64,000 nucleotides of DNA. It comes from Anaeramoeba ignava BMAN. Lineage: Eukaryota; Protista; Anaeramoebae. Numbering within the stretch: the first letter of the stretch is position 1; each line of letters opens with the position of its first letter. A model generated the notes under the pieces. The model did no database searches. It was not told where the DNA came from and saw only the letters and a program-made list of their open reading frames with translations. Positions 1 to 64,000 of this stretch are shown piece after piece. The DNA is taken from assembly GCA_028826165.1 (NCBI GenBank), contig JAPDFW010000093.1, forward strand, positions 1-64,000, written 5' to 3'. Made by a program: the position numbers and the translations under genes.

Positions 1-3000
1 TTATCATTTGTTAATCTATAATTTAAATTATTGATAATATCTGGTAAAATAAGTAATCTATTTTGTGCATCTCCAATTTTTAAAAGGAAATTTAAATTTT
101 CTTGAATTTCATATTGATTTTCTGTTGAAATAGGTCCAAATGTAACATTTCTTAATTTTAATATATTTTGTATTTCTTCAGAAAAAAATGGGTTTGTGAT
201 TTGATTTTGAGAAAGAACTTTAAAATAATCAATTGTTTGTTCTCTTTGATTTCTTGAAAAAGCTACAATTTGTGAATCTTCCATTTTTTCATCCCATGAT
301 AAAGATCTTGTAAATTTATTACATTGAGATTCTTTTTCAATACTTTCAGTTGAAGAAAATGATCTTTTATTAATTGTAAATATTGTTTCAATTATTAAAT
401 CTGAAGTTAAATTTCTGAATTCTTGAGCCATTTCTCTTTTATTTGCAAATAATGTTGTTGTTTCCGGATAAAAATCATTCCAATCTTTAATTAATTTAAT
501 ATAAAATCCAAATAAATTCCAAAAATTGTTTAATAACATAAAAGTTGCTTCATTTTCATTAATTCTATTAATTTTAAGAGTTTTATCAAATAATTGTTTT
601 AGATTATAATTTGGATTTAGTAAAACTTCATCTCTTCTTGCAAAATTTATATTATTAAAATTTTGTTCTTTTTGGTTTAAAAAATTTGAACAAATCATGA
701 TATTTTCATTAATATTTTGAATAATAATTTGGTTTTCATCAATTTCATATTTATATTTGCAAATAGTTTCTGAATCTGTTTTACATTCTTTTTGTTCAAT
801 AAATTTAAGAGATGGGAAATATTTTAATCCAAATTCAGAATCTTTAACTCGTGAACTTGGTATTTCAAAATAAATCAAGTGTTTATCTGGTTTAAAAATG
901 AAAGTAGAATCAGGATTTGAACATCTTTTATCTTCAATATTTCCAAATATTAACAATAACCAAATTAACTCAGCTGTTTCATTTCCAACAGAATAAGCTA
1001 AATCAAAATGGAAACATTTTCTTGAATTTGGTGATTTTTGTTCTTCTTCTATTAATTTTTGTATTAATGATTTTGGATCATCTTTGAGAATATCAATATG
1101 GCAATATTTATATGGATTTTCTTGATTTTTTGTTTTGGAATTGATTTCAAATAATTCTTTTTTAATTTGGAATGTTTTACCAGAACCTGCTAATTTTGAA
1201 ATGAATACTTTCATTTTGTCAGATCTTTCTGGAAATTCCTCTTCCCATTCTTTTTGAATAAATTTTATTTGTTTTGATATTTTTGTTTCTTGATCATCTT
1301 TATTCTTCTTTTTTGCTTTTTCCAATTTAAATTCATTTTGAATTTGATCTTGTTTTAAACTTGTGAAGAAAGAACTGAAATAATTTCTTGTTTCATTTGA
1401 ATTTTCTAATGAAAATAACATTATTGATTTTTGTTTTGTTTGTGAATTATGTCTTCTTGTTGTTTTAAGTTTTGAAATCAAAATTTTTTGTAATTTTTTA
1501 GAAAGTTTATGAGGGAAAATAATTGAAAATAATTGATCATCAATTAATGTTTGTGATTTTTTAAATAAAATAATAAATCTGGAAATATCATCTTCAGTTG
1601 TGTTTTTGTTACAAAAAAGAATTTGCTCTTTTGTTGGGAATTTTTTTGTGTATTTAAGATATAATGTTGTGAGAAATTCATAAATTTCCATTTCTTTTTG
1701 AATTTGAATAACAAATATTGGTTCTTGATTTTGTGGTGGCCAATTTGTGGAAAATAATTTTTGAAGTTCATTTTGTGATTTTGATTGTTTTTTTCTTGTT
1801 TGAATATCTGCTAATTTTCTTTTGAAAGAACGGAAATCTTTTGATTCATCATTTCTATCTTTTTTCCATTTAAAATTTTCATCTATTTCCAATAAATCAA
1901 GAGATTGTCTTATTTTTTCAATTTCTTTTTTATTGGATTTTTTGGATTTAAGTGCATTATAAATTTCTTTAATTTGATCAAATTGACTTTCAAGTTTTTG
2001 ATGTAATTCTTGAATAAATAATTTAAAATCTTCTTCTTCTTTTTCATTTCTTTCCCATTTAAATTCTGAATTAGTTTTTGATAAATGAAGAATTGGTTCA
2101 ATTTTTTTAATTTCATCTCCATTATTTGATTTAAGAGAATTGTAAATAATTTTGATTTGATCATAAGAATAAAAGAAACTGTAAAAATAATTTGCAGTCA
2201 CTTCTTTTTCTATTTCTGTCCATTCCTTTTTCAATTTTTTCATTTCATCAATTATATTTTGCAAATTGACTCTTGATTTAATTTCATTTTTAATAGAATA
2301 GCCTTTAATGAATTTAGGATGAATTGATTTCTTGAAATGATCGAATAAATTAATCATTTCTTGTATAAGTGGAATATAACCAGTAAATCTTTGTACTTTT
2401 TTATCTTTTTCTTCATTTTCAAGTAATAGCATATTAATATCAACAAAATCTTGAAAAGAAAATTTATTTTGATCATTTTTCTCTTTTAATTTAAAAATTT
2501 CGCATTCAAATTCAATTTCATCTTTAATTTCAAATTTAAATATTTTCTTGGGATTAGATAAAATATTTTCTAAATTTTTGGATGCTTTTTTTTTAGGTGT
2601 TTCAATTTTTGGTCGTTTGATTTCATCATTAATTTCTGGTAAAGAAATGAAAATTTGTTTAATAATTCTTGATTGTTGAGTTTGATTAAATTCAAGTGAT
2701 AATTTCTTTTTCCAATTTTTTTCATTTTCTTTGATTAAATTAATTAAATTGCTTAAAGTTGTAATTTTTGATTTTTTTTCTGATAAAAAAATTTCAAGTC
2801 TATTCCGAATATAATCAAAAGGTGCTTCAAAAATAAAAAACTCTTCATCAATCAATTCCATTACATTACTCCAATCGTCTGTATTATCTTCCATAAAATT
2901 GAATAATTGATTATTAAAAATTGGAACACCATCTCTTACTTCTTTTATAGGGAAAATATCTGAAAGGAATGAAAAAAATTCTGGATTTAAACCTTGAATG

Positions 3001-5408
3001 AATTTTTGATAAAGGTTATAAAGTGGTATAACATCCTTTAAAGTTTTAGTTTCTATTGATTTTCCAAAAATTGATTTAAATTCTTCAAATTCTTTATCTT
3101 TTAATTCAAATTTTTCACAAAAGTGAATAAAAACTGGATAATTTTTATCGAATTCATAAAGTATTTTATATTTTTTGAGAATTTCTGATTTGAAATTTCC
3201 ATTAGTTGCTAAGTTTAATAATCTAACTTCTTCATCAATATCTTCATCACTCATTCTTAAATCAATATAGTTTTCAAGTTCTCTGAATGTAAACAATTTT
3301 TGAACAAATTTGTTTTTAATTTCATTTAATTTTTCATTTGAATTTTTGATTGTTTCAATAATATTTATTGCTTGCTGCTTAACATATAGTTTTTTCCAAA
3401 CTAAACTAACCCATTTGCTGTGAAAAATTTGATTATAAATTAACATTCTTTCAATTAGTTCTTTTGAAATTCCAAAAAAATTAAATGCATCTTTGAGTTT
3501 TACTTGAGGTGCATTTATGATTTTTGTTTTTAAATCAGGTTTTGTTGGTTTATTACCGATATAACTATACATAAAATTTTTAATGATTTCTTTTTGTTTT
3601 TCAAATAGTTCTACAATTTGGTTTGGAGTTTTCAAGTCAAATCCAGGAAATAACTTTAAAAGAAGATTGTTAAAAAATTCATTAGGAATTGAATTAAATT
3701 CTTGAATTGTTATTTCTTGTTTATCAATATAATTTTTGATTTCTGTGGTATCTTGATAATCTTGATTTAATTGAGAAAATGGTTGTTGAGAATAAGGTGG
3801 ATTAAATTTTTGATTAAGTTTCATTAAATATATCCATAATTCTAATGAATTTTTTTGAGGTATTTGATTAAATTTTTCAATTAATTTAATAAGTTTGTTA
3901 GTATTGCTTGATATAAATTTGATTGATGGATTTTGTTCTATTAACAATTTCCAAAATTGTATTTCAATTTCTTTTGGTAATTTATTTAAATATTCTTCTG
4001 GAAATGTTCTATTATTAAGGATTTCTGTATATTCTTCAATTAAAAATTTTTCAATTATTCTGTAAAAATTATTTGGAATTTGATTGTTTGGGAATATTTT
4101 ATTATCAATAACTTCTTTAATTGGTTCTTTGATATTTGATTTGGAATAATTAAAATGATATGAAGGAAAACGAATAATTTTTTGCTCTTTATTTTTATCT
4201 AATTTTTCTAATTTTTCAATAAGAGGGTTAAAAGGTTTCCAAACTTGAATAAATTCAATAATTGATTGGATTTCTTCTAATTTATCTTTGATTTCTTCAA
4301 GGATATTTATCAATAAATCAAAGGGAATTGTTTCTATTTTAATCATTTCATCTAAATTTTGGAAAAATGAATTATAATTTTGATTTGATTTTTGCACAAA
4401 TTGTTCCATTAATGAATTGATTGAAGCTTTGATTATATATTGCTCATTTTCATTTTGATTTTGATTTTGATTTTCATTTTCATTTTGATTTTGATTTTGA
4501 TTTTGATATTGGATTTGGATTTGATTTTGATTTTGATTTTGATATTGGATTTGATTTTGATTTTGATATTGATTTTTATTTTGATTTTTTTCAAAAAAGA
4601 AGTAATTAAAGATTTCTTTGAAAGCATTTTTGATGTTTGGATTGAATTGGAATTGAGGAATCTCGATTTTATATAAATCTAAAACGGGAATATATTTAAC
4701 AATTAATATAATCTCAATTTTGTCTTTGTGATTTGGAATTTGAAAGAAAATTATTTTGAATAAATTCTTAAATTTATATTTGAAAATTTCATCATAAACA
4801 TGTTTGAAACTATTGATGAGAAGAGGATTAAATATATCTGGAATAAGTTCAAATTGATTTAAAAGGATTAATTTGAAGACTTTATGTTTATCTGTTTCAT
4901 CTTTTAATTTTGGATTTTTCTTGAAATAATCTAAAACAATTTCTTTTTGAATCTTTAATAATTTAAGATTTTGTTGAAAACCTCTCACCATTTTTCCAAT
5001 TTTTAAATGTTTTGTATCAAAAGAAAGCAAAATATCAAGAAAAATAAGTTTTGCTTCTTCAGAAAATTGATTTGAATTTTTTCCATATTCAAAAAAAGCA
5101 AGATAAAATGGGTTTGATTGAATTTTTCTTTCTATTGAATCACCAAATTGAAGAATATCTTTATTGGAAGAATCTTCAGTAATAACAAAATAAAAAGGAA
5201 CTTTGAATATTTTGTTTAAATCAAGTTTCGAATACCAAATTAATTCATTTTGTTTTAATTGATTCATTTCAAGAATTTCATTTTCTTTTTCTTTTTCATT
5301 TTGCTTTTGAAGAATAACAATTAAAACTTTTTCTTTTTCTTTTTTCTTTTTAGGATCAATTAAAAGGAAAATTTGAATTAAATTTTGTTTTAAATTATTT
5401 AATTCCAT
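1..5408 (-). CDS. RNF213: RNF213-like giant AAA+ ATPase / E3 ligase family protein, 5' part (about 1,800 codons, continues beyond the left edge)
   Basis: ATG at 5408 (MELNNLKQNLIQIFLLID). The same frame reads KVFISKLAGSGKTFQIKK (Walker A, ~1160-1214), CFHFDLAYSV...LIWLLLIFGNIED...HLIYFEIP, and ends NYRLTND at the edge. This parallels the RNF213 AAA entry motifs (GxGKS, FHLDV, HLYIVEI, YELTxDN). Frame checked at the start, the N/Q repeat, the Walker region and the left end, not at every codon. Confidence 0.8.
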   Translation of the reverse strand, partial: MELNNLKQNLIQIFLLIDPKKKKEKEKVLIVILQKQNEKEKENEILEMNQLKQNELIWYSKLDLNKIFKVPFYFVITEDSSNKDILQFGDSIERKIQSNPFYLAFFEYGKNSNQFSEEAKLIFLDILLSFDTKHLKIGKMVRGFQQNLKLLKIQKEIVLDYFKKNPKLKDETDKHKVFKLILLNQFELIPDIFNPLLINSFKHVYDEIFKYKFKNLFKIIFFQIPNHKDKIEIILIVKYIPVLDLYKIEIPQFQFNPNIKNAFKEIFNYFFFEKNQNKNQYQNQNQIQYQNQNQNQIQIQYQNQNQNQNENENQNQNQNENEQYIIKASINSLMEQFVQKSNQNYNSFFQNLDEMIKIETIPFDLLINILEEIKDKLEEIQSIIEFIQVWKPFNPLIEKLEKLDKNKEQKIIRFPSYHFNYSKSNIKEPIKEVIDNKIFPNNQIPNNFYRIIEKFLIEEYTEILNNRTFPEEYLNKLPKEIEIQFWKLLIEQNPSIKFISSNTNKLIKLIEKFNQIPQKNSLELWIYLMKLNQKFNPPYSQQPFSQLNQDYQDTTEIKNYIDKQEITIQEFNSIPNEFFNNLLLKLFPGFDLKTPNQIVELFEKQKEIIKNFMYSYIGNKPTKPDLKTKIINAPQVKLKDAFNFFGISKELIERMLIYNQIFHSKWVSLVWKKLYVKQQAINIIETIKNSNEKLNEIKNKFVQKLFTFRELENYIDLRMSDEDIDEEVRLLNLATNGNFKSEILKKYKILYEFDKNYPVFIHFCEKFELKDKEFEEFKSIFGKSIETKTLKDVIPLYNLYQKFIQGLNPEFFSFLSDIFPIKEVRDGVPIFNNQLFNFMEDNTDDWSNVMELIDEEFFIFEAPFDYIRNRLEIFLSEKKSKITTLSNLINLIKENEKNWKKKLSLEFNQTQQSRIIKQIFISLPEINDEIKRPKIETPKKKASKNLENILSNPKKIFKFEIKDEIEFECEIFKLKEKNDQNKFSFQDFVDINMLLLENEEKDKKVQRFTGYIPLIQEMINLFDHFKKSIHPKFIKGYSIKNEIKSRVNLQNIIDEMKKLKKEWTEIEKEVTANYFYSFFYSYDQIKIIYNSLKSNNGDEIKKIEPILHLSKTNSEFKWERNEKEEEDFKLFIQELHQKLESQFDQIKEIYNALKSKKSNKKEIEKIRQSLDLLEIDENFKWKKDRNDESKDFRSFKRKLADIQTRKKQSKSQNELQKLFSTNWPPQNQEPIFVIQIQKEMEIYEFLTTLYLKYTKKFPTKEQILFCNKNTTEDDISRFIILFKKSQTLIDDQLFSIIFPHKLSKKLQKILISKLKTTRRHNSQTKQKSIMLFSLENSNETRNYFSSFFTSLKQDQIQNEFKLEKAKKKNKDDQETKISKQIKFIQKEWEEEFPERSDKMKVFISKLAGSGKTFQIKKELFEINSKTKNQENPYKYCHIDILKDDPKSLIQKLIEEEQKSPNSRKCFHFDLAYSVGNETAELIWLLLIFGNIEDKRCSNPDSTFIFKPDKHLIYFEIPSSRVKDSEFGLKYFPSLKFIEQKECKTDSETICKYKYEIDENQIIIQNINENIMICSNFLNQKEQNFNNINFARRDEVLLNPNYNLKQLFDKTLKINRINENEATFMLLNNFWNLFGFYIKLIKDWNDFYPETTTLFANKREMAQEFRNLTSDLIIETIFTINKRSFSSTESIEKESQCNKFTRSLSWDEKMEDSQIVAFSRNQREQTIDYFKVLSQNQITNPFFSEEIQNILKLRNVTFGPISTENQYEIQENLNFLLKIGDAQNRLLILPDIINNLNYRLTND

Positions 5409-5734
5409 TTTTAAAAAAAAAATGAAAAAAATGAATAAATAATTTTCTTTTTTTCCTCTTTTTTTTCCTCTTTTTTTTTTGAAATAATAAATAAAGAAAT
5501 AATAAAAAAGAATAATAAAAATTTATTCAAAATATATTTTAAAGAATTTTTTTATGGGAATTAATTAATTTAAATTATTTTATTTTGAGAGAAAAAATTA
5601 ACTAAAATAAATCAAACAATCAATCAATTAAAAAGAAAAGAAAAGAATCTTTAATTGAATTTAATTGAATTTGATTTTTATTTTGATTATTTTTAAAAAG
5701 AAAAAAAATTTGAAATTTTATTGTAAAAAAAGAA

Positions 5735-5940
5735 GTGAATTTGAATTTGAATTTGGATTTGGATTTGATTTTGATTTAGATTTTGATTTTGAATTTGATT
5801 TAGATTTAGATTTTGATTTTGAATTTGAATTTGAATTTGATTTTGATTTTGAATTTGAATTTGAATTTGATTTTGAATTTGAATTTGATTTTGATTTTGA
5901 TTTTGATTTTGATTTTGATTTTGATTTTGAATTTGAATTT
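5735..5940. repeat. (GATTTT/GAATTT)n hexamer microsatellite, intergenic
   Basis: Directly visible tandem hexamers downstream of the p24 stop codon. Confidence 0.95.
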
Positions 5941-5944
5941 TAAT

Positions 5945-7341
5945 TTAAACTCTTCTTTTTGTTTCGAACATTTTTCGAATATAAAGTATTTGTATTGCTG
6001 TCATTGTAGCTAATAAAGTTAATTCAAGAAAAGAAAACCATAAAACTCTTGAATTTGTACTTTCAGTTGTGTTTCTATGAATCATTTCTCTTGTTTTATA
6101 ATATCTTTGTTCAGATCTAATTCTTTGAATTCTTTCATTTAATTCAACAACACCTTTTTCAAGTCCAGTAACTTTATCTTTAATATTTTAATTTTAATTT
6201 TAATTTTAATTTTAATTTTAATTTTAATTTTAATTTTAGTTTTAATTTTAATTTTAATTTTAATTTTAATTTTAATTTTAATTTTAATTTTAATTTTAAT
6301 TTTAATTTTAATTTTAATTTTAATTTTAATTTTAATTTTAATTTTAATTTAAATTTAAATTTAAATTTTAATTTTAATTTTAATTTTAATTTTAATTTTA
6401 ATTTTAATTTTAATTTTAATTTTAATTTTAATTTTAATTTTAATTTTAATTTTAATTCTAATTCTAAATTTAAATTTTAATTTTAATTTTTAATATTATT
6501 TACCTTCAACAAAATCAGTGTTGTCAATTCCATATGGAAGTTGTAAATTAAAATTAATTTTCTTTATTGAAACACTTGACATAGTATTATCAAAACAAAA
6601 AGAATAAAGACCTGCTTCATTTGTTGAAAAAGTAAATTTTGATTCTTTCTGTTTTTCTTCTTGATAAAAAATACTTCCATGAGGTAAAAGAACCTTAAAT
6701 TTTAATTTTAATTTTAATTATAAAATAAATTGAGAAAAAAACGTGGTTTCAAAATTGATTTTGAATTTTTAATTTTAATTTTAATTTTAATTTTAATTTT
6801 AATTTTAATTTTAATTTTAATTTTAAATTTTAATTTATTTTAAAATTGATTTTAATTTTAATTTTAATTTTAATTTTTAATTTTAATTTTAATTTTAATT
6901 TTAATTTTAATTTTAATTTTAATTTTAATTTTAATTTTAAATTTTAATTTTTAATTTTAATTTTAATTTTAATTTTTAATTTTAGATTTTTAATTTTAAT
7001 TTTAATTTTAATTTTAATTTTAATTTTAATTTTAATTTTAATTTTAATTTTAATTTTAATTGTAAATGAATTTTTAATTTTAATTTTAATTTTAATTGTA
7101 AATGAATTTTAATTTTAATTTTAAAATTGTAATTGAATTTTTGATTTTAAAATTGATTTACTTGAAAATTAATATCACTTTGTCCACCAGAAATTACTTG
7201 ATAATCAAGTGAAACTTTAGTTGCAACTCCAATATCTTCATAAAAACATTGAATTTGAGATGCTGGAACAATAAAAGTTATACAATTCGTTTGTTGTAAG
7301 AGAATAACAACAAAAATTAAAAGAATTATTGACAAATTCAT
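5945..7341 (-). CDS. p24/emp24/gp25L (TMED) GOLD-domain cargo receptor; exons 7341-7162, 6693-6504, 6177-5945
   Basis: Signal peptide MNLSIILLIFVVILL, GOLD motifs QCFYED and GLYSFCFDNTMS, coiled coil ending HRNTTESTNSRVLWFS, TM helix, tail MFETKRRV (p24beta/TMED2-like). GT-AG introns join in frame. Confidence 0.92.
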
Positions 7342-7450
7342 TAATATTTTAAAAATGAAAAAAAAAAAGAAAAAAAAAATTAAAAAAAAAAAAGAAAAAA
7401 TTTTTTTAAAATAATTTTGACTCATTTTTATTTTGAATTAATAATTTTAT

Positions 7451-9301
7451 TTATTTTTTATTTAAAATTAATTGTTTAATTTTTGTTTTTGTTAAAAGTG
7501 GAAGAGGTTGTTTTTCTAAAAGAAGAATGAAATCAATATCTGAAGCAAATAATTTAGTTAAGATCTTTTGAGAAATTTTTTCAACTTCTTCATTTTTACT
7601 TGATAATAAATTACTTATTAATTCCAATAATAAATCAATATCTTCAAATAATAATTTTTCTTTTTGAATAATAAAAGGAATAATTTTTTCAATAAATTGA
7701 AGTGATTTAATTTTTAATTGAAGAGAATAATGTCCACTTAATTTTAATAAAGAATGTAATATTTTTTTTGATGGAAATTTTTCACATAAAATGTTAAAGC
7801 ATTTTAATGATATTTTAGATATTTTTTTCTCTTCTCTAAGTGAACCAAAAACAACTAAATTTGTAATAGAATCAATTTCGGATAGGATTTTCATTCCAAA
7901 TATTCTAATTAAAACATAACAAGTTTTCATAATTTCTTGAATTAATTTTGAATTTGATTTGAAAAATAAAGAAAATAAATTGCTTAAAATTGCATGAGAA
8001 AATGGAGGAATTTGTTCTTTTTTTTTAGATCTTGAAATTTTTTGTATAATTTTACAACTTTGGATTTGTTTTTTTTCAGTTTCATTTTCTAAATCAAGTA
8101 ATAATTTTTGAATTTTTTCTGTGATTTGATTTTTGCTGTTAAATTCTTGGAAGTTTATTTGGCTTGAAATTGAGAGAATATCATCACTAATTTCAGATTC
8201 ACTTAAATTTTCATTTCCAAATTGATTTTCAAATTGATTTTTAAATTCATTTTTAAATTGATTTTCATTTTTAAATTGATTTTTAAATTGATTTTCATTT
8301 CCAAATTGATTTTCATTCCCAAATTGATTTTCATTTCCAAATTGATTTTTAAATTGATTTTCATTTTTAAATTCATTTTTAAATTCATTTTCATTTCCAA
8401 ATTGATTTTCATTTTTAAATTCATTTTTAAATTCATTTTTAAATTCATTTTTAAATTGATTTGGATTTGGAAATGGTTTTTCTCTTCTTAATAAACTTAA
8501 ATCCCTAAAACTCCTTATATTATCTCTTGTTCTTCGTAGTTTAAAATCATTTGCTTCAAAATTTTTCCATTCAGATTGATCTAATTCATCTTTTTCAAAT
8601 TCATTCAATAATTCTAAATTTTTCTCAAATTCTTTTATATCAATGTTTTTATTTTCAGAATCAATAATCTCCTTCAAATTTTTAAATCCAAATTTCATTT
8701 TGATAAATTCTAAAGTCTTGAACAAATAAGTTGTTTTAAAATTAATCCAATTATTCTTTTCAGAAATATTTGATAAAACAAATGAAATTAAATCTTTTTT
8801 ATCAATTAACAAAAAATCAACATTTGGATTTTCAAAAATAATCATCAAGATGGAAAATAAATCATCTTTTGCATTTCTAATATTTTTCATTGCTTGAAAA
8901 ACTTGATTTGGAGAAATAATTACAACAAAAAGACTTATAATTTCCTTAATCTTCTTTTTAATAATAATAATTTCATTTTCAAGAAAAAATCGACAAAGAA
9001 ATTGAATTAGTTTTTCATAATTTTGATTTAAAATATCAATTCCCATTTTTGAAATTAAAATTTGAAGAGAATCCAAACAAATTAACTTTGAATCCAAATT
9101 TCCATTTTGAATAAATTTTCGATGTATTTCAATCAATTCTTTATAATTTTCACTTAAAATATCTTCATTTTGAATAATTAAAATTTTATCTCTTAATTCT
9201 GTAATTTTTTGTAAATTTAAATTTTTAAAATTTTTTTTCAATTCTAAAATATAAAATTGAAACTCTTCATTGCTTTTTGAATTTAAATTTTTTTTTTGCA
9301 T
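7451..9301 (-). CDS. HEAT/TOG-repeat protein (CLASP/TOGARAM-like), 616 aa, intronless, with central ENQFG/NEFK repeat
   Basis: Amphipathic helical HEAT-like blocks at both ends separated by low-complexity repeats. The C-terminal block resembles a TOG domain; family assignment is tentative. Confidence 0.6.
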   Translation of the reverse strand: MQKKNLNSKSNEEFQFYILELKKNFKNLNLQKITELRDKILIIQNEDILSENYKELIEIHRKFIQNGNLDSKLICLDSLQILISKMGIDILNQNYEKLIQFLCRFFLENEIIIIKKKIKEIISLFVVIISPNQVFQAMKNIRNAKDDLFSILMIIFENPNVDFLLIDKKDLISFVLSNISEKNNWINFKTTYLFKTLEFIKMKFGFKNLKEIIDSENKNIDIKEFEKNLELLNEFEKDELDQSEWKNFEANDFKLRRTRDNIRSFRDLSLLRREKPFPNPNQFKNEFKNEFKNEFKNENQFGNENEFKNEFKNENQFKNQFGNENQFGNENQFGNENQFKNQFKNENQFKNEFKNQFENQFGNENLSESEISDDILSISSQINFQEFNSKNQITEKIQKLLLDLENETEKKQIQSCKIIQKISRSKKKEQIPPFSHAILSNLFSLFFKSNSKLIQEIMKTCYVLIRIFGMKILSEIDSITNLVVFGSLREEKKISKISLKCFNILCEKFPSKKILHSLLKLSGHYSLQLKIKSLQFIEKIIPFIIQKEKLLFEDIDLLLELISNLLSSKNEEVEKISQKILTKLFASDIDFILLLEKQPLPLLTKTKIKQLILNKK

Positions 9302-9510
9302 TTTTTTTTAAAGAAAAAAGAAAAAAGAAAAATGAAAAATGATTTTTTAAAAAATAAAATTAAAATTAAAACAAATTTCAAAGTCAATTTTGTTTTATTT
9401 TTTATTTTTAAAAGAAGAAAAAAAATGATCCAAAAAAAAAAGAAGAATTTTTTTTTTGCTTTTTGAATTTGATTTGATTTGATTTGTTTTTTAAAAAAAA
9501 AAATTGATAT

Positions 9511-10305
9511 TCATTTAAGATCCAATGCATACATTTTCAAATTAAATAAACCATTTTTTGATTGAGTTAAAATAGCATAAGAAGATTTTTGGAAACCAGA
9601 ATGAAAAGGACCCAAACTTGCAACTTTTTCATCATCAAGAGAAACTAATCTATGAGTATGACCAGTAAGTAAAAAATCTGATTGATTTGGGAAAATATTT
9701 TTATAATGAAAACGAAGAGATCTCAAAAAGGGTTTAACTTCAATATCAGAAAGCCAAAAATGGTTTAAACCGTCATGAGTAAGAAATAAACGAGGACAAT
9801 TAATATTATAAGTTAAATTTTCATTTAGATTTTCAGTTAAATTTTCTTTTAAATTTTCTTTTAAATTTTCTTTTAAATTTTCTTTTAATTCTTCTTTTAA
9901 TTCTTCTTTATTTAATTCCCAAAATGATTCTTTGGCTAAATATACTTGATCTCCATATTCTTCTCTTAACTTTTTTCTAACTGATGTTAAAAGCATCTCA
10001 TCATGATTTCCTAATAATAAATATAACGGCTTTTTTTTACATATTTTTCCTATTATTTCAATTGCATAATGTTGATCATCTTTACAAGAAAAATGAAACA
10101 AATCTCCAAGACAAATTATTTGAGAAACGTTTTCTTTTTTTATTAATTGATCAAGTAATTCAATTGTTTCTTCTATTTTTTCCATTGGAAAATAAGAACC
10201 TTTATTTGAAAAATGTGAATCTGAAAATATTATTGCATTCCAATTTTCATTTTTAGGAGGAAATATTGTTTCACAAATTGCACTTGTATTATTTAATTGT
10301 AACAT
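9511..10305 (-). CDS. Calcineurin-like metallophosphoesterase, intronless
   Basis: All five MPP motifs: FSDSH, LGDLFH, LGNHD, LTHDG, GHTH. Start placed at MLQLNN (10305) because the upstream ORF-track extension is T/A-run UTR-like sequence. Confidence 0.9.
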   Translation of the reverse strand: MLQLNNTSAICETIFPPKNENWNAIIFSDSHFSNKGSYFPMEKIEETIELLDQLIKKENVSQIICLGDLFHFSCKDDQHYAIEIIGKICKKKPLYLLLGNHDEMLLTSVRKKLREEYGDQVYLAKESFWELNKEELKEELKENLKENLKENLKENLTENLNENLTYNINCPRLFLTHDGLNHFWLSDIEVKPFLRSLRFHYKNIFPNQSDFLLTGHTHRLVSLDDEKVASLGPFHSGFQKSSYAILTQSKNGLFNLKMYALDLK

Positions 10306-10711
10306 ATTATCATTTTCCTTTTTTTTTTTTTTGATATTTTTTTTTTTAAAAAGCAAAATTCGAATAAGAAAAAGAAAAAGAAAAAAAAGCAAAAAAAAAA
10401 ATTTCATAAATTAAATTATTTTTATTATATTATTTTATTTACCATTATAAATTCTCAATGATTTTGATTTAAATTTTTGATTTATTAAAAAAAAAAATTC
10501 TAAAAGGGATTAAAAAATTTTTTTCTTTTCTTGATTTAATTTAATTTAAAATTAACTTTGATTAATGAAAAAGAAAAGGAAAAAGAAAATGAAAAAAAAT
10601 TTTTTCCAAATTAAAAAATTAAATTTTTTTCCTTTTTTTTTTTTTCTCCTTTTTATTTTTTTATTTTTTTCAATTTTTCATTTTTTCATTTTTTTAATTT
10701 AATAATTTTTA

Positions 10712-13700
10712 ATGGATAAAAAACAATTTGGAAATCAAATGAAAAAATGGATATCTTCTATAATTGATAAAGATGTAGATTTCTCAATTAAAAATAGATA
10801 TCAACTTATTGAAGATCTTTGTTATTTAATGAGTAAATTAGAACCACATTTAATAAACCAAAACCAAAATAAAAAGTAACATTTACAAACAAATAAACAA
10901 AAAAATGAATTTAAAATGTCATTTTTCTTGTTTTGTTTTTTTGCGAACACAAATGTCGAAATGTTTTTTATTTTTATTTTTATTTTTATTTTTAAATTAA
11001 AGATTAACACCAAAAGAAAAATGGAATTATTTTATTAATTCTTGCTTAAAATATGGAGTTTCACAAGAATATCTCATTTCCTTTCATAATTTCCTTAAAG
11101 AAGGATTTGAATCACGTGTTCTTCTTTTAATTTATCAAATTGGATCAATTTCTAAACAAAGACAACATTCAATAGAAAGAAAAAAGAATAAAAAACAAAA
11201 TTTGAATGAAACAAAAATTGCACTTAAAAATTCAAATAGTTTTGAAAATGCAAATTTTAAAAACTTCCAAAATAAAAAAATTCTTTCTAACATTTCATTA
11301 ACTCATGTGAAAAAAAACCTCAATTCAAATGAATGGACAACAAATAGTTTACAAAAACAAATTTTTACAAAAAAAGCAAAAGAACAAAAAACCAACAAAA
11401 AGAACGATTCCAAAATTTTGCAAAATAAAAAACAACTTGAAAATGAATTGGAAATTGGCAAAAGAAGTTGTTGATATTTTTAAGGATGGATTTGGGAAGT
11501 TTGAAGCAAATTTTATGATGAAAAACGAAGAGAAAAACATATATTATCCGCATCAACAAAAACCTATGTGGATCAAATTATCAAGAGAAAATTTTTCCAT
11601 TTTGGAGTATTGTAATGAAACAGAAGTTGAGGTTTATCAATATTTAAATAAAAATCAATCACTTTTATGCGAAAGCACAGAAAATCCAAATGTGGTTAGG
11701 ATTGATTTCAAAGATGGATGGGTTATGGAGCTTCATTTTCTTTCAGAAAAAAGCAAATCTGTTTTTGCTAAAGCTTTTTCTATGTTTCAACGCTATTTAC
11801 CCTCTTACACAATTGGATCCCCAATTTATGCTGATATTCTCAATAGAAAACAAGAGATTCAAGCTTTGGCTTCTTCTTTTGTCAGGAATCAAAATGTTAA
11901 ATTTCAAGTCAAAATTCAACAGCAATTTTCAGAGCTTTTCTACAGCTCCATTTTGGAAATTGATCTTTTCAAAATTAGATTGATTTCTCAAGCAATAAAT
12001 CATGATCTTTATTTTGTTGGAAATGTTACTCAAATTTCCAAACTTCAAAAACAGAAAAAAGTGCTTGTGATCGATGTTCAAAATCACGACTTGATTACAA
12101 ATCCTGTGCATATTTTTTGTGAATCAACAACAACAAGGTCTTTGATTTATGAAACATTAATCAAGTTTTGGCGAAAATCTCGCAACAATTTTCTCAATTC
12201 AATGGAACTTTCCAAATACGAGCATTTTCAATCAGTTAGAAAACAGAATAATCCACATCAAGATCCCATTCTTATTGCTTCTTTCAATTCAAAAGGTGAA
12301 ATTGATTTGATTCAACCACAGCTTTTAATTCCAGAATACACAGAAATTAATCCTTCAAAATATGATCAAATGTATTTCTGTGATTCTCAAAACAAGAAAA
12401 CGAGCAACGATCTTTTAAGTCAAATTGAGAAAAAAAAAACCATTGGGCCAATCAACATAAGTATTTTCAAATCAGAAAAACAGCAATTCGTCCCAGCTTC
12501 ATTTACTTTCAATCTCCAAAATTCAACAATTTTGGTTTTTGATCGCTCAAATTTTTCTTTCGAATTTAAATACCACAAAAAACATCAACTTATTATTATT
12601 CAACCCACAAATAAAAACATTTTTTTATTTCGAGTTGATTCTGAACATGCGCTTATTATCCAAACACAAAACCAAAAGGATCTTGATTGTATTTTACTTA
12701 CTTATTTCCATCTCAGAAAAATTTCTAAATTTCAAGAACAAGAAAATCAAAATCCCAATTTCGGAATACCAACAACAAAAGCAATGACAAAGAGAAAGAA
12801 TCCTAAAATATCAAGTGAATTTGTTTTCAATTTTCCGCAGAAATCAATCACACTTGACAATGAATACGAAGATAATACAAATCAAGAAGATCAAGAAATA
12901 GAATATCAAGCAACCATTTCAGATGTAATTTCCACTATTCACGAACGTGTTGATATTGTTTTAAGATCTGATCATTTCTCAATTCTTTCTGCAACTTTTT
13001 CCATATCGAGATATTATTCTGTTCATTCAGTGCTAATTCCTTTAAAAAAAGCTTTAACACAAAATTCAAAAAGAGATGAAAATGTTCAATTTCATTTCGA
13101 TGAGTTTGATTACATTTTGATAGAATTCCCAAATTCAAGAGTGTTGCAGAATTTTATGAATGATTTCAAGCATCACAAGAAAAAGTATCTTTTTGAAACA
13201 CAGAAAATATTCATACCAAGAAAGTTTCATTTTGATTGTGTTATTTTTTTGCCACAAGCAGAAAAACCCAAATTTAACGCTAAAATTACGTTAGGTTTCC
13301 AATATATTTATATCGAAATTAAGAACGATTCGGATCAAGAATGCGATTTGAAGGATAGAATAAAATTCCAATATTTGAATGCAAACTAAAATTGAGAAAT
13401 CAAAGGGAAAATCCAAACAGAAAATGTATAATCTTTATTTAACAGAGGATAGATATATCAAAATTCTTGATATTTCTAACCAGAACAATTCCTTTGAATT
13501 CAATTCAATTTTACATGATTTTCGCGAATATTTCCTTGAAGGAAAATATAAAACAAACCCAAAATACCATCAAGCAAAAATTATTCTGAATCAAAAATAT
13601 CTTGGGAATTGCCGAATCAAATTGACAAACAGTCATCAGTTATATTTATTAACAAAAAATTTAGAAATGCATCGAATTTTTTTGAATATCGAATGCAAAA

Positions 13701-15217
13701 CAATGACTAATATTAATAATCCCAAAGAATTACGAATTGAAACACAAAAAAACACACTTTCATTGATTTTCTCCAAAGTGAATGAATGTAAAATTTTTGA
13801 GGAGAAAATTGTGATGAATAAAAGACCACAATCACCAAGAAAAATCACAACAGATTCTCATTTCCAGGGAATTTTATATATTATTGACAACGAAAGCTTT
13901 TGTGAAGGCTCAATCAAAATTCAAAATGGAATTTCATCACAAATTTGCATTTCACAGGATGATGGACAAGAAATTTACAAAGAAAAAATTTCTGATATCA
14001 ATATTTTTTCAAGTACTGCAAATAAACGTTTAGTGCGAATACAAAATGCTTTTGGAAAAGAAGTTATTTTCTCATTTTTAACAGAAATTGCACGTTCTCA
14101 ATTTTTGGATCAAATACAAAAACTCAAAGAAAAATCAACTGAAAAAGAAATTAAACAAGAAAAAGAACTTGAAATTGAAATTGAAATTGAAAGTGAAAAA
14201 GAAAAAGAAAAAGAAATTAAACAAGAAAAAGAAATGCATGAAATCCAAAGAAAAATATCTACTTTAAATGAACTTGAAAGGTTATTAAACACGCATTTGC
14301 AAGATTTTTCAGAAAATTTAACAAATTATGAAGTCAAATTTTTAAGTACGGATTCAATTTCAGCAGCTGTTTTAATTCTTGAAGAGGATCATCTTCTAAT
14401 CAACAAAAATGAACAAATAATCAATGCAGATTATAAAACAACCAAGATTTATTATCATCCACGAAACAATGAAGTTCTGCGAATTTTAATTGAAAAACCA
14501 TCAAAAATTTCATTTGTTGTGAAATTTTTCACTCATGATTTAAGAAGTATTTTTGTTGATAAATTTAAAAGATATAAAGAATTCATTATGGATTCTGATG
14601 ATTTAATTGTTTCATCAACACAAAAATTCTTTGTTAAAATTATTGACACTCAAAAAAGATTTCGAGGAAATGGAACATTTACTTTTGAAAATATTGATAA
14701 TTCAAGCCGTTTATTTCTTGATACAAGAATTGGTATTTTGGAATTAAAAAATCAAGCTCAACTTTCTTTATCAAATGATCAAGGAAAATTTATCAAAATT
14801 AAATCGGATCAAAATGATTCAAATAGATTAGTGTTTTTATTTAATGATCAAAAGAAACAAAATGATTTCGCAATTTTATTTGCAAATCATTTGAAAAATT
14901 ATTTAAAATCAAGTGATTTTCTAACTTTGAAAAATCAATTAGAATTTTCAGTTAAATGGATTAAATTGGAAAATTTTCAAAATGCTTTTGGATTAATTTC
15001 TATTCAATTTGAAACTATGACTCTTATTGCAACTTGTGAAAAATCCATTTTTAATTTCAAATTATCAAATATTTCCAAATTAATTCAAAGTAATAAAAGA
15101 AAAACAGTTTCTTATATTATAATAGATTCAAAACATTCTTTAAAAATTCAATTTGAAAATCAAAATCAAAGAGAGAAATTTCAACAAATATTTGAACATT
15201 GTTTAACTTTAATTTAA
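10712..15217 (+). CDS. Calponin-homology domain protein followed by about 10 tandem PH-like modules; intron 10876-11002; apparent +1 frameshifts near 11455 and 13384
   Basis: Spliced N-terminus MDKKQFGNQMKKWISSII...LCYLMSKLEP...WNYFINSCLKYGV...RVLLLIYQI is CH-like. It joins ORF 11202, then ORFs 11329-13389 and 13379-15217, which overlap in successive +1 frames and share one repeated module. Confidence 0.7.
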
Positions 15218-15378
15218 CTTTAAATTTTAATTTAAAAAAATAAAAATAAAAATAAAAAATTGTTAAAATGACTCATTTTGATTCTTTTAATAAAATTTTT
15301 TTCATTTTTTTTTTTTCATTTTTTTCTTTTTATTCTTTTTTATTCTTTTTTATTCTATTTTTTTTTTAAACATTAAAA

Positions 15379-18300
15379 ATGGGAGAAGCAGAAGTTGATT
15401 TAAAAATTATTTTACTTGGAGCAAGTGGAGTTGGAAAAACAACTTTTGTTAATAAAGTTATCTATAATAAATTTGAAGAAAAACCAGAAACAACACTTGG
15501 TGCTTCTTATTTAGGTTAATTTTATATTTTTTTCACTTATTGAATTATTTTTTATAATTAATTTTTTAATTATTAAAAAAAATTTTTTTTTATTTAAAGA
15601 AAAGAAATATTTAAGTTCTCTTGGTTCAGAATATAATTTTGGTATTTGGGATACTGCTGGTCAAGGTATTATTTTACTTTTCTTTTTTTTAAATCTTTTT
15701 TTCTTTTTTTATTTATAAGGAAAATTTTTATATTTTTTTATTCTAAAGAACGTTTTGATTCTATATCTCAATTTTATTGTCGTAATGCTGGTTGTGCACT
15801 TATAGTTTATGGTGAATACATAAAATAATTTATAAAATATTTAATAAAACAATTAATAAAATAATAAATAAAATAATAAATAAAATAATTAATAAAATAA
15901 TTAATAAAATAATTAATAAAATGATTTATAAAATATTTAATAAAATAATTTATAAAATGATTAATAAAATAATTTATAAAATAATTTATAAAATAATTAA
16001 TAAATTAATTAATAAAATAATTAATAAATTAATTAATAATAAAATATTTAATAAAAAAAAATAATTAAAAAAAAAATAATAAATAAAAAAAATAAATAAA
16101 ATAAAAATAAAATAAAAATTAATAAAAATAAATAAAATAATAAAAATGATTTATAAAAATATTTAATCATAAAATAATTTATAAAATGATTAATAAAATA
16201 ATTTATAAAATAATTTATAAAATAATTAATAAAAATAATTAATAAAATAATTAATAAAATAATTAATAAAAATAATTAATAAAATAATTAATAAAATAAA
16301 AATAAAAAAATTTAATTAATAAAAAATAAAATAATTAATAAAATAATTAATAAAAATAATTAATAAAATAATTAATAAAATAATTACATAAAATAATTAA
16401 TAAAAAAATAATTAATAAAATAATTAATAAAATAATTAATAAAAAATAATTAATTTATAAAATAATTAATAAAAAATAAAATAATTTATAAAAATAATAA
16501 AATTTAATAAAATAAAAATAATAAATAATTAATAAAAAAATTAATAAAATAATTAATAAAATAATTTATAAAATAATTTATAAAATAAAATAAAATTTAT
16601 AAAATAATTAATAAAAAATAAAATAATTAATAAAATAATTTATAATAAAATAATTAATAAAAAATAAATAAAATAATTTAATTAATAAAATAATTTATGT
16701 AAAATAATTAATAAAATAATTAATAAAAAATATAAAATAAATTATAAAATTAATTTATAAAATAATTAATAAAATAATTAATAAAATAATTAATAAAAAA
16801 TAAATTTTATAAAATAATTAATAAAAAATAATTTATAAAAATAATTTATAAAATAATTTATAAAATAATTAATAAAATAATTTATAAAAATAATTTTATA
16901 ATTAAAATAATTTATAAAATAATTTAATAAAAATAATTTATAAAATAATTTATAAAATAATTAATAAAATAATTTATAAAATAATTTAAAATAAAAATAA
17001 TTAATAAAATAATTAATAAAATAATTAAAATAAAATAAAATAAATAAAATAATTAATAAAAATAATAATTATAAAATAATTAATAAAATAATTAATAAAA
17101 AAATAATAATTATAAAATAATTTATAAAAAAAATAAAATAATTAATAAAATAATTTAATAAAATAATTTAAAATAAAAATAATTAATAATTAATTAATAA
17201 AAAAAAATTAATGTAATTTTAATAAAAAATAAAATAATAAAATAAAATAATAAAATAAAAAAATAATTAATAAAAAAAATAATAAAATAATTAAAAATAA
17301 TTAATAAAATAAATAAAATAATAATAAAATAATAAAATAATAAAATAATTAATAATTAATAATAAAATTTAATAAAATAATTAATAAAAAATAATTAATA
17401 AAAATAATTAAAAATAAAATAATTAATAAAATAATTAATAAAATAATTAAAAAATAATTAATAAAATAATTAATAAAATAATAAAAAATAATATAAAATA
17501 ATTAATAAAAAAATAATAATAAAATAAATAATAAAATAATTAAAAAAATAAAATAATAAAATAATTAATAAAATAAATAATAAAATAATAAATAAAATAA
17601 TTAATAAAATAATTAATAAAAATAATTAATAAAATAATTAATAAAAAAATAATTAATAAAATAATTAATAAAATAATTAATAAAATAATAAAATAAAAAT
17701 AATAAATAATAAAATAATTAATAAAATAATTAATAAAAAATAATAATAAAATAATAAAAAAATAAAATAAAATAATTAATAAAAAATAATTAATAAAATA
17801 AAATAAAATAAATTAATAAAAAATTAATAAAATAAATAAAATAATTAATAAAATTAATAAAATAATTAATAAAATAATTAATAAAATAATTAATAAAATA
17901 ATTAATAAAATAATTAATAAAATAATTAATAAAATAATTAATAAAATAATTAATAAAATAATTAATAAAATAATTAATAAAATAATTAATAAAATAATTA
18001 ATAAAATAATTAATAAAATAATTAATAAAATAAAAATAATTTTTAATAAAATATTTAATAAAATAATTTATAAAATAATTAATAAAATAATTAATAATTT
18101 AAAAATTAATAAAATAATTAATAAAATAAAGATATAACAAAGAAAGAAACATTTGCAAAATTGGATCGATTTGTAGACAAATTACAACATGCGAAACCAG
18201 ATGTATTTACAATAATAATAGGAACTAAATTAGACATGGTAGAAGAAACAAAAACGATGAGGGAAGTTAAACCTGAAGAAGGACAAGCAAGAGCAAAAAC

Positions 18301-18502
18301 ATTAAATGCAGAATTTTTTGAAATTTCTTCAAAAACTGGATATAATATTGATAAAGTTTGGGAAGCAATTGGAAAAGGTTATGAAAAATCTTTAATTAGA
18401 AAAGGTCGTCAACCTGCTAATTCTAATTCTAATACTAATTCTAATACTACTGTTAAAGTTAAAGATATTTCTACGAAAAAGGGAAAATCTGGTTGTTGTT
18501 AA
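15379..18502 (+). CDS. Rab GTPase, Rab5 supergroup (Rab20/Rab24-like); exons 15379-15514, 15600-15665, 15749-15811, 18132-18502
   Basis: G1 GASGVGKT, switch I TLGASY, WDTAGQERF, FYCRNA, G4 GTKLD, G5 EISSK, C-terminal GCC prenylation motif. Intron phases are consistent. Confidence 0.92.
15812..18131 (+). repeat. 2.3 kb intron of near-pure A/T minisatellite (AATAAAATAATT)n
   Basis: GT...AG bounded; clean 12-mer arrays at the ends and degenerate in the middle. Confidence 0.93.
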
Positions 18503-18609
18503 CAATTCCTTTTTAAATTTCAGTTTCCTATTTTCATTTTTTTTAAACAGATTCGTTTTTTAAAAAAAAAAACAAAAAAATAAATTATTCAAAAAAAAAA
18601 TAATTGAAT

Positions 18610-19575
18610 AAATTTATTCCACTTTTTATTCCACTTTTTATTCCACTTTTTATTCCAATTTTTATTATAATTTTTATTCCAATTTTTATTATAATATTTA
18701 TTATAATTTTTATTTTAATTTTTATTCCACTTTTTATTATAATTTTTATTATAATTTTTATTTTAATTTTTATTTTAATATTTATTATAATTTTTATTCC
18801 AATTTTTATTTTAATTTTTATTCCAATTTTTATTCCAATTTTTATTATAATTTTTTTATTATAATTTTTATTATAATTTTTATTCCATTTTTTATTCCAA
18901 TTTTTATTCCACTTTTTTTTTTAATTTTTTTTAATTTTTTATAATTTTTATTATAATTTTTATTATAATTTTTATTTTAATTTTTATTATAATTTTTATT
19001 TTTTTTAATTTTTTATTATTTTTTTTATTTTTTTAATTTTTTTATTTTTTATTTTTATTATAATTATTTTTATTATAATTTTTATTATAATTTTTATTTT
19101 AATTTTTTTTATAATTTTTTTTATTTTTTTTATTTTTTTTATTATAATTTTTATTTTTATTAATTTTTATTATAATTTTTATTATAATTTTTATTTTACT
19201 TTTATTTTTAATCAATTTTTATTATAATTTTTATTTTTTTATTTTTATTATAACTTTTTTTTATTATAATTTTTTTTAATTTTAATTTTTTTTTATATTT
19301 TTATAATTTTTTAATTTTTATTTTTATTTTTTTTTTTTTTTTTTTTTTATTATTTTTATTATAATTTTTATTATAATTTTTATTTCCGAATTTTTATTAT
19401 AATTTTTATTTTAATTTTTATTTTAATTTTTATTTTAATTTTTATTTTAATTTTTATTATAATTTTTATTATAATTTTTATTCCACTTTTTATTATAATT
19501 TTTATTCCAATTTTTATTATAATTTTTATTATAATTTTTATTCCACTTTTTATTCCACTTTTTATTCCAATTTTT
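18610..19575. repeat. 12-mer minisatellite (TTTTATTATAAT / TTTTATTCCAAT)n between the convergent Rab and cpn10 genes
   Basis: Directly visible. Confidence 0.9.
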
Positions 19576-19624
19576 GTTTAGATTAAAGATTTAAATTTAT
19601 TATTTTAAAAAAGAAAAAGAAAAT

Positions 19625-20602
19625 TTAAAAATCAGAAAGAATTTCAGCAACAAGATCAGTTTCATGTAAAAGAAAATAATTATCACCAACACTTTTAAGT
19701 TGAATTCCACCAAATTTAGGTAAAATAACTTTTGCACCAACTTTTGTTGTTATTGGGATTGTATTTCCTGATATATCTTCTCTTCCTGTTCCAATTGCTA
19801 TTACTTTTCCTAATTGACTTTTTGTTTTAGCTGATTCTGGTATATAAATTCCTTCTTTTGTTTTTTCTTGTTTTCCTTCTCTTTCAACCAAAATCCAACC
19901 AAATAAAGGATGAATTGATTTTGGATCAATCTTTTATAATTAATTTTAATTTTGATTTTAATTTTAATTTTAATTTTAATTTTAATTTTAATTTTAATTT
20001 TAATTTTAATTTTAATTTTAATTTTAATTTTAATTTTAATTTTAATTTATTTTAATTTTAATTTTAATTTTAATTTTAATTTTAATATTAATTTTGATTT
20101 TAATTTTAATTTTATATTTTAATTTTGATTTTTGATTTTATATTTTTAATAATTAATTTTAATTTTGATTTTAATTTTAATTTTAATTTTAATTTTAATT
20201 TTAATTTTAATTTTATATTTTAATTTTAATTTTAATTTTGATTTTAATTTTAATTTTAATTTTGATATTAATTTTATAAATGAATTTTAATATTAATATT
20301 AATTTTGATTTTAATTTTAATTTTAAATTTAATTTTAATATTAATATTAATTTTGATTTTAATTTTAATTTTAATTTTAATTTTAATTTTGATTTTAATT
20401 TGAATTTGAATATTAATATTAATTTTGATTTTAATTTTAAAATTTACTTTTCCTGTTGAAGAAAATGTTGAAAAAATTAAATTTGGAATAAATTGATTTA
20501 ATTGTTTTTTAAAATTTTGTAACTAAAAAATTATTAATTTTAAAAATTGATTTAATTTTAAAAAATAAATTATAAAGAAGAATAATTAAATAAAAATACC
20601 AT
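19625..20602 (-). CDS. cpn10: Chaperonin 10 (Hsp10/Cpn10) of a mitochondrion-related organelle; coding exons 20602-20600 (ATG only), 20522-20448, 19930-19625
   Basis: IHPLFGWILVERE...KTKEGIYIPESA...GKVIAIGTG...KVGAKVILPKFGG...LLHETDLVA matches the GroES/Cpn10 pattern. N-terminal extension MLQNFKKQLNQFIPNLIFSTFSSTGK. Confidence 0.92.
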
Positions 20603-20609
20603 TTAAAAA

Positions 20610-20650
20610 TAAAAAAAATGAAAAAAATGAAAAAATGAAAAAATGAAAAA
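20610..20650 (-). promoter_or_regulatory. Tandem TTTTTCA(T) initiator-like elements upstream of cpn10
   Basis: Four TCATTTT units directly 5' of the ATG; the same motif precedes most genes in the window. Confidence 0.55.
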
Positions 20651-21096
20651 AAATTTTTTTTTATTTTTATTTTTTTTTTAATTAAAAATTTTTCCTTAAA
20701 TAAATTAAAATGAATAAGAAAAGAAATTAAAAAAACTATTTAAAAAAGTTTAATCAATTCGTTTTTTTTTCTTATATTTTTTTTTTCAAGGAATTTTTCT
20801 TTGGTTTTTTTAGTGTATATTGAGAATTAAATAAAATATTTTTTCACCAATAACATGGAGTATAAAACCATTAATATTTTTAATTTTTCAATTTTAAACT
20901 AAATCATTTTTAATTAAATAAAAAATTTTCTAATTTAAAAAATTGAAAAATGAAAAATGAAAAAATGAAAAAAATTAAAAAAATTTTTTATTAAAAAAAA
21001 AAAGAAAATTTTTTTAAATTTTGTTTTGTTTAAATTTTTCAAAAACAAAAAGGAAATTTAAAAAGAAAGAAATAAAAGAATGTAAAATAGAGAAGA

Positions 21097-21472
21097 TTAT
21101 TTCTTATTTTTTTGTAATTCAGCCTAATTTTTAAATTGAAAATAATTTTAATTTTTTTAATAAATAAATTTTTGATTTTTTTATTAAAAATAAATTTTAC
21201 ACGAAGTTGTTCAGCAAAATCATCTTCAATATCATCTTCATCCCAATCATCTCTCCATTGTAACATATCTTCATGATTTTTTTCTTCCTCTTTCCAATCT
21301 TTTATTATTAAAAATTTTGAAAAGAGATTAATAATTTAAAAATTAAAAAGAAAAGTTGTTTTTCAATTAAATTGAAAAAATAAGAATAAATTTAATAAAA
21401 ACCTTCTTCAAATTCTTCAAAAATATCATCTTCTTCAATAATTTCTAAAACAGTTTTTTGTTGATTTTCCAT
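21097..21472 (-). CDS. SEM1: DSS1/SEM1 26S proteasome lid subunit, copy 1 (3 exons)
   Basis: MENQQKTVLEIIEEDDIFEEFEE|DWKEEE...QWRDDWDEDDIEDDFAEQLR|AELQKNKK carries the EEDDxFEEF and WxDxWDxDDxEDDFxxQLRAEL signatures. Confidence 0.95.
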
Positions 21473-21696
21473 TTTATATTAATATTTTTTATTAAAAAAC
21501 AAAAGAAAAAAAAATGAAAAAAATGAAATTTAAAAAAAGTTTATTTTAAAAAAATTTTGGAATTCATTTAAGAAAAAAGGAAAAAGAAATAAAAGAAATA
21601 AAAGAATTCAACAAAATGATAAAAAAAAAAAAAAAATGAATGAAACAATCTGACAAAAAAAGAGTAAAAAAAAAAGAGAGAAATGATTTTAAATTT

Positions 21697-24600
21697 TTAA
21701 TTATTTTTGGAAGTAACAATTCTTAAACGAGCTTGTTCTCTAATTTGATTTTTAATTAATGTAACAAGTTCTAATTTTTGAGCAACACAATCACAAACAC
21801 AAGTAAATTCATTTGGAAATTTAAAAGGAACAACTTGGAATAATAACTCTAAATTTTTTTCCGATTTTAATTTTAATTTTTATTTTAAATTTTAATTTTA
21901 AATTGTAAATCAATTTTAATTTCAAATTGTAAATAAATTCAAATTCTAAATTAATTTTAATTTTAAATTCAAATTTTAAATCAATTTTAATTTTAGTTGT
22001 AAATAAATTCAAATTTTAATTTTAATTTTAATTTTAATTTTATATTTTAATTTTATATTTTAATTTCAATTTTAATTTTAATTTTAATTTTAATTATAAA
22101 TAAATTCAAATTATAAATGAATTTACCATCAGAAGGAAATTCTCTAATAATAGCACGATCTAAAAGAAAAATTCCAATCATTTTTGATCTTTCTTTTTTA
22201 ATTGGTTTCGCAACCAAAATCATATCTGAAAACAACCAAAAATGAATATCCTTTGCAGTATTATCCTGAACAATTTGCAAATCAGAAGCTTCACGAATTA
22301 ATTTTCTAGCGGGATCAACAAAACCAAGTTCTTTAGGAAGACCTGAAAGAACGGATTCAATTCGGGCAAGAGTTTTTTCATTTTCGGAACTTTTCTTGAT
22401 ATCATTAACATAAGTAGCAACTTCAACAAGTTGCGAATAAGCAAGCATGATTTCTTGATAGGCGGAATGGGAACGCGCTGTGCTGCGCAGAAGCTCCTTA
22501 AAAAGAAGCGGATATTTAGTGATTCTTTGGATGGGTTTGATCAGGAAATCAAAAAGATCAAGACCTTTGCATTCGGGAAGATTTTCGCGCAAGGAATTCA
22601 AGTGTTTTGCACATGTTTCGTTGGCAATGCATTCCTTTGTACGCGCATCTGATGCCGTTTGATTCAAACAATAATTGGTATAAATTCTAAATTTGCTTGC
22701 GAAATTTGAAAAAATCGGACCGACCCGAATTTGCGAATAATTTTCATTTGATTTTTTAAATGCAGAATTTAACGTCTCCATTAATTGTTTATTTGTTTCG
22801 TAAATCTCGTCAATATTCGAGAAAATAACAGCAACATCTTCTTGTGTGATCAGGTTTTCCTTCAGCATTCCATCGCGGAAATGCGTGCGGATTGTTTCGA
22901 TATCGCGAATGTATTCTTCTTCCGTTTTCATGATTTCTGTTATGATATTCGTGACTCTTTCTGTTTTTGTTTTTTCGGGACTGGGGATCTCTTCGAGCAT
23001 CAACGGCGAAAGTTTTTCTGCCTCAAGCTCTTTCGCGGTGAAGTTGTATTCGGGCTCTTTGAATTCAGGGACAAATGCGCTGTTGATCAAGTTGTCCCAA
23101 ACAAGGAATTTTGTTGGCGCATCTTCGAAAAGAAACATTTCTCTTGATGGATCGTCTTCGAAGTAAATTTCGATTGCGTTTTTGACGACCAATTGCGAGT
23201 CGTCATCGTCTTTGTTTGAGTTATTTGGGATTTGGGCTATTTTGGAGTTGTTTTGGTTTTGGTTCGTTTTTGGATTGTTTGAATTGCGATAAAGATCCTC
23301 ATCATTATCAGGTATATTTCGAACAACACATGTTGAATATTCGACAAGAACTCTGAATTTCAATTTTCCTTTCTTGCCAATTTTCGCGGTGATAATCTCG
23401 TCGTTAAACAAGAAAAACCGTTCGTTTACGATTGTTGCTTGTTGTTGAGCGTTCATAAAAACGGTTTGAAGAATGCCTTCTGTAAGCAGCTCTCTTCCTG
23501 GATGAACAATGGAAATATCATCCAATCCATCGATTGAGTTCTCGATCTCTGCCAGACGCGCTTGGCCGTCATAGCGCCTGATCTGCTGCTGCGCAGTCGT
23601 CTTCTCCATGATCATCTCAAAGGATTCATACACCTGATAAATGCGTGCATACTCTCTGCGAGTGTGATCAAGAAGCATTAAAAGCGCCTTGAGATGGCGT
23701 AAATAACGCGCAATTTGTTTCAATGGGATAATCAAGAAATCTAGAAATTCAACGCCGCTTGCGCGTTTTTTGCAGCGTTGAAGAAGATCCCCAAATCCAT
23801 CGCGATCCGAGTGGAATAGAAACATGGAATACATTGCGTTGTCGAAATTTTCGGCCCAATCTTTAAATAATTCCGCTCGGATTTGCGAGATTGTTTTGTC
23901 AACATTTACCCAGTTGTTTTGTGCCGTTGAATCCTTTTGAAGCAGTGATAAAAAATCTGCGCTGTGTTTCAACAACAAATCAATATTCCCAAAAAGTGTT
24001 TCGCAGTCAAATTGCTTTAAAATTCCTGATCCACTTACAGGATCCACATAATGTTCCTTGAAAAGCTTTAAATCCGATTGGAAAACAGTCTCCATCTCAA
24101 GCATCAATTGGAGACTCTCGTTTTTGTCCTTCGGCGCAATTTCGGGCTCTTCTTGTCGCTGTTTTTCTTTCTTTCTTTGAAGCTCCTCTTTTCGTCGTTG
24201 TCGCTCCTCTTTGATTTGCTGTTCTTGCTCTCTTCGCGTTTGTTTTTCGCGCATTTTTCGTTCCCGTTTTTCTTGTTTTTCCTTTTCCCGAGTTTCTCTT
24301 TCTTTTTCTTTCTCTTTTTCTTTAATTTCTCTTTCTTTTTCTTTAATTTCTCTTTCTTTCTCTTTTTCTTTTTCTTTAATTTCTCTTTCTTTCTCTTTTT
24401 CTTTTTCTCGAATTTCTCTTTCTTTCTCTCTAATTTCTCTTTCTTTTTCTTTCTCTTTTTCTTTAATTTCTCTTTCTTTTTCTCTCTCCTTCTGTTTCTC
24501 CTTTTCCCGAATCTCTCTTTCCTTCTGCTTCTTCTGTTTCTCTTGTTCCTTTAACTGCTTTTCTCGCGCCTTTTCTTTCTTTTGATAAAACTGCTTTTTT

Positions 24601-26240
24601 CGATCAACCGTTTTTGCCTGAACAGAAGTAGGACGTGAAAAACGGTGAATTTTTCTTTTGGAAAATTTCCATTTCTTTTTTTTCTTGATTTTCGGTTTCT
24701 GATATGTTTCTGTATTGCTATCATTCACACTGAACGCGCGCACACGCTTCGAAACAGAAATACCGCCCGATATTTTCTCTTTCGGTTTCGAAGGTTTCGG
24801 CGTGTCCTTCGGCTTTGGCGCCTTGATTTTCTTTGCTTTCAACGGCTTATCCTTGACAACCTTTGCCTTGAGAGGTTTTGCTTTAGGAATTTTGAATTTT
24901 TTTGCTTTCATTGGCTTTTCCTTCACAACCTTTGCCTTGAGAGGTTTATCTTTTACAGGCTTGAATTTCTTAGTCTTTGATTTTTCAGGTTTGACTTTTG
25001 TAATTTTTGGTTTTTCAAACTTGGACTGGTCAACTTTTTCTTTATCGGTTTTTTTTCCGGTAATTGATCCAAAACTGAAGAATTTTTTACTTGGTTTTGC
25101 AGGCTCTTCTTTGGCCGTAGGTTTCAATACAGTAACACTAGGCTCAGTTTTTTGGAATGTAGGCCGAAGAACACGGACAGTGGGGTCTTGCCGTTGGAAA
25201 GAATAGGTGTCTCTCGACTCATAGGGAGACACAGAAAGCGTGACAGATTTACTGAGAGGAGTTGCATTAATAACAGTATTATTGCTTGTAAAATTTGTGT
25301 TTGAAGTCTTGTTAATTTGGGGTGCAAACGACTTCGAAAAGCTATTTGGCGGTGTAACACTGCGCGGTTTTCTTGAATCAATATCGTCGTTAGAGGTTTT
25401 TGCGATGGGGGTGTTTGTAGTTATAGAGTGCCATAAGGGGATATCAGGAAGTGTGACAGGTTTTTTGGGCGGAACCGTTCTTTTTTGGAAACTGAACTTT
25501 GGACCGGTGTAATTTGGAGGAAGAGGCGGTCGTTCTGGTCGCGGCGGTTTGGGACTCTCGCTTGTGTTACCCCATGATGTTTGCGGCTTTGGAAATTGAG
25601 GAGGTGCTGGTTTGGAAATATTTTTCTTTTCGGGAAATTTGACGTTTGAAACTTGAACATGAACCACCAATCTAGTTCCTAAAGTAGGTGGTTTTTTTGG
25701 GTAATTAGGCTGGGTAAATGAGAAATGACGATGTGGTGTTGGGAAGGAAACGCCTGCTCTTTGGGTTGGACTACTTATGTTGACAACTGTGTTTGAATTG
25801 CTTGTTATATTTGACGTGTTTGCTGTCACAACGCTTTTATTTCCGCTCGTCAATGGAGACGTTATGTTTGTTTTTGCCGTTGGAAAAGCAAATGTGGGAC
25901 TTGTGCTCTTTTTGTTTGTTGGCGATGTCCCGAATCTTGTTGTATATTGTGTCGTTGTTCGTTCGGTTGTTTGTGGTTTTGCTTTGGAGAACGTTATTGA
26001 TTTTGCTCCTTGTTCTGTTGGTAGTGAGTTCAATCGCGCAAGTGGTCTTTGGTTTGGTAACGGCGGTAGATTTCTTCGTGTTCCTATCCCACTTGTTTGT
26101 TGTTTCCGTTCTTCATTTGTTGTTGTTTCTTTCTTTCCACTTGAAAATGTTAATTTATTTGGTCGGATTACTGCTCTTGCTCCGTTGAAATTCTTTTTGT
26201 TCGTGTTTTGTGTTGTTTTTGGTGATGTTATTTGTGACAT
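21697..26240 (-). CDS. RhoGEF with two tandem DH-PH cassettes, Pro/Ser/Thr- and Lys-rich N-terminus and KE coiled coil; exons 26240-22127 and 21848-21697
   Basis: DH motifs EMETVFQSDL...FLIIPLKQIARY and EIMKTEEEYIRDI...FLIKPIQRITKYPLLFKELL; PH motifs RFFLFNDEII and HFWLFSDMILVAK. The final exon joins in phase. Confidence 0.93.
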
Positions 26241-26439
26241 TTTTGTTTCTTTTGTTTCAAAAAAAAATGAAAAATGAATTTAATAATTTTTGTTTTTTTT
26301 TTTGTTTTAATTTTTTTGCCGGAATGAAAAAGTGAAAAATGAAAAATGTTTTTTTTTTGTTGATTTGTTTTTATTTTTTTTTTTTTTTAATTTTTTTTTT
26401 ATTAAAAAAAGTTATTTTTTTGTTTTTCTTCTTTTATTT

Positions 26440-29400
26440 TTATTTTTCTTTTATTTCATTTTGAATTTGATTTTTTAATTGATTTTCATTTTGATTTTGA
26501 TTGTGATTTTGATTTTGATTTTCGTTTTCATTTTCGTTTTGATTTTGATTTTGATTTTGATTTTGATTTTGATTTTCATTTTGATTTTGATTTTTGATTT
26601 TGATTTTCGTTTTGATTTTGATTTTGATTTTGATTTTCGTTTTGATTTTGATTTTGATTTTGATTTTCGTTTTGATTTTGATTTTCGTTTTGATTTTGAT
26701 TTTGTTTTGATTTTGATTTTGATTTTGATTTTGATTTTGATTTTGATTTTGATTTTGATTTTCTGAGTTTTGATTTTGATTTTGATTTTGATTTTGATTT
26801 TGATTTTGATTTTGATTTTGATTTTGATTTTGATTTTGATTTTGATTTTGATTTTGATTTTGATTTTGATTTTGATTTTGATTTTGATTTTGATTTTGAT
26901 TTAATTTATATTTCAATATTAGTTTATGAGATTCGTTTTGGTTTTCATTTTGAATTTGATTTTGATTTTGATTTTCATTTTGATTTTCATTGTTATTTTC
27001 ATTTTGATTTTGATTTTGATTTTCGTTTTGATTTTGATTTTGATTTTCATTTTGATTTTGATTTTGATTTTCATTTTGATTTTGATTTTGATTTTGATTT
27101 TGATTTTGATTTTCATTTTGATTTTGATTTTGATTTTGATTTTGATTTTCATTGTTATTTTGATTTTGATTTTGATTTTTATTTTCATTTTCATTTTCAT
27201 TTTGGATTTGATTTTGATTTTGATTTTGATTTTCATTTTGATTTTGATTTTGATTTTTATTTTCATTTTGGTTTTGGTTTTGATTTTCATTTTGATTTTC
27301 ATTTTCAATTTGTATTTCATTATTATTGTTATTGTTGTTATTATTGTTATTATTGTTATTATTTTCATTTTCAATTTGTATCGCATCTTCAATTTCTATT
27401 TCTATTTCATTTTCTTTTTCATTTTCTTTTTCATTTTCTTTTTCATTAAATGGTTCGTTTTGAAGTAAACGATCACCAATTTGAAAACCAAAAGCACTTT
27501 TTCCTGAACTTAAAGATTTAAAATCCAACTCTTGAAGATAAGAAAATGAAGATTTAAAAAGAGTAAACCAATATTTTTGTTCAGGAGAAATAATAGAAAT
27601 ATCTCCAAATAACTCAATATATCTAATATTTGAAGGTAAATTTGGTGGATTTGTAACAACAATAACATAAATCTAAATTGAATCAAAAAATTAAATCAAA
27701 AAATTAAATCAAAAAATTAAATCAAAAAATTAAATCAAAAAATTAAATCAAAAAATTAAATCAAAAAATTTTTTGAATTTTCCAAATTATTTACAACAAC
27801 AGGAAGCATTAAATCTGCTCCAACTTCTTTTACTCCATTTAATAATAATATGTTATTTATAATTAAAGCACAACGAGCAAGTGTTTCGATCTTAAATAAA
27901 GGCGACTTATAATTATTAACAGACATAAATTTTTAAATGAATTTTAATTTTAAATGAATTTTTAAATGAATTTTTAAATGAATTTTAATTTTAAATGGAT
28001 TTTTTAAATGAATTTTAATTTACCCTCAATTGCAAAAATCCAAATTTCTTTAGAAAAAAAACGTTTTGGTATTTGTAAAAAATCTGATGATATCTTCTCT
28101 CGAAGTTCAGTTACTTTAATACTAAATAATTCATCTTCGTTTTGATATTGATCTTTTAAAAAATTGGGATAAAAAATACTGAAATTTTTTTTTTGGTTTT
28201 GTTTTGTTTTTTGAATAAACAAAAAACTAATAACTCTTTCTAAAAAAAAATTATTCATACTTTTCATAAATGCTCATTAAAACATAATTTTCAACAATAG
28301 TTGTTAAAATTGGAATAGATTCGGGAAATAAACGAACTAATGGTTCAGTTTTAAGTAAACTTGAAAGTAAATTGAAAAAATATTGTGCACTTGATTCCAA
28401 TTCAGGAAGATTATTTGAATTTAATATTTTATTTTTTGCTCCTTCTAATTTATCTTCATGTTTTTCTATAAATTTACTTGCTAATAATGATTTCACAAAA
28501 TGATTAAAAGAAGACATTCTTTCTAGAGTTCTTTTGGAAATTTCTTTAAGTTTATTTAGTATATTTTGATATTCATATCGTTGAGTAACAATTTTTTTGA
28601 TTAAATTTTGACGAGTTAAATGGCTCTAAATTTTTTATATTTTAATTTTAATTTCAAAATGAATTTTAATTTTAATTTCAAAATGAATTTTAATTTTAAT
28701 TTCAAAATGAATTTTAATTTCAATTTCAAAATCAATTTTAATTTTAATTTCAAAATGAATTTTAATTTCAAAATGAATTTTAATTTTAATTTCAAAATCA
28801 ATTTTAATTTTAAAAATCAATTTTAATTTTAATTTCAAAATCAATTTTAATTTCAATTTTAATTTCAAAATGAATTTTAATTTTAATTTCAAAATCAATT
28901 TTAATTTTAATTTCAAAATCAATTTTAATTTAACTGTCTTCATTTTCCACATTAAAGATAAATATCCTTTCTTCTTAATAGATTTAGGTAACTTTTCAAG
29001 ACTTTTTAAAGTTGAATCTATTAAACATGAAATATTTAAAGAATGAACAGCATGAGCAGCCTAAAATCAAAATAATTTTTTATAAAAAAAATTAAGCAAA
29101 TTCTTCAATAAATTATTAATTAATTAATTAATAAAAATTCACATCTCTTTCAGATTGTAAAATTTCAATAAATGTTTTTCCCTTATTATTATTAGAATTA
29201 ATAAAAGACATTTCGCAAAGTGTTTCGCTTAATTTTCTTTCAGCTTCATCAATTAAATAAGTATCTTTCTTTTCAATCTTTTTGGGTTGATTGGATTGAT
29301 TTGATTGTTGTTGAGTGAAAACATAAGCAGTTCTTGATCTTTCGGGTCTTTTTGATTTTGGTGATGCAATTCGCGAGAAAAAATCTACTACTTGCTTGGG

Positions 29401-32400
29401 AAGAATTGATTCTGTTTCAATATTTAACTTCATATTGATATATTTGTTTTCTTCTTCTTCAAGTAACTTTGGTGGCTTTCCAAATGATAATATTAATTGA
29501 ATTACTGGTGATCTTAAATGTGATTGATCCTCTTTTGTTGGTAATATTTCAGTTGCATATTCAAAAAGAAGTGAATGTAATACAAATAAATCATTCGGAC
29601 TAATTATGATACTTTCAATTTTTGGCATTTCAATTGTTTTGTTGATATTTTTCTGTTTTTGTTGTTGATTAATTAATTATCAAAAAATATATTTATTTTT
29701 TTTAATTATTTTTTTTTTACTTTTGGACTATTTGTTTTTTTTGAATCAAGATTATATCTTTCTGAAATTTGTGTAATTTTTCGAAAAATATTTGAAATAT
29801 CAATATTAAGATGATTCATTTGATCTCCAAATAATTGATTTGAAGTTCTAAGACTTGAATGTCCATAGCATAAACTCAATAAAATTTTTGCAATCTAGAA
29901 AAAATTATTCAAAATTAATTTACATTTTCCCAATTTTCTCTTTTTTTTTAAATTAATACTTGAGTAAAATTAAATCGATGAAATTTTGTTACATGAACAT
30001 CAGAAATAATTCCATAACGTTCTACAAATTTTTTGAAAAAAAAAAGATAAATTTAAATTCCTTTTTTTATTTTTCCAAAATTAAATTACAAACTATTTTT
30101 TTTTTCAATTAATTTTTATTTTAAAAAAAATGTTTTTGAATAATTTTATTTACCCTGGAGTTACAATACAAGGATTAATAAATTTAACAAATAAAAGATC
30201 TCCTAAAATTTTGTTTAATTCTGATTCTCTTTTATATTTAATGCATAAACTATGAATATAAAAATATTTAAAAAATATAAATTTAAAAAATATTTAAATT
30301 TAAAAAATATAAATTTAAAAAATATAAATTTAAAAAATATTTAAATTTAAAAAATATAAATTTAAATATACCCTTGAATAACGTTTGCTAACCATTTAAT
30401 ACCATCTGGAACTAAAGAAATTTTCTCTTCTATTGATTTTATAAATTGATTTACAAATGAAATCAATCTTCCAGTTGCTAAATTAAGAATAAAATCAATG
30501 AAAAATAAAATAAATTTCTAAAATAGAATTTAAAATTTAAAAGGAAAAATACCAGAAGTTTGCTCTTTATCAGATTCGTGTTGAAGAGAAAGCTTTAAAA
30601 AATTTTAATTTATAATTTTAATTTATAATTTTAATTTATAATTTTAATTTATAATTTATAATTTTAATTTAGATTTTATTTTATAATTTTAATTTATAAT
30701 TTCAATTTATAATTTAGAATTTTAATTTATAATTTTAATTTATAATTTTAATTTATAATTTTAATTTAGATTTCAATTTAGATTTCAATTTAGATTTTAA
30801 TTTAGATTTTAATTTAATTTTAATTTATAATTTTAATTTAGATTTTAATTTAGATTTTAATTTAGATTTTAATTTAAAATTTTTAATTTAGATTTTAATT
30901 TAGATTTTAATTTATATTTCAATTTAGATTTTAATTTAAATTTAATTAAAAAAAAATTATTTACAAGATCAAGTGAAGTTTCTTGAATAACTGCTAAAAT
31001 TGGTTCTCTTAAACTTGATGTAAGAAATTGGAATGATCCTGTGATTTTACAATAAGCAGAAAGTATTCTACTTAAAATTTTATTCGAAGTTAACATAAAT
31101 TTTGGATCTGGTTCTATAACTAATTGTTCCAATAAACAATCCTGAAAAAAGAATTGAATATTAAATTTAAATTTTAATTTTAATTTAATTAATGAATTTT
31201 AATTTTAATTTTTTACTTGAAGAAATGAACGAAGATTTAATTCTTCTTCTTCAGTTACAGCATTACCAAAAACAGAAAAAATAGAAGATTGAGAAAGAGT
31301 TTCTAAATATCTTCTTGATAATCCAACATTTCCAATAATAGCAGCAGCTAAAATTCTTGGATTCATTCTAATATAATAAATCATTTCTTGATATTGCTAA
31401 ATTTTTTAAAAAAAAGAATGAAATTTTTTGATATTAGATTTTAATTTTGATTTTAATTTTAAATTTTAATTTTAATTTTAATTTTAAATTTTAATTTTAA
31501 TTTTAATTTTAAATTTAATTTTAATTTCAAAATTAATTTTAATTTTGATTTTAATTTTAATTTTAATTTTAATTTCAAAATTGATTTTAATTTTAATTTT
31601 AATTTTAATTTTAATTTTAATTTTAATTTTAATTTTAATTTTAATTTTAAATTTTAATTTTAATTTTAATTTTAATTTTTAATTTTAATTTTAATTTTAA
31701 TTTTTAATTTTAATTTTAATTTTAATTTTAATTTTAATTTTAATTTTGATTTTAATTTTGATTTTAATTTTAATTTTAATTTTAAATTTTAATTTTAATT
31801 TTAATTTTAATTTTATAAATGAATTTTGATTTTAATTTTAATTTTAATTTTAATATTAATTTTTTAATTTCAATTTTAATTTCAATTTTAATTTTAATTT
31901 AAATTTAAATTTTATAAATGAATTTTGATTTCAATTTTAATTTCGATTTTAATTTAAATTTAAATTTTAATTTCAAAATTAATTTCAATTTTAATTTGAA
32001 TTTTAATTTTAATTTTAATTTTGAAATTGCTTGAATTGAATTTGTAATTGAATTTTTTTTTTACAGTAAATTCATTTGTTGTTAAAGGTGAATTTTGTTC
32101 ATATAATTCCACTTTCCATGGATTACTAATTCCTTTAGAATGTGGAATCAAATATTCAACATTCGCTATACTTAAATTTTCAAGAATTTTATTAATATTA
32201 GTACATTCAACCATATCTTTTTGAAGTTTTAACATCAATGAAGTGATTTCATCTTGAATTTCTTGAAGTGAATCTTGTTCTATTTTCAATGTCAGTTGTT
32301 TTTTTATTTTTTATTTTTTTATTTTTTTGTTTTTGTTTTTGTTTTTACCTGATTTAAAACATAACTTTTCTTTTTTTAAGAATTTTTGTAATTTAATTAA

Positions 32401-32433
32401 TTCTAAACCACTTTTTTCTGATTTTGAACTCAT
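26440..32433 (-). CDS. GAPVD1: GAPVD1/GAPex-5-like RasGAP plus VPS9 (Rab5 GEF) protein, about 14 exons, N/Q-rich tail
   Basis: N-terminus LQKFLKKEKLCFKSEQ; RasGAP-like SIFSVFGN...FLTSSLREPIL...GDLLFVKFINPCIVTPERYGIISD...RFNFTQIAKIL; VPS9 motifs YKSP, GADLMLPVVIYVIVVTNPPNLPSNIRYI, YWFT. Two junctions are not canonical as assembled (see findings). The C-terminal repeat contains frameshifts. Confidence 0.85.
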
Positions 32434-32613
32434 TTTATTTTGTTATTTTGTTTTGTTTTGTTTTATTTTGTTAATTTGTTTTGTTGTTTTTTTTTATTTT
32501 GTTTTTCGTTAATAAAGAATAAAAAGAAGAATGAAAAAAACAGAAAAAGAAAAAAATGAATTTTTTTTTTTTCATTTTTTTCCTTTTTTTTTAATAAAAA
32601 ATAATAATATAAA

Positions 32614-32988
32614 ATGGAAAATCAACAAAAAACTGTTTTAGAAATTATTGAAGAAGATGATATTTTTGAAGAATTTGAAGAAGGTTTTTATTAAATTTAT
32701 TCTTATTTTTTCAATTTAATTGAAAAACAACTTTTCTTTTTAATTTTTAAATTATTAATCACTTTTCAAAATTTTTAATAATAAAAGATTGGAAAGAGGA
32801 AGAAAAAAATCATGAAGATATGTTGCAATGGAGAGATGATTGGGATGAAGATGATATTGAAGATGATTTTGCTGAACAACTTCGTGTAAAATTTATTTTT
32901 AAAAAAAAAATCAAAATTTATTTTTATTAAAAATTAAAATTATTTTCAATTTAAAAATTAGGCTGAATTACAAAAAAATAAGAAATAA
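32614..32988 (+). CDS. SEM1: DSS1/SEM1, copy 2 (inverted near-identical duplicate)
   Basis: Same protein and the same two introns as 21097-21472; a synonymous TTA/TTG difference and a few intronic differences. Confidence 0.95.
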
Positions 32989-33203
32989 TCTTCTCTATTT
33001 TACATTCTTTTATTTCTTTCTTTTTAAATTACCTTTTTGTTTTTGAAAAATTTAAACAAAACAAAATTTAAAAAAATTTTCTTTTTTTTTTTTTAATAAA
33101 AAATTTTTTTAATTTTTTTCATTTTTTCATTTTTCATTTTTCAATTTTTTTTCTTTATTTTTTTTTCATTTATTATTTTTTAAGCATTTTCAAAAAGAAA
33201 ACA

Positions 33204-34118
33204 ATGAATAATTTCAATTCATTTAATTTAACAAATTCAATGAAAGTTGAATATTCAAATCAAGATTATTTACAAAAAAATTTTTATCAAGAATCAAATT
33301 CAATGGAGAATTTTAATAATTTAAATGAAAAATATTCAATTCGTTCAGAAAGTTCTCATAAAATTGTATCTCCTCTTCCAGTTAAAAATTATTCTGATAA
33401 TGAGTAAGTTTATTTTTATAATATTAAAATTAAAATTCATTTTGAAATTAAAATTCATTTTAAAATTAAAATTAAAATTAAATTTAAAATTTAAAATTAA
33501 AATTAAAATTGAAATTAAAATTAAAATTAAAATTAAAATTAAAATTAAATTAAAATTAAAATTAAAATTCATTTCAAAATTAAAATTAAAATTAAAATTA
33601 AAATTAAAATTAAAATTAAAATTAAAATTAAAATTAAAATTAAAATTAAAATTAAAATTAAAATTAAAATAAAAATTAAAATAAAAATTAAAATTGAAAT
33701 TAAAATTCATTAAAATTAAAATTTAAAAAATAGGAAAAAAAATCTTAAACATAATTTCTCTATTGAAAACGAGAAACCATTCTCTTTTTTATATTTCTAC
33801 ACTAACACAAACAATATTGATGATTTAATAAGCCCAAGAGATAGAAATCAAAATGAAAATAATTGGAAAACAAGTCAACCAACACTTCTTTCTGAAGAAA
33901 AATTTAATGCATTTATTGAAGAAAATAAAAATGAAAATAATAATAATAATAATTTGAAACCTATAAAAAATGAAATAAAAAATGAAATAGATTCAAATGA
34001 ACTTGAAAGAGCTAATAATCCTTTAAGTTTAGATTCAAAATTCAGAAGTTTTTGTGGTCATGTTCCTCGTGGTTCTGAATTAGGTTTACTTTCTGTTTCT
34101 CCTCCTTTGTTTAAATAA
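33204..34118 (+). CDS. Hypothetical Asn-rich protein; exons 33204-33403 and 33734-34118
   Basis: Initiator-like motifs upstream, and a GTAAGT...TAG intron joining in frame to an open exon ending ERANNPLSLDSKFRSFCGHVPRGSELGLLSVSPPLFK*. Confidence 0.8.
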
Positions 34119-34496
34119 TTTTTTTTATTATGAATTTTTTTGATTAATCCAAATCAAAAAAAAAAAATTTTTTTTTTCTATTTGTGATTTTATTTTTTTG
34201 TTCCACTTTTTTTTTTTATCAATTATTAAAAAGTAAAAAAGTTTTTTTTTTAATTTTAATTTTAATTTTAAAAAGAAAATTATTATTTAATTAATAAAGA
34301 AACCTTTTTATCTTTATTTCAATCTTATTTCTTTGAAAATCAAAATCAAATTCAAAATCAAATTCAAAATTTAAAATGAAATTTAAAATGAAATTTCTTT
34401 CTTTTTTTTTTTTTGGGAAATTTTGAATGTTGTTTGAATTTAAGAGAAAACAAAATGAAAAATAAAAAAAATATTTTTTTTGAGTGTGAGAATTAA

Positions 34497-37400
34497 TTAG
34501 CAGCAAGATTTCTTATTCTTTTTTTTAGCAAAATTAACTGTAGGAGACTTTTTTTTTGTTGAAAAATTTCCATTTCTTTTTTTTTTAAATAAAAATTTTT
34601 TAATTATTAAAATAAATAAATATTTGTTTGTTTTTGATAAATTAAAAATAAATTTACGCAGCTAAAGTTTGTTCTGCAAGTAAATGAAATGCTTCTGAAA
34701 CATTATTTCCAGTTTTTGCACTAACTTCAAAAAAAGAACATTTAAAATGTTTTGCAAGTTTCTTTTTACAAAATAAATTTTTTAATTCAAGTTTTTTAAT
34801 TCAAATTTTTTAATTCAAATTTTTTAATTCAAATTTTTTAATTCAAATTTTTTAATTCAAATTTTTTAATTCAAATTTTTTAATTAATATACTTTTCCAG
34901 ATTCTTCTGTAACATCTCTTTGATTTTCAAGATCTGCTTTGTTTCCAACAAGTAAATTAACTACATTTTCTGGAGCATTTGTTTTAATTTCTTGAAACCA
35001 ATGTTTAACTTGAGAGAATGAATCTTTTTTAGTTATATCATAAACAATCATAATTCCATCAGCATTTCTATAATAAGTTCCTGTAATTGTTCTAAAACGT
35101 TCTTGACCTTTTATTGAATTTAATTTTGATTTTAATTTTGATTTAATTTCAATTTTAATTTAATTTTGATTTTAATTTTGAATTTAATATTGAATTTAAT
35201 TTTTAATTTAATTTTGAATTTAATTTTGAATTTAATTTTGAATTTAATATTGAATTTAATTTTGAATTTAATTTTTGAATTTAATTTTGAATTTAATTTT
35301 GAATTTAATTTTGAATTTAATTTTGAATTTAATTTTGAATTTAATATTGAATTTAATTTTTAATTTAATTTTTAATTTAATATTTAATTTTGATTATTTA
35401 ATTTAATTTTTAATTTAATATTGAATTTAATTTTGATTTTAATTTTTAATTTAATTTTTAATTTAATATTTAATTTAATTTTGAATTTAATATTGAATTT
35501 AATTTTTAATTTAATTTTTAATTGAATTTTGAATTTTATATTTAATTTAATTTTATTTTTAATTTAATTTTTAATTTAATTTTTAATTTAATATTGAATT
35601 TTATTTTGAATTTAATATTTAATTTTATTTTTAATTTAATATTGAATTTAATTTTTAATTTAATTTTGAATTTAATATTGAATTTTATATTGAATTTAAT
35701 TTTTAATTTAATTTTGAATTTATTTAATTTAATATTGAATTTAATTTTTAATTTAATTTTGAATTTAATTTTGAATTTAATTTTGAATTTAATATTGAAT
35801 TTAATTTTGAATTTAATTTTGAATTTAATTTTGAATTTAATTTTGAATTTAATTTTGAATTTAATTTTGAATTTAATTTTGAATTTAATTTTGAATTTAA
35901 TTTTTAATTTCAATTTTTAATTGAATTTTTGAATTTAATTTTTAATTTAATATTTAATTTAATTTTTAATTTAATTTTGAATTTAATTTTTAATTTAAAT
36001 TTGAATTTAATTTTGAATTTAATTTTAATTTAATTTTGAATTTTAATTTAATTTAATTTTGAATTTAATTTTGAATTTAATATTGAATTTAATTTTGAAT
36101 TTTTAATTTTAATTGAATTTAATTTTGAATTTAATTTTGAATTTAATTTTGAATTTTTATTTTGAATTTAATATTGAATTTAATTTTTGGAATTTAATTT
36201 TTGAATTTAATTTTTAATTTAATTTTGAATTTAATTTTGAATTTTATATTGAATTTAATTTTGAAATTTTATATTGAATTTAATTTTTAATTTAATTTTT
36301 AATTTAATTTTGAATGTTGAAATTTATTTGTTGGAATTTAATATTGAATTTAATTTTTAATTTAATATTGAATTTAATTTTTAATTTAATATTGAATTTA
36401 ATTTTTAATTTAATATTGAATTTAATTTTTAATTTAATATTTAATTTAATTTTGAATTTAATATTTAATTTAATATTTAATTTAATTTTGAATTTAATAT
36501 TGAATTTAATATTTAATTTAATTTTGAATTTAATTTTTAATTTAATATTGAATTTAATATTGAATTTAATTTTGAATTTAATATTGAATTTAATTTTGAA
36601 TTTAATTTTGAATTTAATATTGAATTTAATTTTGAATTTAATTTTGAATTTAATTTTGAATTTAATATTTAATTTTATTTTTAATTTAATATTGAATTTA
36701 ATTTTTAATTTAATTTTGAATTTAATATTGAATTTTATATTGAATTTAATATTGAATTTAATATTGAATTTAATTTTGAATTTAATTTTGAATTTAATAT
36801 TGAATTTAATTTTGAATTTAATTTTTAATTTAATTTTGAATTTAATATTGAATTTAATTTTTAATTTAATATTGAATTTAATTTTTAATTTAATATTGAA
36901 TTTAATTTTGAATTGAATTTTGAATTGAATTTTGAATTGAATTTTGAATTTAATTTTGAATTTAATTTTGAATTTATTTGTTGGAATTTAATTTTGAATG
37001 TTGAAATTTATTTGTTGGAATTTAATTTTGAATGTTGAAATTTATTTGTTGGAATTTATTTGTTGGAATTTAATTTTGATTGTTAATTTGAATTATTAAA
37101 ATGAATTATTGAAAAACGTAAAATTAAAAATATTTAAAACACTCTTACCAGCAGTATCCCACTAAATTTAAAAATTATAAAAAGAATTCAATTAATGATT
37201 CAAAAATGGTATTTATTAATTAAAATTAAAATTAAAATTTAAAATTAAAATTTAAGTTAAAATTTGTTTCTTTTTTTTAAAAATAAAAAAATTTTTTTAT
37301 TTTAAAAATAAATAAAAAACAACTTACAATTTGAAGTTTAACTTCTTCATCATTAATTTTTAAAGTTGCAAAACGAAAATCAACACCAATTGTTGTACCC

Positions 37401-37510
37401 ATCTCTTCTGTAAATTGATTATCACAATAACGAAGTAAAATTGAACTTTTTCCAACAAGTGAATTACCAATAATTAAAATTTTTAAAGTTTTTTCTTCAT
37501 CTTCAGCCAT
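34497..37510 (-). CDS. RAB1: Rab GTPase, Rab1-like; exons 37510-37328, 37161-37149, 35107-34893, 34761-34658, 34575-34497
   Basis: GNSLVGKS, TIGVDF, WDTAGQERFRTITGTYYR, GNKAD, EVSAK, C-terminal SCC. All junctions are GT-AG and in frame. The subfamily is less certain than the Rab call. Confidence 0.88.
35108..37148 (-). repeat. 2 kb intron of 12-mer minisatellite (TTGAATTTAATT)n as read on +; the same unit recurs at about 37590-37825
   Basis: Directly visible; it generates the spurious LILN/KIKF ORFs. Confidence 0.93.
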
Positions 37511-37899
37511 TTTTTATTAAAAAAAAAACAATTAAAAATAACAAAAAAAAAGAAAAAAGGGAATTAAAAAAATGAAAAAAAATTTTTCAATTTAATTTTT
37601 TAATTTAATTTTGAATTTAATTTTGAATTTAATATTTAATTTAATTTTTAATTTAATATTGAATTTAATATTGAATTTAATTTTGAATTTAATTTTGAAT
37701 TTAATATTTAATTTAATATTGAATTTAATTTTGAATTTAATTTTGAATTTTATTTTGAATTTTGAATTTAATTTAATTTTGAATTTAATTTTGAATTTAA
37801 TATTGAATTTTATTTTGAATTTTATTCCACTTTTTTTTTGTTAAGTTAAAAAATTATTTTCTTTTCTTTTTTTTTTAAAAAAAATTCACAAATAAAATC

Positions 37900-40800
37900 T
37901 TAAAAAAATTTAAAATGACCAGCAGAAATAATTTTTCCACCATAAGAAGATAAGAAATTAACTGTAATAATTTTCCCACGGATTGGGTTCTGAAAATAAA
38001 AATGCAAATGAGTACCATTTTGACACTTAGGAATAACAAATTTACCAATCATCAATTGAGCAACAAATTCACCCTTTTTATTCGTGGAAACCATAGTCAT
38101 AATTATATTCTTTGGCTGAGAACAAAACCCCTCTGATCCATGAGAAACAATATACACAAATCCAGACACAATTTCATTGTTAATTGTAAGCTTTAATACA
38201 TGTGTCTCAGTTTCATATATAGATGAAGATGGAATAATGTAATTTTGATGAAGTTTGAAATTTTTTGTATTCAATTTTTCATTTAAATTGACTGGTTTAC
38301 TGATTGTTTCTGTTATAGGTAATCTCTGTTTTTCAAAATCAGGAATTCCATGAATAACAATTCGACCCAAATGAATTCTGGGTAATGAAAATTTGCGTTT
38401 TGGAAAAAGAATATCAGAATTTTTTGAATTTTGGTTTTGATTTTGATTTTGATTTTCATTTTGATTTTGATTTTGATTTTGATTTTGATTTTGATTTTGA
38501 TTTTGATTTTATATTTTGATTTATATTTTGATTTTGATTTTGATTTTGATTTTCATTTTGAATTTCATTTTGAATTTCATTTTCATTTTGATTTTGATTT
38601 TGATTTTGATTTTGATTTTGATTTTGATTTTGATTTTCATTTTCAATTTGATTTTGATTTGGAATTGTAATTATTAAAGATAAAATTTGGCAAGTTTTAA
38701 TTTCTGATAATTTAAATTTTAAAACAGAAAAGGGTGAAATTCCAATATTATTTTTCTCATCTAACCGAATAAGATTTTTGCGAAGATCCCATTCACCAAT
38801 TGGCTCTATTGTTTGTGGATATTTTGTTCCACCTTGAATTTCAATAATTGGGGCATCCTTTTGAGAATAACCAATTGAATCAACAAAAAGTGAAATTTCA
38901 TGAATTTCTGCTTGACAACTTAAAGAGATCATAATTTCCACACTTTGAACTCCTTTTGGCGCAAACCAAAATCGCTGATTGATTAACCGAGAGCTCAGAA
39001 GTACTGATTCTACAGGCACAGAGTTGAAATCTGTTGGTACTTTCCTTAGAATTCCTGCAAAAGGAAGTCGAGAAACTTCAACTAAATTTTCCGTTTTTAT
39101 TTTTTCTTCGTTTTTTATGTTTTCGTTATTGCTTTCTATTGTATCTCCCTTTATTTCTTGTTTATCTTGTTTCTGGTCTTTTCCTTTTGAAAGGTTTTCT
39201 ATCCATTGTATTTTTTCTAAGAAGTAGATTTGTGATAAAATTGGAATCAAAGAGTGTTTTGTTTGAGGTTCATTTTCTTCAATTTCTTTTTCTTGTGAGT
39301 TTAATTCGTTTATTGCATCAATTTTATTTTGTTGTTTTATGATCTTTTCTCCACATTTCTTGCAAACAGAAGAGGGTTCTGTCCACATATATTCAATAAT
39401 CTAAATGAAAAAAATTTTTGACAGTTTTTTTTTCGAAATTTTTTTTTTAGGAATTTAAATTTAAATTTAAATTTAATTAATTGAATGAATAATAAACTTA
39501 TTAGAAATTATTTTCATCTGTAGATATGAAACGGCACGAACTTCTACATTTTTGTACCATGCCGTTCAAAGTATCTACAGATAATAAAATACCTTCATTT
39601 TTGATGGATGCATGCAAGAAGAACAAAATTTTTTAAAGCAATAAAAACATTGATGTTTTTTTAGCCTTAACGAAGCACCACATTCTGGATTTGAGCAAGT
39701 ATTTGTGGAGTATTTCTTGCTCTTCATAATTTGCTTGATGATTTTTTCCTCTCGCTTAAAGATGAAGCGTTCTGGGTTATAATCATGAAGTTCCTTTTTG
39801 AGTTTTTGGAAAGTGTAATCTCTCTCTGCAGCAGTCAATCCCAATTTGAGTCTTTTTGCTTCTAGCTTGAGCGTGTCAATGAGTTCGATTGTTCTTTTTT
39901 GTGATTGAACAGTAGTCAGAATTTTCTTCACATATTTTTCATAGCGTTTAGTCATGATCACAATTTCATTCTCTTCATTATCCGCATTAATTGGAGGTGT
40001 TTGTGGCAGCGTTAGTAGATTCTCTCTTGAGCTTTCAACAGGCGTGTTCTCATCATTTCTGTTTGTTTCATCATCACCATCAAATTCCTTGTTTTCGTTA
40101 AACTGTTCGTGATCCGATTTGCTGATGTTTGATTTACTTTCGATTTTTTGTGTGTGATCCGATTTTTTTGGATCGGATTTTTTGGATGAACTTTTAGATA
40201 ATCTGTCAATATAATCATCCACAATAGTCAACGGACGAAGCAGAAGAATATAATTTTGGAATTCATGCTTGAGTTGTTTTTGAGCAATTCTGAAGAAGGG
40301 GTTGAGTCTCAGATTTGTTTCTTCGTGCTCGATGCGCTTGTCAATTCCTGTTGTAAATAAAGTTTGAGCTGGAATTTCCATAACAGATTCATTCAAAAAG
40401 GTTTGTTGAGGAGAATGTGTTTTGGGGTCTTTTAATTTGCGAGTTAAAACTTGTTTATTTTGCAAATTTTTCAAAGGTGTGATCTGCGAAATTGATCGTA
40501 ATTGAAGTGGAATAACGGATTGGGGGATAATTTTGTTTTCTTCATTAAAATGAATAAGAGTTCCTAAAATATCTATTTTCCCGAATGCAATTTGTTTTTT
40601 AAGTAAGTCAGAAGGAAGGAAATTATAAATGGAAATCAAAACAAAACGAGCTGGAGTTTCATCAATTTCTATATTGCTTTCAAAATTGTAAGTTTCCTGG
40701 AAGTTTTGTTGCATTCGAGCTATTTCCGAACGTGTGAAACGATAGTAAAGTTGTGTTCCATTCGGACATGCTGGTATTTGGAGATTGTGAAATAGTATTC

Positions 40801-43800
40801 TCATGTTATCGATGTAATCTCCAACAAAAACATCAACAACTAAAGGAATTGGTTGATGTTTTCCTCCTGTTTGTGTTGTGAAACATATTTCTTTAACTTT
40901 ACATGGCTGGCGAAGACAGAGATATATCTTAAATTTTTTGGATAATAATTAAATTAAATAAATTTTTTGGATAATTATTAGAATAATTATTAGAATAATT
41001 AAATAATTAGAATAATTAGAATAATTATTAAAATTAAATAATTAAATAATTAAATAAATTTTTTGAATAATTAAATAATTAAATAAATTTTTTGGATAAT
41101 TTTTTGGATAATTATTAAAATAAATTTTTGAATAATTATTAGAATAATTATTAAAATTAAATAATTAAATAATTATTAGAATAATTAAATAATTTGAATA
41201 ATTAAATAAATTTTTAAATAAATTTTTTGGATAATTTTTGAATAATCTTTAAAATTGATTAAAATCTTTAAAATTGAATAAATCTCTAAAATTATTAAAA
41301 TAATTGAATAAATTCTTGTTAATAGATTCCAAATACTTGAATCACAGGCTGCTTTAAAGAACTAATCCAACAAACATTTGGATCATTGAAAATTCTTTCA
41401 GGATATTCATATTCTTTATTTTCTGGAAGAATCTCTTCATAGCTAACATCTTTAAAACACCAAGAAGGAAATGAACTCACAAGAGATAAATTATGATGAG
41501 GATCCTCTTCAATAACCTTCTTCTGTTGAATTCCTAAAAACACTTCAATTTGCATTTGACGACCTTTATCTTCACTTTTTTTTGAATATCTTTTTCTTAT
41601 CAATTTCGAAATAGCACTTGTTTTGTTTCCTGTATACTTCATTAAAACTTGGTTCTTTTTTGGAACCTTATTTGAATAAATAAATGAATGAGCTTCATTA
41701 CTAAGAGAAAACATAATCCCAAGATTATGCAAAATTTCTGGATCTAATAATTCCAAAATTTCTTGAAATGAAAATTCAAATCCTCTCCAACTTTCAGATA
41801 TTTTATCCATAATATTTTGAGGGAAAACTTGAACAATTCGAAGCATTTCAACAACAATTTGGATTGAAGAAAAAAACCCAGCAAGATTTGTGATTTCAAG
41901 TGAATCAAAACAACTGAAAAACATGATTCCTTTCTGTCTTGAAAGAGATTCAAACAACGCCCAGTGACCATCTGGACATACAACTGGACCCAATGAAAAA
42001 GTCTCGAAAACTAAATCCATTGGTTGATTTAATTGTGAAGTAAATTCTTCTGTTAATTCTTCAAGGCGAATCACACCATGATTCAATCCATGCTTGATAA
42101 TATCATGTTTAATAAAAGCCCAAAAATCAACAATACATTGATTTTGAGAAATAAATCTATCTTTCCAATCAAAATTAACAAAAGAAAGACTAACATCAAG
42201 TAATTTTTCAACATGAGCATGAGAATGCTCAAAATCTTCCATAATTTCAATTTCCTTATTTCCTTGTGCTTGTTTCATTAAACTTAGGCACGAAATGTTG
42301 TCTGTATTGTGCCGTTGAGAAATTCGAGAATAAAATTTGTCAGAAAAGCTCCATCGATTAAGGTTGTTTTCTTGATCTTGTTCTCCATTTGTTTCTGTTC
42401 TTGGAGCATTACAATAAATTGGTGCTGTTCCTCGAATCCAAATAAAAGAAAACCATTTTATTATGTTCTTATTTTTATCCATGGATATAAATTCATTTTC
42501 AATTTCATTTGCCGAACCTTTTTATTTGTTTAAATTTCATTTTAAATTTAAATAATCAATATAAATATCTTTCAGTTTTGAATTTTAAATTTTGAATAAT
42601 AATAAATATCTTTCAATTTTGAATAATAATAAATATCTTTCAATTTTGAATAATAATCAATATCTTTCAATTTTTGAATTTTGAATTTTGAGTAATAATA
42701 ATAATAAATATCTTTCAATTTTGAATTTAAATCTTTAAATTTTGAATAATAATAAATATCTTTCAATTTTGAATAATAATCAATATCTTTCAATTTTGAA
42801 TTTTAATTTTGAATAATAATAATAATAATAATAAATATCTTTCAATCCATTTTAATTTTGAGTAATAATAAATATCTTTCAATTTTGAATTTAAATTTTG
42901 AATAATAATAATAAATATCTTTCAATTTTGAATAATAATAATAATAAATATCTTTCAATCCATTTTAATTTTAAATAATAATAAATATAAATATCTTTCA
43001 ATCCATTTTAATTTTGAGTAATAATGAATATCTTTCAATCCATTTTAATTTTGAATAATAATGAATATCTTTCAATTTTGAATTTAAATTTTGAATAATA
43101 ATGAATATAAATATCTTTCAATTCTTCATTTAAATTTTGAATAATAATAATATCTTTCAATTTTGAATTTTAATTTTGAATAATAATAAATATCTTTCAA
43201 TTCTTTCAATTCTTCATTTTAATTTTGAATTTTAAATTATTACTAACCTCCTTTATCATTTAAACCTTTAGAATATGACATAATTGCTGGATTTAATGTA
43301 CATTTTCTTGTTAGAAGAATCATTTTGGTTTCTTGATTTTGACTTAATTTTAATTTTTGAATTTAATTTTTGAATTTAATTTTAATTTTGATTTTTGAAT
43401 TTAATTTTTGATTTAGATTTTGGATTTGAATTTAATTTTTAATTTTAATTTTAATTTTGATTTAAATTTTTATTTTGATTATTTTGATTTTGATTATTTT
43501 GATTTTGATTATTTTGATTTTAATTATTTTGATTTTGATTTTGATTATTTAGATTTATATTTAGATTTATATTAATATTTATATTTAGATTTAGATTTTG
43601 ATTTTGAATTTAATTTTGATTTTGATTTTTGATTTTGATTTTGATTTTGATTTTGATTTTGATTTTGATTATTTTGATTTTGATTTTGATTTTGATTTTG
43701 AATTTGATTTTGATTTTGATTTTGATTTTGATTTTGATTTTGATTTTGATTTTGATTTTGATTTTGATTTTGATTTTAATTTTGATTTTGATTTTGATTT

Positions 43801-45037
43801 TGATTTTGATTTTGATTTTGATTTTGATTTTGATTTTGATTTTAATTTAATTTAAATTTTGATTTTGATTTTGATTTTGATTTTGATTTTGATTTTGATT
43901 TTGATTTTGATTTTGATTTTGATTTTTGACTTAATTTTGATTTTGATTTTGATTTACTCATTTTTTATAATAGCTTCAGATACAACTCCTTGAATTAAAA
44001 CAATACACCAATTTTTTAATCCAACTGAATCAAATGGTTCCATAATATGTTTATTATAACAGAAATTAGGATTGAAACTAAGAAATATTTTAATAATAAA
44101 ATAAATCAATTTTTAAATTGAGTAGATTGATTAATTTTAATTAAAAAAAAGTAAATAAAAAACTACTTAGAAACTGAATATTTAGATGGAAAAGGTCGAG
44201 TAAGATCCATTGATTCACAATAATAATGAAGACCATCAATTGGATATTCAGATAAAATATTTGATAAATCTTTTTTCATTCTTTTAAAAATTTTAATTTT
44301 AATTTTGATTTTATAAATGAATTTAAATTTTAAATTGAATTTGATTTTGATTCGAATTTTTGTTTTAATTTTAATTTTATAATTTTAATTTTGATTTTAA
44401 ATTGAATTTTATTTACTGAACTCCTTCTTGAAAATATCTTAAAGGTATTTTTATACATGCACTTTTTGTAATTGTATAAATAATATGACCTCCATAAAAA
44501 TTTATAGGAGAAGTCTATTAAAAAATAAATTCAAAAATCAAAAAAGAAAAAAAATTAATTTTCAATTTTCAATTTTCAAATCAATTTGTTTTTGAATAAT
44601 TTTGTTTTTTTTTCTTCACTTTAATAGCCAAAATTATCAAAGAAAAACCTTCAACAATATGATATCCAATTAAAGCTTGAGCTTTTGTTGTAGTTTGAAC
44701 TTCAACTTTTAAATGATTCACTAAATAATTAACAGCACTTTCTTCACTTTGAAAAAGATCAACTCCTTGACGAGCTGAATAATGAAGACTCCCAACTATA
44801 GGATCAATTGATATTATTTGTGTATCTTTTCTTGTTGATAAAGATGATATTATAAACTATTCATAAATATTGTTTTCATTTTGGTTCAAAATTAATAAAA
44901 ATTTTTTCTAATTCTTTTTTTTTTTATTCTTTTTTTTTATTCTTTTTTTTTTATACGTATTGATTTGCTTTTGATTGAATTATTAAATGTGAAGTTTTTC
45001 TTTGTGTTTCCCAAAAAATTGATTTTGGTTTTGACAT
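37900..45037 (-). CDS. SAC9: SAC9-like phosphoinositide phosphatase family protein with a FYVE-like zinc finger (9 exons; frameshift in the N/Q repeat near 38500)
   Basis: FIISSLSTRKDTQIISIDPIVGSLHY...GVDLFQSEESAVNY, IDGLHYYCESMDLTRPFPS, SANEIENE, SFIWIRGTAPI, IYLCLRQPCKVKEI...IPACPNGTQL all follow the plant SAC9 pattern. Confidence 0.85.
39516..39582 (-). other. GC-richer stem-loop inside a SAC9 intron
   Basis: ATCTGTAGATA...TATCTACAGAT perfect 11-bp inverted repeat enclosing AACGGCA...TGCCGTT. Confidence 0.8.
42555..43235. repeat. Intronic minisatellite with ~24-30 nt unit (AATATCTTTCAATTTTGAATAATAAT)
   Basis: Directly visible degenerate tandem copies. Confidence 0.88.
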
Positions 45038-45272
45038 TTTTTTTATTATTATAAAAAAAAGAGAATTAAAAAAATGAAAAAAAATGAAAAAAAAAAAATT
45101 CTCAAATTTATTCTCAAATTTATTTTTGTTTAAAATTAAAATTATTCCAAAAAATTTATTCCATTATTTTTTTTTTATTGATTTTTTTTTCTAAAACAAA
45201 AATTCAAAAAGAAAATTAAAGGGAAATTTATTAGAAATTGAAAAATGAAAAATGAATTAATTAATTGATTAA

Positions 45273-48200
45273 TTAATTGATTAAAGTGTTAAGATCCATT
45301 GTTTCTAAATAAAGTCGAATATCTTCAAGAAATCTTGTTGCATGTGAACCGTTATGCATTCGATGATCAAAAACAAGATTTATATCCAAAACATTGCAAG
45401 GAATAATCATTCCATCAACAAATCTTGGGAGATTCATTATACTACCAACTCCAATCATTCCTAATTGACCAGGAATAACAAAAGGTGTTCCTGTTTTCAC
45501 TTTTGTTGCGAATCCAACATTTGTGACTGTAAGTGTTGCTCCTTGCAAATCATCGAGTTTAATCTCATTGTTTCGAACTTTTTGTGAAAGTGAATTAACT
45601 TTCTCACAAAATTGAATGAAATTGAGTTTGTTTGCATTTCGGACAACTGGTGTATAAAGATCTTCATTGAGTTGATTAATTGCGGCAAATCCCAAATTAA
45701 CATTTTTTGAAACTTTGAGTTTTTTTCCATCTTTGTCAAGAATTCCTCTAAATGTTGAATTATGATCAGTTTGCATTGCTTTATTAACTGCCCAAAGAAT
45801 AATATCAGTCACTGTTACATGAACATGATATTTTTCTTCAATCTTCTTTTTTAATTGATTGCGTTGCTTCTCAATTTTTGTCATGTTGACTTCTGTTTGA
45901 ATATTCACTGTTGGTGTTTCAAGTTGTGATTTAAGAGCCAATGCTCCGACTTGGAGTTGTGGTTTTGAAAGGATAACTTCTTGATATTCAGGCTCTTTTT
46001 GTGAGATTGATTGGCTTTCTTGTTGATTGACTTTTTCATTTGATTTTTCAGAAATCTTATCTTCACCAGTTAATGATTTATCAGAAACTTCAATTCGAAT
46101 CACTGGAACTTCTACTGGCACAATTTCTCCTTCATTAACAAGTATTTGGCGGACTCTTCCGTTAACAGGACTTGTTATTGTGAATGAACCTTTATTTGCT
46201 TCACAATCTGCAAGTGGCTGATCAATTTTCACAATATCATCTGGTTTCACTAAAAACTTGACAATTGTTGCATCTTCATCTGAGGGTGAATTGCGAGGAA
46301 CAACAACAGGGAAAAGTTGCTTATTCTCTTCTTTGAGTCCTTTTTCTGGTTCTGTTGGTTTTGCTGGTTTTTCTTTCGGGATATTTTCTAAAAATGTGTT
46401 TGACACATGAATTTCAAAAACTGGTTTATTAACAAGAACAATATCTCCTTCTTTGGCAAGAATTCCAACAATTTCTCCATCATAAGGAGATTCCAATTCA
46501 AAGCTTCCTTTACTTGCTTCGAATTCTGCAATGATTGCGCCTTGTTTGACATGATCTCCAATTTTTGCATTAAGTTTTATAAGTGTTGAATCTTGATCTG
46601 ATGGTGAAACTTGAGGAAGTGTGATATGAAGGATTTGATATTCTCCTGGAAGTTTTTCTTTTTTTATCTCTTCAATTTGTTTTGGTTTTTCTTCTTTGAT
46701 CTCTTCGATTTTCTTTGGTTTTTCAACTTTTGCTGATATTAGATTATCTGCAAACAAATCTCCTTTTAAATTGCTTGTTTTGTATTCTTGGAGTTTTACA
46801 AGGTTTTGAACTACACTTTCAACACTTGGAAGAATTGCTTGATTTAAATCATATTGGAATGGATTGAAATCATCTGTTTTTGTATTTCTTAATGGAGGAG
46901 CTTTTAAGTATTGGTGTCCTTGAGTAATCATTTCTGAAACGATCTCTCCAGCCATTCCGCAAGTTTTTGCATCTTCATGAACAACAAGAAGTTTTCCTGT
47001 TTTCTTAATTGAATTCAACACTGTGCGTTCATCCCAAGGAACAATAGTTCTTAAATCAATCACTTCCGCATTAATTCCGTACTGTTCTTTTGCTATTTTA
47101 GCTGCTTGTGTGCAAATTTTCACTGTATTTCCATAGGTTACAATTGTTACATCTTCTCCTGGTTTAACAATTCTTGCAACTCCAAATGGAATCATACAAT
47201 CTTTATCTGGTGTACTTATTGTGTCAGTTGATGAATGAAGTAAAACTTTTGGATACAAATATATAACAGGACGTTTTGATCTTAATGCAAATCTAAGAAG
47301 GCCTGCAGCATCAGCAGCGTTACTTGGGATAACAATATTAAATCCAGGGTTGTGCTAAAAATTTTGATAAAGAATATTTATTTAAATTAAATATTTATAT
47401 TGAATATTTATATTAGATAATATTTAAATTAAATAATATTTATATTAAATTATATTTAAATTGAATAATATTTATATTAAATATTTATATTAAATAATAT
47501 TTATATTAAATAATATTTATATTAAATAATATTTATATTAAATAATATTTATATTGAATATTTATATTAAATAATATTTATATTAAATAATATTTATATT
47601 AAATAATATTTATATTAAATATTTATATTGAATAATATTTATATTGAATAATATTTATATTGAATAATATTTATATTGAATAATATTTAAATTGAATATT
47701 TATATTAAATATTTATATTAAATATTTATATTAAATAATATTTATATTAAATAATATTTATATTAAATATTTAAATTGAATAATATTTATATTGAATATT
47801 TATATTAAATATTAAATATTTATATTAGATAATATTTATATTGAATATTTATATTAGATAATATTTATATTGGATAATATTTATATTGGATAATATTTAT
47901 ATTAAATAATATTTATATTAAATATTTATATTGGATAATAATATTTAAATTATATTTATATTGGATAATATTTATATTTAAATAATATTTATATTGAATT
48001 AAATACTGCAAATTGAGCTTCACTCGTTGCTGCATGATATGCTCCAACTCCAGGTGTATATGCTCCATATGATGCCATTAATACCTAATTTATTGATTCC
48101 AAATTTGTTATTTTGATTTTGATTTTCATTAATCAATTAACTTACAACAGGTGTTGTATATTGTCCATTAGATCTCCAATGCATCATTCCAATTTGTGTC

Positions 48201-51200
48201 CATAATTGATTTAATGCTGGATGTACCTTTTTAATTAGTTAATTAATTAATTAGTTAATTTATTTATTTATTAATTAGTTAATTAATTTATTTATTTACA
48301 AAATCTATAAATTGAAGAAATGCAACTTGTGGATCTCCTTCTAATAATGCTCGACCTGCAGCAGTTCCAACTATTGTAGCTTCAGCAAGTGGAGAATTAG
48401 TTACTCTTTTTGGAAATCGAGTTGATAATCCTTTTGTAACTGAAAAAACTTCACCTTTCTATTTTTGATTAATTTTTGATTAATTTTTGATTAATTTTTG
48501 ATTAATTTTTGATTAATTTTTGATTAATTTTTGATTAATTTTTAAATTTTTGATTAATTTTTGATTAATTTTTGATTAATTTTTGATTAATTTTTGATGA
48601 GAATTTTTTAAATTTTTGATTTTTTACTGGATCTTCAATATCTTCTCCATAAACTGTAATTTTAGAATTCCTTTCCATTTCTTGTTCAATTGTTTTTGAA
48701 ATGCATTGTGCCATTGTTAATCCACCTTCTTTTTTAGGAAGTCTTTTTGGACGAGAACAAGTTTCATAATTTGGTAAATAAATAGGAAGTGGACTATAAG
48801 GACTACCAACTTCTTTTGGATTTGGTGCTTGTTTAGCTCTCAAAACAGCTTGATCAATAAGGGATTGAATTTCTTTTTTCATTTTGCCAAGTTCTTCTCG
48901 ACTGATTACATTCTCCGAAATAAGTTTGTCTTCATAATTTTTAACAGGATCTCTTTTTGCTATTTTATCAATATCTTCTTGTGATAAATATACTCTTTGA
49001 TCATCACTACTTGAATGACTAGATAAACGAACTAAATGTGCAAGAATTATTGCTGGTTGATTTTTCTCTCTTGCTTTTGCTACGGCTTTTACTGTAGATT
49101 CATATACTTTTTCTGGATCTGTCCCATCAATTTCATACATTTCACATCCCATAAACCATTTACTTCCATCATCTTTAGAAACTATCGAATTTGGAAAATC
49201 CCAAAAAGTTTTTCCTTTTGTTCTTGTTGAAATTCCAAGTTCATTATCTTCAACTAAGAAAATAACTGGAAGTTGCTTATCGACTGCTTGAGCAACAGAT
49301 TCCTAAATTTTTGGATTTTGATTTTTATTTTAGAATTTGATTTTGATTTTGATTTTAATTTTGATTTTGATTTTAATTTTGATTTTAATTTTGAATTTGA
49401 TTTTGATTTTGATTTTAATTTTGATTTTGATTTTGATTTTGATTTTGATTTTGATTTTAATTTTGATTTTGATTTTGATTTTGATTTTGATTTTGATTTT
49501 AATTTTGATTTTTATATTGATTTTGATTTTTATATTGATTTTGATTTTGATTTTGATTCTGAATTTTATTTTGATTTTGATTTTGATTTTAATTTTAATT
49601 TTAATTTTGATTTTAATTTTAATTTTAATTTTAATTTTAATTTTGATTTTGATTTTTGATTTTTGAGAAAACAAACCATAAATTCTCCTTGCCTTGTTGA
49701 AGCATCTCCAACTCCTGTAATAACAACTTGTTTATTACCAAAATCTTTTAAATGCATAGCCATTCCAACAGCTTGAAGTAAATTAGCTGCAACAGTACTT
49801 CCTCCAGCAACAATATGAAGTTCTTTATTATTATAATGATTTGGCATTTGTCTTCCACCAGAAGGTCCATTTGCTTTTCCAAAAAAATCCAAAAAGAAAT
49901 GATCTAAAGGAACTCCTCTTGTAATAATAATTGGTTTATCCTTTTTTAATTTTAATTTTAATTTTAATTTTAATATTAATATTAATTTTAATATTTATAT
50001 TGATATTTATATTTATATTTATATTTATTTATATTGATATTTATATTGATATTGATATTTATATTTATATTTATATTGATATTGATATTTATATTGATAT
50101 TTATATTTATATTGATATTGATATTTATATTTATATTTATATTTATATTTATATTTATATTTATATTTATATTTATATTTATATTTATATTTATATTGAT
50201 ATATAAATATTTATATTTATATTTATATTTATATTTATATTTATATTTATATTTATATTTATATTTATATTTATATTTATATTTATATTTTATATTTATA
50301 TTTGTATTTATATTTATATTTATATTTATATTTATATTTATATTTATATTTATATTTTATATTTATATTTGTATTTATATTTGTATTTATATTTATATTG
50401 ATATTGATATTGATTTTTATATTTATATTTATATTTATATTTATTTTTATATTTATATTTATATTTATATTTATAATTATATTTTATATTTGATATTTTA
50501 TATTGATATTTATATTTATATTGATATTTATATTGATATTTATATTTATATTTATATTTATATTTATATTTATATTTATATTTATATTTATATTGATATT
50601 TATATTTATATTTATATTTATATTGATATTTATATTGATATTGATATTTATATTGATATTTATATTTATATTTATATTTATATTTATATTTATATTTATA
50701 TTGATATTGATATTGATTTTGATATTGATATTGATATTGATGTTATTTATATTTATATTTAGATTTATATTTATATTGATATTTATATTTATATTAATTT
50801 ATATTTATATTTTTATATTTATATTGATATTTTATATTGATATTTTATATTTATATTATATTTATATTTATTTTATATTTATATTTATATTTATATTTAT
50901 ATTGATATTGATATTTATATTTATATTGATATTTATATTTATATTTATATTGATATTTATATTTATATTGATGTTATATTGATTTTTATATTTATATTTA
51001 TATTTATATTTATATTTATATTGATTTTGATATTGATATTGATATTTATATTTATATTTATATTTATATTTATATTTATATTGATATTTATATTTATATT
51101 GATATTTATATTGATATTGATATTGATATTGATATTGATATTGATATTGATATTTATATTTATATTTATATTTATATTTATATTTATATTTATATTTATA

Positions 51201-51540
51201 TTTATATTTATATTTATATTTATATTTATATTTATATTTATATTGATTTTGATATTGATTTTACTCGATAATATGGATGAATCCAATCTTCTTTTCCAAT
51301 TGCAAATGATGTGCCTATCATTCCTTCATGTCCCATACAACTCATTTGAAAAACACCTTGTCCTCGTCTTTTTAAAGCTTCTTCCTTTGTTTCTAATAGT
51401 CTTGATTTTTCCATTGCTTCTAAAAATTTTAATTTGAGTGATTTTGGAATTGAATTTCCAAAAAGTCTCAAAAATTCATTTTTAGGAAAGATTATTTGTG
51501 ATTTTGATTTTAATTTTAATTGTAAATTTAAATTGAGCAT
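45273..51540 (-). CDS. Single-chain 2-oxoacid dehydrogenase: presequence + E1alpha + E1beta + 2 lipoyl domains + E2 acyltransferase, about 1,204 aa; exons 51540-51265, 49940-49677, 49302-48628, 48458-48300, 48226-48146, 48084-48007, 47354-45273
   Basis: E1alpha: [18 protein letters not shown], ThDP motif [10 protein letters not shown]...[15 protein letters not shown]1beta: [43 protein letters not shown]. Lipoyl: EASKG and EANKG. E2: [16 protein letters not shown]. The alpha/beta and beta/lipoyl/E2 junctions lie inside uninterrupted exons. Confidence 0.93.
49941..51264. repeat. 1.3 kb intron of (TTTATA/TTGATA)n hexamer repeat
   Basis: Directly visible; source of the [12 protein letters not shown] ORFs. 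Confidence 0.93.
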
Positions 51541-51882
51541 TCAAATTTTTTGATTAAAAAAATTAATTATTTGAAAAAAAAAAATTGATAAAAAAAATAA
51601 AAGAAAAATGAAAAAAAAAAATGAATTAAAATTTTTAATTTTTTTTTTTGTTTAAATAATCCAATTTTTTATTTTTGGGGGATTATGATCAAAAATGATT
51701 AAAAAACCCCTAAAAAAAATTTCCAATAAAGCAAAAAAAAAAAACAACTCATTATTGTTTTAAATTTTTTGATATTTTTAGTTTTATTGTTTTAAATTTG
51801 ATCGAAAAAGGGATAAAAAAAATTTTTTAAAAGAAAAGAAAAAATTATTTTTTTTGGAATTAAAAAAAAAAGATAAAAAAAA

Positions 51883-54800
51883 TTATTTGAATTGTGATCC
51901 AAAAAGAATTGAAGGATCAATTTGTTTTCCTCTTCTTTTTCCTCCTTTTCTTTTTCCTTTTCTTTTTCCTTGATTTTGATTTTGATTTTGATTTTGATTT
52001 TGATTTTGATTTTGATTTTGATTTTGGTTTTGATTTTGATTTTGATTTTGATTTAAATTTTGATTTTGATTTTGAATTTGATTTTGGTTTTGATTTTGAT
52101 TTTGATTTTGATTTTGATTTTGATTTTGATTTTGATTTTGATTTTGATTTTGATTTTGATTTTGATTTTGATTTTGATTTTGAATTTTATTTTGATTTTG
52201 ATTTTGATTTTGATTTTGATTTTGATAGATTTCTTGTGTAATTTTGTTTATTTGATTTAATTCTTGATTTTTTGGAGATTTTGAATATAAAATATTTTTC
52301 TTTTGAATAAAAGATTGAACAAATTGATCAGTTGATTCACTTTCTCCGAGAAGATTAATAAAAGTTTGTCTAACTTTTTTATTTGAGATTTCTTTTGTTA
52401 AACAAAATTCAATTTCAGGAGGATTAGGAAAACCAGCTAAAGAATCCATTTTTTGGTAACACCAATTTAAAAATTCTTGACGAGGATTTAAAGGATGTAA
52501 TTTTTTATTTTGCTTTTGCTCTTCTAATTTTCTTTGCTTTTCTTTTTCTTCTTCTAATTTTCTTTGTTTTTCTTTTTCTTCTTCTAATTTTCTTTGTTTT
52601 TCTTTTTCTTCTTCTAATTTTCTTTGTTTTTCTTTTTCTTCTTCTAATTTTCTTTGTTTTTCTTTTTCTAATTTTTTTTGTTTTTGTTTTTCTTCTTCTC
52701 CTTGTTTTTTTGTTGTTTCTGTTGTATAACTCCATAATGTATCTTGTTCAAATTCATCACTTTGTTTTTGATTCCAAATTTCTTTATTTCTATTTTTATC
52801 CTTATCTTTTGAAACTTTTTGATTAACTTCTTTTTTTGATTTTTGAGGAATTTTTTTATCAGAAGATTCTTGAATTTTTTGGAAAGAAGGAGAAAGAACA
52901 TTTTCAGAAAATTTGCCAAGTTTTGGTTGAATATCTGTTAAAGGAATTGATTGGTCTTGTTGATTTGAAGGGATGAATTTCAATGAAACTTTTGATGATT
53001 TCGGTTGTTCTTGTTGTTGTTGTTGTTCTTTTTAATTTGTTAAACGATTGTTCTTTTTCAATTTCTTCAAAACTTGGAACTTTTTTTGATGTCATTTGCA
53101 CATCCCAATCATTTCTAATTGAAGTGATTACTGGAGATTTTTGTTGTTGTTTCATTTTTTCTTTTTGCTTCATTTTTTTCTCTTTGATTTTTGCTCTTGC
53201 TTTTTCCTTAGCTTTTGTTCGCGAAACTGTAAGTGTTTTTGGTTTTTGTTGTTGTTTTTGGAGTTCTGCTTGTCGAAGTTCTTCTTGTTGGATTTCGAGA
53301 ATACTCATTTGATAAAGTTGTGAAGTTTTTGGAATATTCCATGCATTTGGAATTTCGTTTGAATCCTTTTTTGCTTTTGCTTGTGCTTGTGCCTTTTTTT
53401 TTCTTGTATTTTCTTTTTGTTTTATTGCTCTTTTTTTGTTTTCTTCTTCTTTTTGTTTTTCCATTTGTTTTTGTTTTTGTTTTTGTTTTTCTATTTCTTG
53501 CTCTTGTAAGATTTGTTCTAAATCAGGAACATCTTCTTGTTTTTTTTCCCAAGTTTCTTGTTTTTTGGGTTTTTGTTTAGTTTGTTTTTTGGGTTTTTTT
53601 TCTTTTTTGGGTTCCAAATCTGGGATAGATTTTGTTAGGAAATCTGTGATAGAATATTGTGGTTCGTTGTTCTTTTTTGGTTTAGTTTGTTTCTGTTCGA
53701 TATTGGTTTGTTTTTTAGGAGATTGAGATTTAGTTTGAATTGGTTTTTGATTTTGTTGATTTTGATTTTGATTTTGATTTTGTTTTTGTTTTTGCTGATT
53801 TTGTTTTTTCTTCAGTTGATTTTGATTTTGTTTCTGATTTTGTTGATTCTGTTGATTTTGTTTTTGTTTCTGTTGATTTTGTTTCTGTTGATTTTGATTT
53901 TGATTTTGATTTTGATTTTGATTTTGTTTTTGATTTTGTTTTTGTTTTTGCTGATTTTGATTTTGTTGATTTTGTTTCTGTTGATTTTGTTTCTGATTTT
54001 GATTTTGTTTCTGTTGATTTTGTTTCTGTTGATTTTGTTTCTGTTGATTTTGTTTCTGTTGATTTTGTTTCTGTTGATTTTGTTGCTTTTGATTTTGTTG
54101 ATTTTGATTTTGTTTTTGTTGGTTTTGTTGATTTTGTTGATTTTTTTCTAATTGAATTTTTGATTTAGAATCCTCAAATGATTTGTTAGTATCCGTATTC
54201 TCATTTATTTTATTAAGTTCTTTTTGTATATTTTTTTCAATATCTTCTAAATTTAATTCTTTTGTTTCTAATTTTGGCATTAGTTCTTTTTTAATATATT
54301 CTCTAATATCTTTTTTAATTTCTTCTTTAATTTGTTGTTTAATTTCTTCTTTAATTTGTTCTTCTTTTTTAATTTGTTCTTCTTTTTGAATATCTTTTTC
54401 TAAATCTTGAATACTTATAACTTTTTCTTTGGAATCTTCTTCTTTAATATCTTCTTTTTTAATTTCTTCTTTTGAATCTTCTTTAATATCTTCTTCTGAA
54501 TCTTGAATACTTATAACTTTTTCTTTGAATCTTCTTTTTTAATATCTTTTTCTAAATCTTGAATACTTATAACTTTTTCTTTGGAATCTTCTTTTTTAAT
54601 ATCTTCTTTTTTAATATCTTCTTTTGAATCTTCTTTAATATCTTTTTCTAAATCTTGAATACTTATAACTTTTTCTTTGGAATCTTCTTTTTAATATCTT
54701 CTTTTTTAATATCTTCTTTTTTAATTTCTTCTTTTGAATAAATCTTGAATATTTTTTTGAATCTTCTTCTCTAATTTCTTCTTTTTTAATATCTTCTTTT

Positions 54801-56302
54801 TTAATTTCTTCTTTTGAATCTTTTTCTAAATCTTGAATGCTTATAACTTTTTCTTTGGAATCTTCTTTTTTAATATCTTCTTTTTTAATATCTTCTTTTG
54901 AATCTTCTTTTTTTGATCTGGTTTTTCGATTAGTTGGTGATTTTTTCTTAGAATTTTCTAAAGCGGATTTCGGTTTATCTTTTTGATCTTTTTTTATATT
55001 TTGAATTTTGATTTAATTTTGATTTAATTTTGATTTAATTTTGATTTAATTTTGATTTAAATTTGATTTAATTTTGATTTAATTTTGGTTTAATTTTGAT
55101 TTAATTTTGATTTAAATTTGATTTAAATTTGGTTTAATTTTGATTTAAATTTGATTTAAATTTGATTTAAATTTGATTTAAATTTGATTTAAATTTGATT
55201 TAAATTTGATTTAAATTTGATTTAAATTTGATTTAAATTTGATTTAAATTTTTTGATTTAAATTTAATTTTGATTTAAATTTGATTTAAATTTGATTTAA
55301 ATTTGATTTAAATTTGATTTAAATTTGATTTAAATTTGATTTAATTTTGATTTAATTTTTGATTTAATTTTGATTTAATTTTTATAAAGAAAGATAATTT
55401 ACTTTTTTGAGTTTTTCTTTTCTGATTTACTTTTTCTGTTTGATTTCCAGAAAAATTTTTTGATTGAAAATTTTGAGTTTGATCTCTATTTCTCCAATTT
55501 TCTCTTTGATTTGAATTTTTTGGAGACATTTTTTGATTAGATTGATATTGAAAAAACTCTAAAATCAAAAGAAAAAACAAATTTTAAATAAAAATAATAA
55601 ATAAGAAAAAAGAAAAAAGAAAAAAAATTTTTTTAAATTTTTTCAATTAAAAAACAAATAAAAAATAATTTATACTTCTTTCTTCTTCTCTGAATCTGAA
55701 ACTATTTACATTTTGTGGCATTTCAAAAGGAAGAGCATTAACTGGATGAAGAGCAATTTGACTTGTTAGATAATCAGTAACAGTATATTTAGTATCAAAT
55801 GAAACAGTTGAAGTATAAATTATAAGTAATTCTAGTTTTGAATAACGTAAAATTTCTTTTTCTTTATTTTCTTTATTCTCTTTATTCTCTTTATTATCTT
55901 TATTATCTTTATTATCTTTATTATCTTTATTATCTTTATTATCTTTATTCTCTTTATTCTCTTTATTATCTTTATTTTCTTTATTCTCTTTATTTTCTTT
56001 ATTCTCTTTATTATCTTTATTATCTTTATTATCTTTATTCTCTTTATTATCTTTATTATCTTTATTATCTTTATTCTCTTTATTTTCTTTATTATCTTTA
56101 TTATCTTTATTCTCTTTATTTTCTTTATTATCTTTATTCTCTTTATTATCTTTATTTTCTTTATTCTCTTTATTCTCTTTATTATCTTTATTATCTTTAT
56201 TCTCTTTAATTTCTTTATTATCTTTATTATCTTTATTCTCTTTATTATCTTTGAAAAATGAAAAATTTTATCTTTTTTAATTTCTTCTTTTAAATTTGAC
56301 AT
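51883..56302 (-). CDS. GIGYF/Smy2-like translational repressor homologue with no visible GYF domain; introns 55675-55559 and 55402-54988; several frameshifts as assembled
   Basis: N-terminal LRYSKLELL (YxxxxL-hydrophobic) followed by LHPVNALPFE...NVNS, internal MSILEIQQEELRQ, C-terminal EFLNWCYQKM...LLGE...FVQSFIQKK and KRRGKQIDPSILFG, all resembling GIGYF family motifs. The model needs indel corrections near 56250, 54540-54760 and 53030. Confidence 0.68.
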
Positions 56303-56305
56303 TAT

Positions 56306-56347
56306 AAAAATGAAAAATGAAAAATGAAAAATGAAAAATGAAAAATG
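56306..56347 (-). promoter_or_regulatory. Six tandem CATTTTT (TTTTTCA) initiator-like units directly upstream of the GIGYF-like ATG
   Basis: (AAAAATG)6 on +, 3 nt from the ATG at 56302, in a 136-bp divergent spacer shared with VPS11. Confidence 0.55.
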
Positions 56348-56438
56348 AAAAATTTTATTTCTTTTTTAGAAAGAATTTTTAATTTTTTTTGGATTATTTT
56401 TATTTTTTTTTTTATTTTTTTTTTATTTTTCATTTTTA

Positions 56439-59400
56439 ATGCTTCATTGGAGAAGATTTCAATTTTTTAATAAAGAAATTGTTCAAGATCCAACAACATC
56501 TAAACCAACAAACCTTTTAAAAGAATTAAGTTATACATGTTGTTCATCTGGAAAAGGCAGATTAGTTTTTGGAGGTAAAAAAATTTAATAAAAAAAATTT
56601 AATAAAAATTTAAAAAAAATTTAATAAAAATTATTTTAGATTCTTCTGGTTTAATTCATTTTGTCAATCGTCAATTTCAAATTTATGAATCATTTCAAGC
56701 TTTTAAGAATAATATCTCAAATATTTATCAATTAAAACAAAGCAATATTCTTATTTCTATTGGTCAAGATTCTGAAACAGAACATTCACCTTATTTAATT
56801 AAAATATTTAATCTTGAACAAAAAAATAAAAAAGGAGTTTATCCTATATTAAAAGAGTTGAAAATTTATTCAGGAAAATATCCAAATGTTAAAGTAAAAT
56901 TTAAATTCAAAATTAATTTATAAATTTAAATTAAAATTCATTTATAAATCAAAAATAAAATTAATTTATAAATTTAAATTAAAATTCATTTATAAATTAA
57001 AATTAAAATTTCTTTATAAATTAAAAATAAAATTAATTTATAAATCAAAATTAAAATTAAAAATAAAATTTCTTTCAGGTTTCTGTATTAGCTGTTGAAG
57101 AAAATTTGACTAAAATTGCATTAGGTTTAGAAAATGGAGCAATTGTTTTAATTCATGGTGATATTTTACGAGATAGATTTTCTAAACAAAAGTTAATTAG
57201 AAATCCAAATTTAGATTTAGTTACAAGTAAAAAATCTTTTTATCTTTTAAATTTAAAATTAAAATTAAAATTAAAACTAAAATTAAAACTAAAATTAAAA
57301 CTAAAATTAAAACTAAAATTAAAATTCATTTATAAATTAAAATTTAAAATTAAAATTAAAATTAGACTTAATATTTCTTACCAATTCAACTGAAATTGCA
57401 AATCAAAATGAAATTCTTTATTGTGCTACAAATCAATCAATAATTGCATATACTTTAATTAAAGGAGTTGCTCAAGAAAATATTTTAGATATTAATGGTT
57501 CTAAAAAAGATTGTACAGCATTATCTCAAAATGGAAATTTAATTGTTGGAAGAGATGAAGTATAAAATTAAAATTTAAAATTAAAATTAAAATTAAAATT
57601 AAAATTAAAATTAAAATTAAAATACATTTATAAATTAAAATTAAAATTAAAATTAAAATTAAAATTAAAATTAAAATTAAAATTAAAATTAAAATTAAAA
57701 TTAAAATTAAAATTAAAATTAAAATTAAAATTAAAATATAAAATTTAAATTTAAAATTAAAATTCATTTTGAAATTAAAATATAAAATTAAAATTTAAAA
57801 TTAAAATTAAAATTAAAATTAAAATTAAAATTAAAATTAAAATTAAAATTAAAATTAAAATTAAAATTAAAATTAAAATTAAAATTAAAATTAAAATTCA
57901 TTTATAAAATTAAAAAAAAGGCTGTTTTCTTCTTCACTCCTGATGGTTTAGGTCCTTGTTATGGATTTTCTGGTGAAAAAACTTTCATTTATCAATTCAA
58001 AAGTTATTTACTAACAATTACAAAAGGAGAAAAAGTAAATAGTATTTATTTTTATGACTTGAAAAACAAACACATTGCTTTTACAACAAATATGCTTACA
58101 GATTGCAAGTATATTCTAAGTGAATGGGGAGATCTATATCTTATTACATCAGATAATTCTGTATATGATAATATTATTAATATTTTAAATTTAAATTTTT
58201 AATTAAATTTTCATTTAAAATTTTTAGATTGTTAAACTTCAAGAAAAAACACTTCCAACAAAATTGGAAATTCTCTTTCAAAAGCATTTATATAATATTG
58301 CTATTGATTTGGCAAATTCACAAAATTATGATCCAAATGCTATTGCTGATATGTTTAAGAAATATGGAGATCATTTATACAGGTTTATTATAAAAAAATT
58401 ATATTATAAAATTAATATTATAAAAAAATTATATTATAAAATTATATTAAAAAATTATATTATAAAAATTAATATTAAAAAATTAATATTATAAAAATTA
58501 ATATTATAAAAAATTATTATAAAAAATTAATATTATAAAAAATTAATATTATAAAAATTGTGATTTATTAGTAAGGGTGATTTTGAAGGTGCTATTGATC
58601 AATACTTACATACAATAGGAAAATTAGAACCTTCATATGTTATTATGAGATTTTTGGAAGCTCAAAGAATTCAAAATTTAACAAAATATCTCCAAGTTTT
58701 GCATCAAAGAGGTCACGCTCAATCAGAACATACAACTTTATTATTAAATTGTTATACAAAACTTAAAGATCTCGAAAACTTAGAAAAATTTATTAAAGTT
58801 TGAAATTTATTATAGAAACAAAAATCAAATTCATAAACTAAATTTTTGGAAAATACAAATTATTCTGTTGTTTTTGATAATTTAGGGGAAATCGGATCAT
58901 GAAACAGATAAAAAAGAAGGAGAAAAAAAAGCAGAATTACAAGAAGAAGAACCAACATTTGAAATTGAACCAGCAATTAGAGCTTTAAGAAACGCTGGCT
59001 ATTATCAATTAGCACTTTATCTTGCAAAAAAAAATTCTGAACATGAAATTTGTATTCAAATTCTTGTTGATGATTTGAAAGATGCTAAAAAAGCACTTGA
59101 ATATATAAAGACACTTGATTCAAAAAATGTTTGGAATAAAACCAAAAACATGACATTAGAAAATATTAAGTTAAAAAAATGATTTCTTGTTTTAAAACAA
59201 AAATAGTCTGAAAAACTCATTAAAGATTATGGACTTCCTCTTGTTAAAAATCTTCCAAAAGAAACAACCGAATTGATAATTGGTTTATGCTCAGAAAGCA
59301 TACAAGCAGAAAACGACTCACATTTTTTTGAAAATGATAATTCTTCTCATAGAGAAAGTTTAACTGCAGTTGATCCACTTAGTTCAGGATTATCTCAACA

Positions 59401-60778
59401 AAGAACTTCGGATGTGATGGAAACCATTTTAGATAATGAAAATGATCAAGAAAACTTTTGGGATTTAGATGCTCAAAAAGAGAAATTATTTGCGAAAGTA
59501 ATTTTTTTTTTTTCAATTTGGAATAATTATAAGAAAAAGAAAGAAAATATTTAGAGATTAATTGTTTAATTTATAAATTTAGCCAAAAAAAATCCAAGAG
59601 AATAAACCAAGACAATATGATCATCAACATTCATCTAAACCTGAAGAATTTATTCATTTATTTGTTGAACAACCAATTTATTTAGTAGATTTTCTGGAAA
59701 CAATGATCTCAAAAAGACCAGATTCTTCACCTTTAGTTTATAATACTTTACTTGAATTATATCTAAGTGATGATGTAAAAAAAAAAAAAGAAAAGAAAAG
59801 AAAAATTTTGAAAATGTCTTGTTTTTGAATTTTTTCTCATTTTTATATTATTCATTTACTTAAAAATTTTTTCTTTTTAATTTCCAAAAGATTATCGAAG
59901 ATTCTCAAACAATTTCCAAAGAGGAACAAAAAAAACAGAATTATGATAAAGCACTTGCAATTCTGAAATCAAACCAATCAAATTATGATGTTGAACAAGC
60001 ATTAGTTTTAGTTCAAATGCACAATTTCCAAGAAGGAATCATCCTTCTTCTTGAAAAAAAACAGTTATATAATGAAATTATCCAAAAATACATTGCGAAC
60101 AATGAGGATGAAAAATTGATGAGAACATGCAAACAAGTTTCTGAAAACGATCCAAATTTGTGGTTGAAAGTATTGGAATATTTCTGTTCAAAAAGTGAAG
60201 TTGAAGAATCGAAAATATTAGATGTTTTGGAAGAAATTGAAAAACAAAGTTTGATTCCACCACTTTTAGTTCTTCAAGAATTAACAAAAAACCCAAAAAT
60301 CACAGTTAAAATTGTGAAGAAGTATTTGATAAAACAAATCGAATCTGAAATTGATGTTATTGAAAAGGATCAAAATCTCATTGAAAAAACAGAAAAGAAA
60401 ATCAAGGAAACCAAAGAAAGTTATCAAATACTCAAAACTCAACCCAAAATATTCCAACAAACAAAATGTTCAATTTGTTCAAATATGTTGGATTTACCGC
60501 TTGTTCATTTTCTTTGTGGTCATTCTTTCCATCTTCGTTGTTTAACAGAAAATGAAAATTATTGTCCTCTTTGTCAAGATTCAATGTCTCAAATTGATGA
60601 TATGAAAAATGCTTTAATTAGAAGTAATGTTGAACATGATGAATTTGATAAACTTCTCAAGAATTCTTCTGACGGTTTTGAAGTTATTTCAGGTTATGTT
60701 GGAAGAGGTTTACTCACTAAATATCGAAATAAGAAATTAATACCAACAAGAAATGATTATTTAAATTTGAAATTTTAA
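56439..60778 (+). CDS. VPS11: Vacuolar protein sorting 11 (HOPS/CORVET core), multi-exon
   Basis: MLHWRRFQFF start, YGDHLYSKGDFEGAIDQYLHTIGKLEPSYVIMRFLEAQRI, HTTLLLNCYTKLKD, RING-H2 CSICSNMLDLPLVHFLCGHSFHLRC...CPLC, C-terminal DGFEVISGYVGRG. Confidence 0.96.
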
Positions 60779-60942
60779 ACCAAAACAAGACATCAAGAAC
60801 AACAAAAAAAATTAATTAATTAATTAATTAAAAAAAAGAAGAAAATTTATTTGATTGTGATTGCGAGTAATGAAATCAACAAAAAAGTTTAAAAGATTGA
60901 ATTTTTCTTTTCTTTTTTTCTTTCTTTATTCATTTAAAAGTT

Positions 60943-63532
60943 CTAATCCCAATATTTTATATTTGAATCCCTATTATAATTTCAAAAAAAAAAATAATGA
61001 ATAAAAATTAAAAACAAAAATTTTTAATAAACTAAAATAAACTAAACATACCAACTACAAGTAACTACTTTACTTGGTTCAATAGGATGCCATTCACAAC
61101 CAATAAGAACTTTATCATGAGCTTTTAAAGTTCTAAAAAATAAATTAATAAAATTAAAATTAAAAAATTAAATTTCAAATTAAAAAATTTTTTTACTTGA
61201 AAATCTTTGTAGTTTCCCAATCCCAAATATACAACTTTCCATCAGTATCACCAGAAATTACAAACTGACCATCAGGAGAGAAATTTACTTGACAAGCAAA
61301 TCCAGAAGTTAAATGACCTTTAAATTTTTTCTTTCCCAAAAGTTTGAATTTCCTAGTTTCATAAACAAGAACTTGATTATCCATACTTTGACAAGCAATA
61401 TAATGAGTTGAAGGATGAACAGCAACTGATGGCATGGATTGCATTTCTGGGTCACTTATATATTTGACAGGAACAGAAATTCCAAAGTCCCAAATACGAA
61501 GAGTTTTATCATCAGAAGTGCTTATAAACTTCCCACTTTTTCCAATAAATGTAACTGTATTTACTGCTCCAAGATGATAGTCATATTTTTGAACCATTTT
61601 TCCTGAAGCTGCATCAAACTATATATTTATTTTTTTTTAATAAAAAATTAAAATAAAAAAAAAGGTGAATTAACACGTGTTATTTGGGAAAAATTTTTTT
61701 TGTTTTTGGAATTGAAAAATAAAATACCTGCAGAATTGTTTTGTCTGAACATCCTGTTATAAATTGCTCATTTTCGCGAGGAGAAGGATGGAAATTTATG
61801 CATAAAGGAGTTTTCTTTGTGGAAAAAGTTTGGATCACTTGGCCTGTTTCCGTATCCCACAATTTGATTTTTTTGTCATAAGAACAAGACAAGAAATGGC
61901 GGCCGTTATAATTGAAGCAAACATCTTTGACGCCTTTTGAGTGGCCTACATATGTTTGTATGCATTTTCGACCGAATTTGTTTGAGACGTCCCAAATTTT
62001 GATTGATTGGTCGAAACTACCAGATAAAAGCAGATGACCTGTTGTTGGGAATAACGAGATTTTGCTCACACCTCGAGTATGACCGTTCCAAGTATGAGCG
62101 AGTTTTTTTGGGTACCAACATTTATGTTCTTTTTGTTTCAGATCTGTTGGGGGAATGATCCAAGATCTCTGGAGAGAATCACGTCTCCGAGTTAAATGGA
62201 ATTCTACTTGTTCCTTGAAGTTTTTTTTTGTATCATCATCTTCATCTGTTTTTTTCATTTGCTCTTCATATATTAATTTTTCTTGCTCAGTGATTTTTCT
62301 GTTTGCAAATTTTCCTTTTAATTTGACTGGTTTAGCCCAAGGGCCTTTATAATTATCCGTTGAAGGATCCCCAAACGGTTCTGCTCGCGTTTTTGTTTTT
62401 CCTTTTCTCCGGTTTGTGGCTTTTGTTTTTTTCCGATGTTTTGGTTTAAATAACATTTGATCGTAAACTGGATTTATAACTGTATCTAAAACTTCAATGT
62501 GTCCGCTTGCTATGTTTTTGTATTCTTCTGGAAGTGATGTAAATGGATCGTTGGTTTCAATTGGTTTGTAGATTTCTAGCATTTCTTTGTATGTAGGATT
62601 GTGTTCTAATATTTTGGTTCCTTTTTCAATTTTAAAATCCTATTTATTTTACAAACAAATTTTTTTTTCCGATTTTTAATTTTACAAACAAATTTTAATT
62701 TTAATTTAAATTTTAATTTTAATTTTAATTTTTTTAATTTTAATTTTAATTTTAATTTTAATTTTAATTTTAATTTTAATTTTAATTTTAATTTTAATTT
62801 ATAAATGAATTTTAATTTTAATTTATAAATGTATTTTAATTTTAATTTATAAATGTATTTTAATTTTAATTTTAATTTTAATTTTAATTTTAATTTTAAT
62901 TTTAATTTTAATTTTAATTTATAAATAAATTTTAATTTTGATTTTAATTTTAATTTTAATTTATAAATGAATTTTAAATTTAATTTATAAATGTATTTTA
63001 ATTTTTAATTTTAATTTTAATTTTAATTTTAATTTATTTATAAATGAATTTTAATTTTAATTTTAATTTATAAATGAATTTTAATTTTAATTTATAAATG
63101 AATTTCAATTTTAATTTATAAATGTATTTTAATTTTAATTTTAATTTTAATTTTAATTTATAAATGAATTTTAATTTATAAATGAATTTTAATTTTAATA
63201 TTAATTTTAATTTATAAATGTATTTTAATTTTTACAGTTTGAAGTGCAACAGGTGCTGCTAATTGTGGTACTTTTACTAATGCTGTTTCATTTGATAAAA
63301 AACCTGTTAAATCATCTTCAATTTGTCTTTTTTTTACATTTTTTTTTATATTTTCATTTTCATTTGAATTTGTTTTTAAATTTTCATTTAAATTTTCATT
63401 TAAATTCGGTTTTGAATTTATTTTTATTTCTTTTGGTTTTTCATTTTCATTTTCATTTTCATTTTCATTATTTTTATTTAAAAAATCATCATCATCTTCT
63501 GAAGATTCATATTGATTAGAAATTAATTGCAT
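60943..63532 (-). CDS. PRP17: Pre-mRNA-processing factor 17 (PRP17/CDC40), WD40 protein, 5 exons
   Basis: [88 protein letters not shown], terminal IKYWD*. Confidence 0.95.
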
Positions 63533-63737
63533 AATAAAATAAATCAAAAAAAAATGAAAAAAATGAAAAAAATGAAAAATGATTTTTTGTTTGAAAAAAT
63601 TTTTTAATTTAAAAAAAAAAGAAAAAACAAAAAGAAAAAAGAAAAATTGTTTTTAATTATCGTTTCAATAAACCAGATAAAGATAGATATCTCAAAATAA
63701 AAAAAGAAAGGAAAAAAATAAAGTGAAAGAAATTCGA

Positions 63738-63884
63738 TTATTTTTTGCCTCCTCTTTTTGCGAGTTTTGCTTCTCGATTTCGTCTTAAAATTTCACGAGG
63801 ATCTGATGGTAAAGATTGAATTAACATTGCTGACATTGCATTTCCTCTCATTGGTGGTCTAAAATTAGGACGAGATGTTGTTCT
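63738..63884 (-). CDS. Terminal exon of an unidentified gene entering from the right edge
   Basis: AAG acceptor after a repeat-filled intron, then RTTSRPNFRPPMRGNAMSAMLIQSLPSDPREILRRNREAKLAKRGGKK*. Confidence 0.65.
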   Translation of the reverse strand, partial: RTTSRPNFRPPMRGNAMSAMLIQSLPSDPREILRRNREAKLAKRGGKK

Positions 63885-64000
63885 CTTTAATTTTATAAAT
63901 AATTTTATAAATAATTTTATATTTAATTTTATTATTAATTTTATAAATAATTTTATAAATAATTTTATAATTAAATTTATAAATAATTTTATAATTAATT

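What the first reader, a model, noticed from the sequence alone, without database searches (positions are those of the whole stretch)
45273..51540. A 2-oxoacid dehydrogenase E1alpha-E1beta-lipoyl-lipoyl-E2 fused into one organelle-targeted polypeptide
Seen: seven exons splice in frame to about 1,204 aa carrying, in order, a presequence-like leader ([27 protein letters not shown]|G), E1alpha, E1beta, two lipoyl domains and an E2 catalytic domain. The fusion points are inside exons, so they do not depend on my splice model. Established: eukaryotic PDH and BCKDH use separate E1alpha, E1beta and E2 genes, and hydrogenosome-type anaerobes usually replace them with ferredoxin oxidoreductases. Inference: a self-contained decarboxylase/acyltransferase making acyl-CoA (probably from branched-chain 2-oxoacids) in a mitochondrion-related organelle. 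Because E1 is two-fold and E2 three-fold symmetric, it must assemble differently from the canonical complex. I cannot confirm whether it has already been reported.
Basis: partly seen in the sequence, partly recalled or inferred. Interest (0 to 1): 0.88.

Follow-up and report, generated by a model that had tools for sequence, protein, structure and literature searches.

The report
Three-in-one ketoacid dehydrogenase borrowed from bacteria
An oxygen-avoiding amoeba makes most of a normally multi-protein enzyme machine as one protein chain, a ready-made design it took from uncultured planctomycete bacteria and that seems not to have been described or studied.

Summary
The gene is real. Seven exons on the minus strand (six GT-AG introns) give 1,204 aa, identical to KAJ5070608.1 of Anaeramoeba ignava; a complete transcriptome ORF differs at two residues. 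Order: leader, E1alpha, E1beta, two lipoyl domains, E2 core. All catalytic motifs are intact and there is no E3-binding domain.

The fusion is not a eukaryotic invention. About 45 protein clusters, Planctomycetota MAGs where named, carry E1alpha-E1beta-lipoyl-E2 at 40-60% identity per domain, and both the E1 and E2 trees group the amoeba with them. It came whole by lateral transfer, then gained introns, a leader and a second lipoyl domain. No other eukaryote was found.

It is the only E1/E2 found in the genome, which also encodes E3, LplA, BCAT and NuoF. E1alpha motifs are BCKDH-type, so branched-chain 2-oxoacids or 2-oxobutyrate are the likeliest substrates in the hydrogenosome. The E2 tail lacks the usual trimer-trimer knob, which suggests an OdhA-like hexamer (inferred).

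I found no paper on this architecture, but Stairs 2021 was not available. No reads could be laid. The scan had not noted it elsewhere.

The parts
51457..51540 (-). N-terminal leader, aa 1-28, probable hydrogenosomal presequence (5 K/R, 1 E, ends FLRLFG)
   Evidence: resembles leader ends of PCC alpha (FIRSFA), LplA (IIRNFH) and a PFO (FIRKLA)
51265..51540 (-). exon 1 (aa 1-92): leader and start of E1alpha
49941..51264 (-). intron 1, 1,324 nt, 5% GC simple repeats, phase 0
49677..49940 (-). exon 2 (aa 93-180): E1alpha GRQMPxH loop and GDA start of the ThDP/Mg motif
49303..49676 (-). intron 2, 374 nt, phase 0
48628..49302 (-). exon 3 (aa 181-405): end of E1alpha (D199-N200; R272, H276, S277), alpha-beta linker 48813-48721, start of E1beta
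48300..48458 (-). exon 4 (aa 406-458): E1beta with ThDP-activating Glu431
48146..48226 (-). exon 5 (aa 459-485): E1beta
48007..48084 (-). exon 6 (aa 486-511): E1beta with active-site His502
47355..48006 (-). intron 6, 652 nt, 4% GC repeats, phase 0
45273..47354 (-). exon 7 (aa 512-1204 and stop): E1beta C-domain, linker, two lipoyl domains, E2 core in one open frame
46410..46628 (-). lipoyl domain 1 (aa 754-826; Lys794, EASKG); extra copy relative to bacterial relatives
46089..46310 (-). lipoyl domain 2 (aa 860-933; Lys899, EANKG as in the bacterial family)
45294..45962 (-). E2 acyltransferase core (aa 976-1198; Thr1122, DHRMHNG with His1175/Asn1179); no PSBD in front of it
45276..45311 (-). 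non-canonical E2 C-terminal helix (family pattern LExMDLxxLL; no Pro or clustered hydrophobic knob)

Best explanation
A laterally acquired, three-in-one 2-oxoacid dehydrogenase of the BCKDH type working in the A. ignava hydrogenosome. SHOWN: one spliced mRNA, domain order, intact motifs, kinship with the Planctomycetota fusion clade, and E3, LplA, BCAT, a PCC-type carboxylase and NuoF in the genome. INFERRED: the leader is cleaved on import; LplA lipoylates K794/K899; two fused alpha-beta units form the usual two-active-site E1, decarboxylate branched-chain 2-oxoacids and/or 2-oxobutyrate and acylate a tethered lipoyl arm; the E2 trimer moves the acyl group to CoA; an untethered E3, probably the glycine-cleavage L protein, reoxidises the arm and passes NADH to NuoEF/hydrogenase. 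With no acyl-CoA dehydrogenase found, the acyl-CoAs are probably released as short acids through ASCT/SCS with ATP gain. E1 dimers and E2 trimers most simply close as a hexamer of about 0.8 MDa (three E1 dimers, two E2 trimers), as in OdhA.
For: Gene model and transcript ORF. Same architecture in about 45 clusters, 40-60% identity in every domain. E1 tree: amoeba inside the fusion clade (100/96 and 99/99), all outgroups bacterial; E2 tree agrees (95/98, 100/99). GC3 0.14, within the host range, with eukaryotic neighbours. Only E1_dh and 2-oxoacid_dh locus found in the genome. E1alpha GRQMPxH and HSSSDD match human and Thermus BCKDH; best PDB and fold hits for E1beta and for the bacterial E1alpha are Thermus BCKDH 1um9. 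Partners: E3, LplA, BCAT, PCC-type alpha subunit, NuoF. All POR_N hits inspected are PFO-type, so no VOR/IOR alternative was seen. No PF02817. E2 tail differs from stand-alone E2s; OdhA hexamer and AceF tail precedents.
Against: No experiment on location, lipoylation, substrate or oligomer. The amoeba's own E1alpha scores alike against Geobacillus PDH and human BCKDH (112 v 111 bits) and no NCBIfam equivalog passes its cut-off. The protein departs from its family near the active site (AYHAAT for PWHSQT; VAGGST for VSLSSP). It is not among the hydrogenosomal LGTs listed in PMC11550330 Suppl. Data 5B. Some bacterial relatives have N-termini as long as the leader. No acyl-CoA dehydrogenase found, so canonical BCAA catabolism looks incomplete. 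An AU test does not separate 'nested in' from 'sister to' the bacterial clade (p=0.28).
Confidence: 0.6

Rival explanations
1. Same enzyme, but its physiological substrate is pyruvate: an oxygen-tolerant, NAD-linked back-up for the many oxygen-sensitive PFOs.
For: E1alpha scores as well against Geobacillus PDH as against BCKDH. It is the only full E2 found in 5 of 9 bacterial carriers, all of which also have ferredoxin oxidoreductases. Ciliate hydrogenosomes keep PDH (PMC6993867).
Against: GRQMPxH is in 45 of 46 family members and matches BCKDH, not the Geobacillus PDH loop. In G226 and G287 the fusion coexists with three stand-alone E2s. The host has about eight PFO loci.
Confidence: 0.15
2. 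Redox-defence role: the tethered lipoyl arms, reduced by 2-oxoacid oxidation or by E3 running backwards, mainly feed electrons to an OsmC/Ohr-type peroxidase; the second lipoyl domain raises that capacity.
For: No E3 tether; lipoyl duplicated only in the amoeba; A. ignava has a hydrogenosomal OsmC. Lipoyl-dependent reduction of OsmC/Ohr is known from bacteria and Trichomonas (own knowledge).
Against: Not tested. GCS-H is present as an alternative lipoyl donor. Full conservation of E1 and E2 sites argues for acyl-CoA production.
Confidence: 0.1
3. Biosynthetic role, possibly cytosolic: it supplies branched acyl-CoA primers for lipids rather than ATP.
For: The sister clade replaces E2 by a FabH/KAS III domain, in one case inside a PKS. 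No acyl-CoA dehydrogenase found for catabolism.
Against: The leader resembles organellar leaders, and LplA carries one too. Fatty-acid synthesis in the host was not tested.
Confidence: 0.1
4. Artefact: a bacterial contig, a misassembly, or neighbouring genes joined by a gene model.
Against: Six spliceosomal introns with host-type repeats, host-like GC3, eukaryotic neighbours (RhoGEF, SAC9, WD40), junctions inside exons, and a complete transcriptome ORF.
Confidence: 0.01

Closest known systems
Unnamed Planctomycetota E1alpha-E1beta-lipoyl-E2 fusions (e.g. MCK6474836.1, HLX59663.1, MBI3829460.1)
   Same: Domain order, 40-60% identity per domain, EANKG lipoyl motif, DHRxxNG site, no PSBD, same E2 tail; same clade in E1 and E2 trees.
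   Different: The amoeba adds a second lipoyl domain, a leader and six introns. The bacterial proteins are from MAGs or metagenomes only, carry automatic names, and I found no paper on them.
Branched-chain 2-oxoacid dehydrogenase complex (human BCKDH; Thermus E1 1um9)
   Same: Alpha/beta E1 fold, GRQMPxH, HSxxDD loop with His276/Ser277 matching His291/Ser292, E1beta Glu and His.
   Different: BCKDH has separate E1alpha, E1beta and E2 chains, a PSBD and a 24-mer core; here one chain, no PSBD, bacterial origin.
Actinobacterial OdhA/KGD (PMC10415282)
   Same: E1 and E2 catalytic domains on one chain; the dimer-by-trimer symmetry problem, solved there as an 800 kDa homohexamer.
   Different: OdhA is E2-E1o (homodimeric 2-oxoglutarate type, opposite order), has no lipoyl domain and borrows AceF's; E2 similarity is remote.
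LBD-PS-E2-E1 fusion predicted in some Actinobacteria (10.1101/2020.07.24.212647)
   Same: Lipoyl, E2 and E1 all in cis.
   Different: E1o type, reverse order, keeps the PSBD; in silico only.
Corynebacterial AceF trimeric E2p (6zzi)
   Same: Best PDB sequence hit of the E2 core; altered amphipathic C-terminal helix.
   Different: AceF has a Phe-containing 3-residue insertion and a PSBD; here Leu stands at that place and the helix position was not verified.

Membership tests
2-oxoacid dehydrogenase E1 (alpha/beta type) | ThDP/Mg motif GD(x)24-28N in alpha; activating Glu and His in beta | tested here: met
   G170-D171...D199-N200, E431, H502, invariant in the family
2-oxoacid dehydrogenase E2 | Acyltransferase core with Ser/Thr and DHRxx(D/N)G | tested here: met
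   PF00198 E 5e-45; T1122, DHRMHNG
2-oxoacid dehydrogenase E2 | Lipoyl domain with lysine at the hairpin | tested here: met
   Two PF00364 hits; K794 and K899 align with lipoyl lysines of PDB E2s; motif ExxKG instead of DKA; lipoylation itself not testable
Canonical PDH/BCKDH/OGDH complex | Separate E1 and E2 chains | tested here: not met
   One ORF in genome and transcriptome
Canonical PDH/BCKDH/OGDH complex | Peripheral subunit-binding domain (PF02817) in E2 | tested here: not met
   No hit in P0001, P0002 or P0092; lipoyl-E2 linker 13-35 aa in bacterial relatives
Canonical PDH/BCKDH/OGDH complex | C-terminal knob helix giving a 24/60-mer core | tested here: inconclusive
   Tail pattern differs from four stand-alone E2s; only a monomer was modelled
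BCKDH (functional class) | E1alpha substrate-loop motifs GRQMPxH and HSxxDD | tested here: met
BCKDH (functional class) | Activity on branched-chain 2-oxoacids | not testable with these tools
   needs an enzyme assay
OdhA/KGD | E2-E1o order, homodimeric E1o, no lipoyl domain | tested here: not met
   PRK12270 96 bits against cut-off 878; order and E1 type differ
OdhA/KGD | Homohexameric assembly | not testable with these tools
   inferred from symmetry only
Planctomycetota E1alpha-E1beta-lipoyl-E2 fusion clade | Shared ancestry of both E1 and E2 parts, EANKG motif, same E2 tail | tested here: met
   nested versus sister not resolved
Hydrogenosomal matrix protein | Cleavable presequence and organellar location | tested here: inconclusive
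   Leader resembles those of PCC alpha, LplA and PFO; no predictor or localisation run

The most novel reading that the evidence does not exclude
An undescribed family of minimal 2-oxoacid dehydrogenases in which E1alpha, E1beta, the lipoyl arm and E2 form one chain that assembles as a closed hexamer with no large core and no tethered E3; one member has moved into a eukaryote, the only eukaryotic case found, and gives a metamonad hydrogenosome an NAD-linked route from amino acids to acyl-CoA, ATP and H2.
Probability: 0.5. Interest if true: 0.82.

Novelty: new variant of a known kind. Interest (0 to 1): 0.7.

Why it matters
It would be a natural single-gene version of a textbook multi-megadalton complex, with fixed 1:1 E1:E2 stoichiometry and the swinging arm in cis. 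That makes it a direct test of why these complexes normally need large cores and tethered E3. It adds a likely pathway missing from the Anaeramoeba hydrogenosome descriptions I could read, and shows that a fused gene can transfer most of a complex laterally in one step. The bacterial family and its FabH-fused sister clade appear unstudied.

Tried and rejected
Eukaryotic origin of the fusion: rejected. Contamination or annotation artefact: rejected. Other eukaryotic copies, including A. flamelloides: none recognisable in three homologue searches and one full HMMER search; most hits are unnamed, so this is 'not found', not 'absent'. Conserved operon context in bacteria that might name the substrate: none. 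Lipoyl tree: too few columns to show that the two copies are sisters. Literature: nine searches found no description of this architecture; Stairs et al. 2021 (Curr Biol) is not held and may mention the gene. Earlier scan findings held nothing relevant.
Full report
Observation. The region holds one gene on the minus strand. Seven exons joined at six GT-AG introns, all phase 0, give 1,204 aa with one stop; an in-frame TGA precedes the ATG. Scanned exon by exon, by reference, the pieces hit E1_dh, Transket_pyr, Transketolase_C, Biotin_lipoyl twice and 2-oxoacid_dh. The alpha-beta junction lies in exon 3 and the beta-lipoyl-E2 junctions in exon 7, so the fusion points do not depend on splicing. 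I joined the exons only in a local script to check the frame and never sent the joined letters to a search tool. The exon-7 search returned the database's own record P0001, identical to my model, and whole-protein work used that id.

Identity. P0001 is KAJ5070608.1 of Anaeramoeba ignava, named automatically as a 2-oxoisovalerate dehydrogenase beta-related protein. Its cluster also holds a complete EukProt transcriptome ORF of 1,204 aa that differs at two residues only, so one mRNA covers all domains. Neighbours are eukaryotic (RhoGEF, SAC9, WD40) and GC3 is 0.14, within the host range. I worked beside those places afterwards and have no raw-read evidence.

Origin. About 45 clusters of 1,000-1,120 aa carry E1alpha-E1beta-lipoyl-E2 with one lipoyl domain, at about 45-51% (E1alpha), 55-60% (E1beta), 40-53% (lipoyl) and 39-50% (E2) identity for those compared. 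Named ones are Planctomycetota MAGs, plus one Leptospirales MAG. The family is narrow: 7 of 301 Planctomycetota genomes searched. The gene has no conserved neighbours. The E1 tree places the amoeba inside this clade (100/96, 99/99), with bacterial E1-lipoyl-FabH fusions as sister, then a Verrucomicrobiota E1-lipoyl-E2 family and plain alpha-beta fusions. The E2 tree agrees. An AU test does not reject the bacterial rows as one clade (p=0.28), so nested versus sister is open; either way every surrounding lineage is bacterial. No other eukaryote was recognisable in four searches. The fusion therefore came whole by lateral transfer; introns, leader and second lipoyl domain are later additions (inference).

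Anatomy. The ThDP/Mg motif, R272-H276-S277, E431, H502, lipoyl lysines K794 and K899, T1122 and DHRMHNG are all present and conserved in the family. The E1alpha loop GRQMPxH and HSSSDD match human and Thermus BCKDH rather than the Geobacillus PDH loop; the top fold hit is Thermus BCKDH E1beta. The amoeba's E1alpha alone scores equally against PDH and BCKDH, so the substrate is not settled. No E3-binding domain is found in the amoebal or bacterial proteins. AlphaFold folds E1alpha, E1beta, lipoyl 2 and E2 with confidence (mean pLDDT 82); lipoyl 1 lacked alignment cover. The E2 tail reads LExMDLxxLL in the family, while four stand-alone E2s from two of the same genomes end in a Pro/Val-led hydrophobic knob. 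In AceF a changed tail blocks trimer-trimer contact (10.1101/2020.07.24.212647).

Host context. This is the only E1_dh and 2-oxoacid_dh locus found (intron-rich genes can be missed). The genome encodes a dihydrolipoamide dehydrogenase, LplA, a BCAT, a PCC-type carboxylase alpha subunit, two NuoF loci and about eight PFO loci; the POR_N hits I inspected were all PFO-type. No acyl-CoA dehydrogenase was found. The leader (5 basic, 1 acidic residue) ends FLRLFG, like FIRSFA of the carboxylase, IIRNFH of LplA and FIRKLA of a PFO. Anaeramoebae are reported to have canonical targeting sequences (PMC11316075) and hydrogenosomes making H2, acetate and propionate (PMC11550330), with ASCT and SCS described in A. 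pumila (10.64898/2026.04.11.717937).

Mechanism. Most likely the imported, lipoylated protein oxidises branched-chain 2-oxoacids or 2-oxobutyrate to acyl-CoA, a free E3 shared with glycine cleavage regenerates the arm, NADH goes to NuoEF and hydrogenase, and the acyl-CoAs leave as short acids with ATP gain. My estimates: fused gene real 0.98; bacterial origin 0.93; organellar 0.8; BCKDH-type substrate range 0.65; hexamer 0.6. The hexamer follows from obligate E1 dimers and E2 trimers, the solution seen in OdhA (PMC10415282). Rivals are pyruvate as substrate, electron supply to OsmC, and primer supply for lipids.

Comparison. It works like BCKDH but fails membership of the canonical complexes (one chain, no PSBD). 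It shares the E1-E2 fusion idea with OdhA and with a predicted LBD-PS-E2-E1 protein, but those use the E1o type in the reverse order. Hydrogenosomal PDH is known in ciliates (PMC6993867), so an NAD-linked enzyme there is unusual, not unique. The genome paper does not mention the gene in its text or in its list of hydrogenosomal LGTs, and nine paper searches found no description of the architecture. Stairs et al. 2021 could not be read, so an earlier mention cannot be excluded.

Verdict. Observation confirmed; interpretation partly supported. A new variant of a known kind: an apparently undescribed three-in-one architecture of bacterial origin, with its only eukaryotic member found here. Interest 0.7.

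Noticed in passing
P0038, P0161, P0240 and about 95 other hits: Sister clade with E1alpha-E1beta-lipoyl fused to a FabH/KAS III domain in place of E2 (Pontiella, Fangia, Cysteiniphilum, Xenococcus, Pirellulaceae); P0240 continues into KR and ACP domains. It suggests direct hand-over of a lipoyl-bound acyl primer to a condensing enzyme.
   Followed up: partly
P0092, P0164, P0168, P0177 and relatives: A second E1alpha-E1beta-lipoyl-E2 family, mostly Verrucomicrobiota (Ca. Udaeobacter and others), with canonical ETDKA lipoyl motif, no PSBD, DHRxxNG site and only 28% E2 identity to the amoeba.
   Followed up: partly
window 47355-51264: All six introns are phase 0; introns 1, 2 and 6 are filled with AT-rich short tandem repeats.
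   Followed up: no
G000 whole genome: No acyl-CoA dehydrogenase (PF00441) candidate at all, although BCAT and two PCC/MCC-type carboxylase alpha subunits are present.
   Followed up: no
G000:C131:26626-44500 (L007, L010, L096): Two tandem NADH-oxidase-like flavoproteins, the PCC-type alpha subunit and, directly upstream of it, what looks like the end of glycine-cleavage P2 lie within about 18 kb.
   Followed up: no
G000 C60, C66, C133, C123, C115, C93, C67, C35: About eight PFO loci, several with clear N-terminal leaders; C115 and C93 give identical scores and may be duplicate copies.
   Followed up: partly
window 22053-26240 and 38456-42482: A 1,395-aa ORF with two RhoGEF domains, and a SAC9-like phosphoinositide phosphatase split over several ORFs.
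   Followed up: no
L032 (JAIBBM010000023.1): A Leptospirales MAG carries the same fusion (53% to P0002) beside canonical SucA/SucB and a further E2, a possible second lateral transfer.
   Followed up: partly
G001-G287: All nine planctomycete carriers checked have 2-oxoacid:ferredoxin oxidoreductases and an unlinked E3 or E3-like gene; in five the fusion is the only full E2 found.
   Followed up: partly
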